Shown in pieces: positions 1 through 64,000 of a stretch of DNA of 64,000 nt. This stretch comes from an uncultured Phycisphaerales bacterium (GTDB lineage: Bacteria > Planctomycetota > Phycisphaerae > Tepidisphaerales > Tepidisphaeraceae): assembly GCA_963844715.1 (NCBI GenBank), contig CAWJPJ010000007.1, positions 512,001-576,000 of the forward strand, written 5' to 3'. The notes under the pieces are model-generated. The model did no database searches. It worked only from the letters and a program-made list of their open reading frames with translations, and was not told the origin of the DNA. Every line of letters begins with the position of its first letter. The stretch's first letter is position 1. The position numbers and the translations under genes were made by a program.

Positions 1-424
<424 letters not shown>

Positions 425-448
425 CGGTGGATTCCAGGGAGGCACGCC

Positions 449-688
449 ATGAAGTACCGGCGAATTGCTTTGGCGGGGATCGGGGCGGTCGGATTATTGG
501 CGCTGGCGGCTTGCGGCGCGGATTCGCAAGATTCCTCGCAAAGCGACCCGACGACGCGTGCATTGGCCGATCCGATGGGATATTCTCCCGACTTCGACAA
601 CACGGGAGTGACGGACGGCAAAGGAATCGGTGACAGCGATCCTGATGGACTGAAGAGGGATGTCAATCATGTACTCAATCCTCCGTAA
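449..688 (+). CDS. small hypothetical lipoprotein
   Basis: GGAGG RBS; basic N-terminus, hydrophobic stretch and LAAC lipobox. Confidence 0.7.
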   Translation: MKYRRIALAGIGAVGLLALAACGADSQDSSQSDPTTRALADPMGYSPDFDNTGVTDGKGIGDSDPDGLKRDVNHVLNPP

Positions 689-1082
689 TGGCGGGCTGGC
701 CGCGATCGTGGCGTTTTGTTTGTTCGGCTGCTCGAGAGTTCAGCGGATAGAGCCGACGCAAGCTTTGCAGCCGCCGTTGGAGTCCGCGGACGCGGCGATG
801 TCGGCGCGGCAGTGGGATCCGTCCGTGGCGTGGTACGCCAGCGGCGGGGTGTATGCGTGGCCGAATTACATAACGTTCGCGCCGACGTCGAAGGATCCGG
901 GGCTGCGGGGCGCCAAGGAGACTTTCTACTTCATCTTCAACACGGTTTACGCTCCATTCGTCGCGTTTACGACGGATCCGGCGTGGAAACTGGTTCTGTA
1001 CCAGCCTTTGACGATGCCGCCGACTTACACGGCCAATCCCCCGCTGCCGGACTCGGCGACGACGCAGCCTTCCGACGAATAA
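660..1082 (+). CDS. hypothetical lipoprotein
   Basis: Hydrophobic N-terminus with LFGC lipobox; Pro-rich C-terminus ending ATTQPSDE; same-strand operon context. Confidence 0.65.
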   Translation: MSIMYSILRNGGLAAIVAFCLFGCSRVQRIEPTQALQPPLESADAAMSARQWDPSVAWYASGGVYAWPNYITFAPTSKDPGLRGAKETFYFIFNTVYAPFVAFTTDPAWKLVLYQPLTMPPTYTANPPLPDSATTQPSDE

Positions 1083-1096
1083 TATCAGGCATTTGA

Positions 1097-2200
1097 ATGC
1101 CTCTGGAGCGATCGCAGGTTTGTGAATCGGCCGCAGCGAAGCTTGCGGCTGCGCTGCCGAGGTTGCATGCGCTGCGGGCGCTGGTGGGGCTGGATGGATT
1201 CGTCGACGAGATCGTGGAAGTGGTGGACAAGCGGCACGATGTGGAAAAATACGACGCCGTGCGGACGATCGACTCGATGGGGAGGAAGATTCTGGCGGCG
1301 GCGGGGCAATCGAGCAATTACGAACTGGTGGTGAAGCGGACGAAGATCGGAGGGAGCGGGCCGATCATGGCGGGGGCGCTGGCGGCGGCGGGGATGGGAG
1401 TAACGTGCATTGGATGCCTGGGGAAGCCGGAAATACATCCCATCTTCGGCGGATTTACACATCCGATCAGCGTCGGGGAGCCGGGTTATACGCAAGCATT
1501 GGAATTCGAGGACGGGAAGCTGATGCTGAACAAGACCGGCGGGTTGCCGGAGGTTTCGTGGGAGCGGATTGTTGACGAAGTCGGCGAGGAAGAGCTGGGG
1601 GAGATCGTGGGGGCGTGCGGGCTGATCGCGATGAATAACTGGACGATGATTCCGCATATGGCGCGGATATGGGAGGGTTTTGGCGGGATTCTGGCGGGGC
1701 TGCCGCGGCGGGATTTCTTTGTCGATCTTTCTGATCCGGAAAAGCGTACGGAAAGAGATTTGCGAATCGTGCTCGAAACGCTGGGGAAATTAGAGGGGAG
1801 CGCGGATGTGATTTTGGGACTGAATTTGAAGGAAGCGATTCGGGTTGCGCAAGTGGTGGGTGGGATCGACGAATCGTTGCCGGCGGGGCTGGTGGGGATG
1901 ATTCGCCAGAAGCTCAAGATATCGTGCGTGGTGGTGCATCCCCGGCATGGGGCGGCGGCGGCATCGGTGGAGGGACTTGCGGAATTCGACGGGCCGTTTG
2001 TGCGGGCGCCGGGCATCAGTACGGGGGCGGGGGATCATTTCAATGCGGGATTCTGCCTGGGAAGAATGTTGGGGATGACGCTGGAGGAATGCCTTTGCGC
2101 GGGGACGGCTTGCAGCGGGTACTACGTCAGGCATGGACGCAGCGCGGATGGGATGGAATTGGTACGGTTCATGGGGGAACTTCCCGATCCCGAGGGATGA
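1097..2200 (+). CDS. PfkB/ribokinase-family carbohydrate kinase
   Basis: N-terminal GG motif (KIGGSG) and C-terminal STGAGDHFNAGF PfkB signature. Confidence 0.85.
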   Translation: MPLERSQVCESAAAKLAAALPRLHALRALVGLDGFVDEIVEVVDKRHDVEKYDAVRTIDSMGRKILAAAGQSSNYELVVKRTKIGGSGPIMAGALAAAGMGVTCIGCLGKPEIHPIFGGFTHPISVGEPGYTQALEFEDGKLMLNKTGGLPEVSWERIVDEVGEEELGEIVGACGLIAMNNWTMIPHMARIWEGFGGILAGLPRRDFFVDLSDPEKRTERDLRIVLETLGKLEGSADVILGLNLKEAIRVAQVVGGIDESLPAGLVGMIRQKLKISCVVVHPRHGAAAASVEGLAEFDGPFVRAPGISTGAGDHFNAGFCLGRMLGMTLEECLCAGTACSGYYVRHGRSADGMELVRFMGELPDPEG

Positions 2201-2226
2201 AAAAAGCGGCGCCGCGAGACGCCGCT
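2200..2226 (-). terminator. intrinsic terminator of the His-rich gene, between convergent genes
   Basis: AGCGGCG 2205-2211 / CGCCGCT 2220-2226 stem, followed on the minus strand by a T-run (A-run 2200-2205 on +). Confidence 0.7.
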
Positions 2227-2261
2227 GTCGAAAAGCTGTTTGTCCGCTAGTCAGTATTTGA

Positions 2262-2567
2262 TCAGGTGTTCATGCCGTCGATGGTCGGGGGGATCTTGGT
2301 GATCTTGATGGTCTGATGGGCCGTCGAGCTGCTGAGGGACGTGTGGTGGTGCCTGCGGGAGGTCAGGGACGAGTGGCCACGGGTCTTATGGCTCAAGCGG
2401 TGATGGTGACGATGCGACATGGCGAGCGTCACATGCCTGTGATGCAGGCGCGACAGCGTGCGATGGTGGTGCTTGATTGTCGAGGTGTTGGCGGCGGCGA
2501 CGGTGGAAGCGGCGGGAACGGCCAGCAGGACGGCGACCGCCCACTTCACTAGGGATGACCTGATCAT
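2262..2567 (-). CDS. small secreted His/Arg/Ser-rich protein
   Basis: AAGGAG RBS, Sec-type signal peptide, 16 His in the mature part, own terminator. Confidence 0.75.
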   Translation of the reverse strand: MIRSSLVKWAVAVLLAVPAASTVAAANTSTIKHHHRTLSRLHHRHVTLAMSHRHHHRLSHKTRGHSSLTSRRHHHTSLSSSTAHQTIKITKIPPTIDGMNT

Positions 2568-2742
2568 GTTTATCTCCTTGGGAACAACTGATCCCGCGCG
2601 ACACCGCCCGGGCTATGGGGTTTATCGGACCGCGTGCTGATTGGGGGTGAATTTTTTTGGGGGGGCGTTAACGGGGGGGGATGAACGCGGTGCTGCGCAC
2701 CGCCGCTAAATGTGGGGTGGGGATGGGGAAGCGGAGGAGGGG

Positions 2743-4712
2743 TTATTCTTCTTCCATGAGGGTTTCGCGGACGACTTCTTCGATGGTGGTGACGCCGTCG
2801 TAGATGGCCAATAGTCCGCATTGGCGCAGGGTGCGCATGCCGCGTTTTTTGGCTTCGTTGCGGAGGACCTGGGTGCTGGCGTGCTGGACGATCATGTCGC
2901 GGATGTCGTCGTCGATCATCATGATCTCGTACACGCCCATTCGGCCGCGATAGCCGGTGTTGTTGCAGTTGCTGCATCCCTTGCCGTAGTAGAACGTCTT
3001 TCCGGCCACGTCCTCGGGGCGAAGCTCGAGTTCCATGAGCTGCTCCTGCGAGGGGGAGAATTCGGTTTTGCAGTTGAGGCAGATTTTTCTGACCAGTCTC
3101 TGGGCGACGATGCCTTCGATGGTGGCGGTGACGAGGAACGGCTCGAGGCCAAGATCGAGCAAGCGGGCGATGCAGCTTGGGGCGTCGTTGGTGTGGAGGG
3201 TGCTGAAAACCAGATGGCCGGTGAGGGAAGCCTGGACGGCGATTTCGGCGGTTTCCTTGTCGCGGATTTCGCCGACGAGGATGGTGTCGGGGTCCTGACG
3301 CAACATGGCGCGGAGGATTCTGGCGAAGGTCAATTCGATATCGGGCTTGATCTGGCACTGGATGACGCCGTCGATGTCGTATTCGACCGGGTCTTCGGCG
3401 GTGATGAGCTTGGTGCTGACGTCGTTCAATTCTCGCAGCGCCGAGTAGAGCGTGGTCGTTTTACCGGAGCCGGTCGGGCCGGTGACGATGACGATGCCGT
3501 TGGGTTTGCGGATGAGCTGGCGGAGGACGGAGAGGTCGTCTTCGCGCAGGCCGATTTTGTCGAGATCGAGGCTGACGTTGGCGCGGTCGAGGACGCGCAT
3601 GACGACGCTCTCGCCGAACATGGTGGGCAGAACGCTGACGCGGAGGTCGATCGGCTGGTTGTTGACGGATAGCTCGATGCGGCCGTCCTGGGGAAGACGG
3701 CGCTCGGCGATGTCGAGATTGGCCATGACCTTGATGCGGCTGCTGATCGCGGGGGCGATATGCGAGGGCGGGGGCATCATTTCGTAGAGCACGCCGTCGA
3801 TTCGATAGCGCATCTTGAATTCGCCCTCGAAGGGCTCGAAGTGAATGTCGGACGCCTTGTCCTTGATTGCCTGCAGGAGGACGAGGTTGATCAATTTTCG
3901 AACCGGATTGGAGTTGGCGGCCTCGGAGAGGCTGTCCATATCGATGGACTCGCCGCGATTTTTCAGGCCCTGGAGCGTGTCGTCCTGCGCCATTTCGCCG
4001 AGGACTTCGCCGAGGCCTTCGGTGCTGGTCTGATAGTGCTTGGCGATGAGCTTTTCGAGTTGTTCGGTGTCGGTGGCGATTTTGGCGCTGACCTGGTAAC
4101 CGAAAAGGGATCGCAGATCGTCCAGGGCGCGGAAGTTTTCATGGGACGCCATCGCCACGGTGAGGTGTTTGGTCGCGGCATCAAACTTGATGGGGAGCAC
4201 CTTGTTGCTGGTGGCGAATTCCGCTTTGACGGCGGCGATGGTTGCGGGCTCGATGTCGAGACCTTCAAGAACGACCAGTTCAAAACCCTGCTGAGCGGCG
4301 AGGGCGATGTTGAGATCGGCTTCCTTGATGAAGCCCATGTCGATGAGGATTCGTCCGAGCGCGCCGCCTTTTTGCTTTTGATAGTTGAGGCCCTCGGTGT
4401 ACTGCTCGCGGGTGACGCGGCCCATTTTTGGAGGACGCGACCCAGCGGGCGGCCCTTGAGTTCGCTGATGGGGGGCAATCCGCGCGAAGCGGGATCGGGA
4501 GCGGGCGGCGGGGGCGGCGACGGGGTTACCGGGGGAGGAGTTTTCGGCGGCGAGGCGCCGTTTCCGCCGGCTTTTGGCTGCGCGGAGCCGGGCGTGGGAA
4601 TCCGCGTGATCGGGACCGATGCCGGCGGCCTGCGAAGAGGCTGCCCGTGGCCCGGCGGGTGCGGCCCCGATCCTCCCGGGGGGTTTGGCTGATTTGGAAG
4701 GGCCTGTGACAT
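2743..4712 (-). CDS. GspE/PilB-family secretion/pilus assembly ATPase with Pro-rich N-terminus (frameshift near 4425)
   Basis: ASDIHFEP, LDIAERRLPQDGRI, Walker A GPTGSGKTTT, LRQDPD, VFSTLHTN, CxxC pairs; N-terminal GRPLGRVL/GALGRILIDMG MshEN-like motifs split across frames. Confidence 0.9.
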
Positions 4713-4736
4713 TGCCGAGTCCTCTCTCCCGATAGT

Positions 4737-6016
4737 TTATCGTTTAGCGTTCAGCGCCTGCATGCGGGCGCGATTGGCTTCCATTTGGGCGCGACGTTCG
4801 GCCTCGCTGGCGCCGGGCGCGGCGCCTCCGCCGGGCAGGCCCGGCGGCTTGGGCCGCGCGGGATTCGCGCCGCCGGCTTCCGCGTCCGGCGATTCTTCCG
4901 GGGGGCCTCCGACGCCCATTTCGTCGGCGAGCTTGCCCATGTCGACGCCGGGCGCTCGAAACGGTCCATCATCTGGCTGGCGACTTTGCTCTTGTCGACG
5001 GCCTCTTCAGCGCTGATCTTTCCAGCTTGATAGAGCGTATAGAGGGAGTCGTCCAGAAGGAGCATACCGTATTTCTTGCCGGTTTGGATTTCGGAGTCGA
5101 TGCGGAAGACCTTATTTTCGCGAATCAGGTTCTGAATGCCGGGGGTGACGAACATGAACTCATAGGCGGCGACGCGGCCTTCGACGTCGACCCGGGGGCA
5201 AAGAGCCTGCGAGAGCACGGCGATCAGGTTGTTGGCGAGCTGAACGCGAATCTGTTCCTGCTGATCGGTGGGGAAGGCGTCGATAACGCGATTGATCGTG
5301 CTGGCGGCGCCGCTGGTGTGGAGCGTGCCGAAGACGAGGTGTCCGGTTTCAGCCGAGGTGATGGCAGCGGAGATCGTCGCCAGGTCGCGCATTTCGCCGA
5401 CCAGCATGACGTCGGGGTCCTGGCGGAGAGCGCGGCGGAGGGCCTCGGCGAAGTTCGCCACGTCCACGCCCACTTCGCGCTGCACGACCAGCGATTTCTT
5501 GTGGTTGTGGTAATACTCGATGGGGTCTTCCATCGTGATGATGTGGCGGTCGTAGTTCTCGTTGATGTAATTGATCATGGTGGCCAGCGTGGTGGTCTTC
5601 CCCGAGCCGGTGGGGCCGGTAACGAGGAAGATTCCGCGCGGGCGGCGGCAGATCTGGCGGACGACGTCGGGCAGGCCGATCTCCTCAAAGCTCATCAGTT
5701 TGTTGGGAATTCTGCGAAGCACGAGGCTGGTGACGCCTTTTTGCTTGAAGACGGAGACGCGGAATCGCGCCTCGGTGCCGAAGGCGAAACCGAAGTCGCC
5801 GCTGCCGGTTTCCTCGAATTCCTGCTGGATTCGCTCCGGGGTGATGGACTTCATCAAGGCCATGGTGTCTTCGGGCTCGAGGACCTTGGTTTGAAGGTCT
5901 CGAAGATGCCCGTGAAGACGCAGGACGGGCGGCTTTCCGACGGCGAGGTGCAAGTCGGACGCTCCGCGGCGCACGCAGGTTTCCAACAACCGATCGATTT
6001 GAATAGTCGAAGCCAT
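4737..6016 (-). CDS. pilT: type IV pilus retraction ATPase PilT (frameshift near C-terminus)
   Basis: ASDLHL, GPTGSGKTTTLA, ITMEDPIEY, ALRQDPDV, GEMRD, AETGHLVFGTLHT, IQNLIRE (AIRNLIRE-like motif). Confidence 0.92.
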
Positions 6017-6035
6017 AAACTACCAAGACTCCACG

Positions 6036-7832
6036 CTACGAAGACTGAACGATTCCCTCGATCTGAGCGACTTTGACGACTTCCTCGGCCGTGGTGGTTC
6101 CGGCGAGGACTTTGAGGCGTCCGTCGGCGAGCAGGCTCTTCATGCCGCCGGCGAGGGCGGCTTTGCGAATTTTGTTGGTCGGGGCGCGCTCGAAAGCGAG
6201 GGTTCGCAATTCGGAGTTCATGATCATCATTTCGAAGACGCCGATGCGTCCGCGGAAGCCGGTGCCGGAGCAGTAGTCGCAGCCGCGCGGTTTGTAGACG
6301 TTTCGCTCGGTTAGATCCTGGGGGCGGATTCCGGCGAGCTTGAGCCACATGGGGTCGGGGTCCTTGTCGGGCTGTTTGCACTTGGGGCACAGGGCGCGGA
6401 TCAGGCGCTGGGCCATGACGGCCTGAATGCTGCTGGCGACGAGGAACGGCTTGATGCCCATGTCGATGAGGCGGGTAATGGCGCCGGGAGCGTCATTGGT
6501 GTGGAGCGTGCTGAAGACCAGGTGGCCGGTGAGGGCGGCCTGAATGGCGACTTCGGCGACTTCCTTATCGCGGATTTCGCCGACCAGGATGATGTTGGGC
6601 GCCTGGCGCAACATCGAGCGAAGAATCTTGGCGAAAGTAAGGCCGATGTTCTCGCGGATCTGGCACTGATTGATTCCGACGAAGTTGTATTCGACGGGGT
6701 CCTCGGCGGTGATGATTTTGCGGTCCGGGCGGTTGAGTTCGTTGAGGGCGCCGTAAAGCGTGGTGGTTTTTCCGGAGCCGGTGGGGCCGGTGACGAGGAA
6801 GATGCCGTTGGGGCGTTTGATGATTTTCTGGAAGATTTTGTAGTCGTCTTCCTCGAAGCCGAGGTTTTGGATGCCGATGCGGACGCTGTCGGGGCGAAGA
6901 ATACGAAGGACGACGGACTCGCCGTGGTAGGCGGGGAGCGTGCTGACGCGGAAGTCGATATTGACCTTGTCGACCATGAGCTTGATGCGGCCGTCCTGGG
7001 GGAGGCGCTTTTCGGCGATATCGATGCCGGCCATGATTTTCAGCCGGCTGATGAGGGGGCCTTTCATGCGCAGGGGGATGCGGTCTCTTTCGACGCATTC
7101 GCCGTCAATCCGGTAGCGCAGGCGAACGCGATCCTTCATCGGCTCGACGTGGATATCGCTGGCTCGATTGCGGACCGCTTCGCTGATCATGGAATGAACC
7201 AGCTTGATGATCGGCGCCTGGGTCGCGTCGGAGCCGCCGGGGCCCTCTTCGCCGGCGGCGAGGTCGATGGAACGGTCGATCGAGCGGTCCATCGACTTGT
7301 CGAGGGATTTATCGAGCGACTTGTCCAGGGATTTGTCGAGCGAGTCGCGCAGGCGATCGATGGTGCGGTCCATCGTCTTGTCGATGGTGTTCGAGGCGGT
7401 GGTGTTGAATAACTGATCGAGCACCGATTTGATGCGGCCTTTGGGGGCGAGTACGGTGCGGAAATCCTTGTTCAGGCGGAAGCGGAGGATTTCGAGCATC
7501 TCCAGATCGAGCGGATCGTGGATGGCCAGGCGAAGTTTCCCGCCCTCGTTCCCCAGGGGGAGGACGAGGTATTTTTTCATGATTTCGTCGGGGATGAGCG
7601 TCGCGGCGTTGGGGGGGACGGCGCTCTTTTCCAAATCGATGTACTCCATATTGTGCTGCTGGGCGAGGGCTTTGTAGACGTTGGACTCGCTGCACAATTT
7701 GAGATCGACGAGGGCTTCGCCGATGCGCTGCTTGCTGGTTTTGGCGTGTTCGAGGGCTTTATTGACCTCCTGGGCGGAGATGATTCCCCAGTCAACCAGA
7801 ATTTCCCCCAGTCTTTTCTGTTGCTTGGCCAT
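6036..7832 (-). CDS. GspE/PilB-family ATPase with N-terminal MshEN-like domain
   Basis: RLGEILVDWG and RIGEALVDL motifs; ASDIHVEP; Walker A; LRQAPN; STLHTND; CPKC/CDYC Zn site. Confidence 0.92.
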   Translation of the reverse strand: MAKQQKRLGEILVDWGIISAQEVNKALEHAKTSKQRIGEALVDLKLCSESNVYKALAQQHNMEYIDLEKSAVPPNAATLIPDEIMKKYLVLPLGNEGGKLRLAIHDPLDLEMLEILRFRLNKDFRTVLAPKGRIKSVLDQLFNTTASNTIDKTMDRTIDRLRDSLDKSLDKSLDKSLDKSMDRSIDRSIDLAAGEEGPGGSDATQAPIIKLVHSMISEAVRNRASDIHVEPMKDRVRLRYRIDGECVERDRIPLRMKGPLISRLKIMAGIDIAEKRLPQDGRIKLMVDKVNIDFRVSTLPAYHGESVVLRILRPDSVRIGIQNLGFEEDDYKIFQKIIKRPNGIFLVTGPTGSGKTTTLYGALNELNRPDRKIITAEDPVEYNFVGINQCQIRENIGLTFAKILRSMLRQAPNIILVGEIRDKEVAEVAIQAALTGHLVFSTLHTNDAPGAITRLIDMGIKPFLVASSIQAVMAQRLIRALCPKCKQPDKDPDPMWLKLAGIRPQDLTERNVYKPRGCDYCSGTGFRGRIGVFEMMIMNSELRTLAFERAPTNKIRKAALAGGMKSLLADGRLKVLAGTTTAEEVVKVAQIEGIVQSS

Positions 7833-8111
7833 GAAGTTAACCTCGATTGCAGCCGCCTGGGCCGCACTCCGCCGCGGGGTATGCCAAACCATTCTATGCC
7901 GCGATTTGGCCCTTGTTAGTTGTACTGATATTCATGCGGTAGGGTTCGCGGGGCAGTTCGGTAATAGATGGCAATTAAGGAGCTTATCCAAGGACGCCAA
8001 AGGGCGATTTTACCTTATCGGGGGGCTGAATCACAAGAAGAAAGGGCGGGGGTTTTTGCGGGATTTTCGGGGATTTGCCAAGGGAGGCCGGGTCGGCTAT
8101 ATGACGCCAAA

Positions 8112-8697
8112 ATGCCCAGGCTCAAAGCTCCGCAGAGACGTCAACAGTTAATGGGGGTGGCAACCAAGCTGTTCGCGAAATGGGGGTATAACGCGACCAC
8201 GACGGCGGCGATCGCCGATGCCGCCGGCGTGACCGAGCCGATCCTCTATCGTCACTTTTCCAACAAGCAGGATCTGTTCGTCGCCATCACGCGAGCGATG
8301 AGCGAGCAGACGCTGCAATACTGGCGGCAGATGATCGAGGGGGCAGCCGGGCGCGACGGAAAAAATCCGGGCGATCGCCAGGGGATTTCCGGCCCATATC
8401 CGCAAGCTGGAAGACGCGTACCACGTTCTGCACGGCGCGCTGGTGACCAGCCGGGACCGGAAAGTGCTGGCGGTCATCCGGGAACACTATTCGGAGATCG
8501 AAAAATTTTTCAGCGCGATCATCTCGCAGGGCCAGTCAGCGGGGGAATTCCGGCGCGACATGGATCCGAGAATTCCGACCTGGGAATTAATTAATCTGGG
8601 AATCGGATACGCGATGATCACGCTCAATCTGCATCAGGTCGAACATTTTTCGGTGGAAGACGGGATTGATCACATCTTGAGGGGATTGAAAGCTTGA
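8112..8697 (+). CDS. TetR/AcrR-family transcriptional regulator (frameshift near 8350)
   Basis: ATKLFAKWGYNATTTAAIADAAGVTEPILYRHFSNKQDLF HTH; C-terminal GQSAGEFRRD in a second frame. Confidence 0.9.
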
Positions 8698-8703
8698 TGA
8701 GGA

Positions 8704-8786
8704 AATGCTGATTGGTGATTGGTGAATGATGAATTGAAGAGGTGGGAACGGCCGCAATTCAATTCAGCACTCAGCATTCATCATTC
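8704..8786. repeat. inverted repeat built from degenerate heptamer tandem units (A[A/T]TGNTG-like / CANTCAN-like)
   Basis: aatgctg-attggtg-attggtg-aatgatg-aattg ... caattc-aattcag-cactcag-cattcat-cattc. Confidence 0.65.
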
Positions 8787-8799
8787 GGAATTTGCCCCT

Positions 8800-9367
8800 A
8801 TAAAGCCAGAAGGCCCACGAAGTGACTCGCGACGTCACCGCGTGGGCCAGCCGTGTGTTTCCACCTGGCGCTCTGGTTCGGACCGATTTTTTCGGCAACC
8901 TGCTCCCGGGCCTGGGCCCGCCTCGATCCAATCAGCATGAACCAACAGTTGCCTGAAGATTCACACAGACGGTAGGTCGCGGCTGTATCCGCCGCGACCG
9001 CGCGCCCAACAGGGCGGCATGGCGGTTTCCCGACTGGATGGCCGTGGGCTTCGCTGTCCCGAGCCCGTTCCTAGGATCGCAGTCCCGTCGCACCCCGTTA
9101 CCAGAGCGCTGAGGACAAGCTGGGCTCGATCCGCCGGAGGTCGGGGGACTCTCTCCCCGCGGTTCGGCGGATCACAGGCGGCGACTCTAACCCGGATTGC
9201 CGCAGGCGTTTTTACGCCGAGCGTTTACGGGTGGCCTCATCGCTGGCCGCCGACTTTCGCCGTGCCCGCATTTGAGTTTGCTTTGCACGGTCTTCGCGTT
9301 AGAAAGTCGGACTTTTACGTCAGGAGCGTTTTCCTTTTTCGCCGGTCACTTCCGTGCCCGACGACGT
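8800..9367 (-). ncRNA. putative large structured non-coding RNA (~570 nt), family unassigned
   Basis: At least 10 stems including a 10-bp long-range helix; GAAA tetraloops and A-rich loops on the minus strand; upstream TATATT -10; 3' hairpin followed by a U-containing tail; no credible ORF. Confidence 0.7.
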
Positions 9368-9404
9368 GGGGAAATATATCGCGGCAAACAAAAAAATCGG
9401 AGAA

Positions 9405-9502
9405 TTATCGACAGCTAAAAATTACTTATCCACCGGAGCGCGCAAATGCTTTGGGGACAAGCGAAATCGCGGTGCATAAACCGGTGGATAATCTGATCCA
9501 CA
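9405..9502. promoter_or_regulatory. cluster of six DnaA-box-like nonamers
   Basis: TTATCGACA 9405, TTATCCACC 9426, TTGTCCCCA(rc) 9452, TTATGCACC(rc) 9471, TTATCCACC(rc) 9483, TGATCCACA 9494, compared with consensus TTWTNCACA. Confidence 0.65.
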
Positions 9503-9539
9503 TGCCGCGGAAGAGGAAAAGATTGATACGATATCATGG

Positions 9540-10127
9540 ATGCAACTCTCTGATCGGGCGGCGGAAGTCCTTTTGAATATGGCCGGGGACCTGATTCGCC
9601 GGAGCCTGGCGCCGGCGGCCGTCGCGGCGGCGAATCCGCCGGTTTTTCCGGATGATCCGGAGCTGGTGCAGCCGGCGGGGTGTTTTGTGTCCCTGCACGA
9701 GAAGGCCGCGCACAATTTGCGTGGATGTATCGGGATTCTTGAAAGTGAAAAGCCGCTGCGCGAAACGCTGGCGGCCGCGGCGGATGGGGTTTTGAAAGAT
9801 CCGCGATTCGTGCATCAGCCGGTGACGTTCGAGGAGCTGGCTCGGCTGGAGATTGAAGTGACGGTGATTGGGCCGATGAAGCCGGCGGCGAGTCCGCTGG
9901 ATTTTGATCCTCGGGAGAATGGGATTTTTTTGACGCTTGCGGGTCGGTCCGGGTGTTTTTTGCCGCAGGTGGGGAGGGAGACGGGGTGGTCGCGGGAGCA
10001 GCTTTTGTCGCGGCTATGCACGGAGAAGATGGGGTTGACTGGGGATGCGTGGCGGCGCGGGGACGCGAATTTGCGGGTTTTTAATGCGGTGGTGATTGGG
10101 CCGCGTGCGCTTTCGAGTGAAATCTAA
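9540..10127 (+). CDS. amrA: AMMECR1-domain protein (AmmeMemoRadiSam protein A-like)
   Basis: GCFVSL, LRGCIG, DPRF, LEIEVTVI, GCFLPQV, W...L..KMG motifs. Confidence 0.9.
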   Translation: MQLSDRAAEVLLNMAGDLIRRSLAPAAVAAANPPVFPDDPELVQPAGCFVSLHEKAAHNLRGCIGILESEKPLRETLAAAADGVLKDPRFVHQPVTFEELARLEIEVTVIGPMKPAASPLDFDPRENGIFLTLAGRSGCFLPQVGRETGWSREQLLSRLCTEKMGLTGDAWRRGDANLRVFNAVVIGPRALSSEI

Positions 10128-10170
10128 CGGCGTGCTGGCTTCGACAGGCGCAGCCCAGGACGCACGCCCG

Positions 10171-11607
10171 CTAAATAGGTTTGGTGGGGGCGTCGCCCAA
10201 AATGGGTAGCTGAACCTTTACGCTGCGATCTTGTCCATCATCCAATCCTGGCGCGGTTCCGATGAATTTCTGATCGATTTGTTTCACATTCCGGACGGGC
10301 AGGAAAGTGGCGGGCATCAGGTCCGGGGATTTTGGGCCGTCGTGGCGGTGGAGGACGTTGTAGTACTGATCGCGCTGGGCGGGGAACCAGCCGGCGTCGC
10401 GGATGAGGCGGCAGATTTCTCGCTCGCTGAGGCGGTAGGTTGTCCCGGCGGCACTGACGACGTTTTCCTCCATCATGACGCTGCCCATGTCGTTGGCCCC
10501 GAACATCATGGCCATCTGGCCGATCTTGGGGCCCATGGTGACCCAACTGCTTTGCAGGGAGGGGATGTTGTCGAGGAAGAGGCGGGCGATGGCGAGCATG
10601 CGCAGGTATTCGTCGGCGCCGGCCATGCGGACGACTCGGCCGCGGAGGATGTCGTCGTTGGTCGAGTCGTCGAAGGGGCCGTAGATGTCCGGGTCCCATT
10701 CGGCGGCGCGACCGAGGGGGGTGTTTTCACGTTGAAACGGCCAGTGGATGAACGCAGCGTAGCTGCCGGGATTATCGGGGATTTTGCCGTCGAATTCGGA
10801 TTTGGCGAAGACGCCCGGCCAGCGAGCTTTGATTCGTTCCACTTTGTCTGTTCGTCCCTGGGTCTGTTCGTCCCTTAGCGAGATCGCGTAATCCTGCATA
10901 TCGCGCACGGCCGCCATGTGCTCGATGCGCTCGCGGACGAATTCGATGTGCCCGATGAGCATGGTGGCGCTGCTGCTCATGCCTTCTTCGTGGGCGACGC
11001 GCATGACGCGGAGCCAGTCGTCGCCGGTGCATTTTCCCAGGCCGATTCGGCGGCGGACGCGCGGGGTGAAGATTTCGCCGCCCCCGCCGGGGATGGTATC
11101 GAGGCCGGCTTTGCGGAAGCGGCGGATGACCTGGCGGACGTCCATATTGAAGAACCGCTCGAACTCGATGAACTCGGGCGGCGAGAAGGCGTGAATGTGA
11201 ATGGTGGGGAAAGTGGTTTTGATGAAGCGGAGGAGATTTTCGTAGTACTCGATGGGGAGCTGGTCGTTCATGCCGCCTTGCATGAGGATTTGAGTGCCGC
11301 CGATGGAGACGAGTTCGGAGATTTTCTGGCCGATCTGGTCGTGGCCGAGGGTGTAGGCGTCGACGTCTTCGTGGTCGCGGCGGAAGGCGCAGAAGGTGCA
11401 GCGGGCGGTGCAGACGTTGGTGTAGTTGATGTTGCGGTCGATGACGTAGGTGCGGTAGTCCTCGGGGTGCATGCGGCGGGCGGCGGCGGATGCCCAGCTT
11501 CCAAGATCGTGGAGAGAGGCGGAATGGTAAAGCTCCAACGCCTCGGCCTCGGTGAGCCGCCGCTTCCCGGCGATGATTTCGTCGATGTTGAAGGAGAGCG
11601 GGGGCAC
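10171..11607 (-). CDS. mqnC: CofH/MqnC-family radical SAM protein, probably cyclic dehypoxanthine futalosine synthase
   Basis: TYVIDRNINYTNVCTARCTFCAF (CxxxCxxC), ILMQGG, IPGGGGEI, QSSWVTMG, GANDMGSVMMEENVVSAAG; GTG start assumed. Confidence 0.85.
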   Translation of the reverse strand: MPPLSFNIDEIIAGKRRLTEAEALELYHSASLHDLGSWASAAARRMHPEDYRTYVIDRNINYTNVCTARCTFCAFRRDHEDVDAYTLGHDQIGQKISELVSIGGTQILMQGGMNDQLPIEYYENLLRFIKTTFPTIHIHAFSPPEFIEFERFFNMDVRQVIRRFRKAGLDTIPGGGGEIFTPRVRRRIGLGKCTGDDWLRVMRVAHEEGMSSSATMLIGHIEFVRERIEHMAAVRDMQDYAISLRDEQTQGRTDKVERIKARWPGVFAKSEFDGKIPDNPGSYAAFIHWPFQRENTPLGRAAEWDPDIYGPFDDSTNDDILRGRVVRMAGADEYLRMLAIARLFLDNIPSLQSSWVTMGPKIGQMAMMFGANDMGSVMMEENVVSAAGTTYRLSEREICRLIRDAGWFPAQRDQYYNVLHRHDGPKSPDLMPATFLPVRNVKQIDQKFIGTAPGLDDGQDRSVKVQLPILGDAPTKPI

Positions 11608-11675
11608 GATGTGTGCAAAGTGTAGGGATCGTCGCGGCGGGTTCAAATCTTTCGCGAAAAGAGCCAATTTGCGGA

Positions 11676-12011
11676 TCAGGAATGCCGTACTTCGTTTTGG
11701 TACGCCTGAAGGATCGCCGTGATCATGGCCCCGAATTTCTTTTGGAGTTCAGCACAGCGGGGATGATTTTGCAGCTCGACGCCTTTACGCTCGCTACGGA
11801 TCAGCCCGGCTTCGCGCAGGATTTTGAAGTGCTGCGAAAGAGTGGATTTGGGGATGCGGGTTTTGTTCATATCGAGGAAAGCCGAGCAATTTTTGGCGCA
11901 ATCGGCGTTGATCAACTGGGCGAAAATGCGCACGCGCACGGGGTCGGACAGGGCGTAGAGGATTCCCTGCACGGTGATTTCCTTGAGGGACGGATGGTAA
12001 AGCGGCCGCAT
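11676..12011 (-). CDS. ArsR/SmtB-family transcriptional regulator
   Basis: ALSDPVRVRI and KSTLSQHFKILREAGLI wHTH; divergent from an SDR gene. Confidence 0.9.
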   Translation of the reverse strand: MRPLYHPSLKEITVQGILYALSDPVRVRIFAQLINADCAKNCSAFLDMNKTRIPKSTLSQHFKILREAGLIRSERKGVELQNHPRCAELQKKFGAMITAILQAYQNEVRHS

Positions 12012-12097
12012 ATTAAAATTGTAGCACGGGTTGACTTCCATTATCCATTAGTTCTAGAGTACCGAACTATTGGATTGATAGAAAGGAGATTACTGAT

Positions 12098-12832
12098 ATG
12101 GGCAAGCTCAACGGAAAAACGGCGGTGATCACGGGAGCCACTTCGGGGATGGCGCTGGCGACGGCGAAACTCTTCGCCCATGAAGGGGCCTTTGTCTTCA
12201 TTACCGGGCGAAGGCAGGAGCAATTGGACGCGGCGGTGAAGGATATCGGCGCCAACTCAGCCGGAGTGCAGGGGGATGCCGGGAATCTTTCCGATCTCGA
12301 CCGGCTGTTCAAAACGGTGAAGGAGAAGAAGGGGCAGATCGATATCGTGTTCGCCAGCGCGGGGATAGGGGACCTGAGCAGCCCGCTTGGGTCCGTGACG
12401 GAAAAGGGGTTTGACGATATTTTCAACGTGAATGTTCGGGGCACTCTGTTTACGGTGCAAAAGGCGCTGCCGCTGCTGCGGGACGGGGCTTCGATCATTT
12501 TGAACGGCTCGATTGCCGGGTCCAAGGGTTTTCCCGGCGCGAGTGTTTACAGCGCGAGCAAAGCGGCGGTGCGATCGTTGGCCCGAACTTGGGCGGCGGA
12601 ACTCGTGGCGCGGAAGATTCGAGTGAATGTCATCAGCCCGGGGCCGATTGATACCAATATTTTCACTCGGCGCCCGGCGGGAATGAAGGATCAGTTTGCG
12701 TCGCTCGTTCCGATGGGTCGCCTGGGCCGGCCGGAGGAGATCGCTTCGACGGCGCTCTTCCTGGCGTCGCAAGATTCGAGCTTCATCACTGGGAGCGAGA
12801 TCTTCGTCGATGGTGGAACGGCACAGACTTAG
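12098..12832 (+). CDS. SDR-family oxidoreductase
   Basis: TGATSGMA, YSASK, IRVNVISPGPIDT, FVDGG. Confidence 0.93.
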   Translation: MGKLNGKTAVITGATSGMALATAKLFAHEGAFVFITGRRQEQLDAAVKDIGANSAGVQGDAGNLSDLDRLFKTVKEKKGQIDIVFASAGIGDLSSPLGSVTEKGFDDIFNVNVRGTLFTVQKALPLLRDGASIILNGSIAGSKGFPGASVYSASKAAVRSLARTWAAELVARKIRVNVISPGPIDTNIFTRRPAGMKDQFASLVPMGRLGRPEEIASTALFLASQDSSFITGSEIFVDGGTAQT

Positions 12833-13118
12833 GGGTTCAATTAAACCTCCATCTTGGTCTGTTGAATGCGGTTTGCCGTGGGGTGCGTTGTTTTGCGCGG
12901 GGAAGAATGCCACCGATTCGCCTCGGATTCAGTGGCGGCGTCCTTCAAATAGCGGCGCTGTCGTGGGTTAACTCCGGTCGTGGGGTGCGGAAAATTCATT
13001 CCAGATAGGGGAGTGGCCCGCGACATTTGTAGCCGTATGGCCGAATGTCATCCAATCTTATCTTTTGTAGCAAGTTTTTAGTCGCATTTTCATAGCGCTG
13101 TTTGTAGGGTACGGGGTT

Positions 13119-13969
13119 GTGACAAAAAGGGGTTTTATGCGGCGCGTCGGGTGGTGGATAGTCATTTGTTCGCTTTTTGGGTTGGTCGGGTGTGCGTCGA
13201 AGGCGCCATCAGCACAGCCGGTGGCGGCGGGCAACGCGACCCCGGCGGCTCTGAGCGCGGCCGTGGATACCGATCAAGCCGAAATTGCGCTTTTGAAAGC
13301 TGAAAACGAGGAGTTGAAGGGCAGGCTGGCTACCGCTGCGGGGGATGCCGACGGCGATAAATCGCGCGGGCTGGGGGATTATCCTCAATCGAAAGAGGAT
13401 AGTTCGCTCCACCTGCTTCCATTGGTCGTTTTTCCCAAGCCGCATCAGGGGCCGATGAACATCAGCGAAGATTGCTGGAACAGGGACGAGACCCTGACTT
13501 GCGCAAGTTGGAGAAGCGCATTTCCACCGCTCTTCAGAAGATCGACCTCCCCTGGACGGTGTGGGCGTATGGCGGGGTTGGGCACCCTGCCGGATTCGCG
13601 ATCGTCTCGAGTTTGCAGGAGATCGACGAGCACGGCATCTGCGAAGATAAACCGCCGAGCACCCAGAGAAATCTAAGGCAATTCATTTTTGTATTGAGTC
13701 CGACGGTTGTCGAGACCAACGATCGGCCCGCCGAAGAGGAGGAATTCACCTATTACTTCGAACACGGGAGCGCGGAATTACCGGATTCGATCGCGGACAA
13801 CAGTCTTGTCGACACGAGGGAAGGGGGGGATCACCTCTATTTGCTGGTGTATCGGTTCCAGCGACCAATGGATTTACCGACTCTGGATTTGATGTCGGAC
13901 AACCCGGAAATTGACCATTTCCACAAGTCCGGATTAGCGGCTGCACTCGATGAAGAATTGGGGAAATGA
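13119..13969 (+). CDS. hypothetical lipoprotein (probable frameshift near 13480)
   Basis: LVGC lipobox and coiled-coil segment; second frame 13472-13969 ends in an ATGA overlap with the next gene. Confidence 0.55.
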
Positions 13970-14595
13970 TGCCTAACCAAACGACGTCTGGCACTGCATC
14001 GACAGTGCCGGCAAAAGCGGCTGATTGCGACGGAAAAAAATCCGCCTGGGCGGAGAGAATATTGATCGCAATTTGCGGCCTCCTGGTGCTCATAATCGGG
14101 GTGGTTCTGGCGAGACAAACGTATGAAGCGACTGTGCAGGTGCAGACGCTTGAAGCAAGCGCGCAGAAGACCAGCACGGACTACCTGAACACGCGGGTGT
14201 TCGTGGTTTCGCTTTTGACGTTGCCGCTGCTGGGCACGCTTTTCGGAATTTTGCCCATACACTCGCATCACCATGCCTTGTCGTACACGTTTCTCAGCGC
14301 GTTGATCGGATCGGCGCTTTATTTGGGATCGGTTTTGGCGCTAATTTGCCTCGAGGACAGTTGCTTCCCGGGCGAGCTGACTACGTATTTCGGTTACTGG
14401 GCAGTCCTCTTTGCTCTTTTTCAATCATATGCAACACTTTCGATAACTCGCCTTGCCCGCCCCGATCTCCGTAAGGGCGAGGATGAGAAAACGGAAAAAA
14501 GCGGAGAAAAACCCAACTTGGAAATAAACATCAACATGGTGGAGATAACGGAATCAATCACTGTCGAGACTGATACTGCCGCCGATTCCCCGTAA
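13966..14595 (+). CDS. hypothetical membrane protein (about 4 TM)
   Basis: Four hydrophobic segments; ATGA overlap with the upstream ORF. Confidence 0.6.
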   Translation: MMPNQTTSGTASTVPAKAADCDGKKSAWAERILIAICGLLVLIIGVVLARQTYEATVQVQTLEASAQKTSTDYLNTRVFVVSLLTLPLLGTLFGILPIHSHHHALSYTFLSALIGSALYLGSVLALICLEDSCFPGELTTYFGYWAVLFALFQSYATLSITRLARPDLRKGEDEKTEKSGEKPNLEININMVEITESITVETDTAADSP

Positions 14596-14600
14596 AAATC

Positions 14601-14628
14601 TTGACCCTGCCTCTCCGCAGGCGATAAT
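14601..14628 (+). promoter_or_regulatory. sigma-70-type promoter of the sigma factor gene, probably leaderless
   Basis: TTGACC-16 nt-GATAAT, 6 nt before ATG 14635. Confidence 0.55.
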
Positions 14629-14634
14629 ACAAGT

Positions 14635-16272
14635 ATGGCCAAGTTCCGACTTGTGTTGATCGGCGAACTGGCCCGCCAGATGGGCTTTACGCCTCAGGAG
14701 TTGCGATTCGCGCAACTTGATGCGGCGGAAGAGCTTCTGCTAGATATCGATCCCGCCAAGGCTTATCCGTTCGGATTCATCGTCTTCAGGATCACCGGCT
14801 ACCATCCCAAGCGCATTGACCAGGAATTGCTTACGGGTCTGGCCCTTCAGCACGATTTGGGGCTGCTCGTCGAGCAGGTCAGCGACACTTTGGACTTGAG
14901 GCAGGACAGCCAGCCCCAGCCGGTTTTGAGCATCGACGAAGTGACCGAGCGGTTCAACGTCACGAGCAAGACGATCCAGCGCTGGCGGCGGCGGGGTCTG
15001 GGGGCGCGAATTTTTACGTTCCCCGATGGGAAGCGGCGGGTGGGGTTTTTGCTATCGACCGTCGAGCGGTTTTTCGCCAGCCATCGGGATCAGGTGGCCC
15101 ATGCGGGGAATTTCTCGATCGTTACCGAGAATGAGAAATCGCAAATCCTGCTGACGGCGCGTCGATTGGCGCGGGGCGGGAAATGCAGCGCGGTGGAGAT
15201 CGCCCGGCGCATTGGCCGGAAATTGGACCGCGCGCCCGTGGCGATCACGCAGATTCTCAAAACCCATGGGCAGGCGATCCTTGCGATGGCGGCTCCGCCG
15301 ATCTCCGAGGAACAATGCGAGGAGATTTATGCGGCCCATCGCGGTGGCGAGTGCGTGCAGGCTTTGAGCGATCGGTTGGGACGATCCGCGGCCGAAATTC
15401 GCCGGGTGATTCTGGAACACCGCCTGGGCCGGTTGATTCGGCGGCGGATGCGGTTTATTGACGATCCGATTTATCACCAGCCGGACGCGGCCGAAGCGAT
15501 TGATGCCATCGTCGAGCAGGAGGAACTGGCCGATCCGCATAACGGGCAAGAGTCGCGTATTCCGCGGGATTTGCCGCCGTATTTGCAGGATTTGTATCGC
15601 ACGCCGCTGCTATCCGCCGCGCGGGAGCGGGCGCTTTTCCTGAAGCTCAATTTCCATAAATTCGAGTTTGTGACGGCCCGGCGGAAGATCGATCCGGCGC
15701 TGGCGACGGCGCGGCAGGTGAATCTGCTGGAAAATCTGCGCCGCCGGGTGATCGAGGCGAAGAACCGGATCGTGCGGGCGAATCTGCGGCTGGTGGTCAG
15801 CGTGGCGCGGAAACACCTGCGGGCGAATCTCTCACTGATGGACTTGATCAGCGATGGAAACATCACCCTGATGCGGGCGGTCGATTCGTTTGATTTTCAC
15901 AAGGGGAATCGATTCAGCACCTATGCGACATTTGCCCTGATGAAGGGATTTGCGCGAAGCGTGCCGCAGATGCAGGTTCGTCAGCGGCGGACGATGGCCG
16001 ATGCGGAAATGCTTGCGACGGTTTCCGACCAGCGGCCGACGATGGATGTGGATCGCATGCTGGATCGGGACCAGGTCAACGGGTTGCTGTCGCGGCTGGA
16101 GCCGCGCGAGCGCGATGTGATCCTGGCCCACTTTGGATTGAATGAGCGGACGCCGGCGACTTACGAGCAGGTGGGTTCGCGAATGGGGTTATCCAAGCAG
16201 CGGGTGCGGCAGATCGAGCAGGCGGCGCTGGCGAAGCTTCGGGCAGCTCCAAAAAGCGATCTGCCCGCCTAA
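14635..16272 (+). CDS. sigma-70-family RNA polymerase sigma factor with long N-terminal extension
   Basis: Region 1.2 YLQDLYRTPLL; region 2 ANLRLVVSVARK..DLISDGN..LMRAVDSFD..KGNRFSTYAT; region 4 TYEQVG..LSKQRVRQIE; N-terminal MerR-like HTH. Confidence 0.88.
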   Translation: MAKFRLVLIGELARQMGFTPQELRFAQLDAAEELLLDIDPAKAYPFGFIVFRITGYHPKRIDQELLTGLALQHDLGLLVEQVSDTLDLRQDSQPQPVLSIDEVTERFNVTSKTIQRWRRRGLGARIFTFPDGKRRVGFLLSTVERFFASHRDQVAHAGNFSIVTENEKSQILLTARRLARGGKCSAVEIARRIGRKLDRAPVAITQILKTHGQAILAMAAPPISEEQCEEIYAAHRGGECVQALSDRLGRSAAEIRRVILEHRLGRLIRRRMRFIDDPIYHQPDAAEAIDAIVEQEELADPHNGQESRIPRDLPPYLQDLYRTPLLSAARERALFLKLNFHKFEFVTARRKIDPALATARQVNLLENLRRRVIEAKNRIVRANLRLVVSVARKHLRANLSLMDLISDGNITLMRAVDSFDFHKGNRFSTYATFALMKGFARSVPQMQVRQRRTMADAEMLATVSDQRPTMDVDRMLDRDQVNGLLSRLEPRERDVILAHFGLNERTPATYEQVGSRMGLSKQRVRQIEQAALAKLRAAPKSDLPA

Positions 16273-16433
16273 CTTAATTCCCTTCCCATTGTCTGATCTT
16301 CGGCGAGAGAATTGAAAAGCGGTCGAAGTTGCGATCTTCTTTGGGATCAGGGTAAATTATTTTCCGCCGTTTTTTTGAATGTTTTGTAGGCAGCGGGGTT
16401 GTTGCCCCGCTGGATTTGGAAGGAAGGATTTTT

Positions 16434-18228
16434 ATGCGGCACCTGCGAGGCTCGGGCGCGGCGGCATTTTTTTTGATCTGTCTGTCGGCGGCGCTGGCGC
16501 GGGGCGACGCCAAAGTGGATACGACGGACGTTGGGGACAATGGGAACGTCGCGGCGTTCGCGGTGAGTCCGCATGTGAAGCACTTTCTGGTTTTGTCCGT
16601 GAAGGGAAGCCGGTATCAGATTCTGATCGATGGGGCGGCGGGTCCGAAGATTGAATCGATCGATTGGACGGGGGGGACGGCATACAACGCGGGGGCCGGA
16701 GGGGCGGTGTTGACACAAATGCCGGTGGTCTTTTCACCGGATGGGGAGCATTTTGCCTATTGCTACAAGGATGCCGCCGATACCGTGATCGTTGAGGACG
16801 GCAAGGAAATCGGTCGGCTGGCGACGCTGAACGGGCTGGAAATGCCGCTGACGTTTTCGAACAACGGGCAGCATCTGGCATGGGGTTACAACAACTCGAT
16901 TTATATGGACGGCGTCGCCGGGCCGCAGAGTCGCTATCAGCCTGTGCTGAATTTCAGTCCGGATGGAACGCGATACACCTACAACGGGACGGTCGTGGGG
17001 GGCAATCAAAACTGGGGGTTCGTGGACGGAAAGCAGGTCAACTACTTTGGAGAATTTTCGCAATTCTCAGCCACCAATCATCTCATCAGCCTCTACCCGG
17101 CGGACGGAGGCGGAACGATTTTCGTGCTCGACGGCAAGCCGGAGTTCAAAGCGGGCGGCATTCGCAATGTCTGGACCTCTGCGGACGGGAAGCAGATTGC
17201 CATCCTCATTCAGCCGGATATCCAAAACTCCCAGACGGTGCTTTCCGTGAATGGGAAGTTGGTGCCCTCAACCCAAGGGGTGAATATCACAAACATGTAT
17301 TTCAGCCCCGACGGCAAGCGCTGGGCCGCGCTCTGCAACGCCAACGGCGGGAACTTCATGATCATCGACGGGACCAAGGCGGATTCATATCAGAACATTC
17401 CGCCCGCGGTCGACTATGACTACCGGGCGACTTTCGCCTGGGCGTATCCGACGGTGGATCCGAAGACGGTGCTCGAGCTGCCGGCGTTTACATCCGATTC
17501 GGCGAAATTTGTTTATGTCGCCACGGCCAACTCGCAGAATTTCTTGATGACCGAGGACGGAGAGTACGACGATTTTACGATCAATTACCAGAACGCGATC
17601 GTGAGCCCGGCGGGAGGGCATTGGGGATTTATCGGGCAAAATCGCCTAAAAAAAGGGGCGGTGGTCGTTGACAACAAGCCGGTCTTTACGCTGCAGCTAG
17701 CGCACGAACGAGCAGGCCGCGGCTGTCGGTTTGTGCTTCAGCCCGGATGGGGGGCATTACGCCTTTACTAGCATTGATGGCCAGCACCTCTACGAGGACG
17801 CCAAGCAATTGCCGGGAGGAATCCAGGGGCGGAATTTCATTTTCAGCCCGGATGGAAGTCACCTGGCGTATGTGACGTATCGCTCCGGAGTGGCGATCGA
17901 CGGGAAAATCTTCGCCAACGTCCCTCCCGGGCACGGTGTGAACTCGCCTCTATTTTCGCCGGATGGGCAGCATTTTTACTTCATCACCACAGGCAATGTG
18001 CCCAACTCCAAGGACCAGCAGACGTTGTACTGCGACGGCAAGCCGGTGGCGCATTTCAGCGGACTGCAACTGGGCCCCGGACAGGAAATCCACTATGATA
18101 TTTCACAAAACGGAGTGCTGACGCTGATTGCGCAGTCCGATGGGGAATTGACCCGGTTCGTCGTGACGCCGGATTCAAACATCGAAGCGGTGCTGAGTGC
18201 CGCCCCGGCGGCGCCGGTAAATCCGTAA
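16434..18228 (+). CDS. secreted WD40/TolB-like beta-propeller protein (frameshift near 17700)
   Basis: Signal peptide; repeated FSPDG(x)H/R and (I/V)DGK motifs. Confidence 0.75.
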
Positions 18229-18314
18229 CCCGCGCGCGTATTAACAATTCACGCGGGATTTTCGTGCGATTTAATGATTGGGCGATTGGGTGTGCCAACG
18301 AATCGCGCACCGCC

Positions 18315-19781
18315 TCACGCCTGATTCACGCGCTTGGACAACTCCCGCTTAAGAACTTTTCCGGTCGGCGAGCGCGGCAAATCCTTTTCAATATAAACTT
18401 CCCGCGGGATTTTCCATTGCGGTAGGCCGTGTTCCCGGCAGAAATCTCGCAGTTCGTCGGCCTGTATCGACTGGCCTTCCCTAGCGACGACGAACGCCAC
18501 GACGATCTCCCCGCGGCCGGGATCTTTTTTGCCAACTACGGCGATTTCCGCCACGGCGGGGTGATTCAGGATCGCTTCCTCCACTTCGCGGGGCGCGACT
18601 TTTTCGCCGGCGATAATGATCAGATCTTTCTTTCTGCCGGTGATGTAGAGAAATCCGTCGGAATCGAATTTGCCGAGATCGCCGGTTTTGAAGAAACCGT
18701 CGGGCGTGATGGCGGCGGCGGTTTCGTTGGGGAGGTTGTAGTAGCCGCGGAAGACCATCGGGCCCTTGAGCCAGATTTCGCCCTCGCCGCCGGTGGGGAG
18801 AGGTTGACCGTTTTCGTCCATGATTTTGATTGTGGCGCCGGGGATGGCTTTCCCGACGCTTCCCTGCCGGAACTCATGCGGCACGTTCAGGGCAACCACC
18901 GGGCTGGTCTCGCTTAGGCCATATCCTTCATGGAGGGTCACGCCGAAGCGCTGTTTGAAGCCTTCCCGGAGTGTGGAAGGGAGCGGCTCCCCGCCGCTGA
19001 TCGCGAGCCAGACGGTTTTAAAATCCGGCGGCGCGGCGTTCTTCAAATGCGCGATCGCGCCAAACATGCTCGGCACGGCAAAGAGCAGCGAAACGCCGCG
19101 ATCGCGGATGGCGTTGACCGCGGCCACGGGGCTGAACCGGGCCATGTAAATAATCGTCGCGCCGAGCTGGATGGGGGCGAGCATCATCGCGGTCATGCCG
19201 AAGGCGTGGAACAGAGGGATTACGCCCAGGAAGACGTGCTTGGAGCCCAATTGCGCGTGCTCGATGCAGGCATCGACGTCGCTTTGCAAATTCTCATAGG
19301 AAAGGATCACGCCTTTCGGTAAGCCGCTGGTCCCGCTGGTGTAGATCAGTACGGCCATGTCGTCGGGACTTTTGGGTGCGGCGGTGGGAAGAGCGGAATC
19401 AGCCGGCGGCGGGGGAAGCTGGGAAATGTCGATGATTTTGAGGCCGCTATTGGCGATGCGCGCGGCCAAAGGGGGCGCGGTGAGGACGGTATCAACGCCG
19501 CTATCAGCCAGGACATGAGCCACCTCGCGGTCGCCGAGCAAAAAATTTATCGGTACGACGCTCTTGCCAGCCAGCAGAATTCCATAGAAACTGGCGACAA
19601 AACCAAAGCTGGAAGGGAGCATGACGGCGACGTTTTGCCGCTGCGTGCCGGCGGAGAGCAAAGCCGCCAATCCCCCGGCCGCCGCCGCAACTTGCTGGAA
19701 GGTGTAGCTGCCCCGATCGTCGTGCAGGGCAATTTCGCCGGGCGTACGCCGGGCGCGATCGAGCAGCGGTTCCACCAGCAT
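18315..19781 (-). CDS. AMP-binding acyl-CoA ligase (long-chain fatty acid-CoA ligase-like)
   Basis: YTSGTSGLPKG, EGYGLSETSP, FKTGDLG, GRKKDLII, PRSPTGKVLK. Confidence 0.92.
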   Translation of the reverse strand: MLVEPLLDRARRTPGEIALHDDRGSYTFQQVAAAAGGLAALLSAGTQRQNVAVMLPSSFGFVASFYGILLAGKSVVPINFLLGDREVAHVLADSGVDTVLTAPPLAARIANSGLKIIDISQLPPPPADSALPTAAPKSPDDMAVLIYTSGTSGLPKGVILSYENLQSDVDACIEHAQLGSKHVFLGVIPLFHAFGMTAMMLAPIQLGATIIYMARFSPVAAVNAIRDRGVSLLFAVPSMFGAIAHLKNAAPPDFKTVWLAISGGEPLPSTLREGFKQRFGVTLHEGYGLSETSPVVALNVPHEFRQGSVGKAIPGATIKIMDENGQPLPTGGEGEIWLKGPMVFRGYYNLPNETAAAITPDGFFKTGDLGKFDSDGFLYITGRKKDLIIIAGEKVAPREVEEAILNHPAVAEIAVVGKKDPGRGEIVVAFVVAREGQSIQADELRDFCREHGLPQWKIPREVYIEKDLPRSPTGKVLKRELSKRVNQA

Positions 19782-19810
19782 CGCGGCAAATATAACGCTT
19801 GGAGGCAAGG

Positions 19811-20605
19811 ATGCGAATTCCAAGAATGGATTACCTACGGATCGGGTCCGCGGGGTTTCTACTGATGATGATGACGGCGTGCGCGGATACCAGTCCGCAG
19901 CGCCGGGAATTGAGCGCGGGCGAGGATGCCCTGCGGGCGCAGCAGTATGACCGCGCGCTGCGCGCGGCGGATGTCGTGGTGGCGTCCGGAGTGAGCGCGG
20001 ACGCGGCGGAGGCGCACTACCTGCGCGGGCAGGCAATCGAGGAACGGCCGAAGCTGGACAAGGGGGCGGCAAACGCCGACCTGGCCGAGGCGCGGCGGGA
20101 TTATTGCACGGCGCTGGAGGAGAAGCCCAGTCCGGAATTGCAGGCACGCCTCCACGGGCAGGTCGGGAATGTGACGTATTTCCAGGAAGATTACGCCGTC
20201 GCGCTTCAACAATGGACCATCGCTTATCAGCAGCTTAACAATCCATTGTGGAAGCAATGGGTGCTGTATCGGATGGGGATCTGCCAGCAGCGATTGGGAC
20301 GGTTTGTCGACGCGGACCGGACGTTTGAGATTGTGCAGGGAGATTACCCGGGAACGGAAGTCGCGAGCCGGGCGCACGCGAGGGAAGGGGTGCACGGGTT
20401 TTACGTGCAGGTGGGGGCGTTTACCGACGCGGGCGACGCCCAGAAGGCGGCGTATGTGGTGGGGGCGACTGGTTCCATCCCGCAGGAAGTGGACCAGCAT
20501 GGGCTGAAAGTGGTTCGCACGGCGGGGGTGCCTTCTTACTCGCAGGCCGCGGCACTGAAGAACCGGCTTATAGGTCAATACCCCGATGCCAGAATAATGC
20601 CCTAG
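19811..20605 (+). CDS. TPR-repeat plus SPOR-domain lipoprotein
   Basis: GGAGG RBS; MTAC lipobox; helical TPR-like repeats (AHYLRG, VLYRMG); C-terminal FYVQVGAF SPOR motif. Confidence 0.8.
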   Translation: MRIPRMDYLRIGSAGFLLMMMTACADTSPQRRELSAGEDALRAQQYDRALRAADVVVASGVSADAAEAHYLRGQAIEERPKLDKGAANADLAEARRDYCTALEEKPSPELQARLHGQVGNVTYFQEDYAVALQQWTIAYQQLNNPLWKQWVLYRMGICQQRLGRFVDADRTFEIVQGDYPGTEVASRAHAREGVHGFYVQVGAFTDAGDAQKAAYVVGATGSIPQEVDQHGLKVVRTAGVPSYSQAAALKNRLIGQYPDARIMP

Positions 20606-20632
20606 GGCCGCGGCGACCGCCGCCAATTCGGC

Positions 20633-23475
20633 TCATTCACCAAAGTCTGACATGGGGGGGCATTGGCAGATCAGATTTCTGTCGCCGTATGGGTTGTCGA
20701 TTCGGCCTACGGCGGGCCAGAATTTGTAATGCTTTGTCCAGGGGGCGGGATAGACGGCTTGCCGGCGCGAATAGGGATGCTTCCAATTATCGTCGGCGAT
20801 GGCGGCGGCGGTGTGTGGGGCGTTTTTCAGAACATTGTCCGCGCGGTCGGCGTTGCCTTGCTCGATATCGCGAATTTCCTGGCGAATCGAAATCAGCGCA
20901 TCGCAGAGGCGATCGAGTTCAGCTTTGGATTCGCTTTCGGTCGGCTCGATCATCAGCGTGCCGGCTTCAGGCCAGGACATGGTTGGGGCGTGGAATCCGT
21001 AATCCATGAGCCGCTTGGCGATGTCTTCGACTTTGATTCCGGCGGATGAGTCGAACTCCCGGCAATCGAGAATGAACTCGTGGGCGCAGCGGCCGTTCTT
21101 TCCCTGGAAGACGATGGGGTAATGCTCCTGGAGGCGCACGGCCATGTAGTTGGCGTTGAGGATGGCGATTTCGCTGGCGCGTTGTAGGCCTGCGTCTCCC
21201 ATAAGGGCGATATAAACCCAGGGGATGGGGAGGATTCCGGCGCTGCCGTAGGGGGCCGCGGCGATGGGTCCGACGGCGTCGTCGCCGTGCCCCGGGAGGA
21301 ATTGGGCCAGATGCTCGGCGACGGCGATGGGGCCGACGCCGGGGCCGCCCCCGCCGTGGGGGATGCAGAATGTTTTGTGCAGATTGAGATGGCAGACGTC
21401 GGCGCCGATATCGGCGGGGCGGCAGAGGCCGACCATGGCGTTCATGTTCGCGCCGTCGAGATAAACCTGACCGCCATGGTCGTGAATGATTTTGCAGATT
21501 TCCCTGGGTTGTTCCTCGAAGACGCCGTGAGTGGAGGGGTAGGTGAGCATGAGAGCGGCCAGGCGGTCGCGATGCTCGGCTGCCTTGGCGGCGAGGTCGT
21601 TCAAGTCGACGTTGCCCATCTCATCGCACGCGACGGGGACCACTTTGAAACCGGCCGTGACGGCGCTGGCGGGGTTGGTTCCGTGCGCGGAGACGGGGAT
21701 TAAGCAGATGTTTCGGCCTTTGTCGCCGCGATGTTCGTGATAGGCGCGAATGACCAATAGTCCGGCGTATTCGCCTTGCGAGCCGGCGTTGGGCTGAAGC
21801 GAGACGGCTGAGAAGCCGGTGATTTTGGCGAGCCAGAGTTCGAGTTCCGCGAAGAGTTCGGCGTAACCGCGCCATTGGTCGGGCGGAGCGAAGGGATGCA
21901 GCCGTGCAAATTCCGGCCAGGTGATCGGCAGCATTTCGCTGGTGCCGTTCAGTTTCATCGTGCAGGAGCCGAGGGGGATCATCGATTGGGCCAGCGAGAG
22001 GTCGCGGCTCATGAGTCGGCGGATGTAGCGCAGCATTTCGGTTTCGCTGTGATAGCGATTGAAGACCGGATGGGTCAGATAGGGCGTGGTTCGGGCCAGA
22101 CCCGGGGGGAATTCGCCGTGACCGGCGAGTTCGTCGATGTTGATGGGGAACGTGGCCCCGCCGGCGAAGGATTCGAGGAGAATTTGCACATCGCCGCGGG
22201 TGGTGGTTTCGTCGAGGGAGATGCCGAGGCTTCCGTCTTGATAGTCGCGGAGATTAAATCCGCGGGATTTGGCCGCGGCCAGGATCATGCCGGTCTCGAG
22301 TCCCTGCGGGCGGACTCGGAGCGTGTCGAAAATTTCGCGTTGATTAACCAGATGCCCGATGCGGCGCAACCCCATGGCCAGGGCGCGGGTCGAGACCGCG
22401 CACGCGCACGGCGATTTGTTTCAGGCCCTCGGGGCCATGGTAGACGGCGTACATGCCGGCGATGACCGCGAGCAGAACCTGGGCGGTGCAGATATTGCTG
22501 GTGGCTTTGTCGCGGCGGATGTGCTGCTCGCGGGTTTGGATGGCCAGGCGATAGGCGGGCTCGCCTGCGGAGTCCTTGGAGACGCCGACCAATCTGCCGG
22601 GAAGTTTTCGGGCGAACTCGCTGCGCGTCGCCAGGTAGGCGGCGTGAGGTCCGCCGAAACCGAGGGGCACGCCGAAGCGCTGGGTGGATCCGACGGCGAT
22701 GTCCGCGCCGAATTCGCCGGGCGGTTTGAGAAGCGTGAGGGCAAGAATATCGGCGGCGACGACCACCATCGCGCCGGCGGCGTGCGCGGCGGCGACGATT
22801 GCCGAATAATCGACGATGGTTCCGTCGGTCGAGGGGCATTGCAGCAGCACGCCGCAGAATTCGCGGGCTTTGAAATCGGTCGCTGAGGCTGGGCCGATTA
22901 CGCATTCGATTCCGACCGCGTGGGCTCGGGCGCGAGTGACGGCGATGGTCTGTGGATGGCAATCCTCGGCGATGAAGAAGGCGTTGCGCTTTTGCTCGCC
23001 GATGTGCCAGCACATTCCCATCGCCTCGGCGGCGGCGGTGGCTTCGTCGAGCAGCGAGGCGTTCGCCAGGGGAAGGCCGGTCAACTCGCTGACCATGGTT
23101 TGAAAATTGAGAAGCGCTTCGAGGCGGCCCTGGGAGATTTCGGCCTGGTAGGGCGTGTATTGCGTATACCAGCCGGGATCTTCCAGGATGTTTCGCTGAA
23201 TGACGGGGGGTGTGATGGTGTCGGAATAACCCATGCCGATGCAGCTACGGGCGACGACATTTTTTTGTGCGATTTCGCGCAATCGCTGGAGCAGTTCGAA
23301 TTCACCGCTGCCGGGACCGATTCCGAGGGACCGGTCGAAGCGGATGGATCGCGGAATGGTCTGGTCAATCAGTTCGGTAACCGAAGTGAGGCCGAGCGTG
23401 GCAAGCATATCGCGGCACGTCGGACTCGGTGGGTCCGATGTGTCTGTGCACGAATGTGTCGGACGGGGCGAGCAT
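20633..23475 (-). CDS. gcvP: glycine dehydrogenase (decarboxylating), P protein (two frameshifts)
   Basis: [81 protein letters not shown]. Confidence 0.95.
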
Positions 23476-23506
23476 CGAGCTTGGAAACGGCTCGGCGACG
23501 GGCGGA

Positions 23507-23887
23507 TCAGTGTCCAATTTTCTTGAGATAATCATCGGCGGAGAGAAGTTTACTGGTTTCATCGGCGCTCGCCACTTTCACCTTGATCATCCAGGCGCCG
23601 GAATATGGGTCGGCATTGACCAGGCCGGGGTTGGAATCGAGTTCGGCATTGACGGCGGTGACCGAGCCGGTGACGCCGCTCACGAGATCGGCGGTGGCTT
23701 TGACCGATTCGATCTCGCCGAACGGCACACCCGCTTTGACGGACTGCCCGACCGTGGGCAATTTCACATAGGTGATGTCCGTCAACTCATCGGCGGCGAA
23801 TTGAGTGATGCCGATGGTGACGGTATCGCCGTCGATCTTGTGCCATTCGTGGGTCTGCAAATAACGTCGGTCTTGTGGTACGGGCAT
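23507..23887 (-). CDS. gcvH: glycine cleavage system H protein
   Basis: THEW, GITQFA, IESVKA (lipoyl Lys), VNADPY..W. Confidence 0.96.
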
Positions 23888-23895
23888 GGTTGATC

Positions 23896-24991
23896 CTATG
23901 TCTTTGGATTTCTGCGGTAAAACGGCAGCGGGACAATTTTAGCCGGGTGTTGCGATGAGCGCAAGTCGACCAGCAATTCGGTTCCGACCTCGGCGTGGCG
24001 GGAGTCAACGTAAGCCATGGCGATGCTTTTTTGCAGCGTGGGGCTGAGGGTTCCGCTGGTGACTTCGCCGACGTGGGCGGCCCGGTGCAAAACGGCCGAC
24101 CCCTGGCGGGCGATGCGCTGGCCGGACAATTCCAGGCCGACGAGTTTTCTTGCCGGGCCATTCTTCGCGATGACGCGGAGCGGCTCGACGCCGATGAATT
24201 CCTTTTTCAGATCGACGGCCCAATCGAGGCCGGCCGAGATCGGATCGGTTCCCTCGGAGAGTTCATGCCCATAAAGAGGCATGGCGGCTTCGAGGCGAAG
24301 GGTATCGCGGGCGCCCAGGCCGGCGGGTTGGATGATGGAATCAGGCTGGCACAGCCCGGACGAAAGGGATTTGAGCGAGCCGGTTGCCGCCTGCGGCGGA
24401 GAGAATAATTTCGACGCCGTCTTCGCCGGTATATCCGCTGCGAAAGACCGTGTAGGCGGACATCAGATGCCGGCCGTTTTCAAAACTCCAGCGCGGGAGC
24501 GAGGTTAATTCGACCGCCAGCACGCTGCTGATTTCGTCGATCACCCTGGGGCCCTGGATGGCGACCATCGCGGTGGCCTCGGTGCGGTCGTCGATTTTCA
24601 CGTCAAAGCCCTCGCTATGCGCGGCAAGATGCTTGACGATTTTATCGCGATTGGACGCGTTGCAGATGATGAGCCAATGCTTGGCGTCTTTTCCGACGAC
24701 GATGTCGTCGAGCACGCCGCCGGCTTCGTTGCAGACCAGGCTGTAGCGAATTTGCCCGGTTCGGAGATTGGCGACGTTGCGGGTAAGGATTTTATTTAGG
24801 AAAGGGAGGGCGTCTTTGCCGGTGATAAAGAGCCGGCCCATGTGCGAGACGTCAAAGAGGGACCCGCTGGTTCGCGTCTGCTGATGCTCGGCGGCGATGC
24901 CGCGATAGAGCAGCGGCATCTCCCACCCGGCGAAGTCGACCATTTTCGCTCCGCAGGAGACGTGAAACTCATACAACGGCGTTCGCAGCAT
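23896..24991 (-). CDS. gcvT: glycine cleavage system aminomethyltransferase T (frameshift near 24380)
   Basis: RTPLY, FAGWEMP, FDVSHMG, RSGYTGEDG, PLYGHEL, GEVTSG, PFY. Confidence 0.95.
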
Positions 24992-25061
24992 GAATCGGCG
25001 AAAGGTAGTTCTGGAGGTTTAGCGCGTCAAGGAAACGCCCGCGGGCGTATAATTGTTTACC

Positions 25062-26423
25062 ATGAAGAGCATCAACCCCGCGACCGAAGAAATCATCGCA
25101 GAATATCCCGAGCATAGCTGGGAACAGATCGAAGCCGCATGCGCGGCGGCGAAGGAAGCGTTTCGTTCCTGGCGGAAAACGCCGCTCGCGCAACGGTGCG
25201 ATTTGCTTCGCCGCGCGGCGAGCGTGCTGCGGGAGAGGCGTTCGACTTTGGCCCCGCTGATGACCAGCGAGATGGGCAAGACGATCGCCGCCAGCGAAGG
25301 GGAAATCGACAAGTGCGTATTCGGATGCGAATACTTCGCGCAGCAGCGCCGAGGTTTCTGGCGGCGGAGCCGATGCTATCAGATGCGACGAGCAGTTATG
25401 TTCGATTCGATCCTCTTGGCGTCGTCCTGGCGATCATGCCGTGGAATTTTCCGATCTGGCAAGTGCTGCGATTTGCGATTCCGGCGCTGGCCGCCGGCAA
25501 CACGGTTTTGCTGAAGCATGCGCCGAATGTTCCGGGTTGTGCACTGGCGATCGAAAAGCTTTTTGCCGATGCGGGATTTCCCAAGGGCGTTTTCACGTCG
25601 CTGCTGGTTTCGGACAACGCGACGGCGGAGCAATTGGCGGCGCATCCAAGTTTGGCGGCGATCACGCTGACGGGAAGCGAACGCGCCGGCTCCATCGTCG
25701 CGTCGATCGCGGGGAAGTCGCTGAAAAAGACGGTCATGGAATTGGGCGGGTCCGATCCGTTCATCGTTTTGGACGATGCCGATCTTTCGACGGTTATTCC
25801 GGCGGCCGTGGATTCGCGATGCCAGAATAACGGGGAGAGCTGCATCGCCGGAAAACGATTCATCGTTCACAAAAGAATCGCGGCCACCTTCGAACAGCAA
25901 TTCACCGCGGCGATGGCAGCGCTGAAAGTGGGCGACCCGATGGATCGCGCGACGAAACTCGGGCCGCTGGCGCGGCACGATCTGCTCGAAAATCTACGCC
26001 GCCAGACGGAGGCGACGATCGCGCAGGGGGCGCGGCTGGCGACGGGCGGGCATCGCCTTCCGGGCAAAGGGTTCTTCTTTGAGCCGACGGTGTTGACGGA
26101 TGTCGAGCCGTTTATGACGGCGTTTGTCGAGGAGACCTTCGGCCCGGTCGCCGCGGTGATCCGCGGCAACAGATATCGATCATGCGGTTCAATTGGCAAA
26201 CGAAAGCCGCTATGGATTGGGCGCGAGCCTTTGGACGAGCGATCTGGATCGCGCCCAGAAGCTTGCCGGTGAAATCGAGGCGGGAGCGGTTTTCATCAAT
26301 GGAATCGTCAAATCCGACCCGCGATTGCCGTTTGGGGGCACCAAAAATAGCGGGTGGGGCCGGGAATTGTCACAATTCGGCATCCGCGAATTCGTGAACA
26401 TAAAAACGGTCTGGATTCGATAA
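25062..26423 (+). CDS. NAD(P)-dependent aldehyde dehydrogenase, succinate-semialdehyde dehydrogenase-like (two frameshifts)
   Basis: [62 protein letters not shown]. Confidence 0.9.
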
Positions 26424-26529
26424 TTCTGTTGCCTGTCCATAAGTGGCGCGGGTCGGGAAGCCGAAATGGGATTCCCAGGTGGAAATCCATACCGAAGCTG
26501 TTTTAGAATCTCAGTCTCGGAACTCACCG

Positions 26530-27700
26530 ATGCGATCAAGAAAATTCCTCATCGCGGCCTTGTGCCTGACTGTAGCGGTGTCTGCTTTAAGCGGGTGTAA
26601 TCGTTCCCCGCAGCCGCAGGGTTTTACAATGCCGCCGGCGGCTGTGGTGATTGCCCCGGTGGTGACGGCGGACGTGCCGATCTATCTGGATGAGATCGGG
26701 AAGACGGTTGCCAAGGAGTCGGTAACCATCCAGCCGCAGGTTTCGGGGAAGCTGGATCGGCGCGATTTCGCGGACGGCGCGGATGTGAAGGCAGGGCAAA
26801 AACTCTTCACCATTGATCGCGCGTCCGTTCCAGGCTTTGGTGGACTCCGCCGAGGCGCAGCTCGAGCAGGCGGAGGCGCAGCGGGAGATCGCACGGATCA
26901 ATTTCAATCGCGACGCGAATCTGCTGCCGACCCAGGCTGTGTCCCAACAGGATTATGACACGGCGAAGAACGCCGTCGCGGTTGGGGAAGCCAACGTCAA
27001 AGCGGCGCAGGCGGCAGCTGGAAACCGCGAAATTGAATCTCAATTATTGCACGATCGCGTCGCCCATCGACGGGCGGGCCGGATTGCGACTGGTCGATCC
27101 CGGAAACGTGGTGACGGCTAACTCGAGCAATTTGCTGGTGGTTCAGAAGATTACGCCGATCGAAGTGCAGTTCACGGTGCCCGAATTACAACTGGATCGC
27201 GTCCGCGCGGAAATGGCCGGGGGGACATTGCAGGTTCAGGTGCATACTCAGGACGATGATCGCCCGCCGGCGGAAGGCGAACTCGAGTTTCTCGACAACA
27301 GCGTTCAGGACGGGACGGGGACGGTTTACCTGCGGGCACTGCTGGAGAACAAGGATCGGCGGTTTTGGCCGGGGCAGTTCGTGCAGGTGCGCCTGATTTT
27401 GGCGACGGTTCATGACGCATTGCTGATTCCGGCCGAGTCGGTGCAGGTCGGGCAGCAAGGATCTTTCGTTTTCATCCTGAACCCTGACGGCACGGCGGCG
27501 CAGCGCAACATCACGCCTGGGCAGCGGCAGGGGGATGACATTGTCATCGAAAAGGGGCTTGCGGCGGGGGAGACGGTGATCCGCTCGGGGCAATTGATGG
27601 TTCAGCCGGGATTACCCGTTAACGTGACGAACCCCGCGGCAACGCAGCCTGCCGCGGCGGGGACTGCCGACGCCGACCCGATGCCGGAGCCAAGCCATGA
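26530..27700 (+). CDS. RND efflux periplasmic adaptor subunit, MdtA-like (frameshifts)
   Basis: LSGC lipobox; IQPQVSG; IASPIDGRAG; FWPGQFV; ATGA overlap with the permease. Confidence 0.88.
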
Positions 27701-30700
27701 ATCTCTCCGAGCCGTTTATTCGCCGCCCGGCGATGACCACGTTGCTGACGGTGACGTGCATCCTGTTTGGCGTGCTGGCGTATCGATCGCTGCCGGTGAA
27801 CGATCTTCCTTCGGTGGATTATCCGGTCATTCAGGCGCAAGTGAATTATCCGGGCGCCAGTCCCGAGACGATGGCCGCCAACGTCGCCACGCCGCTGGAA
27901 AAGCAGTTCATGCAGATTCCGGGGCTGTCAGGTGGTGACCAGCTCCAGCGGGCAGGGGCATACGAGCTTCACGCTTCAGTTTGATTTGAGCAAGAGCGTC
28001 GATGCGGCCGCGACGGACGTTCAGGCGGCGATCTCGCAGGCGGCAGGGGAGTTTGCCGGTCGATTTGCCCTCGCCGCCGACGTTTTCCAAGACCAATCCG
28101 AACGACCAGGCGATCATGTACATCGCCCTGGTCAGCGACACGGTCACCGGGCGGCGATCTGTACGACTACGCCAGCACCGAGGTGGCGCAGCGCATCAGC
28201 ATCTTGCCCGGGGTTTCGCGGGTGGATACCTACGGGACGAAATCCGCCGTGCGAATCAAGGCCGATCCATCGGCGCTGGCGATCCGCGGGATGACGATCG
28301 AACGATTTGTCAGCCGCGATCGGCAAAGGGACGGACTACGAAGGGGCGGGGCAGTTGGATGGCCCGCACCGGACTTTTTTGCTTCAGCCGCAGGGACAAC
28401 TCACCGATGCGGCGCAATACAACAATCTGATCGTCGCGATTCGCAACGGTGCGCCGGTTTATCTGCGCGACGTGGCGACGGCGGTCGATACCGTCGAGGA
28501 CGAGCGAATCGCGATGCATTTCTGGGATCGCGATTTCAACGTTCCGCCGGCCGTCGTGGTGCTGGCGGTGTTCCGGCAGGGGGGGACCAATGCGGTGCAG
28601 GTTGCCCAATCGGTGCGCGATCTGCTCCCGCAGATGCAGGTTCAGTTGCCGCCGTCGATTCGGATGTATCCGATTTACGACCGGTCGCTGTCGATCGTTC
28701 ACTCGGCCGACGACGTGCAGACGACGCTGCTGATCGCGTTCGTTCTGGTGGTGATCGTGATCTTCGTGTTCCTCGGCCGGGCCAACGACACGCTGATTCC
28801 GGTGGTCGCCCTGCCGCTCTCGCTGCTGCTGACGTTCATCGTCATGCAGGTCCTGGGATACAGCCTGGACAATCTTTCGCTGATGGCGTTGACGCTGGCG
28901 ATTGGGTTTCTGGTGGACGATGCGATCGTGTTTCTGGAGAACACCGTCAGCCGGATGGAGCATGGCGAAACCGCGCTGGTCGCTTCGATCAACAGCGCCA
29001 AGCAGATCAGCTTGACGATTTTGTCGATGACGGTGTCGCTGGCGGCGGTGTTCGTGCCGCTGGTTTTCATGCCGGGACTGGTGGGGCGGATATTCCGCGA
29101 GTTCGCGGTGACGATCATCGTCTCGATCATTCGCGTCGGGAATGGTTTCGTTGACGCTCACGCCGATGATGTGCTCGCGCATGCTGGCCAATCGCGGCAA
29201 GGGGCATCGCAAGACGATAATGGAGCGCATCGGGCAATTGGCGTGATCGACCGCGTTTTGGTCGTGTACGGAAGATCGCTCTCCTGGTTCCTGCGGCACC
29301 GCTGGATTTCGCTGTGCATCTGGTTCATCACGATGATCGGGACTCTCTGGCTCTTCACGGCGGTCCCCAAGTCGTTCCTTCCGATCGGGGACAGCGGATT
29401 TATCCGCGGCCTAATGATCGGCCAGGAAGGCGCTTCGTATCAAGCAGATGCGCGTCTACCAGCACCAGGTGGACTCCATCATGCAGCCCAATCCGCCGTG
29501 CAAGCGACATTTACGCTGACCGGGTTCGCGCAATTCCTGCCTTCGAACCAGGGTTTTGTGCTCGCGTTTCTGAAGGACCGGGATCAGCGTCAGTCTATCA
29601 ATGCCGTGGTTGGGCAGTTGATGGGGGCATTCCGATCGATCTTAACTGTTTTACGGTTACGCAGCCGTCTCCCGTGTTGCAAATCAGCACGGGGGCGACG
29701 GCGAGCAACCAGGGGAAATACGCGTTATGCGATCTCCGGAATCGACCGGGGCAGGTGGACGAGGCCGGCAAAAAGCTGAAATACGCGATGTTGCCAAATC
29801 GGGGCCGACCGGGCTGTTTCAAAGCGTGTCGTCCGATCTGTTCACCCAGACCCCAATCTTCAGATCGATATTCTGCGGGACCCGGCCTCGACTACGGCGT
29901 TTCCGGCGACCATCGATCTTAAACACCATCCGGCAGGCGTATTCGCAGAATTACGTCTACCTGATCAAGAAGACCGGAAGATCAATTTCAGGTGATTCTC
30001 GAAGCGGCGGACGCGGACCGGGCGCATTCCGGCCGATCTTGCCAATGCTGTACGTGCAGTCCGATGACGGGCAGAGGCTGGTTCCGATGCCGGCGGTGGC
30101 GACGTGGCACGAAACGCTCGGGCCGCAGAACGTGAACCACATCAACCAGTTTCCCTCGGTGACGATTTACTTCAATCTGAATGAGGACGTCCCGATCGGC
30201 GTGGCGACCGATTTCATCACCGGCGTCGCCGCGCAGGTCATCCCGCCGGGAATCCGCGGAACGCTGCAGGGCGAAGCCAAGGATTTCGCCGACACAATGC
30301 AGCGTGCTGAGCATCCTGATGCTGCTGGCGGTATTCGTCATGTACGTGATCCTGGGAATTCTGTACGAAAGCTATGTGCATCCGCTGACGGTCTTGTCGG
30401 CGCTGCCGGTGGCGCTGGTGGGCGGGCTGGCTGACGCTTTGGATCGCGGGGAAAATTTTCGCACCATCGACGCATCGCTTTACGCCTTCATCGGCTTGTT
30501 CATGCTGATGGGGATCGTCAAGAAGAACGGGATCATGATGATCGACTTTGCGCTTCAGCGCATGGCGCATGGGCAGAACAGCGTGGACGCGATTCACGAC
30601 GCGAGCATGAATCGATTCCGCCCGATCATGATGACGACGCTGGCGGCGCTGATGGGCGCGGTGCCGATCGCGCTGGGCTTCGGCGCCGACGGGCAATCGC

Positions 30701-30975
30701 GTCGGCCGCTGGGTCTGGTGATCGTCGGCGGGCTTATCGTTTCGCAGTTCATCACGCTCTACATCACGCCGGTGATTTATCTCTATCTGGAGCAATTCCA
30801 GGAGAAGGTGCTCGACCGGACCAGCTTCTTCCATTCGGTGCGCAATCTGGCGGGCGCCGACGTCGAGGTGCTGGGTCACGAGGCTGGGGAGGGCTCCAAT
30901 GGAAAGGGCGGGAACGGGAGCGAAAACGCCGATTCGGCCACCCAGCGCGACAGGTCTGAAACCGCGTTCCGATAA
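27697..30975 (+). CDS. RND efflux permease, MdtB/MdtC-like (multiple frameshifts)
   Basis: FIRRP, PGASPETMA, GFLVDDAIV, LYES..HPLT, GIVKKNGIMMIDFA, RFRPIMMTT. Confidence 0.9.
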
Positions 30976-31155
30976 AAACGCTTCCCTGGATTACCCATTT
31001 TCTCCCGCAGTTTACCGGACGTTCCATTCCGTCCGACGGGGCAATTGGCGCAAGATATTTCGTTGATATGGGATCAGCCCCACGGTAGGATTCCGTGACT
31101 CGGCCGTTGAGGAAACTTGGTTTCGCACCCCTAATTTGTAGTGACGGAGTCAACC

Positions 31156-32463
31156 ATGAAATTGTGGAAAGGTCTGGCAGGCGTGGCCATGGTCATGCTC
31201 GCGACGGGCGGCATAGCGCGGGCACAGGATACGGGCACAGGAACGGGCGACAACGGAACCGGCAACGAGGTGGTCGCCCCCGCCGCCACGCCGGCGGAGA
31301 CGCCGACGCAAACCGCTCCGCTGATGGACGCGCTGGATCGCGCCCATCTCTCCGGCCCGCTGGATGCGGCGAACATCAACATCTACGGCTTCGTCGAAGC
31401 GGGCTGGATGTACGATTACAACACGCCGACCAACATCACTCCCGCCAAGAGCGCTCCCGGCGATTTCATTTTCTTCCCCGGCGCGTACAAAGATTCGCTG
31501 ATGCTGAACCAGGTCGACCTCACCATCGAGCGCACGGTCGACATCAACAAAAACAGTTGGGACGTCGGCTTCCTTGTCGAGGGCATCTACGGCCGCGACG
31601 CGTTCTTCACGCACTCGCACGGCATGCTGGACGAGGATAACAAAAACGGCGGCACCACCGGGCCGGACGATCAGCTCGACCTGCCGCAGGCGTATATCGA
31701 TGCGGTTATCCCGGTCTGGAATGGAATTGAAGTCAAGGCCGGGAAAATGGCCGACCTCCTCGGCGTGGAAACCATCAACCCGACCAAGAACGTCTTCTAC
31801 ACGCACAGTTATCTTTTTAGTTACGGCACGCCGTTCACCCAGACCGGCGTTTTGGGCACGATCAATATGCCCAGCGACATCAGTTCCACGGAATCGAGCA
31901 CGATGACGTTCGGCCTCACTCGCGGCTGGAACCAAAGCACGGAAGACAACAACGGCGTCCCCGACGGGTATTTCCAATTCGCACACCGCGGCGATTGGCT
32001 GAGCTATGAATTCAACTTCAACTACGGCCCCCAGGGTGTTCTGCCGTATGGGCCTTCGGATAATCACGATTGGTGGGAAATTCCCGAAGCCAACGTGACT
32101 CTCAAGGCGTCTGATCAGCTATCGTTCACCGCCGACGGCCTGGTCGGCAACGCGGCGCATCTTTCCACCTGGGACGACCTGGCGGGATATGTGACATACA
32201 TCATCGACCCCCGCTGGGCGGTAAGCCTGCGTACGGAGTACTATCATGACGGGCATGGCGTCACGACCGGCGTGGGCGGCGGAGACGTCGACTACGGGGA
32301 AGCGACCATTGGCGTGGCGATCACGCCGCTGCCCGGCGATGAATGGTTTGGCGGCTTGGTGATCCGTCCGGAACTTCGCTATGACTGGGCCGATCGAGCC
32401 GTGTTCGACGCCTCGCACTCGACCCAGCTCACGAGCGCCATCGACGTTTACTACAAGTTCTAA
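31156..32463 (+). CDS. outer-membrane beta-barrel protein (putative porin, BBP2/DUF1597-like)
   Basis: Signal peptide; LNQVDLTIER, FYTHSYLF.YGTPFTQTG, IRPELRYD; C-terminal YYKF aromatic end. Confidence 0.85.
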   Translation: MKLWKGLAGVAMVMLATGGIARAQDTGTGTGDNGTGNEVVAPAATPAETPTQTAPLMDALDRAHLSGPLDAANINIYGFVEAGWMYDYNTPTNITPAKSAPGDFIFFPGAYKDSLMLNQVDLTIERTVDINKNSWDVGFLVEGIYGRDAFFTHSHGMLDEDNKNGGTTGPDDQLDLPQAYIDAVIPVWNGIEVKAGKMADLLGVETINPTKNVFYTHSYLFSYGTPFTQTGVLGTINMPSDISSTESSTMTFGLTRGWNQSTEDNNGVPDGYFQFAHRGDWLSYEFNFNYGPQGVLPYGPSDNHDWWEIPEANVTLKASDQLSFTADGLVGNAAHLSTWDDLAGYVTYIIDPRWAVSLRTEYYHDGHGVTTGVGGGDVDYGEATIGVAITPLPGDEWFGGLVIRPELRYDWADRAVFDASHSTQLTSAIDVYYKF

Positions 32464-32580
32464 CTTAAGTCGTGGCAATGGCGGGCCTCGTTGGCCGCGC
32501 AGCGTCTTGCCCCCGATTTTTAAGGCATTTAGCGCACGATATGTCAGCCGTCGCGGGTTAGTGCATGAAACCGATTTTAG

Positions 32581-32609
32581 TTGGATTGGATTGCCCGTCC
32601 GTTTAGAAT
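32581..32609 (+). promoter_or_regulatory. putative sigma-70 promoter of the S53 peptidase
   Basis: TTGGAT-17 nt-TAGAAT. Confidence 0.45.
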
Positions 32610-32818
32610 GGAAGTGGAAGTCAGGGTACTGAGGAACGGGGCTGCGACCGCGGAGAATGCCCGTTGCAGCGGCGGACGGACAAGGCAATCCGCTTTCGGA
32701 AATGTTTGGGCTTTATCGCGTTGGTTCTTGTGTATTCCACACCAGCGCGGGGCGTTTCCGCCTAACCCATGAGGAAACTGCCGGGGGAGCTTTGGGATTT
32801 GCGCAGGAGATGTGTTTT

Positions 32819-35131
32819 ATGTTGAGCCAAGCCAAGCGGCGGACGACGATTTACCGGTGCATCAGCGGCGTGGTGATGGAATCGCTGGAGGGCCGGCTGC
32901 TGTTGTCGACCACCACCGCCCCGACGACGTCGGCGGACCTGCCGGACCCGATCGTTCCGATCAAGCTGCCGGAGGCGCCGCTTCCATTGCAGGGCATCGT
33001 GGGAACCCCGGAGAGCCTCTCTCCGGCAATGCTCAACACGACCTACGGGTTTGGCGAAATCGCATACAACGTGGGCGGAACCGACAGCGGTGGAACGCTC
33101 ATCGGGGGAACGGATTATCAGGGGAACGGGGCGGGAACGACGATTGCCATCGTTGATGCCTATGGAAGTCCGACGATCACCAGCGACCTGGAAACATTCG
33201 ATGCCCATTGGGGGATTAGCAACAACGACGCTGAGGGTAATTTCTGTCTGACGATTCAGCCGTTGGGTGGAGTCAACGTGAGCCCCGGGCCGGTGACATC
33301 CAACGCGGATTGGGCGACGGAGACTTCGCTCGATGTGGAGTGGGCGCACGCGGTAGCGCCGGCGCGCATATTCTCCTTGTGGAGTCCCCGGATCCGTCAC
33401 TGATACACATGTTCGACGCGGTCGTTTATGCCGCCGAGCAGCCGGGTGTCGTTGACGTTTCGATGAGTTGGGGGAGCGATGTCAATGCGACCGATTTCCC
33501 CAATGACCAGCCATGGATTTATGACGGGTATTTTGTCACTCCGGACGGCCACCTGGATTCGAACGGCGTCGCCGGGGGTGTGACGTTCCTGGCCTCCTCG
33601 GGAGATGATGGAGACCTCAGCTACCCAGCGGCTTCGTTTAACGTCGTGTCGGTCGGCGGGATGACGGTTAGCGTGGGTCTGGATGGAACGTTTCAAGATG
33701 AGGCGCCCTGGAACAATACGTACGGATCGAGCGGAGGCGGCGAGGATTCGATTTACGCCTCGGAATACAATACGCCATTCGTTTCCCTTGAGGCGGATCC
33801 GGTTACGGGCGTGTGGATGTATGACTCGACGCCTGACGACGGCGTGGCGGGATGGCAGGTTGTCGGCGGAACCAGTCTTGCGTGCCCGGTCTGGGCCGGG
33901 TATGTCGCCATCATCGATCAGGGAGTCATGCTCAGCGGCCGGGGATCGCTTCAGAGCGATACGGTGATCGATGATATCATCACCGCCGGCGAACAAAGCC
34001 CGGCTTACTTTATTGGCTCCTATGGCGGTCAGGCTCCGATGTATCCCCTGGGCATGGCGCCGTACCCCGACTTCCAGGCGATACCCTCGAACGGCAACAC
34101 GGGTTTCGGCGTCCCCAATGCGCTTTACTTCGACACGACCAATGACCTGGTCGCGAATCCATTCGCCAGTTACATCCTGGAGCATGATCCGGGTGCGACC
34201 CCGACGATTGCGTTTCAATCGTCGTCGATTCCTCAGCTTGCCTTTGTTCAAGGTCCCTCCAGCACGGTCGCGGGCCAGACGATTTCGCCGGCGATCACGG
34301 TTGATGAGACGGGCGGGACCCTCACCGGAACGGTCAGCATCGCGATCAGCCTGCTCAGTCCGTCCGGCAACGCGGATCTTCTGGGAACGACGACGGTTAC
34401 CGCTGTGAACGGGGTGGCAACTTTCAGTAATCTCGCCATCGATCAGGCGGGAACCTACGAACTTCAGGCCGCCGAGACCGGCGTGCTCGCGGGTATTTCG
34501 GGCCAGTTCACCGTCAGCGCGGCCGCCCCGGTTGATCTCGGTTTTATCACTCAGCCTTCGGCGACGTGGCAATTTGGACCCGTTACTCCGCCGGTCGTCG
34601 TTGGCATGGAGGATCAATTCGGAAATGTGGTCACCACCAGCACGAATCCGGTGAGCATCGTGATTGAATCGGGCCCCGCGGGGGCGGCTCTATCCGGTAG
34701 TACCACCGTTAACGCATCGGCCGGCCGGGCGACGTTCGACGATCTGGTCTTCAGCAAATCGGGCCAATACACAATTTTGGCCACCAGCGCCGGGCTGACG
34801 GGCGCGAACGAGCAACAGTTTCACGGTCGTCGGGATTCCCGCGACCGAGCGGTTCTTGTTTAACGGCGAGGCAATCGGTCCGGTGCTGATCCTTCAACAG
34901 GAACACCGCAATGCAACGTTGATCGCCGCGCAAGGCTCACCAAGCTCCGCGCAGATCGCGGCAGTCCCCGCCGCCGTGCCAGCCGTACCCGCGGTGATCG
35001 CCAGCGGCGCGGACGCCTCGGCCAACGCGACGCCTGCCGCGGCGGATTCGCCCGGTCCGCTGTTCAGCTTTATTCCGGTGAGTTCCTCGTCGAGCGACGA
35101 TGATCTCAACCAACTGCTCGCCGGAGATTAG
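32819..35131 (+). CDS. secreted S53 (sedolisin/kumamolisin-like) peptidase with C-terminal Ig-like domains (frameshifts)
   Basis: ESLEGRLLLS motif; GAGTTIAIVDAY; ETSLDVEW (catalytic E/D); ASSGDDG; GGTSLA (catalytic Ser); repeated GVATFSNL/GRATFDDL beta domains. Confidence 0.85.
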
Positions 35132-35153
35132 GCGGTTAGTCAAAAGGGGAAAA

Positions 35154-35225
35154 AGCGGGCGAACGGACTCGAACCGTCAACATCCTGCTTGGAAGGCAGG
35201 TGCTCTGCCATTGAGCTACGCCCGC
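35154..35225 (-). tRNA. tRNA-Gly (anticodon TCC), CCA not encoded
   Basis: rc: GCGGGCG TAGCTCAATGGCAGAGC A CCTGC CT TCC AA GCAGG ATGTT GACGG TTCGAGT CCGTT CGCCCGC T. Confidence 0.96.
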
Positions 35226-35314
35226 AACGCCGCCTCAGCGGCGGAAATTCCAATGATAAATGATAAGTGACGATTGGCCAAACGGTCGGCGGCCGACGTT
35301 TTTGCCAGTAAATG

Positions 35315-35884
35315 CTAGAGCGTTTTTCCGCCGACAGTTACCGGAATCCCGGTCGGCTGGGCGGCCGGGGAATAGCTCGGCTCGATCGCCAGTTGCATGG
35401 GGCGTCGGCGCCCGGCGGGGGGAAGGCCGTCTTCGTCGATGATCCGCTGAATGGCCATGATCCCCTCGATGAGGGTCTCCGGGCGCGGTGGGCAGCCGGG
35501 CACGTAAACGTCCACCGGCATGAACTGGTCGATTCCCTGGATCGTCGCATAGGCGTCGAATACGCCGCCGGTGCTGGCGCACGCCCCCATCGAGATCACC
35601 CACTTCGGCTCGGTCATCTGCTGATAAATGTGTTGCAGGACGGGCATCATCTTGATGGTGACCCGGCCGGCAACGATGAGCAGGTCACTCTGGCGCGGGC
35701 TGAATCGCATCGCCTCGGCGCCGAAGCGGGCCAGGTCGTAGCGGCTGGATGCGGTCGCCATGAGTTCGATCCCGCAGCATGCTGTGGCAAATGGCATCGG
35801 CCAAAGCGAGCTTCGCCGCGCCCAATTCACCACTTTCTTGAGCTGCGTCGTCAAGACGTTATCGGGCAGTGTTTGCGTATCCAT
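35315..35884 (-). CDS. nuoB: NADH-quinone oxidoreductase subunit B
   Basis: [44 protein letters not shown]. Confidence 0.96.
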
Positions 35885-35931
35885 ACCGTCACTCCATCGG
35901 ACGCATCGTGATGATAGGTGAATTATTGGCG

Positions 35932-36345
35932 TCAATCCCAGCGGAATACGCCCTTCCCCCAGGCGTAGAAGTACGCAACCAGCAGGATCACGACGAATAC
36001 GACCATTTCCATGAGAAGGAGCAGGCCGGCTTTGTGGCCGGAATCACGCACGTGGCGGGCGAAAATCGTGGCCCAGGGATAGAAAAAGATGATTTCGACA
36101 TCGAACACCAGGAAGATCATGGCAACGATGTAGAAGCGGACATTGAAGCGGCGGTGGGCATCGCCGACCGGGATCATGCCGCTTTCGTAGGTGACTTCCT
36201 TGCCAGGGCCGGTGCGTTTTGGCCCGAGGATGATGGAGGCGGCGATGTTGACGACGGCGAAGCCGACGCCGACCACCAGGAGGACCACCACCGGCAGCCA
36301 GCCGGCCAGGGGGGAGGAGAATTCAGCCAAAACGGGGGCGGCCAT
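35932..36345 (-). CDS. nuoA: NADH-quinone oxidoreductase subunit A
   Basis: [30 protein letters not shown]. Confidence 0.95.
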
Positions 36346-36410
36346 GGGTGAAAATGTATGCGCTGGCGGCGGATTTGCAACAGATATCGGCCGCCTACTA
36401 ATCTACGGGT

Positions 36411-37664
36411 ATGAAAATATGCCTCGTCGCCCAGAACGCATCGCTGAAATTCGGCGGCGAGGCAAGTCTGCCTTGGCTGCTATTCAAGCATTTGCGGGCT
36501 CGGGGGGAGGATGTGCACCTGGTCGCCCACGGGCCGCACCTCTGAGGAAGTCCTGGCGGGGTTTCCCGACGACAGGGACCGGCTGCATTTTGCCGCCGGA
36601 GACGGGCTTGGACCGGTTTTTGTGGAAAATCGGATCACTGCTGCCGGGGAAGATCGACGCCCAGACGTTCACGATTTTGCGGCATATTCATAACCAGCGA
36701 TTGCAAAAACGAATCGTCCGCCGACTCATCGCGGAGCGGGGGATCGAAATCGTGCATGAGATCAATCCCGTGTCGCCCAAGCAGGTGAGTCTGATGTACG
36801 GGCTCGGGGTGCCGGTCGTGATCGGGCCGCTGGCGGGGGGAATGAAATATCCGCGGGCATTCGCGGATATGGAATCGGCTGCGGAGCGCGATTGTTGAAG
36901 CGGGCGGACGGAGGCTGGCGCAATTTCTCAATGTCCTTTGGCCTGGGAAGCGAAAGGCGGCGGGATTGATCGTCGCGAACGATCAGGCGCGGGATGCGCT
37001 GCCTAAGGGCGCGGGCGGGAAAATCTTTTATGTTCCGGATGTCGGCGTCGATCTGAGCGTCTGGGCCGGCGAGGCGGAGCCCGCGCAGCGGCCGGATGAC
37101 TCAGTTCGATTCGTTTATCTCGGGCGCCTGGCGGAGTGGAAAGGGGTCAAATATCTGTTGGAGGCGTTCAGCGCCGTAGCCGATCAAAATCCGTCCGCGC
37201 ACCTGGATATCCTCGGCGACGGCGAGATGCGCGACGCACTGGAAGAACAATCGCGCAGGATTGAATCTCACGGATCGCGTGACGTTCGTCGGGTGGGTTT
37301 CGGCGGCCGACGGGGCGCGGCGATTGCGCGCGGCGGATGTTCTGGTGCTCCCGAGCCTGCACGAAGTCGGGGGGATCGTGATCCTGGAAGCGATGGCGGC
37401 GGGACTGCCTGTCATCGCCACCGATTGGGGCGGGCCGGCGACTGCACGTGACGGATGAAATCGGGATTCGCGTGAAGCCCGATAGCAAGGATGGATTCGT
37501 CAACGGACTGGCCGGCGCCATGATCCGCCTGGCGGGCTCACCGGAATTGCGGCCGCGGCATGGGGCTGGCGGGCAGAAAGCGCGTCGGCGAAAATTTGTA
37601 TGATTGGGACGCCAAAACCGGGCGGTTTCTGGAAATCTACGGTGAATTGATCGGGAAGGTATGA
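36411..37664 (+). CDS. glycosyltransferase family 4 (several frameshifts)
   Basis: MKICLVAQNASLKFGGEA start; YLGRLAEWKG; LVLPSLHEVGGIVILEAMAAGLPVI. Confidence 0.85.
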
Positions 37665-38983
37665 TGAAGGTCATGGAGTTGGCCGCCAGGATCGCGGACA
37701 AATCGGCGCTGGTCGGCGTGGTCGGCCTGGGGTACGTCGGCCTGCCGCTGCTGGCGGCGTTTCATCGCGCGGGATTCGCGGTCATCGGCTTCGACAACGA
37801 CCCTAAAAAGATCGTCGCGCTCGAGCGCGGCGAAAATTATCTGAAACATCTCGGCGCCGATCTGGTCCGGCAGATGCGAGGAGCGGGAAGATTTTCGGCG
37901 ACCGCCGATTTCTCGCGGTTGAAGGAACCCGACGCGATCTTGATCTGCGTCCCGACGCCGCTCGGGAACCATCTCGAACCCGATTTGAGTTTCATCGAAA
38001 ACACGACGGACCATATTGCGGCCACGCTTCGGCCCGGACAGCTCGTCGTGCTGGAATCGACCACGTACCCCCGCACGACCCGGCAGATCGTCCTTCCGCG
38101 ACTGGAAGCCGGCGGATTGAAATGTGGGAAGGACTTCTATCTCGCTTTTTCGCCGGAGCGCGAAGATCCGGGGCGGAAGGACTTTTCGACGGCCTCGATT
38201 CCGAAACTTGTCGGCGGAATCGATGCACCGTCCACGGAAATTGCCGCCGCTCTCTACCGCCAGGCGATTGAAAAAGTGATTCCCGTCGCGTCGGCGGAGA
38301 TCGCCGAATCCGCGAAGCTGCTCGAAAATATCTATCGCGCCGTCAACATCGCGCTGGTCAACGAGATGAAGATGGTTCTGACCGCGATGGATATCGACGT
38401 CTGGCAGGTGATCGCCGCGGCCAGCACCAAGCCCTTCGGTTTCCAGCCGTTTTTTCCCGGGCCGGGATTGGGCGGGCATTGCATTCCGATCGATCCGTTT
38501 TATCTCTCGTGGAAGGCGCGCGAAGTCGGCATGCCGACGAAATTCATTGAGCTGGCGGGCCAGGTCAATCACGCCATGCCGGATTATGTCGTGCAGAGAA
38601 CGGCACTGGCGCTGAACGAGCGCGGGAAGGCGGTCAAAGGCTCCAAGATTCTGATCCTTGGCCTGGCCTATAAGCCGGACGTCGACGACGTTCGCGAAAG
38701 CCCGAGTTTTGAACTGATCGAAAAACTGACGGAACTCGGCGCGACGGTGGACTATAACGACCCGCACGTCCCGGCCACGCACAAAATGCGCAAGTATGAT
38801 TTGAACATGCGCAGCGTACTCATAACGAAGGAATCGCTCGCGCAATACGATTGCGTCCTGGTCTCAACTCATCACTCCGCGTACGACTGGCAGATGATCG
38901 CGGACCACTCAAAATTGATCATCGATACGCGCGGGGCCATGCGAAATGTGCAAGGCCGCCGCGACCATATCGTCTCGGCTTAA
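37661..38983 (+). CDS. nucleotide-sugar dehydrogenase (UDP-GlcNAc 6-dehydrogenase, WbpA-like)
   Basis: GLGYVGLP, CVPTP, ESTTYP, FSPER, KLLEN, GGHCIPIDP, GLAYKPDVDDVRESP. Confidence 0.93.
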   Translation: MMKVMELAARIADKSALVGVVGLGYVGLPLLAAFHRAGFAVIGFDNDPKKIVALERGENYLKHLGADLVRQMRGAGRFSATADFSRLKEPDAILICVPTPLGNHLEPDLSFIENTTDHIAATLRPGQLVVLESTTYPRTTRQIVLPRLEAGGLKCGKDFYLAFSPEREDPGRKDFSTASIPKLVGGIDAPSTEIAAALYRQAIEKVIPVASAEIAESAKLLENIYRAVNIALVNEMKMVLTAMDIDVWQVIAAASTKPFGFQPFFPGPGLGGHCIPIDPFYLSWKAREVGMPTKFIELAGQVNHAMPDYVVQRTALALNERGKAVKGSKILILGLAYKPDVDDVRESPSFELIEKLTELGATVDYNDPHVPATHKMRKYDLNMRSVLITKESLAQYDCVLVSTHHSAYDWQMIADHSKLIIDTRGAMRNVQGRRDHIVSA

Positions 38984-39029
38984 GCGTGGCGTGCTGCCGC
39001 GTGGTATAATTGGAGCCAGGAGACCCCCC

Positions 39030-39236
39030 ATGAAACAGACGTTCACCGCCCGGGTTTGGAAAGAGGAAGATTGGTTCATCGCCCAGTGCGTCGAGGTGGA
39101 TGTCGCCAGCCAGGGACGCACCGAGGAAGAAGCCTTGGCCAATCTCCGCGAGGCGTTGGAACTTCATTTCGAGCCGCCGACCGCGACCATCACGCCCAAG
39201 ATCGCCCACATTGAGGTGGAACTTGGCACGGCTTAG
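39030..39236 (+). CDS. hicB: HicB-family antitoxin (short form)
   Basis: EEDWFIAQC..VDVASQGRTEEEALANLREALEL; upstream TGGTATAAT and GGAG RBS. Confidence 0.88.
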   Translation: MKQTFTARVWKEEDWFIAQCVEVDVASQGRTEEEALANLREALELHFEPPTATITPKIAHIEVELGTA

Positions 39237-39448
39237 GCCACTCCCCTTTCGCGAGGTTCGGCGCAAAACTCATCGCAGCGGGATTTGTTCAAGTCGGTCA
39301 GCGCGGAAGCCACGTGAAATTCGCTCGGGTGACTTCAGAAGGGACTCGAACGGCAATCGTACCGAATCACGCCGAAGTGCGTCTGGGAACCTTGAGAAGC
39401 GTTCTGAATCAGGCGGGTTTGACACCCGAACAGTTCATCGCGCTTTAA
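39223..39448 (+). CDS. hicA: HicA-family mRNA interferase toxin (apparent extra base in an A-run near 39265; not in ORF track)
   Basis: Manual translation: (M)ARLRPLPFREVRRKL/IAAGFVQVGQRGSHVKF...AIVPNHAEVRLGTLRSVLNQAGL; GSH catalytic motif. Confidence 0.85.
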
Positions 39449-39455
39449 GGACTCG

Positions 39456-40092
39456 ATGACGGCCTTGCGGATCATTGCGGGATTGATCATTCTTGCAACC
39501 CTTGCGATGGTCGATCTGCGAGCGCCACGGCCGCGCGGCGACGCGCTGGCGCGAATACGCCTTCCTGTTGTTATGCGTCATCGTCGCCATCGGCTATGGG
39601 ATCGCCAACGATCAAATGACCTCGCGCATTTCGTGGGAATATTTTTATTATGGGAAGGAACTCGGGCCGATCCTCGGTCCAAAAACTCCGCCCGACATGA
39701 CGGCTCTGCATTGGCAAGCCGTGCGCATCGGCGCGGAAGCCACCTGGGCCGCCGGACTCATCGCCGGCGTGGCGATGCTCCTGGCGAATAATCCGCGTCC
39801 CGATCGTCCGCAGCTTTCCTTTCTGAGACTGGCCTTATGTCTGCCAAGCTTTATCGCCATCGCGGCGGCAATGGGGATCGTGTTCGGCGCGGTCGGCGCC
39901 TGCGGATGGCTCAACTGGATTAGCGAGGACTTCGGCGCCCTCTTCAAGGCGAATCTCTGGCGACCGACGCACTTCATGGCCGTCTTCGGCGTTCATCTTG
40001 GCGGGTATATCGGCGGGCTGATGGGAATCGCTTACAATGTGGTGCGCATCACGCGAACGCGAAAATTGAATTTGACCCAAGGAGTGTCATGA
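39456..40092 (+). CDS. hypothetical integral membrane protein (frameshift near 39520)
   Basis: Several TM segments; YGIANDQMTSRISWEYF motif. Confidence 0.65.
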
Positions 40093-40268
40093 GTCCGCAA
40101 AACCGCTCGCCGAGGCAATTCCCCGCTCCCCCGCGATTGCTGGTTTTGGCACTGTTTGCGGTGGTCGGATTGTTGTGGGGGAATCACTTGGCTAATGAGA
40201 AACGGACGATTCAGCCTCCCGCGCGTCCGTCAACTGCGGCGTCGCCGAGCGTCGCCACGCAGCCGTGA
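40089..40268 (+). CDS. small single-TM protein, 59 aa (not in ORF track)
   Basis: AGGAG RBS, ATGA overlap; MSPQ...RLLVLALFAVVGLLWG...SVATQP*. Confidence 0.5.
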   Translation: MSPQNRSPRQFPAPPRLLVLALFAVVGLLWGNHLANEKRTIQPPARPSTAASPSVATQP

Positions 40269-40272
40269 CGCA

Positions 40273-40860
40273 TTATCCCTCGGGAGTATCCAGCAGGGAT
40301 TGCAGCCGGTCTCCCAATTCACCTGGGAAGCGGGCCGGCCATGTGGAATCCAATAGGCCCGCATCAATCAAATCCCGCAAATGCACGCGGTCTTTATCGC
40401 GGAACGCCGTCAGCTTGATTTGCACCAGCGCTTGCAGCGACAGCACTCGGAATTTATCGGCCGATTCCGAGGCGGTCACGTCGGGATTCGCCGCCGACTC
40501 ATGATCGCGCACTTTTTCGTTGGCGAAGATCAGATGCACGGCGTCGCGCGCCTTGGCTCGGGGTCCGTCCAGAAAAACATCCATGCCCGCGGTGTGCCTA
40601 AATATGAAACCGGCGGCTTCGAGGGCCGCTTTAACCGAATTCAAATCGGACCGGCGGACGAGAATATCGACGTCCTGCGTATTTCGAACCGCCGATTCGT
40701 CGACGCGCGAAACCCACAACGCGACGGCATTCCCACCCGCGACAGCGTAAGGCACCTTGGCCGCTTCTAGCGCGGCGGCGGCGCGTAAAAGTCGCTGACG
40801 CACTTTTTCCACGGCATTCACCATCCTATCAAGTGAAAATGGGCCGGGGACAACGGTCAT
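40273..40860 (-). CDS. nucleotidyltransferase-fold protein
   Basis: YAVAGGNAV..RNTQDVDILV (GG + DxD pol-beta-like motif); KLTAFRDKDRVHL. Confidence 0.75.
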   Translation of the reverse strand: MTVVPGPFSLDRMVNAVEKVRQRLLRAAAALEAAKVPYAVAGGNAVALWVSRVDESAVRNTQDVDILVRRSDLNSVKAALEAAGFIFRHTAGMDVFLDGPRAKARDAVHLIFANEKVRDHESAANPDVTASESADKFRVLSLQALVQIKLTAFRDKDRVHLRDLIDAGLLDSTWPARFPGELGDRLQSLLDTPEG

Positions 40861-40896
40861 GGGCGGATCCCTATGATATCCCGCCCCGCCTGCGAA

Positions 40897-41879
40897 TCAC
40901 AACGCCGAGCGATACCACTGCATTGTGACATCCAACCCCGGCGAGAAATCGACGATGGGGGAATAGCCGAGGATGCTTTTGGCCAAGGAGAGATCGGCCA
41001 GGGAGTGTTTCACGTCGCCGGCGCGTTCCGGGGCGTGGATGGGAGTCAGGTCGGGTCGTTTGAGCCATGCGGCCATTTGCCGGGCCAGTTCGTTGACGCT
41101 GATTCGTCCGCCACAGGCGATGTTGATCACGGCGCCGCCAATGGGGGTTGGGGATTTGGCGGCCAGGAGATTGGCGTGGACGACGTTGTCGACGAATGTG
41201 AAATCGCGGGATTGTTCGCCGTCGCCGAAGATGCTGGGCCGTTTGCCGGCGAGGAGCGATTTGGCGAAGGCGGCGATCACGGCGGCGTAAGCGTTGTCCG
41301 CGCTTTCGCGCGGGCCGAAGATATTGAAGTAGCGCAGGCTTGCCGTGTCGATCGGGAAACTGGCGGCGTAGGCGGCCATCAGCGCCTCGCACGCGGCTTT
41401 GTTCGCGGCATAGGGGCTGCGCGGGCGGGGGGCATTGATTCCACCTTGGGGAGCGTGGGGCTGTCGCCGTAGGCGCTGCTGCTGGCGGCGAACATGACAC
41501 GCTTCACGCCTGCGGTGCGGGCGGCTTCCAGTACATTCAACGTGCCTGTGGAATTAACCTCGTGATAGTGACGCGGTTGTTCAATGCTTCGCGGTACGGA
41601 ACCCAGCGCGGCCTGGTGGAACACGAATTTCCTTCCATCGACACATTGCTGAAGGAGCGGCTGATCGAGGATCGAGCCTTTCGCAAATTTCACGTCTTTG
41701 GGAAGCGCCTCCGGATTTCCACCGCCGGAAAGATCGTCCAGGACGGTGACTTTCGCGCCCAGTTCGTTTAGAGCGGTTGCCAGATGGGAGCCGATGAAGC
41801 CGGCTCCTCCGGTGACGAGGACAGAACTGTTTTCAAAATCGCCGCCGTGGAGCTTTTTCCAATTCGTCAAGTTTGACAT
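40897..41879 (-). CDS. NAD-dependent epimerase/dehydratase (WbpP-like 4-epimerase; frameshift)
   Basis: VTGGAGFIGSHL, HQAALGSVPRS, ASSSAYG, LRYFNIFGPR, FGDGEQSRDFTFV. Confidence 0.9.
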
Positions 41880-41920
41880 GTGGGCCGCTAATTTACGGGA
41901 ACACGGGCGGAATAGACAAC

Positions 41921-43034
41921 CTATGCAACTGAGCCGATCAGTCGGCGGTAGAGGGCGAGGGTTTGTTCCACCTGTCGCGCGTAACTAAAATTCGATCGGA
42001 TATGTTCCGCGGCCGCCGCTCCCATGCGGGCAAGCGCCACCTTATCGGCTAGAAATTCCATGGCCTCGGCGATGAACGCATCGTGATCGATCGGCGTGGA
42101 TCGCCCGGTCACATTTTCCGGGATCAGTTCATGTGTGCCGCTGGTCGCGGTGCGCAGGACGGGCAATCCCGTGCACATGGCCTCGGCACAGGCCAACGAA
42201 AACCCTTCGCGGGCCGACGGCAGAAGCAGGGCATCCGCGGCATGATAAAGCGGCAGCGGATCGCGCCGGCCGAGGAGGGTCACGCGGGCACCCAGCCCGT
42301 CCTTTTCGATCCGGGCGCGAAGAGCCGCTTCATTGGGGCCGTCCCCGGCCATCAAGATTCGCAGTTTTGGCAGTTTGGCGACCGATTTTTGGGCCAGGTC
42401 CAGAAGCCAGGCCTCGTTTTTGGGGTCTTCCAGTCTTCCGACGTACAGGGCAATCAGGTCATCGTCTTTCAATCCCAAATTCTGGCGAGCCGACTGTGCG
42501 CGCCTCGGAGTCGTGCTTCGGAAACTTCGCGGGATCGATGCCGTGCGGAATAATCGTGATCCGGTCGGCGGGCACGCGGGCCTGTTCGGTCAGCCATTGC
42601 CCGGCGTCCTCGGACGGGGCGTGGACATGATCCCCAAAATCGCTGAGCCATCCCCACGGCCCGCCGAGCGGAATGTGGGATAAATGCAGCGTGTAAAGCA
42701 GGGGGGCGCGGTTGGTGCGCTGAAGCCGGCGAGCCACCAGGGTCGTCTTGCGATAATGCGCGTGCAGAATGTCGACGGGATGATCCTGGAGATAGCGGCG
42801 GAGGATTTTCGTTGCCCGGGGCAGTTGGAGAAGGCTGCTCCCCAGGGGCGCGTCAATCCACGGCCATGGGACATTTTGGAACATTTCGTGCCAGGCGCCG
42901 CGCTGGCCGGCGATGGCGACTTCATGTCCTTCGGCGACGCAGGCGTGGCATAAATCGTACAAATACCGGCTGACTCCGCCGGCGTCGCTGGCGGCGGTCA
43001 AATGCAGGATTCGCAAAGGCTTCGGGCTGTTCAT
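41921..43034 (-). CDS. glycosyltransferase family 4 (frameshift)
   Basis: RILHL...GGVSRY; IPHGID; YVGRLEDPKN; LPSAREGFSLACAEAMCTGLPV. Confidence 0.88.
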
Positions 43035-43176
43035 CGGCGACGAGATTATCGTCATTCTCTGCCTTGTGAGCCGATTACCACCGGCGGAAGTTCCACTGTA
43101 TAAATGCCGACATCTTAAACACCCAGCCCCCAAGCGGCGAGGCGGCGAAACGGCGGGGGAGGCATGAGGCGTCTGC

Positions 43177-44810
43177 ATGGTCGATGTCCTGATTCAGACC
43201 CATAACGAAGAACTCAATCTCCCCCACACGCTGGCAAGCGTAAAAGGCTGGGTAAACCGCGTCTTTGTCGTCGACAGCGGATCGAACGACAAAACGCGCG
43301 ATATCGCCCTATCTTATGGGGCGTCGTTCGTTTCCAAGGAATGGCAGGGTTACGCCCGCCAGAAGAACTGGGCGCTGGACAATCTGCCGTTCGAATCTCC
43401 GTGGGTTCTGATTCTCGACGCCGACGAGCGGGTGAGTCCGGACCTCAAGGAGGAGATCCTCCAGATCGTCACGCGGCCCGCGCAGAATGCCCCGTGCACG
43501 GGGTATTTCATCAATCGAGTCACCATCTTCATGGGGCGGAAGATCTGGCATTCGGCCTTCTTCCCATCGTGGAATCTGAGACTTTTCAAGCGAGGCCTGG
43601 CGCACTACGAAGAGCGCGAAGTCCACGAGCACATGATCGTGCGCGGGCGGACGGGTTATCTTAAACATCTCATCCTGCATGAAGACCGGCGCGGGTTGGA
43701 ACATTTCATCGCCAAGCATAATCGCTATTCGACGCTCGAGGCGCAGGGAGATTTTCCGGCAGCGGCAGCGTTGGCCGGGATGGAAAAATTTCTGGAACGA
43801 CCGCGTTTCGCGCCGCCGCTATGTCAAATATCGCCTGGCGCCGAAGCTGCCGATGCCGTGGATGCTGCGGTTCATTTATATGTATTTCGTCCGCGGCGGA
43901 ATTCTCGATCGCAGGCCGGGATTGACCCTTTGCCTGATGATCAGCACGTACGAATTGTTCATTCGCGCCAAATATATCGAACTGGTTCGCACGGAGGGTA
44001 AAGACCCCATGGGCGTCAGCGGTCTGGCGCTGGAGGAAGGAACCAGCGAACTTCCGCTGGCGGCACTTTCGACGATGCTTCCCGCGCCGGAAGTCTTGAG
44101 AGAGATCGAAGCCGCCGCGGCGGGCCAGATCGGCGCGATCATGGAAACCGCGGCCCGGGGGCAGCCCACGCCGATCTCTCCCCCCAAGGATCCGGGCGGC
44201 GCGACGGCATATCCGCCGGAAAAACTCGCGCTCGCCCCCGACGTCGCGGCGGCACCCTCCGCGCCCGGATCACGCGTTCAAAAACAACTCAGCCCCTGGA
44301 GAAAGATGGAAAACATCAAACGAGCCTTGTGGATGTTGGCACGGACGTTGTTGTTCCGCCCATCGTTTCACAACTGGTACGGATTCCGCCGGTCGCTGCT
44401 GGTCGCTTTCGGCGCCAAGTTGGGCAAGGGCGTGCGCATTCGGCCGACGGCACTCATTGAGATTCCGTGGAACTTGGATCTCGGCGATGACGTAATCATC
44501 GGCGACTACGCAATCCTCTACTCGCTGGGGAAGATAACCATCGGCCGGGGGGCGATTATCAGTCAGTATGCCGCATCTGTGCGCCGGCACTCACGATTTC
44601 ACCACGCGTCGTTTTCCGTTGCTGAAGCCGCCGATTGTGATAGGTGAGGAGGCCTGGATCGCCGCCGATGCTTTCGTGGGTCCGGGCGTGAAGATCGGAG
44701 ATCGCGCCGTAGTCGGGGCCCGAGCGACGGTGGTGAAGGACGTTCCCGCCGACCAGGTGGTCATTGGTCCGGCCGCAACATTCCTTAAACCTCGCGAATT
44801 GCGAGATTAA
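43177..44810 (+). CDS. GT2 glycosyltransferase apparently fused to a WcaF-like acetyltransferase (two frameshifts)
   Basis: VVDSGSND, LILDADE, KHNRYSTLE; later RRSLLVAFGAKLG, IPWNLDLG, LCAGTHDF, AFVGPGVKIG hexapeptide repeats. Confidence 0.8.
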
Positions 44811-44998
44811 AGGATTAAATTGCAACTTCGGCGCTATGAATCTAAAATACTTGGAGTTTTCGAGGAAAACTTTGCCAGTTTAGGCCGCTTGGGATTCCAA
44901 ATAAGAGTATGATCGCGGCGTTATAACCGTACGGAGGCGGAGGCAGAACGAAGGGGGGCGGGCGATTCGCGGCATTTTTTCGGCCGCGTCGGGATGTC

Positions 44999-45853
44999 AT
45001 GCATCGACAAGTTCAAAGAGCGTTCGCGGACTACCTGTTTGCCATATGTACAGTCGTAGCGGCGGGCGCTTGCGTAATCGCGACCTCGCACTTCGATCCC
45101 CGCTTCAGAAGCCACGGAATTTTCGGATTTTTCTTGATCGCCGTCGCGTTGACCGCGTGGCGCGCCGGATTCGGGCCGGCGCTGCTGGCCATTATTCTCT
45201 CGGTGGGTACGGCTTCATACATCTTTATGCCGCCGGTGCGTTCGTTCAAGATGGAAAGCCCCGACGATGTCGCGCGCGTTGTTATATTTGTCATCGTGGC
45301 GATCATCATTAGCTCGCTGCACGTCGCGCGCGAGCGCGTGGAGAAAAAGCTCCAACAAAGCGAGCAGCGCCTCGGCTTCGCTCTTGAATCGTCCGGGGTG
45401 GGTTGTTGGGATGCGGACATCAAAGAGGGCCAGTTCTGGCGGTCTTCCAATCTGCCGGGCCTGTACGGTCGCAGCGAGTCGGATTTTGCGACAACTTACG
45501 AGGGATTTTTCGCCTACATCCATCCTGAAGATCGGGATTTTTTCCGGCTCGCCAGCGTCCAGGGCGGGCTGGTCTCGCGGACCTACGAGATCTCTCACCG
45601 GGTTGTGTGCAGCGACGGCACGTTCCGCAGGCTGCACACTCGCGGGAAAATGTATCTCGACCGCGAAGGGAAAATCGATCGCATGGTTGGGGCCGTCTAC
45701 GCGCTGGATGCGCCGCCGTTGAGGCCCGGCATTGCCGCCGCGCTTCAGGGGCGAGAGCCCGCACTGAGCGGCTTGACGGGCGCCGGCGAGTCCGAGAAGG
45801 CTCGTCCCCCGATGGAAAGCGTCGGCGAAATCAGTTCGGCGCCGCCCGCTTAG
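44999..45853 (+). CDS. membrane sensor: DUF4118-like TM domain plus PAS domain, no output domain
   Basis: AVALTAWRAGFGPALLA..YIFMPP; SEQRLGFALESSGVGCWD; IHPEDR; HRVVCSDG. Confidence 0.75.
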   Translation: MHRQVQRAFADYLFAICTVVAAGACVIATSHFDPRFRSHGIFGFFLIAVALTAWRAGFGPALLAIILSVGTASYIFMPPVRSFKMESPDDVARVVIFVIVAIIISSLHVARERVEKKLQQSEQRLGFALESSGVGCWDADIKEGQFWRSSNLPGLYGRSESDFATTYEGFFAYIHPEDRDFFRLASVQGGLVSRTYEISHRVVCSDGTFRRLHTRGKMYLDREGKIDRMVGAVYALDAPPLRPGIAAALQGREPALSGLTGAGESEKARPPMESVGEISSAPPA

Positions 45854-47009
45854 CGACGTGCGCGTCGTAAGCCCGAATCATTTGCCCGGCGACGCTCGGC
45901 CAGGTGAATCGGCTGGTTACCAACTCGCGACCCGCTTTTCCCATCATTGAAGCTTGCTCGGCGCTGCCCAGAACCGTCATCAATCCGGCCGCGATATCGG
46001 TCGCGTTCAGGTCGGTAATCACGCCGGCGCCGGCTTCCCGCACTTCGGGGAAGTGGCAGCTTGTGGAGATCACCACCGGCGCCCGGCAGGCCATCGCCTC
46101 GGTCACCGCCAGGCTGAACCCTTCCTGGCGGCTTGGAAGACAGAAGCAATCGCAATCCACCAGCGCCGAAAGCTTCTCCGGCCCATAGATCGGGCCGATC
46201 AAATGGACCTTGTCCTCCAAGCGCAGACGCCGAATCTGGGATTCAAAATCCGATTTCGCCCCGCCATCCGGTCCGGCGATCACGAGCTGCGCTTCGGGAT
46301 ATCGAACCGCCACCTGTGCGAACGCATCGGCGAGAAAATCCAAACCTTTTTTGTAATGAAGACGCGACAGAAAGAGTACAAACGGCCGGTCTCCCAGCCA
46401 GGGCCGCGATGCTCGAAAGCCCCCCTCGGCGGGGAGCGGATCCAATTCTTCCAGGAAAATTCCGTTGGGAATGACCTCGGCTTTGGCGGTAAGCCCGAGG
46501 TCTTTAACCAGATCGCGCTCGTCGGTGTTAAGGAAATGCAGGAACGCGGCGCGATTCAACATTTTGCGATATCCGAGAATGAGCGCCAGCCGTTTCTTCC
46601 AGCCTTTTTGGGAGATTGCCCAAGGGTCCAGCATTCCGTGGGGCGTCAGAACGTAGTCGATTCCGAGCTTCTGCGCTTCCGATGCGGCGGCATAAATCAA
46701 CGGATCCCACACACCGTGCAGGTGGATCACGTCGGCGTTGCCGACCAGCGGTTCCAGGCGCTTTCTAGCGTCCAGGGCCAGAAACCTTTCCTTTCGGGTC
46801 AGCGGAGGAAGGAAATCGAGACGAACGCTGGCGATGCCGGGAATCGTGCCCAGATCGGCTTCGACGTTTGCCTGCGCGTCGGGGAAGCGATAGCTGACAA
46901 GGTTGACCTGGCAGCCGGCGGCGGATTGCGCCGCCGCCAGGCGCGCCGCAACGACCGGCGGGCCACCGGTTGCCGGGTCCAGCGAGGGAATGACGTGTGA
47001 CACTCTCAT
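45831..47009 (-). CDS. glycosyltransferase family 4
   Basis: GGP, TPHGML, IPNGI, LFLSRLHYKKGLD, LPSRQEGFSLAVTEAMA. Confidence 0.92.
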   Translation of the reverse strand: MRVSHVIPSLDPATGGPPVVAARLAAAQSAAGCQVNLVSYRFPDAQANVEADLGTIPGIASVRLDFLPPLTRKERFLALDARKRLEPLVGNADVIHLHGVWDPLIYAAASEAQKLGIDYVLTPHGMLDPWAISQKGWKKRLALILGYRKMLNRAAFLHFLNTDERDLVKDLGLTAKAEVIPNGIFLEELDPLPAEGGFRASRPWLGDRPFVLFLSRLHYKKGLDFLADAFAQVAVRYPEAQLVIAGPDGGAKSDFESQIRRLRLEDKVHLIGPIYGPEKLSALVDCDCFCLPSRQEGFSLAVTEAMACRAPVVISTSCHFPEVREAGAGVITDLNATDIAAGLMTVLGSAEQASMMGKAGRELVTSRFTWPSVAGQMIRAYDAHVAKRAAPN

Positions 47010-47167
47010 CCGATCGCTATTGAATTATCCTTATGCATGCTGGACCAGAGACTCGCACCGGCTATCTCGTAAGATTGTGGACGGATCGCGACACCGGCCG
47101 TATTCTACCAAGCAAGAATGGCGCATCCTATCCGCCAGCGAGGCCCGGGAAGCGGAGTTAAGGCGTA

Positions 47168-49416
47168 GTGAGAAGCGTATTTAAGCCCATCGGCCGCGCG
47201 GTCAAATACGGCGTGCTCAAGCGGCGCGCCGAGCGCGCAAGTCGCCAACCTTCCTGACAAACCGCGTCCGGATTTGCCCAGGGCCGCGTTTCTGATCGGC
47301 TGTGGAAGATCGGGAACCACAATCGTCGGGGAAATCCTGGATCGGCATCCGCAGATCAAGTACTACTTCGAGCCTTACCACCTCTGGGCGACGATCGACC
47401 CGAATATCGACGTCCTGAATTTGTACCACTCGGGCTCGGCGCGTTTTCTTCTGGACGCCAAGAATTTCCATCCGGACGCCCAAAAGCGATTCAATCGGTT
47501 GATCCTCGAACCGGCCATGGATGCGGGAAAGTCCGTCGCCGTCGAGAAAACCCCGTTTAACGCGGTGCGGATCGGCTATCTCGACCAGCTCCATCCGGGC
47601 GCCAAATATGTTCATCTGATTCGCGACGGCGTGGATGTGGCCCGCTCGATCGACCGTCTTTCCAAAGACCAATCGTATCGAATTGTCGGCAAGCCGGCTC
47701 TCAATCGCTGGTGGGGGCGCAGCGGATGCAAGTGGACAGCCCTGGCCGAAGATGGGGTTGAGGCGGGCTATTTTCCCGACGAAGTGCGCTCTGCTGCGCA
47801 GCTACGCCTCCAAAGGGGCATACGAATGGGTGGTGAGCCTGGGCGAAGTGGACCGCTGGCGCGACCGGCTCGGCGACCGGTTGCTCGAGATGACGTACGA
47901 CTACCTGACCGCCAATCCTGAGATAGCGATCAAGCGCATCTGCGAATTCCTGAGTTTGCCCGTTATTACGCCCTGGCTGCAAGCATCGATGCGCAGGATT
48001 GACGCCGCGCGGCGGAACCGAGGCGAACCGCTCGTCCTGCCGCCGCGAGTTTGCGAGACCTTCAACCAGCTTCAGGAGCGATACGGCTTCCTCGGCCGCG
48101 CCGTTCCGGGGATGCCCTGGGAATCGAAGGTCCAGATCGCCATCATATCCAACGAACCGACGCCCTATCGCGTGCACGTCCTCAATCGGCTCTCGCGGGA
48201 ACTTCCCGGTGTTCACGTGCACAACGTCTTCACCCACACGATTTCCAATCCGAGCATGCCGTGGGAGATGCAGATCGGCCCCAACGTCAATCCGGTTTTC
48301 TTTCCGCGGCATCACCTGCGTGTGCACAGGCCGGCGTCCTTTCGTTCAATCCCGCTCTTTTTGGCGATTCGAAGCTACCTTCGCACCAAAGACGTGCAGA
48401 TGGTGATTCTGCTCGGTTACAACGATCTGACCCGCATGCTGCTGATGATGTGGATTCGCCGTCGCGGGATCCCAATGCTTCTGGCGGGTGATTCCAACGT
48501 TTTTGCCGAGGGAAGAATTTCGTCGCTGGTGCGATTCATCAAACGCCGGTATGTCGGCTGGGTGCTCAAGCAGGTCAACGGAATCATGCCGATGGGCACG
48601 TGCGGGCGGGCGTTTTTCCGGCTTTATCGCGATCACAATCTCCCCGAATTTCTCTTCCCGTACGAGCCGGATTACTCAGGGCTTCGACGGCCTGATCCCG
48701 CTAAATTAAAGTCCTTCGGCGAAAAGTACGGCTTAGCGCCGGATCGAAAGCGATTGCTCTACTGCGGCCGGCTCGTCCGCGTCAAAAGGGTCGACGTAAT
48801 CCTTCAGGCTTTTGCGCGAATCGCGACGGCCCGACCGCAATGGGATTTGGTCATCGCGGGTGACGGGCCGCTGCGAAAGGAATTGGAAAAGCGTTTCCCG
48901 CCGGTTTTGAAGAATCGCGTGAAGTGGCTGGGTTTTCTTCAATTCGATCAAATTATCCTTTCGTATCACGCATGCGATGTCCTGGTTCATGCCAGCGAAT
49001 ATGAGCCGTGGGGATTGGTGATCAATGAGGCGGTGGCGTGCGGATTGCCGGTGATTTCCACATCGGTGGTGGGAGCGGCGGTGGAACTGGTCCAGCATCA
49101 GCGCAACGGCCTGATCGTTCCGCCGCGAAACGTCGAGGCGCTTACCGATGCGATGTGGCAGATAACCCAGGGCGATCGCTATCAAGAAATGAGCCAGCAT
49201 TCGGCCGAAATGCTCGACGCCTGGCGAAAAGGCGCCGACCCGGTGGACGGCGTTGTGCAGGCGATGCGTCATTTTGCATTGATCTGGCGCGAGCCGGCGG
49301 GTCAGCCCGCGCCGTCAGGGTCGGACATCGAGACGGTTGCCGCCGGCGCCGTACAGCGCCGGTGGCCGCACAATCGGGTTCGTGAGATCGGCGCTCAAAT
49401 GGCGGTTCAATCGTGA
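47168..49416 (+). CDS. sulfotransferase domain apparently fused to a GT4 glycosyltransferase (frameshifts; start uncertain)
   Basis: IGCGRSGTT (5'-PSB), EKTP, HLIRDG.DVARS (3'-PB); then NEPTPYR, YCGRLVRVKRVD, SEYEPWGLVINEAVACGLPVI. Confidence 0.8.
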
Positions 49417-50446
49417 TCAGAATTCATTTCTCTGGTTTTCGCGCCGGTTTGGAGCCACTCGATCTGGCCTGCGCGTTGGGGGTCGGCGGTTTTCCGCCCC
49501 AACGCGGCCCGAAAGGCCCTGAAGAGGGGAAGAACGATCGACTCAATCGCGAGGCGAGAAACCATTTCGAAGCGGTTGACGCCGATCGCGCCGATGTTTT
49601 TTTCTTTCCGTACCGGGCCCACGATTTTCCCGACGACGTCGGGGGCGCCTCAGCCGAGGCAGCGCGTCGCGGGGTTCCGTTTGTGTGCCTTTCGTGGGGA
49701 GATGCCGACGATCCGATTTCGCTGTCGCACGGGATGGTTTTGCGGCATTCACTATACCGCGACCGGCTTCTTCCCTGCGAGCGAGCGGCGCCGGCGCCGT
49801 GCTCGGATCCCCTTGCCGAACTGGGACGGCGTCTTGGAGATCCGCGAGAAAAAAGAATTGCCCTCGGTCGGCTTTTGCGGATATGTGAGCAATCCGCTGT
49901 ACCGGGCGGCGTATCGCCTGACCGGACGGGTCGAAAAAGCGCGAGGTTTGTCTCTTCGCGCCGCCGCGCTGGCGGCGCCTGCGCCGAACGCCGGGGCTGC
50001 GGACGGATTTCCTGACGCGGAATGCCTACTGGGCCGGCGCGGTGAAAGCAGGCGGCCCCGATCCTCAGATCAAATTTCGTGCCCGCGCCCAATTCCTGGA
50101 AAATCTGATGGGCAACGATTACACGCTTTGCATCCGGGGGGCGGGGAATTTTTCGTATCGTCTTTACGAGACCCTCGCCGCCGGACGCATACCGCTTTTC
50201 ATCAACACGCAATGCGTTCTGCCGATGGAGGATCGAATTGACTGGAAAAGCCATTGTGTTTGGGTGGAGGAGTCGCAGATGTCCGAGGCGGGGGCGATTC
50301 TCAAGGCGTTTCACGCCGCTCTCACGCCGGAAAGATTCGCGGATCTACAGCGCCGGAACCGGGAATTGTGGGAGCGATCGCTGAATTCGCTCGATTTTTA
50401 TCGCGAATTACTCGAAAGCATGGTTGCGCCGAAAACGGCGGCTTGA
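49413..50446 (+). CDS. exostosin-like (GT47-type) protein (frameshifts)
   Basis: PSVGFCG; YTLCIRGAGNFSYRLYETLAAGRIPLFI. Confidence 0.75.
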
Positions 50447-50456
50447 TAAAGCCCTT

Positions 50457-51624
50457 CTATTTGCCGAAATATCGCTTCAAAGTCAGGGCGTGCTTTTCCA
50501 GCAGATTCCAACTTGCGAGGGCAAGAAGGATCGTCGTAACCATGCACAGTGCCGCAAACGTGAGCGGCACCAGGATCGACGCATGAAATCGCGCTCGCAG
50601 AATAGGCAGCAGAAGGTTGGCCGCCGCGGTCACCACCAGGGGGTGAATGATATACAGCCCGTAGGAGTATTTGCCGAAGAACGCCAGTATTCGGCCGTTG
50701 AGAATTCTGTAAAGCAGCGTTTTGGGCTGCAGTTACAGCGGTTGCCATGATTCCGCCGCACATAAGATCAAGAAAGAAAAAGCCAAAGGTGCTCATTTTG
50801 TGGCCGTTGAAGCTGGTATCCCAGCTCCAAAGGATTGCCAGAACGAAACCGGCCGTCCCCAGGATAATGAAGGCGCGCGTCCAGGTTCGGATCGACTCCA
50901 GCCCGCGGTTTTTATAGACGACCGCTAATCCCGCGCCGATGCATAGTCCCTCGAGCCGGCAGGGCGTCAACGTGTAGAAAAAGAGCGAGTTTCGCACGCC
51001 ACAGCGCCACGCGATGCATCGAAGCGCAAGAGACCCCGCGATGAGCGCATAAATGATCCACGGTAAAAGACGCGGCCGAATAAAGCGAATGACCGTCGGC
51101 CAGCATAAATAGAAGTGTTCCTCGACGGCCAGAGACCAGAACAATCCCATTGCCGGGAAAATCCAGCCGCGCCGCGCAACCAAGTAATTGGCGCCATAAA
51201 AAACCCACCATGGCCAGGTTGCGACGGTTCGGTCCAGATGGGGAATAATCCGGTTGCCGCTGATTTTGTAAATCAGCAGCATCGCCAGAAGGAAGACGTA
51301 ATAGAGCGGAAAGATGCGAAGCGCCCGGCGAGCGTAAAAGTTCGAGAAATACTTGGGCGCATTTCGCGCGTCCAGCAAAATTCCGGTGATCAGGAATCCG
51401 GAGATGACGAAAAATAAATCAACGCCGATCCAGCCGACGTGAAACGGTTTGAAGATTCTTGCGAATCCCGACTCGTTACTGAAATGAAATCCGAGCACGC
51501 CCAGGATGGCGACCCCGCGGAGGCCGTCCAGCCCGGGGATGATTTTTTGCGCGGACTTGCCCGGGTGGGCCGACAGGATTTCCCGCGACTGGTTCGAAGG
51601 TGAGTCGGCGAGGGACGAATTCAA
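50457..51624 (-). CDS. acyltransferase-3 (OafA-like) O-acyltransferase (frameshift near 50700)
   Basis: LDGLRGVA, GVDLFFVISGFLIT, FYARRALRIFPLY, WSLAVEEHFY, SYGLYIIH. Confidence 0.9.
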
Positions 51625-51660
51625 GCGGACGGGCTCCCAATCGCAAAATGCTCCGCGACA

Positions 51661-52859
51661 TCAGCGCGCCTTCCACGCACGCAAAACATTTTTGACGCGT
51701 TCGGGCACATAGGCGCGCAGGCCACGGCTAAATGCGCGCGGGTAATTCCAACGTCGTATATCCAACGGCGGGGCGACGAATGGCGGATTTTGCCTCAGGT
51801 CGGAAAACAGTTTTTGCCAAACGGTTCCGGCCGTGAGGCAATCAAATCTTATCCTCACCTCCTCGATGGCGGCATCCGAACAACGGCGCAACAGTTGCCG
51901 ATCTTCGGCCAGCTTTCTGATGTGCCCGGCGGCAGCCGCGGGGTCATCAACCGGGAAAAGGAAACCGGATTTTTCCGCCGTAACGACATAGTCGGTGATT
52001 CCGCGAAGTTTGGAGCATACCGGAACGCATCCCGCGGCCATGGCTTCCAGAAGAGTCGCCGGCAGACCCTCGTAGCGCGTGGGAAAAACGAGGACATCAT
52101 GCCCCATCAGCATGCGCGGGATATCATCCTGTCTGACCGCCGGGTGAAATGTCACGCGCGAGCCGAACGCTTGGCAACGGCGACGAAGTTCTTCCAGATC
52201 GGGACCGTCGCCAATCACGCTTAGAGTCACATCCAGATCCGACAGTTTCTGCATGATGCGCGGCAAATTGAATATTCCCTTTTGCCCTTCGGCGATGCGC
52301 CCAAAGTAGACCAGTCTTAAAGATGTTGAAGACGAACGCTCAGGCAGGGCTTTGAACGGGGTGAGATTGATCGCCCCGCAAACAATCGTCCAGTTTGGAT
52401 TGAATCCGTACTGTTCCAGCAAATCGTCGCGCATGCGCGCGCCAGCGCCACGGTGGCGTGAATGGAATCCCGCACGGCTCTACAGAGCCGATAGGTCCCG
52501 CTTCCCATCATGCCGACGACCACTACGCGGCGGACGGTTTCCGGAAGGTACCGAGCCACATTCATTAAGCTGCGATCCTGCGGGAAATTGTTAACGATGA
52601 CGTCGTATTCTTGATCGAGGATGTGGCGGACGACGGTCTTGCCGATCGTGTCCTGATCGACGGTGTCTCCGGCGACGACCTCACCGAACGGGGATTCGCA
52701 TTGCCACGCCGGGTCGCGCATGGTATCGGCAGCCCATCGGCCGTGCCCGATCCAACGAATCGCCAGGCCGTGCGCTGCCAGGCCGGTACGAATGTTCCGA
52801 TAAAGGGTGAAATGTCCGTAGGGTCCGGGCGAACCGAGATACCCGATTTTCATCGTCAA
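51661..52859 (-). CDS. glycosyltransferase family 4 (frameshift)
   Basis: YFGRIAEGQKG; FPTRYEGLPATLLEAMAAGCVPV. Confidence 0.88.
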
Positions 52860-54495
52860 GCCGCCTCGGCGGGGGAATAGACTGGGGCGCCTGAGCCGGC
52901 GAAGGCGCGGATGACCAGAATGCCGATGGTGCCGAAGAGAGTGCCGATCAGAACCGGATACAGGTCATGTGGCGTGAGATCGCGAAAGGCGCGGAACAGG
53001 TAGGTGGCCACGCCCAACGAAAGCATCAGCGCGAAAGGCTTATGAAGATTGACAAAAAGGCATCGCTCGGCGATTTTGCACCAGTATCCGAACAGGAGGC
53101 CCATTTCGATAACGCCTGGCCAGCCATAGTTCATGTATGCCAGGGCGGAGATGGAGGGGGCCACGGTTCCCCCACCTTTTGAGTTGCCCTGCTCATCATT
53201 GGTGGCGGTGCCACCGCTCATTTGCTGGTTGTACCAACTGCCGACCGCCGTTGCGCCGGGCTTGTCGTGCCATAGAGGCGCGGGATCCAGCCGATTCCGA
53301 ATCGAAACGCCACGTCCGGATAGGGCATGACAAATTGAGCGCCGGGAAAGTAGTCCGAAACAAAGTTGAATTCTGTCGGAAAGGATTGGTATCCCAGCAA
53401 CCCTTCACTGAACATGTCGTTGCCGCGGTTCTGGAATAAGCCGATGTTGGAGACGGATAACTCCGACGAGGCGAAGCCTTCGTTTCGATATTTTCCCTGG
53501 ACCTGCACAAAAAACAGCGCGGTGAGCATAACAATCGAGGTGTATAGAATCGCGCGCTTGCTGAATCGCCTTAGATAAGCGGCCGCCCGCGTGGAATATT
53601 GGAGGAATATGACGCCGGCCGCCGGAAGCACGTTGAACAGAAATTCGCCGCGCGATCCGCCGCCGAAACTCAAAAGCGTCCAGTAAAGCCAGATCGCGAG
53701 ACAGATGACTTTGCTGGTCCTGCCTCCGGGGATCATGATGAAATAAAAGAAGGCCAGAAGACCGCCGGTTTCGCCGATCTGAACCACCTGCGCCAGATAG
53801 CCGCCCCAGCTATAGTTGTAGTTTCCTGTGCGGCCGGCCGTGAACTGAACGCCGACTCCGGATCGCCCACCAATAATGCCATCGTAAATGTTGACAAAAA
53901 AGTTTCCGCGAGTGAAGAAGACGTAGGGGATAAGTCCAACGGCGAACATGAGCAAGATCGCGAGAAAGTAAGTTCGGCTGGAAGGCGGTTCGGGAATGCG
54001 GTAAGTGAGCCGTACGATCCACCGCGGAGGCTTAAGCAACAATCCGACCGAAGCGGACATGACGAACAACAACGTAAAGAACGCCGCCTTGGCGACGGTG
54101 CCGCGGCTGTACTCCGCAAGTCCGCCCGCGTAATTCAGGTTGAACCAATGGACCATGTAGTCGTTCATGTACCAGACTAGAGTTCCGCCGAAGAGAACCA
54201 ATCCCCCTACACCGAAGCGGCGAGAGAAGGACCGCATTTCGGCCAAAACGAAAACTATGCACACGACCATGGCCGAGAACATTGCAAAGTCGGTCAGGAG
54301 AGGAGTTCCATTGGACAGCCACGAGATGCCTGCAAAAAGGACTGGCACCCCAAATAGAAGCGGAATCCATTTTGGCCGGTCCGCGGGGGCGGAAAAGGGT
54401 GATGCGGCCGCGTGCGTCTGCACGGGTGCCCCGGCGGCATAGTCCATTTCCGGCGCGCCGTATTCCGGGATGTCGTCGATGGAGAAGTCGGTCAT
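52856..54495 (-). CDS. multi-TM polysaccharide polymerase (Wzy-like; frameshift)
   Basis: About 10 TM segments, GGSRG loop, WIPRL..KP-type motif, NYGWPG; located within the GT cluster. Confidence 0.65.
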
Positions 54496-54576
54496 TTTAG
54501 CGGTTCCGCAGCCAATTCATCGGTCGAGTAAGCATTCCCCTCCAGCGTGCGGCCGCCGTGCCAAGCTGTAGGTCCC

Positions 54577-54604
54577 ATTATAACACCGCGGCCCCTGCCG
54601 GCAA
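54577..54604 (-). promoter_or_regulatory. sigma-70 promoter for the wzy-like operon
   Basis: Minus strand TTGCCG-16 nt-TATAAT with an extended TG. Confidence 0.6.
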
Positions 54605-54693
54605 AAAGGACTTTGCGGAAGAGGGGATCGCATTTATCGGGGTAAAAACGGTCTCTCCACGGCTTTTCACGCGCGTTGGGGCAAGAAGTTACA

Positions 54694-55950
54694 TTACTTT
54701 ACCAGCCGATCAAAAAAGTCGCTCAGCCTGGCCTGGTATGCCCCCAGGTCGTACGCTAGGAGATTTTGCCTCGCCGATTCCCCCATTTGGCGCAGCAAAT
54801 CGCGATCGTCATCCAGGCGTCGGATGTGCTGCTCAAATGGGTCCGCCTCGTCGTACCGGCAGATAAAGCCGTCCAAGCCGTTGCGAATGCGCGATCCGCT
54901 GTTGGGAGTCGTCAGGACGGGCAACCCAGCCCCCATCGCCTCGAGGACGGCGACGGCCGACCCTTCGCACGTCGAAGGGAAGAAGAAAACGTCGAAACGG
55001 CGCATCCACTCCAATGCCTCGGAGCGCGGCACCGCGCCGGTCAGTTTTACCCGACCCGAAAACGCCTCCAGTTTTTCCGGCGAGAGCATGATTTTGCCCA
55101 CCATTACAAATTTTACTTTTTGCGGATCGAAACGTCTGGCGACTTCGAGAAACCAGGGCGCAGCCCTTGCGCAAGCCGACAGCGCCAACAAACCCAACCG
55201 TCAACGGACCGGCTTTTTTCTCGCGCGGCGGCCGGCCGCCCGAGGGGTCCTGCCAGGGATACGGTATCACCTCGATTTTCTCCGCGGAAATTCCCACCGA
55301 CACCAGCCCGTCCCGGACGTACTCGGAACTGCATGTGACACGGTCCAGCTCGGCCCACGTCTCCTGCTCGAAGCGCAGATATTCCGGATGAAGGTCGATC
55401 GCCTCCTGGTCGCTCCATCCCGGCCATCGCTCGATTTGCCGTTTCATTTCCGCGACTTCCACTTCCAGGGCGCGATCATTTGGTCGCCCGCGGTGCGCAT
55501 TTGCCGCTCGCGCGCGGCGCGGAATGTTTCTGGCGCGGCGTTTCGTATGAACCCGTAGAGCGCGTTGGCTTGGCCGAACCCATTCCGCAGCACCCATTTT
55601 GCCGTTTCGTGCGATGCCCAGATGTAGGAGTCCTCACTGGTCGGAAAATGGGGCATCCGCATGCGAAGCCGCAGCGCCATGATCGTGTTGGAGACCATCC
55701 GCGCCGGATCGAGCTGCGGGCAGCTTCGCTCGAGCATTTTTCTGCCCAGTGCTGGGCGCACGTGGCTTACCAGCCGCGCCAGCACTTCCTGCGCCGATCC
55801 GCGGCGAACAAACCAGTCGATGTAAGCGCGCTCCAGGATTCCGGCCTCCTGGAGCGCCAGGGGGACCAGATATCCAAGACGCGCGCCGTCCTGGATCATC
55901 GCCACTCGTGGCTGGGTAGGAAGGGCCGATCGGCCCGCGCGAGGTGTCAT
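54694..55950 (-). CDS. glycosyltransferase family 4 (two frameshifts)
   Basis: GARLGY; VGFVGAVGLRKG; FPSTCEGSAVAVLEAMGAGLPVLTT. Confidence 0.85.
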
Positions 55951-56009
55951 CTTCACCGGGGTCTATCATATAATCCCCGCGCACCTGGACAAGTTCATCC
56001 GGAGAGTCA

Positions 56010-56936
56010 TTGGATTCGCCCCTATCGACCGTTTTAATCACGACCAAGAATCGGAAGGATGATCTGCGCGCCGCGGTGGCATCGGCGCTTGCTCAGGACG
56101 CGGCTCCCCGGATTCTGGTAATCGACGACGGCTCGACCGATGGTACCAGCCAAATGATCCGCGATGAATTTCCAACCGTCCATCTGGATCGTGTCGAGAC
56201 GTCGCTGGGACTGATCGTGCAGCGCAATCGCGGAGCGGCGATGTGCGATACGCCGTTCATCTTTTCCATCGATGATGACGCCATTTTCTCATCTCCGCGA
56301 ATCGTCTCGCAAACGCTGCAGGAACTAAAAGAGGCCGCGGTGGGCGCCGTTGCGATTCCCTTTATTGACGTCAAGCAGCACAACGAGATTCGGCAAATGG
56401 CCCCCGACGAACATGGCATACATGTCGCGGCTTCCTATATCGGCACCGCGCACGCCATACGCCGCGATATTTTCCTGCGTCTTGGCGGATATCGAGAGTT
56501 TTTGTTTCATCAAGGGGAGGAGGAGGACTATTGCATCAGGCTGCTTGCCGCCGGTTATGTTGTGCGCATGGGTCGGTCGGATCCGATCCACCATCTCGAA
56601 TCGAACAAGCGCGATATGCGGCGAATGGATTTATATGGGCGAAGAAATAACATCCTGTTAGTGTGGTGTAATACCCCGACACGATATCTTCCGTTTCGTC
56701 TCATTGCGACGACCTACAGCGGCGTCCGCATTGGGCTCCGACTGGGCCGCGTTCGGCACATGATGCACGGATTGGCCCTGGGTTACGCGCAAATCTTCCG
56801 CCAATGGCGGCAGCGGCGGCCGGTGAGTGCCGAAGTGTGGAAACTTCACCGGCGCATCACGCGCCAGGCGGGAATAGCCATTTCCGAAATCGCGGCGAGC
56901 ATTCCGCCGATCGTCCAAACTGAAGGTTCACCATGA
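56010..56936 (+). CDS. glycosyltransferase family 2
   Basis: VLITTKNR, VIDDGSTDGT, SIDDD, LGGY..GEEED. Confidence 0.92.
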   Translation: MDSPLSTVLITTKNRKDDLRAAVASALAQDAAPRILVIDDGSTDGTSQMIRDEFPTVHLDRVETSLGLIVQRNRGAAMCDTPFIFSIDDDAIFSSPRIVSQTLQELKEAAVGAVAIPFIDVKQHNEIRQMAPDEHGIHVAASYIGTAHAIRRDIFLRLGGYREFLFHQGEEEDYCIRLLAAGYVVRMGRSDPIHHLESNKRDMRRMDLYGRRNNILLVWCNTPTRYLPFRLIATTYSGVRIGLRLGRVRHMMHGLALGYAQIFRQWRQRRPVSAEVWKLHRRITRQAGIAISEIAASIPPIVQTEGSP

Positions 56937-57910
56937 GATTTCACGGCTTGATGCTCCTGCGCGACGAAATCGACATTATCCAGCAAAATCTGGATCACCT
57001 GCTGACGTGGATCGACGCGTTGTATATTTTGGATATGGGGAGCGTCGACGGAACGTGGGACGTCGTGCAGGACTACGCTCGCCGCGACCCGCGCATCGTG
57101 CCGTTTTTCAGCCGCCCGATCGTCTACGACGATAATCAACGTTCCATGCTCTTCGATCAATATCGTCAGCGGTTCGACCCGGGCGACTGGGTGATGAAGA
57201 TTGACGCCGACGAGTTTTATCACCTGCCGCCCCCGCGGTTCGTGCGGGAGCGATTGCGTCCGCTGGATACGGCCGTGCATTTGCAGTGGTATTTTTTTCG
57301 GTTAACGAAGCAGGAGGCGGCGGATTACGAGTCGGGCCGGGTGGACATCACCGTCGATCGCGAGCGGCCGATCGAGGATCGCCGGCGTTATTACAAGATC
57401 GCCAGCTACGCCGAGCCGCGCATGTTCCGTTATCGTCGCGGAATGAAGTGGGCGAAGAATGGCAGCATGCCGTTCAATGCCGGGTTTGTCGCCCGGCATC
57501 GAATTCCGATTCGGCATTATCCTCATCGCGATCCTAAGCAGATGGAGCTTCGCTACAAGCTTCGCGCCGCCATGATGAAACTAAAAGCCCATGCCGGGGG
57601 CCACTGGAAACTCGACGATTGGCATAAAGATCTGGTCGATTCCGCCGGGGTGGCCGAAGCTTCAAAGGAAAATGTGGGCCTGTCGGACAACAGCAGCATC
57701 GACACAGGCCCCCTATATTACTGGGCGCCGGGGACTCCGTTTCACGAAGTGCCTTTGCACAATCACATCCCCCCTCTGAGCATGCGAATCCAGCAGCGGA
57801 TCGTGCATCCGCTGTTGCTTCCCATCCTCGATCGCCTGCGGCCGGATTACGATCGATCGTACAAACCCGTGGACATTCCGCCCGACGTGGCGGCACACAT
57901 TTACGATTGA
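56933..57910 (+). CDS. GT2-like glycosyltransferase
   Basis: RDEIDII, ILDMGSVDGT, WVMKIDADEF, IRHY. Confidence 0.85.
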   Translation: MRFHGLMLLRDEIDIIQQNLDHLLTWIDALYILDMGSVDGTWDVVQDYARRDPRIVPFFSRPIVYDDNQRSMLFDQYRQRFDPGDWVMKIDADEFYHLPPPRFVRERLRPLDTAVHLQWYFFRLTKQEAADYESGRVDITVDRERPIEDRRRYYKIASYAEPRMFRYRRGMKWAKNGSMPFNAGFVARHRIPIRHYPHRDPKQMELRYKLRAAMMKLKAHAGGHWKLDDWHKDLVDSAGVAEASKENVGLSDNSSIDTGPLYYWAPGTPFHEVPLHNHIPPLSMRIQQRIVHPLLLPILDRLRPDYDRSYKPVDIPPDVAAHIYD

Positions 57911-59058
57911 GCGACGGGCTGGCTCGCGGCCTTGTGGAACATTTCGAAGTACGCCGGCGCAAGCGATTCCCAGGCGAAACGCTCCCGCACGCTGCGCCGT
58001 CGACGCGACATCGCTTCGGATGCCAGGGGATGCGTCAGAATCTCCTCCAAGGTTTTTTTTAGACTGCCCGGTTGAGATAAATCGGCAAAAGAGCCCTCAT
58101 TAGCCAGCACCCAGCGCATGACCGGATGGTCGTGAATCGCGCAGGGCAGGCCGTACATCAAAGCTTCCAGAAAAACCCGCCCGAATCCCTCTTGAAGGGA
58201 GCAGAGCGTGAATACGTCGGCCGCCAAATAGTAGCGCGCTACCTGCTCGTACGGAACCGATCGCGCCGCGAAATTCTCTTGTCCCAGTTTTTCGCGGGCC
58301 AGACGGAGAATCGGCGGAGTCTTCTCGTCCATCGCACCAAGCATGACAAGAAAAGGGCGCGGCGAAGCCATCGAGGCGACTTCCTCGATCAGATAATCCA
58401 TTCGCTTGTGATAGGCCGATATCCAACCCACGCTGAGCACGATTTGGCGATCGACAGGCAGCTCGAGTTCGCGGCGGACCTGCTCTTGTTGTTTCGGATC
58501 AAACTGAACATCTCCCGCCGGAACACGAATCCCGTAAGGCGCCAGCAACTGCCTCTGCGGACTTTCGCCGGCATCGAGCGCCTGCTGAAGGAAGAATGGC
58601 GTTACCTGCTGAACGTGGTCGCAATACATAAAGGGCGCTTTCATGGGTGCGCCGTTGGAATAGATCAGCCGAAACGGCACGCCGATCGCGCCGCGTAACC
58701 GATACAGCCACCGGGCCATGTCCCCGTCGCTGTACAAAATGGCGTCGGGGCGTTCACGGCGGATTCGCCGGATGATGCCGGGCAGGGAGCTAAGCTGCTC
58801 GACGGCATACGAACTGCGACGAATCATGGCGCCCAGCGTCCGCGCGGCCGAACCCGTTCGCGGCAGGCACCAGACGCGGTGCTCATCCTCGCGGCATTCG
58901 CCGCGGCCCTTAACCAATTCCAATTTGATTCCGGCGGCACCCGCCAAAGGATGCAACCCGTCAAAACATTCGCGAAAGAAACTTTCGATCCCCCGGTTCA
59001 TGATCCCAACGCCACTGCACACCAGCCACACTTTTAGGGGAGATGCATCACTTGCCAT
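57901..59058 (-). CDS. glycosyltransferase family 4
   Basis: RGIESF; LSVGW...HKRMD; SLQEGFGRVFLEALMYGLP. Confidence 0.9.
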   Translation of the reverse strand: MASDASPLKVWLVCSGVGIMNRGIESFFRECFDGLHPLAGAAGIKLELVKGRGECREDEHRVWCLPRTGSAARTLGAMIRRSSYAVEQLSSLPGIIRRIRRERPDAILYSDGDMARWLYRLRGAIGVPFRLIYSNGAPMKAPFMYCDHVQQVTPFFLQQALDAGESPQRQLLAPYGIRVPAGDVQFDPKQQEQVRRELELPVDRQIVLSVGWISAYHKRMDYLIEEVASMASPRPFLVMLGAMDEKTPPILRLAREKLGQENFAARSVPYEQVARYYLAADVFTLCSLQEGFGRVFLEALMYGLPCAIHDHPVMRWVLANEGSFADLSQPGSLKKTLEEILTHPLASEAMSRRRRSVRERFAWESLAPAYFEMFHKAASQPVAQS

Positions 59059-59214
59059 TCCCGGAAAATTTAACCGCCGGGAGGCCGCTTAGGAACTATT
59101 GGGGGATGGAATGCCAGTAGTGGATTCTTCGGGCGGAAAGCATGTGGAAAACGCGGAAAGCTGTGTGAGTCAGCAGGGCCGGGAACTCCGCGCCTGGAGG
59201 GCGAAGAGAATTCG

Positions 59215-60099
59215 CTACCATGACTCGCTGGTGATGACAATTCCGCGCTTGAATCCGAGGCGGCGCAAGGCGTGTTGTATCCGAATGCGAACGCGCCATC
59301 GAAAACGAGCCCGCGGCCGTTTCGAATAGAGCCAGCCCAAAGAGACGTTTTGAGGCAAGTCCGCGGCTTCGGCGAGAAAGCTGGGCAAATCACCCTCGAA
59401 TTTATAGCGCAGCGCCCAGGTGTGGTAGTGATAGACGACGTCCCACGCCAGTTTCAGCCGTGTCTTGCGATCAAGTACGTATCCGAAGGCGAGCTGTTCG
59501 CAGGTGCGAAGGCCGGAAATTCGCTGCATCTGATCGTATAGATGCAGAGTTTCGTCAACCAGCGGCAGGTCGGAAGGATGAAGCCCCACAACGCCGGAGT
59601 TGTAGGAGTCAAATTGATCCGGAATGGGAAGAATATTTCCGGCCTGGTCCGTCACATGCTGTTCGCGCAGTTTGGCGGAGAAATTCCGGCACGCTTCGTC
59701 GGAACTGTCGCAAAGTTGGCATTCCCACGTGTGCATCAACGCCGTTCCTGGTGTCAGCCGCTGGAGAAGTTTGTGCGGGTGATCGATGAAATACGTATCG
59801 GCGTCCAGCATAATCACCGGCGCGGAAAATCTTCGCAGCGCATCTGCGAACGTCCGGATTTTGATTCGATAGACGTCGCCGCCGGCGCTCCAATCCTGGA
59901 ACTGCTGCGGCGAAATGAAAATGGTCTGCACCGGAAGTCGCTCGAACCGGTCCGGCTGATCCGTGTAGATGGCGAAGGCGGGAAGTTTGTCGCGCCCGGC
60001 GAAATACTGCGCGGACCAGATCGCAAATGCGATTTCGGGCAGATGCATCCCCTCTCCCCAGGAAAGGAAGATAAACCGCCCTTTTTCCTCCGCGCCCAT
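59215..60099 (-). CDS. GT-A-fold putative glycosyltransferase
   Basis: IYTD, VIMLDADTYF (DxD), YNSGVVG, CEQLAF, YHY. Confidence 0.6.
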   Translation of the reverse strand: MGAEEKGRFIFLSWGEGMHLPEIAFAIWSAQYFAGRDKLPAFAIYTDQPDRFERLPVQTIFISPQQFQDWSAGGDVYRIKIRTFADALRRFSAPVIMLDADTYFIDHPHKLLQRLTPGTALMHTWECQLCDSSDEACRNFSAKLREQHVTDQAGNILPIPDQFDSYNSGVVGLHPSDLPLVDETLHLYDQMQRISGLRTCEQLAFGYVLDRKTRLKLAWDVVYHYHTWALRYKFEGDLPSFLAEAADLPQNVSLGWLYSKRPRARFRWRVRIRIQHALRRLGFKRGIVITSESW

Positions 60100-60230
60100 T
60101 GCCACATTTTGGCCGACATTTGGGAAATTTGCACGCTTTTTTTCAGGTCCTTTACACGGTCCGGCCAAGTCGAAGGCTGTGTCGCAATTAAGCGCGATAG
60201 GACGCCTTCAAGACGGGCGGCGCGGACCCG

Positions 60231-61049
60231 CTAGGGGCCTTGGCGCTCGGTTCCAATCACGGTGAGGTATTGAGCCAGCGAATCCTGCGTTTTGCTTCCC
60301 CCGCGGCGCAGCCAAACTCGAAGGGTATGAACGGATGAAAACGGGCGCATCAGGACGATTTTTCGCGTCTCCTTCCAGCGGAGTTCCGGCGACTGAAGGT
60401 AAAGCGCCACGCGTTTCAGGTTGTGTTCGTGCCATAGGCCCAGGTGATCGGGGTCGTAAAAATGCATGCCGGACTTAAATCGCATCGCCGTATACAGCGG
60501 CACCTTTTGGCGGTGTACTTCCGTAAAGAAGAGATTTTCCAGCGGGACGACGATCGGCTCCTTGGCGAAATCCTCCCAGCAGCAGAAAACCTGCTTTGGC
60601 ACCCGGTCGGGCCGGAAGGCAAAGAAGGTGGTTCCGTAACTCGGATGATTGGCCCCAAAAGTCGGGGTAACGACCATCGCGGCGTTTTGTGCCGTTGCCT
60701 CGTCGATAGTCTTGAGCATGCGATCCGCGTCCGTAACGAAAAGGTCGGGATGGAGATGGATGATCCAGTCCCAGCCGCCGGCGACAAGCGTGTCCCAGGC
60801 ATCGCAAATCGACTCAAACTGCCCGTAGGCGTATCCGCCTGCATTGCAGGGGCGGTGCAGGAGTGTGAGCGATTTGCAGGGGATCTTATCCCACTTCGCC
60901 TGAATCTCGGCGGTGGAGATCTTTGCGTTGTTGCAGTGATAGACGATGTCGATCTCGGAGCGCAGGCGCGGGCTGCGGCGGAAAAATTCCGGAGTCAAAT
61001 CCAGTTCGCGCAACTGCCGATACGCGGTGTAAAGGATCGCGATCTTCAT
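60231..61049 (-). CDS. hypothetical protein, possibly GT-A fold
   Basis: NAGGY, WIIHLHPDLF; co-oriented within the glycan operon. Confidence 0.5.
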   Translation of the reverse strand: MKIAILYTAYRQLRELDLTPEFFRRSPRLRSEIDIVYHCNNAKISTAEIQAKWDKIPCKSLTLLHRPCNAGGYAYGQFESICDAWDTLVAGGWDWIIHLHPDLFVTDADRMLKTIDEATAQNAAMVVTPTFGANHPSYGTTFFAFRPDRVPKQVFCCWEDFAKEPIVVPLENLFFTEVHRQKVPLYTAMRFKSGMHFYDPDHLGLWHEHNLKRVALYLQSPELRWKETRKIVLMRPFSSVHTLRVWLRRGGSKTQDSLAQYLTVIGTERQGP

Positions 61050-61966
61050 TCAATCGCCGCCTTGGGGACGGGGCGTTCTTGCCCTCGCAGCCACAGTGCG
61101 TCCCGCCAGAACCAGTGCCGCACGTCCCCCACGTAATGCCGCGCCATCCAGCTCGGCCGCTCGCTCGGATGCCGGATTGGCCAGCTCTTGTCATCCACCT
61201 TAAGGATGATTTGATCCAGCGGCCAATGCCGGCCGCCTAGTTTTCGGGCGGCGTAGGCCATGATCGTCTGCTCGCTGAAATAACTCGGCTCGCGCGCGAC
61301 AATGCTCATCAGCCGATCCAATCCGCATTCCGTGTAAACCGGGCCGGATGCGTACACCAACCCCGTGTTCAGAGCCGGTATCTTGTCCAAGTCGTTGATC
61401 GACAGCATCTTTAGCAGGTGATCGTCATAATGAGGAGACAGATCCACCGCAAGTTGAACGGCCGCCGAGACCGACGCATCCGGCACGGCCGGTGGACCGC
61501 CAAACCAGAGCAGATCGCTGTCGCAATATAGTACTCGTTCGCTTTCCCCGGCGGCAAGAATCGCCGACAGTTTCTTCCCGAGCATATTGTTCCCGGCGAA
61601 CGTCCGAACATCGACGCGCCCGCGCTGGGCGTGATATTCCGCGCCGGCTTCCCAGGATTCCGCCTTTTTTTCCCCGGGCCACCAGTCGATCGATTCGAGC
61701 AGCGCCGATGGCGTCACGCTTCCATCCGAGACGAGCTTGACCCTCGGCAGTTCCGGCCACGCGTGATAAATCGACCACAGGCATTCCCGAACCATTTCCT
61801 TTTGCTGTGCGCCGGCGTAAAGCAAAAGCGTCATATTCCAAATGGGTTTGGGCGAAAGGGAGGCATATCCCCTGCGCAAGACGCGCCCTTTGAACCAGTC
61901 GCGCAAACTCTCCCGATACTTCGTGGAAATGCGGCAGGAAATCGATCGGTACGCGCGGGTAATCAT
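61046..61966 (-). CDS. GT-A-fold putative glycosyltransferase
   Basis: VSDG, KKL, LYCDSDLLW (DxD), LNTGL, SEQT, RHYVG. Confidence 0.6.
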   Translation of the reverse strand: MITRAYRSISCRISTKYRESLRDWFKGRVLRRGYASLSPKPIWNMTLLLYAGAQQKEMVRECLWSIYHAWPELPRVKLVSDGSVTPSALLESIDWWPGEKKAESWEAGAEYHAQRGRVDVRTFAGNNMLGKKLSAILAAGESERVLYCDSDLLWFGGPPAVPDASVSAAVQLAVDLSPHYDDHLLKMLSINDLDKIPALNTGLVYASGPVYTECGLDRLMSIVAREPSYFSEQTIMAYAARKLGGRHWPLDQIILKVDDKSWPIRHPSERPSWMARHYVGDVRHWFWRDALWLRGQERPVPKAAIE

Positions 61967-62946
61967 TTCCAAAACATCAGCGGCTTAATCCACCGATGAA
62001 ACCTTCCGTATTTGCGGCGATAAGTGATCGTGATCCGCCAGGGCAACTCCTCCAGGCGCAGCATGAGTCTGACCAGGGGTCGGGACATTTTGTGCATCCG
62101 TTTCCACGCCACGCCGCGGAAATATGTGAACGGAGCGTGAACCCCGTGCGAATCGGTCAGTGGCTTGGGATCGGTGAAATGCAGGACGATGGGTTGCACC
62201 GGTTTTGCCGGCGGAGCGCCGTTCTCGAATTGGAGCCGTTTCCGCAAAACATCCTGATTCGTGTAATCGCAAACCAGTTCCATCGGTCTTTGCGCGAGCT
62301 TCAATTTTCCTTGTTCGACGGCCCGAAAAATCATGAAATTGAGGATGCCCATTTCGCCGATCGGAAACAGTCCCGGATTGTCCTGGCGGAGCTTGACCAC
62401 TTCCTTGTAGTAATCCAGATCGAACGCCCCGCGCCCGGGCGAAGAAAGTGCCGCTGCAAAATAGGGCGCCGGCATATTTGCGCCACGGGAAATCCGGGAC
62501 AACCCGTCCCATCTTTTCGATGTTGAAATATTCCTGATTCACCCATTTATCGCCGGCCACGTCTGGAACCCACGGACGAGACCGCGCGTCTCCCTCGTCG
62601 ACGACCATATCCCAGTCCCGGTCGCTGCCGTAGGCCGCGATCACGTCGCCCCAAATAATCGTGTCACAATCCAGATAGAGATATCTCTCATAGGGGCTTT
62701 CCCAAAAGAGAGTCATCTTGGGCAACCCCCAGCCACGATTGGTTTGCGCAGCCAGGGGTCTTTAACGTCTTTGCGATACAGGAGACTTAGATTATAGGCT
62801 TCGGCCACTGCGCGGGCGTCCAGTTCACCGTCGATGAACAAGGTGATCGGCACATCGCCAAGGTATTGGCGCACGCTGGCGACGCATCCCTTGGCGAGGA
62901 AGTAATCAAACTTGCAGCAACAGATCACAACGCCGAATTCGCTCAT
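61963..62946 (-). CDS. GT8-like glycosyltransferase (two frameshifts)
   Basis: AKGCVASVR, YLYLDCDTII, FCSGTF, EMGILNF, VLHFT..KP. Confidence 0.65.
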
Positions 62947-62981
62947 GCCTCGACCATCCAAGGATTGCGGGTACGCATGTA

Positions 62982-63885
62982 TTACATCGGGCGGCAAATG
63001 ATGTTTTCGGCAAAAGCATCCGGCGGATTAAGAGGCAGGAGGCTCAGCTCGCGTCCGTCCATGTGCCAGATTTGATAATTGAGGCCTCGCAGAGCGTCCC
63101 ATAGTTGAGAGAGCGAAATCCCGTGCCGCGCCAGCATCGATTGATGCGCTTCCATGCAGATCACAGGCCGAACGGCTTTCAAGGTGCGCGCTGCTCCTTG
63201 GATCACATGATACTCAAAACCCTCCACGTCGATTTTCACGATGTCCGGGGCGATTCCTTGCTCTTCGTAAATGCGATCGATTGTGAGCAAGGGGACTTTC
63301 ATGGCTTTGTCGCCGCTTTCCTTTGCTGGGACATCCGCATTGGGATCGGCGACGAGATGCTGCCACTCGTAACTCATGGCCAGTTCGCCGCAGCGATCTC
63401 CAATCGCGGCGCAGAAAGGGCGGATTTGAAGATTTGGATTGGCCTTCACGTTCGCCTGTAACTTTTCAAATCCAAGCGGCGACGGCTCGAAGGCGAGCGA
63501 CTGCCGCGAGGGGTCGGCGGCGCAAAAGCTAAGCGAATATACTCCATGGAACGCCCCCACGTCCCACAGGCATTTTTTATTATTCGCCTCGGCCAGGAAA
63601 TGGTCGAGTTCGTAGACACAGCGGGGCGTGCCCCAGGCAAACGAAATAAGCGTGGGATCATCTCGTTCAGGGGTTTTGATCTCGACCCCCTTTCGCATCA
63701 CGAGCGTTGCGGGCGGAGCATTGCGGTTGAGTTCGTCGAACTGCGCGCATCCGCGTAATCTCGGTGTGCAGCCGCCTCGCTTGGGGTCGCTGCAAGCGCC
63801 AAAACCAGTGGTGCACCCTGTTGATTGCCGCCACCATCGGCGCGGGCAACGTCTGTTTCAGCCATTCTTTCTTGGACACTGCCAT
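62982..63885 (-). CDS. FkbM-family methyltransferase (frameshift)
   Basis: WDVGAFHGVYS, AFEPSP, IVKIDVEGFEYHVIQG. Confidence 0.88.
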
Positions 63886-64000
63886 GCGTTTCCCGTGATT
63901 GCGAAGAAATGGACTATTTTCCGTTTATCGATCCCGACCAAGGGAGGATCGGCGCTAGAACGCCGCGGCGTCCCATCCATTGCGGCGAGTCCGTCATCCC

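What the first reader, a model, noticed from the sequence alone, without database searches (positions are those of the whole stretch)
8800..9367. Candidate previously unassigned ~570-nt structured RNA, independently transcribed on the minus strand
Seen in sequence (+ coordinates): perfect stems GGCCCACG 8812-8819/CGTGGGCC 8841-8848 with inner GTGAC/GTCAC; a 10-bp long-range helix GCGCTCTGGT 8868-8877/ACCAGAGCGC 9100-9109 closing a ~240-nt multibranch domain; GGCAAC 8894/GTTGCC 8948; GGTCGCGGC 8975/GCCGCGACC 8991; GGGCT 9046/AGCCC 9062; GATCCGCCG 9128/CGGCGGATC 9165; GGCGT 9205/ACGCC 9214; CCGACTTTC 9250/GAAAGTCGG 9302 enclosing CCGTGC 9260/GCACGG 9285. On the minus strand the loops are A-rich and include GNRA tetraloops (GUG-GAAA-CAC 8855-8864, CGG-GAAA-CCG 9023-9032). 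A TATATT -10 lies at 9373-9378 (predicted start ~9367) and the 3' hairpin is followed by UUCUGGCUUUA. No minus-strand gene follows (TetR is convergent), so a cis-acting riboswitch is unlikely. Established knowledge: it lacks the signatures of RNase P (GAGGAAAGUCC...ACAGAA), tmRNA (tRNA-like ends with CCA), SRP RNA and group II intron D5. Inference: a large trans-acting ncRNA in the size class of OLE/ROOL, in a lineage where I know of no such RNA.
Basis: partly seen in the sequence, partly recalled or inferred. Interest (0 to 1): 0.9.

Follow-up and report, generated by a model that had tools for sequence, protein, structure and literature searches.

The report
New large self-pairing bacterial RNA
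This stretch encodes a previously undescribed, about 565-base, intricately folded non-coding RNA found only in one family of soil bacteria (Tepidisphaeraceae), and its sequence pattern suggests that copies of the RNA stick to each other as the few known giant "ornate" bacterial RNAs do.

Summary
The finding holds. Window 8801-9365 (minus strand) is a stand-alone gene for a ~565-nt structured RNA. It matches no Rfam 15 family. RNase P, tmRNA and SRP RNA lie elsewhere in the genome.

Full-length homologues (494-1014 nt) occur in 56 of 141 Tepidisphaeraceae genomes. None were found in 130 other Phycisphaerae or 150 other Planctomycetota genomes sampled.

A model of 174 base pairs with two pseudoknots is 93.7% paired across 48 sequences, against 34-43% for slid controls, and 110 pairs change on both sides. 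No reading frame is conserved. Contigs from RNA libraries of three studies cover the gene.

New here:
- Two single-stranded palindromes, UCCUAGGA and the 3' hairpin loop UCGCGA, change only into other palindromes. That pattern marks symmetric RNA-RNA contacts in OLE and GOLLD.
- Three DnaA-box-like sites sit at fixed distances upstream of the promoter.

Function is unknown. My best reading is a self-associating trans-acting RNA, possibly under DnaA control.

The parts
8801..9365 (-). Gene for the structured RNA (565 nt in this genome). RNA position p corresponds to window coordinate 9366-p.
   Evidence: The conserved block has fixed 5' and 3' ends in nhmmer matches. Alignments are A2 and the 93-sequence set. 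Covariation is counted. RNA-library contigs cover 8831-9358.
9373..9378 (-). -10 promoter box TATATT, 7 nt before the first conserved base.
   Evidence: Upstream sequences. TATATT-type 8-mers occur at -14..-7 in at least 55 of 91 loci. The transcription start itself is not mapped.
9483..9491 (-). DnaA-box-like site 1 (TTATCCACC), about 126-127 nt upstream of the RNA start.
   Evidence: Within 1 mismatch at this place in 72 of 91 loci.
9471..9479 (-). DnaA-box-like site 2 (TTATGCACC), one helical turn after site 1 and in the same orientation.
   Evidence: Within 1 mismatch of the site-3 9-mer in 58 of 91 loci.
9426..9434 (+). DnaA-box-like site 3 (TTATCCACC on the + strand, inverted relative to sites 1 and 2), about 69-70 nt upstream of the RNA start.
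   Evidence: Within 1 mismatch in 78 of 91 loci. With 9405-9413 and 9494-9502 it forms the only cluster of 3 or more such boxes in the 4.55-Mb assembly.
9339..9364 (-). 5' terminal hairpin (RNA 2-27) with a G[G/A]AA loop.
   Evidence: Helix 1: 97.7% of cells paired, and 5 of 10 pairs change on both sides.
9321..9327 (-). 5' arm of the long-range helix RNA 39-45 x 458-464. The partner is at window 8902-8908. This helix closes most of the molecule.
   Evidence: Helix 2: 93.7% paired, and 5 of 7 pairs change on both sides. Coordinates.
9195..9201 (-). Pseudoknot Px, 5' arm GGCAAUC (RNA 165-171). It pairs with GGUUGCC (RNA 466-472, window 8894-8900) and crosses the long-range helix.
   Evidence: Found by mutual information. 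98-100% canonical pairing in 93 sequences, with GC/AU/UA/CG switches. Helix 11: 99.7% paired, 5 of 7 pairs change on both sides.
8879..8886 (-). Pseudoknot Py, 3' arm (RNA 480-487). It pairs with RNA 436-443 (window 8923-8930).
   Evidence: Helix 29: 98.4% paired, 4 of 8 pairs change on both sides.
9068..9077 (-). Single-stranded palindrome UCCUAGGA in a three-way junction. The core CCUAGG is at 9070-9075 (RNA 291-296). Proposed symmetric RNA-RNA contact.
   Evidence: A self-complementary word of 6 nt or more is present in 126 of 129 sequences, in six versions (UCCUAGGA/CCUAGG, UCCAUGGA, UCCUCGAGGA, CCCGGG, UUCUAGAA, UCCUGGGA).
8812..8848 (-). 3' terminal hairpin (RNA 518-554), terminator-like. 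Its loop holds the palindrome UCGCGA (window 8827-8832). The tail UUCUGGCUUUA follows, and its UCUGGC pairs back to CCAGAG at 8871-8876.
   Evidence: Helices 30 and 31 (98.4% paired, 10 of 14 pairs change on both sides). The loop is palindromic in 93 of 93 full-length sequences: UCGCGA 91, UCUAGA 1, UCAUGA 1.
9540..10127 (+). Divergent neighbour gene, AMMECR1 family. This is context, not part of the RNA.
   Evidence: AMMECR1 is the upstream neighbour at 18 of 48 loci.
7968..8697 (+). Convergent neighbour gene, TetR family, read in two frames here. This is context, not part of the RNA.
   Evidence: TetR is the downstream neighbour at 10 of 48 loci.

Best explanation
Window 8801-9365 (minus strand) is the gene of a new family of large, trans-acting, highly structured non-coding RNA. 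The family is confined, as far as searched, to part of the family Tepidisphaeraceae (Phycisphaerae, Planctomycetota).

Shown here:
- The gene is a self-contained unit: three DnaA-box-like sites, a -10 box, 494-1014 nt of RNA, and a 3' hairpin followed by a U-rich tail.
- The RNA folds into about 30 helices with two pseudoknots, kept by compensatory changes.
- Length varies by insertions at six fixed places.
- It is not coding.
- It is present in RNA libraries.

Inferred:
1. The RNA binds copies of itself through two conserved single-stranded palindromes, junction UCCUAGGA and 3' loop UCGCGA, forming a symmetric homodimer or larger assembly (my odds about 0.55-0.6). In the sequences examined these elements changed into other palindromes in all but three junction rows and three doubtful 3'-loop rows. 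Adjacent bases cannot pair within one chain.
2. Transcription is controlled by a protein bound to the three upstream sites, most simply DnaA, which would tie RNA synthesis to replication status (odds about 0.4).
3. The assembled RNA works as a scaffold or RNA-protein particle rather than by base-pairing to mRNAs. The cellular task is unknown.
For: Homologues: 56 of 141 genomes of the family match by blastn, and the same 56 match covariance model R1. nhmmer shows full-length units with fixed ends.

Structure: on A2 (48 sequences), 174 pairs are 93.7% paired against 34.4-43.1% when partners are slid. 110 pairs change on both sides against 41-59 slid. The covariation score is 0.330 against 0.057-0.076 slid, and 0 of 500 shuffles reach it. 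On 93 sequences, 168 pairs are 94.4% paired against 34.7-43.4% slid. Pseudoknots Px and Py are supported.

Strand: 721 GU/UG cells against 123 AC/CA cells.

Not coding: a median of 10 frameshifting indel runs relative to G000 in the first 347 nt, with zero only in G000 itself (1 of 93).

Not a known family. RNase P, tmRNA and SRP RNA are elsewhere in the genome.

In RNA libraries: contigs from 4 runs of 3 studies lie on 8831-9358. These include pieces of 374 and 362 nt with 1 differing letter and a 143-nt piece with none.

Palindromes: the junction element is self-complementary in 126 of 129 sequences, in 6 versions. The 3' loop is self-complementary in 93 of 93 full-length sequences, in 3 versions, while its stem covaries. 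Kretsch et al. 2025 (PMC12286853, passages read) use this same 'palindrome switching at adjacent nucleotides' to support the symmetric kissing loops seen by cryo-EM in OLE and GOLLD.

Upstream sites: all three sites match within 2 mismatches in 76 of 91 loci. The background rate is 9 of 1860. All 23 blastn matches of the upstream region with E below 1e-3 lie beside an RNA copy. Both duplicated copies in G066 that have an intact 5' end (L056, L057) keep the sites, while the spacers between the sites differ. The third copy (L058) lacks the 5' end and was not examined.

Independence from neighbours: the flanking genes differ between genera.
Against: - No experiment shows the ends, the strand, the amount or the oligomeric state. 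The RNA-library data are assembled contigs, which cannot give strand, ends or level.
- The simple scan did not call the promoter or the terminator. The U-tract is interrupted.
- Three of 129 junction sequences are not self-complementary: CCCAGGG, CCUAAG and one poorly aligned row.
- The palindrome-preserving changes number only about 7 variant types. Some come from related sequences, so there are few independent events.
- A dimeric protein could also select for palindromes.
- The DnaA-box reading rests on likeness to the E. coli consensus, which I recalled rather than tested. No DnaA binding is known for this lineage. Four of 91 loci have none of the sites.
- The RNA is missing from 85 of 141 genomes of the family, so it is not essential to the family.
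Confidence: 0.8

Rival explanations
1. The RNA gene is part of, or directly abuts, the chromosomal replication origin or a DnaA-titrating or DnaA-reactivating locus. On this reading the three boxes plus the A+T-rich 50 nt are the functional core, and the transcript acts in or on initiation of replication.
For: The site cluster at window 9405-9502 is the only cluster of 3 or more DnaA-box-like 9-mers within 200-300 bp in the whole 4.55-Mb assembly. In the complete genome G077 (titled Fontivita pretiosa B-254), sampled GC skew is mostly negative from 0 to about 2.3 Mb and mostly positive from about 2.77 to 5.1 Mb. The RNA gene at 2.504 Mb lies inside the noisy switch zone, about 155 kb from the local cumulative minimum at about 2.66 Mb.
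Against: - There is no skew switch at the locus in G000 and none exactly at the locus in G077. G078 has no usable skew.
- G066 carries three RNA copies. The two examined (L056, L057) each have the boxes.
- The dnaA homologues are 0.28 to 1.9 Mb away in G077, G018, G078 and G105.
- The flanking genes are not conserved across genera.
- The box region was found only beside RNA copies and not in RNA-less relatives, although blastn is weak for such short sites.
Confidence: 0.15
2. The RNA is real and new but acts as a monomer. On this reading the two palindromes are binding sites for a dimeric protein or take part in intramolecular tertiary contacts, not RNA-RNA self-association.
For: The palindromes are almost invariant (110 of 129 and 91 of 93 sequences), as protein sites often are. 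RNAalifold offers a weak local 3-bp hairpin over the junction element (helix 21). No oligomer has been observed.
Against: When the elements do change, they change at two adjacent or mirror positions at once and stay self-complementary: UA to AU, CG inserted at the centre, CCUAGG to CCCGGG or UCUAGA, and CGCG to CUAG or CAUG. One variant stays self-complementary only through G-U pairs (UCCUGGGA), which points to pairing at the RNA level. Single changes that would break the symmetry were seen in only 1-2 sequences.
Confidence: 0.3
3. It is a very diverged member of a known RNA family (RNase P, tmRNA, 6S, OLE, ROOL, GOLLD, a group I or II intron, HEARO or raiA).
For: Its size and complexity resemble those classes. 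The genome G000 gave no 6S match.
Against: No Rfam 15 model reaches its threshold on the window. With relaxed settings the best of 10 matches has E 0.77 and scores far below its gathering score. RNase P, tmRNA and SRP RNA are found elsewhere in G000 with full scores. 6S-like matches co-occur with the new RNA in 16 genomes, including G077 and G018. ARAGORN finds nothing.
Confidence: 0.03
4. It is a cis-acting leader, an antisense regulator of a neighbour, a small-protein mRNA, or the RNA of a mobile element or phage.
For: AMMECR1 is the divergent neighbour at 18 of 48 loci and TetR the convergent one at 10 of 48. Long open frames exist, as expected at about 60% G+C. One locus has an IS200-type transposase next to it.
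Against: No gene follows on the RNA's strand, and a conserved hairpin plus U-rich tail ends the unit. Neighbours differ between genera. There are frameshifting indels throughout. It is single-copy in most genomes. There are no matches in 50,697 phage or 72,556 plasmid records.
Confidence: 0.02

Closest known systems
OLE RNA (Ornate Large Extremophilic RNA)
   Same: It is about 600 nt, has many conserved helices, is non-coding and is a stand-alone gene. OLE forms a homodimer held partly by a symmetric kissing loop whose palindrome switches between palindromic versions (PMC12286853, passages read). The two palindromic elements here show the same sequence pattern.
   Different: There is no sequence or covariance-model likeness. 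The phylum differs: Planctomycetota rather than, by my recollection, Bacillota. No OLE-associated protein genes were looked for or seen nearby. Self-association here is only inferred. Upstream DnaA-box-like sites are not, to my knowledge, a feature of OLE.
ROOL and GOLLD RNAs
   Same: They are large (roughly 580-800 nt) ornate bacterial RNAs of unknown function. They assemble into homo-oligomers through kissing loops and A-minor contacts, with variable linker regions (PMC12286853, abstract and passages). This RNA likewise has a conserved core plus insertion hot spots.
   Different: There is no match to their Rfam models. By my recollection those RNAs are often phage- or prophage-linked. This RNA has no phage or plasmid matches and sits among chromosomal housekeeping genes. 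The stoichiometry here is unknown.
Retroviral dimerisation-initiation-type kissing hairpin (for example the HIV-1 DIS; recalled, not tested)
   Same: It is a hairpin whose loop carries a 6-nt palindrome that pairs with the same loop of a second RNA molecule. The 3' hairpin loop here (N + UCGCGA, with UCUAGA or UCAUGA in variants) has that form.
   Different: The context is unrelated. Here the hairpin also looks like an intrinsic terminator, and dimerisation is untested.
DnaA-controlled promoters and DnaA-box clusters such as oriC, datA and DARS in E. coli (recalled)
   Same: There are several 9-mers within one mismatch of TTATCCACA in fixed order and orientation: two direct sites one helical turn apart and one inverted.
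   Different: The ninth base is C rather than A. The sites travel with an RNA gene, including the two duplicated copies examined. No origin-type GC-skew switch falls exactly there. Binding by DnaA is untested.
RNase P RNA, tmRNA and 6S RNA
   Same: They are stand-alone structured RNA genes. RNase P RNA and tmRNA also contain pseudoknots, by my recollection.
   Different: RNase P RNA, tmRNA and SRP RNA each have their own gene elsewhere in this genome. 6S gave no match in G000, but 6S-like genes co-occur with the new RNA in 16 related genomes. This RNA is restricted to part of one family, so it is not a universal housekeeping RNA.

Membership tests
Any Rfam 15 family (4227 models, including RNase P, tmRNA, SRP, 6S, OLE, ROOL, GOLLD, raiA, HEARO and group I/II introns) | Score at or above the family's gathering threshold against its covariance model | tested here: not met
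   The only hit in the window is a tRNA at 35154-35225. With E up to 10 on 8600-9650 there are 10 weak matches. The best has E 0.77 and all score far below their thresholds.
RNase P RNA / tmRNA / SRP RNA | Being the genome's copy of that universal RNA | tested here: not met
   Full-score copies lie elsewhere in G000: RNase P at C8:629666-630071 (301 bits), tmRNA at C7:1281451-1281835 (154 bits) and SRP at C6:890690-890788 (64 bits). ARAGORN finds nothing at 8000-10500.
6S RNA | About 185 nt with a central bubble, and mutually exclusive with any replacement RNA | tested here: not met
   The size is about 3 times larger and there is no model match. 6S-like matches co-occur with the new RNA in 16 of the 41 genomes that have one.
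Large 'ornate' self-assembling bacterial RNAs (the kind typified by OLE, ROOL and GOLLD) | Over 500 nt, with many helices kept by covariation, and non-coding | tested here: met
   Lengths are 494-1014 nt, median 591. There are 174 pairs and 2 pseudoknots, 93.7% paired. No frame is conserved.
Large 'ornate' self-assembling bacterial RNAs (the kind typified by OLE, ROOL and GOLLD) | Sequence signature of symmetric intermolecular pairing (single-stranded palindromes that switch to other palindromes) | tested here: met
   Junction element: 126 of 129 sequences self-complementary, in 6 versions. 3' loop: 93 of 93 full-length sequences, in 3 versions. The criterion is as used in PMC12286853.
Large 'ornate' self-assembling bacterial RNAs (the kind typified by OLE, ROOL and GOLLD) | Observed homo-oligomer of the pure RNA | not testable with these tools
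   This needs native gels, mass photometry or cryo-EM.
Large 'ornate' self-assembling bacterial RNAs (the kind typified by OLE, ROOL and GOLLD) | Homology (shared sequence or structure core) with OLE, ROOL or GOLLD | tested here: not met
   It is therefore a separate family and resembles them only in kind.
Chromosomal replication origin (oriC) | Cluster of DnaA boxes next to an A+T-rich stretch | tested here: met
   It is the unique cluster in the assembly. The stretch between site 3 and the -10 box is A+T-rich.
Chromosomal replication origin (oriC) | GC-skew sign switch at the site | tested here: inconclusive
   There is no switch at the locus in G000. In G077 the locus lies within the broad switch zone, about 155 kb from the local cumulative minimum. 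G078 is uninformative.
Chromosomal replication origin (oriC) | One per chromosome | tested here: not met
   G066 has three RNA copies, and the two examined (L056, L057) each have the boxes. G128 and G139 have two RNA copies.
Riboswitch or cis-regulatory leader | A conserved downstream gene on the same strand | tested here: not met
   The downstream gene is convergent here and differs between genera. The unit ends in a conserved hairpin plus U-rich tail.

The most novel reading that the evidence does not exclude
A self-assembling RNA particle (a symmetric dimer, or a larger cage or filament built through two different palindromic contacts) whose production is gated by the replication initiator DnaA. 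It would be a cell-cycle-coupled RNA machine in Planctomycetota. Its gene-plus-box module might itself act on DnaA or on origin firing, as the datA and DARS loci do in E. coli (those loci are recalled, not tested).
Probability: 0.2. Interest if true: 0.92.

Novelty: new variant of a known kind. Interest (0 to 1): 0.86.

Why it matters
Only a handful of bacterial RNAs longer than 500 nt with elaborate conserved folds are known. Each one (RNase P, group I and II introns, OLE, ROOL, GOLLD) has opened a field.

This is a well-supported new family. It comes from a phylum and habitat (soil and peat Planctomycetota) for which my searches found no such RNA described. It has two pseudoknots and, without any structure determination, the same sequence signature that marked RNA-only quaternary assemblies in OLE and GOLLD.

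It gives structural biologists a new natural RNA to test for self-assembly. A cultured carrier with a complete genome, Fontivita pretiosa B-254, makes genetics and biochemistry possible. The fixed trio of DnaA-box-like sites offers a testable link between a large RNA and replication control.

Tried and rejected
Family and identity checks:
- Rfam at gathering and relaxed thresholds gave nothing. ARAGORN gave nothing.
- The consensus promoter and terminator scan called a different weak promoter-like site (9432-9404) and no minus-strand terminator.
- Coding was rejected.
- No phage or plasmid records match.
- 6S replacement was rejected because the two co-occur.

Wider searches:
- Model R1 on the 'order' searched the same 141 genomes as the family, so that search was wasted.
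- The class sample gave only one E=0.008 match outside the family.
- The phylum sample gave one 26.7-bit match (G308). It has no nhmmer support and looks like coding repeat sequence.
- The tally (13 of 41) is not used. It includes genomes that matched only a short multi-copy repeat at 8761-8792.

Structure alternatives dropped:
- RNAalifold's helix 32-38 x 466-471 and the mini-hairpin 479-487 were replaced by pseudoknots Px and Py.

oriC tests: GC skew in G000, G077 and G078 gave no clean answer. The dnaA genes are not nearby.

RNA libraries:
- In the four runs laid, the flanks 8300-8785 and 9380-9900 had no cover.
- Summed contig word depths (up to about 8.9e5 in X5) are not a measure of expression.
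- A 143-nt contig ends at 9358 and runs into adapter letters, which is at most a hint of a fragment end.
- The 'joints' come from relatives with different variable regions, not from splicing.

Literature: searches found no description of this RNA. Term look-ups in three papers found no mention of Planctomycetes. Their supplements were not seen and could list motifs. Earlier findings of this scan: none. One search was a malformed request.

That question was then answered from alignment columns instead.
Full report
**1. What is there**

As single-stranded RNA the minus strand of 8800-9367 folds to -271.5 kcal/mol, against -235.5 +/- 6.5 for 100 dinucleotide-preserving shuffles (z -5.54). The plus strand gives z -3.15.

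No Rfam 15 model reaches its threshold anywhere in the window except a tRNA at 35154-35225. With relaxed settings on 8600-9650 the best of ten matches has E 0.77. ARAGORN finds no tRNA or tmRNA nearby. The genome's own RNase P RNA, tmRNA and SRP RNA are found with full scores on other contigs or far away. 6S gave no match in this genome. The element is single-copy in G000.

**2. Homologues and limits of the unit**

blastn with window 8796-9380 (minus strand) finds matches in 56 of 141 genomes of the same family, covering 32 of 76 genera. A covariance model of the 150-nt core (R1) finds the same 56. Profile searches show that nearly all are complete units with the same first bases (GUCGUCGG...) and the same 3' hairpin. 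Lengths run from 494 to 1014 nt, with a median of 591 over 93 sequences. In this window the unit is 8801-9365.

Length differences come from insertions at six fixed places, after RNA positions 127, 197, 255/256, 309, 495 and 514.

A pattern scan of one genome per species (185,579 species) gave 54 loci. Of these, 48 carry Tepidisphaeraceae, Tepidisphaerales, Phycisphaerae/-ales, Planctomycetota, Humisphaera or Fontivita labels, including the complete genome of Fontivita pretiosa B-254. 43 of the 54 held a full-length unit, all identical to sequences I already had.

Outside the family, R1 found nothing convincing. In the class sample, 1 of 130 genomes matched, at E 0.008. In the phylum sample, 1 of 150 matched, at 26.7 bits, and I rejected it. 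These are samples, so the statement is 'not found in those searched'.

Of 80 loci fetched, 75 match the full profile, and 45 gave new full-length sequences.

G004 is unpublished. It is one of the 56 positives but is in none of the structure or palindrome counts.

**3. Structure**

RNAalifold on the 48-sequence alignment A2 gave a nested model. Its 170 pairs are 93.3% paired, against 36-43% when partners are slid.

Mutual information on a 93-sequence alignment then showed two helices that cross the nested ones:
- Px: GGCAAUC (RNA 165-171) with GGUUGCC (466-472).
- Py: RNA 436-443 with 480-487.

Both are 98-100% canonical with GC/AU/UA/CG switches. The RNAalifold alternatives for the same bases break when those bases change.

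The revised model has 174 pairs in 31 helices:
- 93.7% of cells are paired, against 34.4-43.1% slid.
- 110 pairs change on both sides, against 41-59 slid.
- The covariation score is 0.330, against 0.057-0.076 slid, and 0 of 500 shuffles reach it.

The shuffle control ignores relatedness, so the slid controls are the fairer ones.

Main features:
- a 5' hairpin (RNA 2-27)
- a long-range helix (39-45 x 458-464) that closes most of the molecule
- several multi-helix junctions
- a 3' hairpin (518-554) bracketed by CCAGAG/UCUGGC

185 of 565 positions are conserved in at least 90 of 93 sequences.

**4. Strand and coding**

In the model's cells there are 721 GU/UG against 123 AC/CA. The fold is 93.7% paired on the minus strand and would be 86.5% paired on the plus strand. 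The RNA is therefore the minus-strand transcript.

Open frames are long on both strands, as expected at about 60% G+C. However, relative to G000 the homologues carry a median of 10 frameshifting indel runs within the first 347 nt, and only G000 itself has none. No frame is conserved, including the + strand ORF 9019-9576.

**5. Transcription unit and expression**

A TATATT-type box sits 7 nt before the first conserved base in most loci. The 3' hairpin is followed by UUCUGG(U/C)UUU. The simple consensus scan called neither, so both remain inferences.

No gene follows on the same strand. The TetR gene is convergent and the AMMECR1 gene divergent. Across 48 loci the upstream neighbour is AMMECR1 in 18 and the downstream neighbour TetR in 10. 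Elsewhere the neighbours are unrelated genes. The RNA gene therefore moves as its own module.

Words of the stretch occur in RNA runs. I laid four of them, from three studies. All hold contigs on 8831-9358, including pieces of 374 and 362 nt with one differing letter and a 143-nt piece with none, plus hundreds of contigs 90-99% alike from relatives. Contigs cannot give strand, ends or level. The flanks are dealt with under Tried and rejected.

**6. Upstream sites**

Three 9-mers like the DnaA box (consensus TTATCCACA, recalled) stand at fixed distances from the RNA start:
- TTATCCACC at about -127
- TTATGCACC at about -116, in the same orientation
- an inverted TTATCCACC at about -70

Over 91 loci with enough upstream sequence, the sites match within one mismatch in 72, 58 and 78 loci. 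All three match within two mismatches in 76, and none matches in 4. The background rate is 9 of 1860.

In G000 this is the only cluster of three or more such boxes in 4.55 Mb.

Is it the origin? The evidence is mixed and leans against:
- The skew does not switch at the locus in G000.
- In the complete G077 genome the locus (2.504 Mb) lies in the broad negative-to-positive transition, about 155 kb from the local cumulative minimum.
- G078 has no usable skew.
- The dnaA homologues are 0.28-1.9 Mb away.
- G066 has three RNA copies. The two with an intact 5' end (L056, L057) keep the boxes while the spacers between the sites differ. The third, L058, lacks its 5' end and was not examined.
- All 23 upstream-region matches with E below 1e-3 lie beside an RNA copy.

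I therefore read the sites as the operator of the RNA promoter (inference) and keep the origin or DnaA-titration reading as a rival.

**7. Two palindromes**

(a) In the three-way junction formed by helix 239-244 x 300-305, the single-stranded GA-UCCUAGGA-AC contains an 8-nt palindrome. Among 129 sequences (93 full-length plus fragments) the self-complementary core is:
- UCCUAGGA or CCUAGG in 119
- UCCAUGGA in 2
- UCCUCGAGGA in 2
- CCCGGG in 1
- UUCUAGAA in 1
- UCCUGGGA in 1 (self-complementary through G-U pairs)
- none in 3 (CCCAGGG, CCUAAG and one poorly aligned row)

(b) The loop of the 3' hairpin is N+UCGCGA in 91 of 93 full-length sequences, UCUAGA in one and UCAUGA in one. All 93 are palindromic, while the stem beneath covaries freely. 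With fragments, 112 of 115 are palindromic. The three exceptions are rows that are cut or misaligned there.

Adjacent bases cannot pair within one chain. Kretsch et al. (Nature 2025, PMC12286853; abstract and passages read) used exactly this kind of palindrome switching to support the symmetric kissing loops seen by cryo-EM in OLE and GOLLD.

The number of independent switch events here is small, perhaps five to seven. Some variants come from related sequences (L060, L068 and L070 share a 5' hairpin type). A dimeric protein could also impose palindromes. I put self-association at 0.55-0.6.

**8. Most likely working**

Shown: a stand-alone, conserved, pseudoknotted, non-coding RNA gene that is present in RNA libraries.

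Inferred: it acts in trans as a folded particle that pairs with copies of itself through two symmetric contacts, and its promoter answers to a protein bound at the three DnaA-box-like sites. What the particle does is unknown.

It is not universal in the family: 85 of 141 genomes lack it, including 48 of the 72 high-quality ones. It co-exists with 6S-like RNAs. It is therefore an accessory function of a sub-group rather than a replacement for a universal RNA.

**9. Novelty**

I found no description of this RNA. Full-text searches were run by lineage and RNA terms and by two exact sequence strings. Term look-ups in three recent discovery papers found no mention of Planctomycetes; their supplements were not seen. 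Earlier notes of this scan hold nothing.

It is a new family within the known kind 'large ornate bacterial RNAs of unknown function'.

Noticed in passing
window 8708-8792: A long imperfect hairpin lies between the TetR stop codon and the RNA's 3' end. Its 3' arm (about 8761-8792) is a roughly 32-nt repeat. It also occurs at G000:C7:1272114 and many times in relatives (for example 8 matches listed in G015, several in G001 and G021, and one in another family, G028). It may be a REP-like element or a bidirectional terminator.
   Followed up: no
window 7968-8697: The TetR-family gene is read in two frames. ORF 7968-8594 matches residues 39-141 of the intact relative L003:2179-2889, with the likeness fading over the last third. 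ORF 8443-8697 matches residues 154-236 (77% identity). This indicates a frameshift near 8300-8445, caused either by gene decay or by an assembly error.
   Followed up: partly
G000 C5:44127-44609 and C8:535423-535899; G077, G078, G105, G018, G133: Every one of six Tepidisphaeraceae genomes examined has two DnaA-domain genes scoring 178-231 bits against Bac_DnaA.
   Followed up: no
G066: L056, L057, L058; G128 (C137 and C71); G139 (C55, C13 and fragments): Some genomes carry two or three copies of the RNA gene. In G066, two nearly identical copies lie 200 kb apart on opposite strands of one contig.
   Followed up: partly
L127 (JBLNDH010000136.1) and L092 (CAYPUQ010000193.1): L127, whose contig is titled 'Bacillota bacterium', holds a full-length copy identical to that of a Tepidisphaeraceae genome. 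L092, whose contig is titled 'Solibacteraceae', holds the conserved core motif only. The first, and probably the second, is a mis-binned or mislabelled MAG contig.
   Followed up: partly
G000 contig C7, about 370-420 kb, 560-570 kb and 1150-1230 kb: GC skew in 10-kb windows is unusually strong (up to +/-0.3) and flips abruptly several times. This may reflect gene-strand blocks, inversions or assembly joins.
   Followed up: no
L070:1796-2167 (G128): An IS200-type (Y1) transposase gene lies immediately upstream of one RNA copy.
   Followed up: no
L076 (G115), 1014-nt version: The longest homologue carries several hundred extra, strongly self-complementary nucleotides inserted around RNA position 255. 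This is a lineage-specific expansion domain.
   Followed up: no
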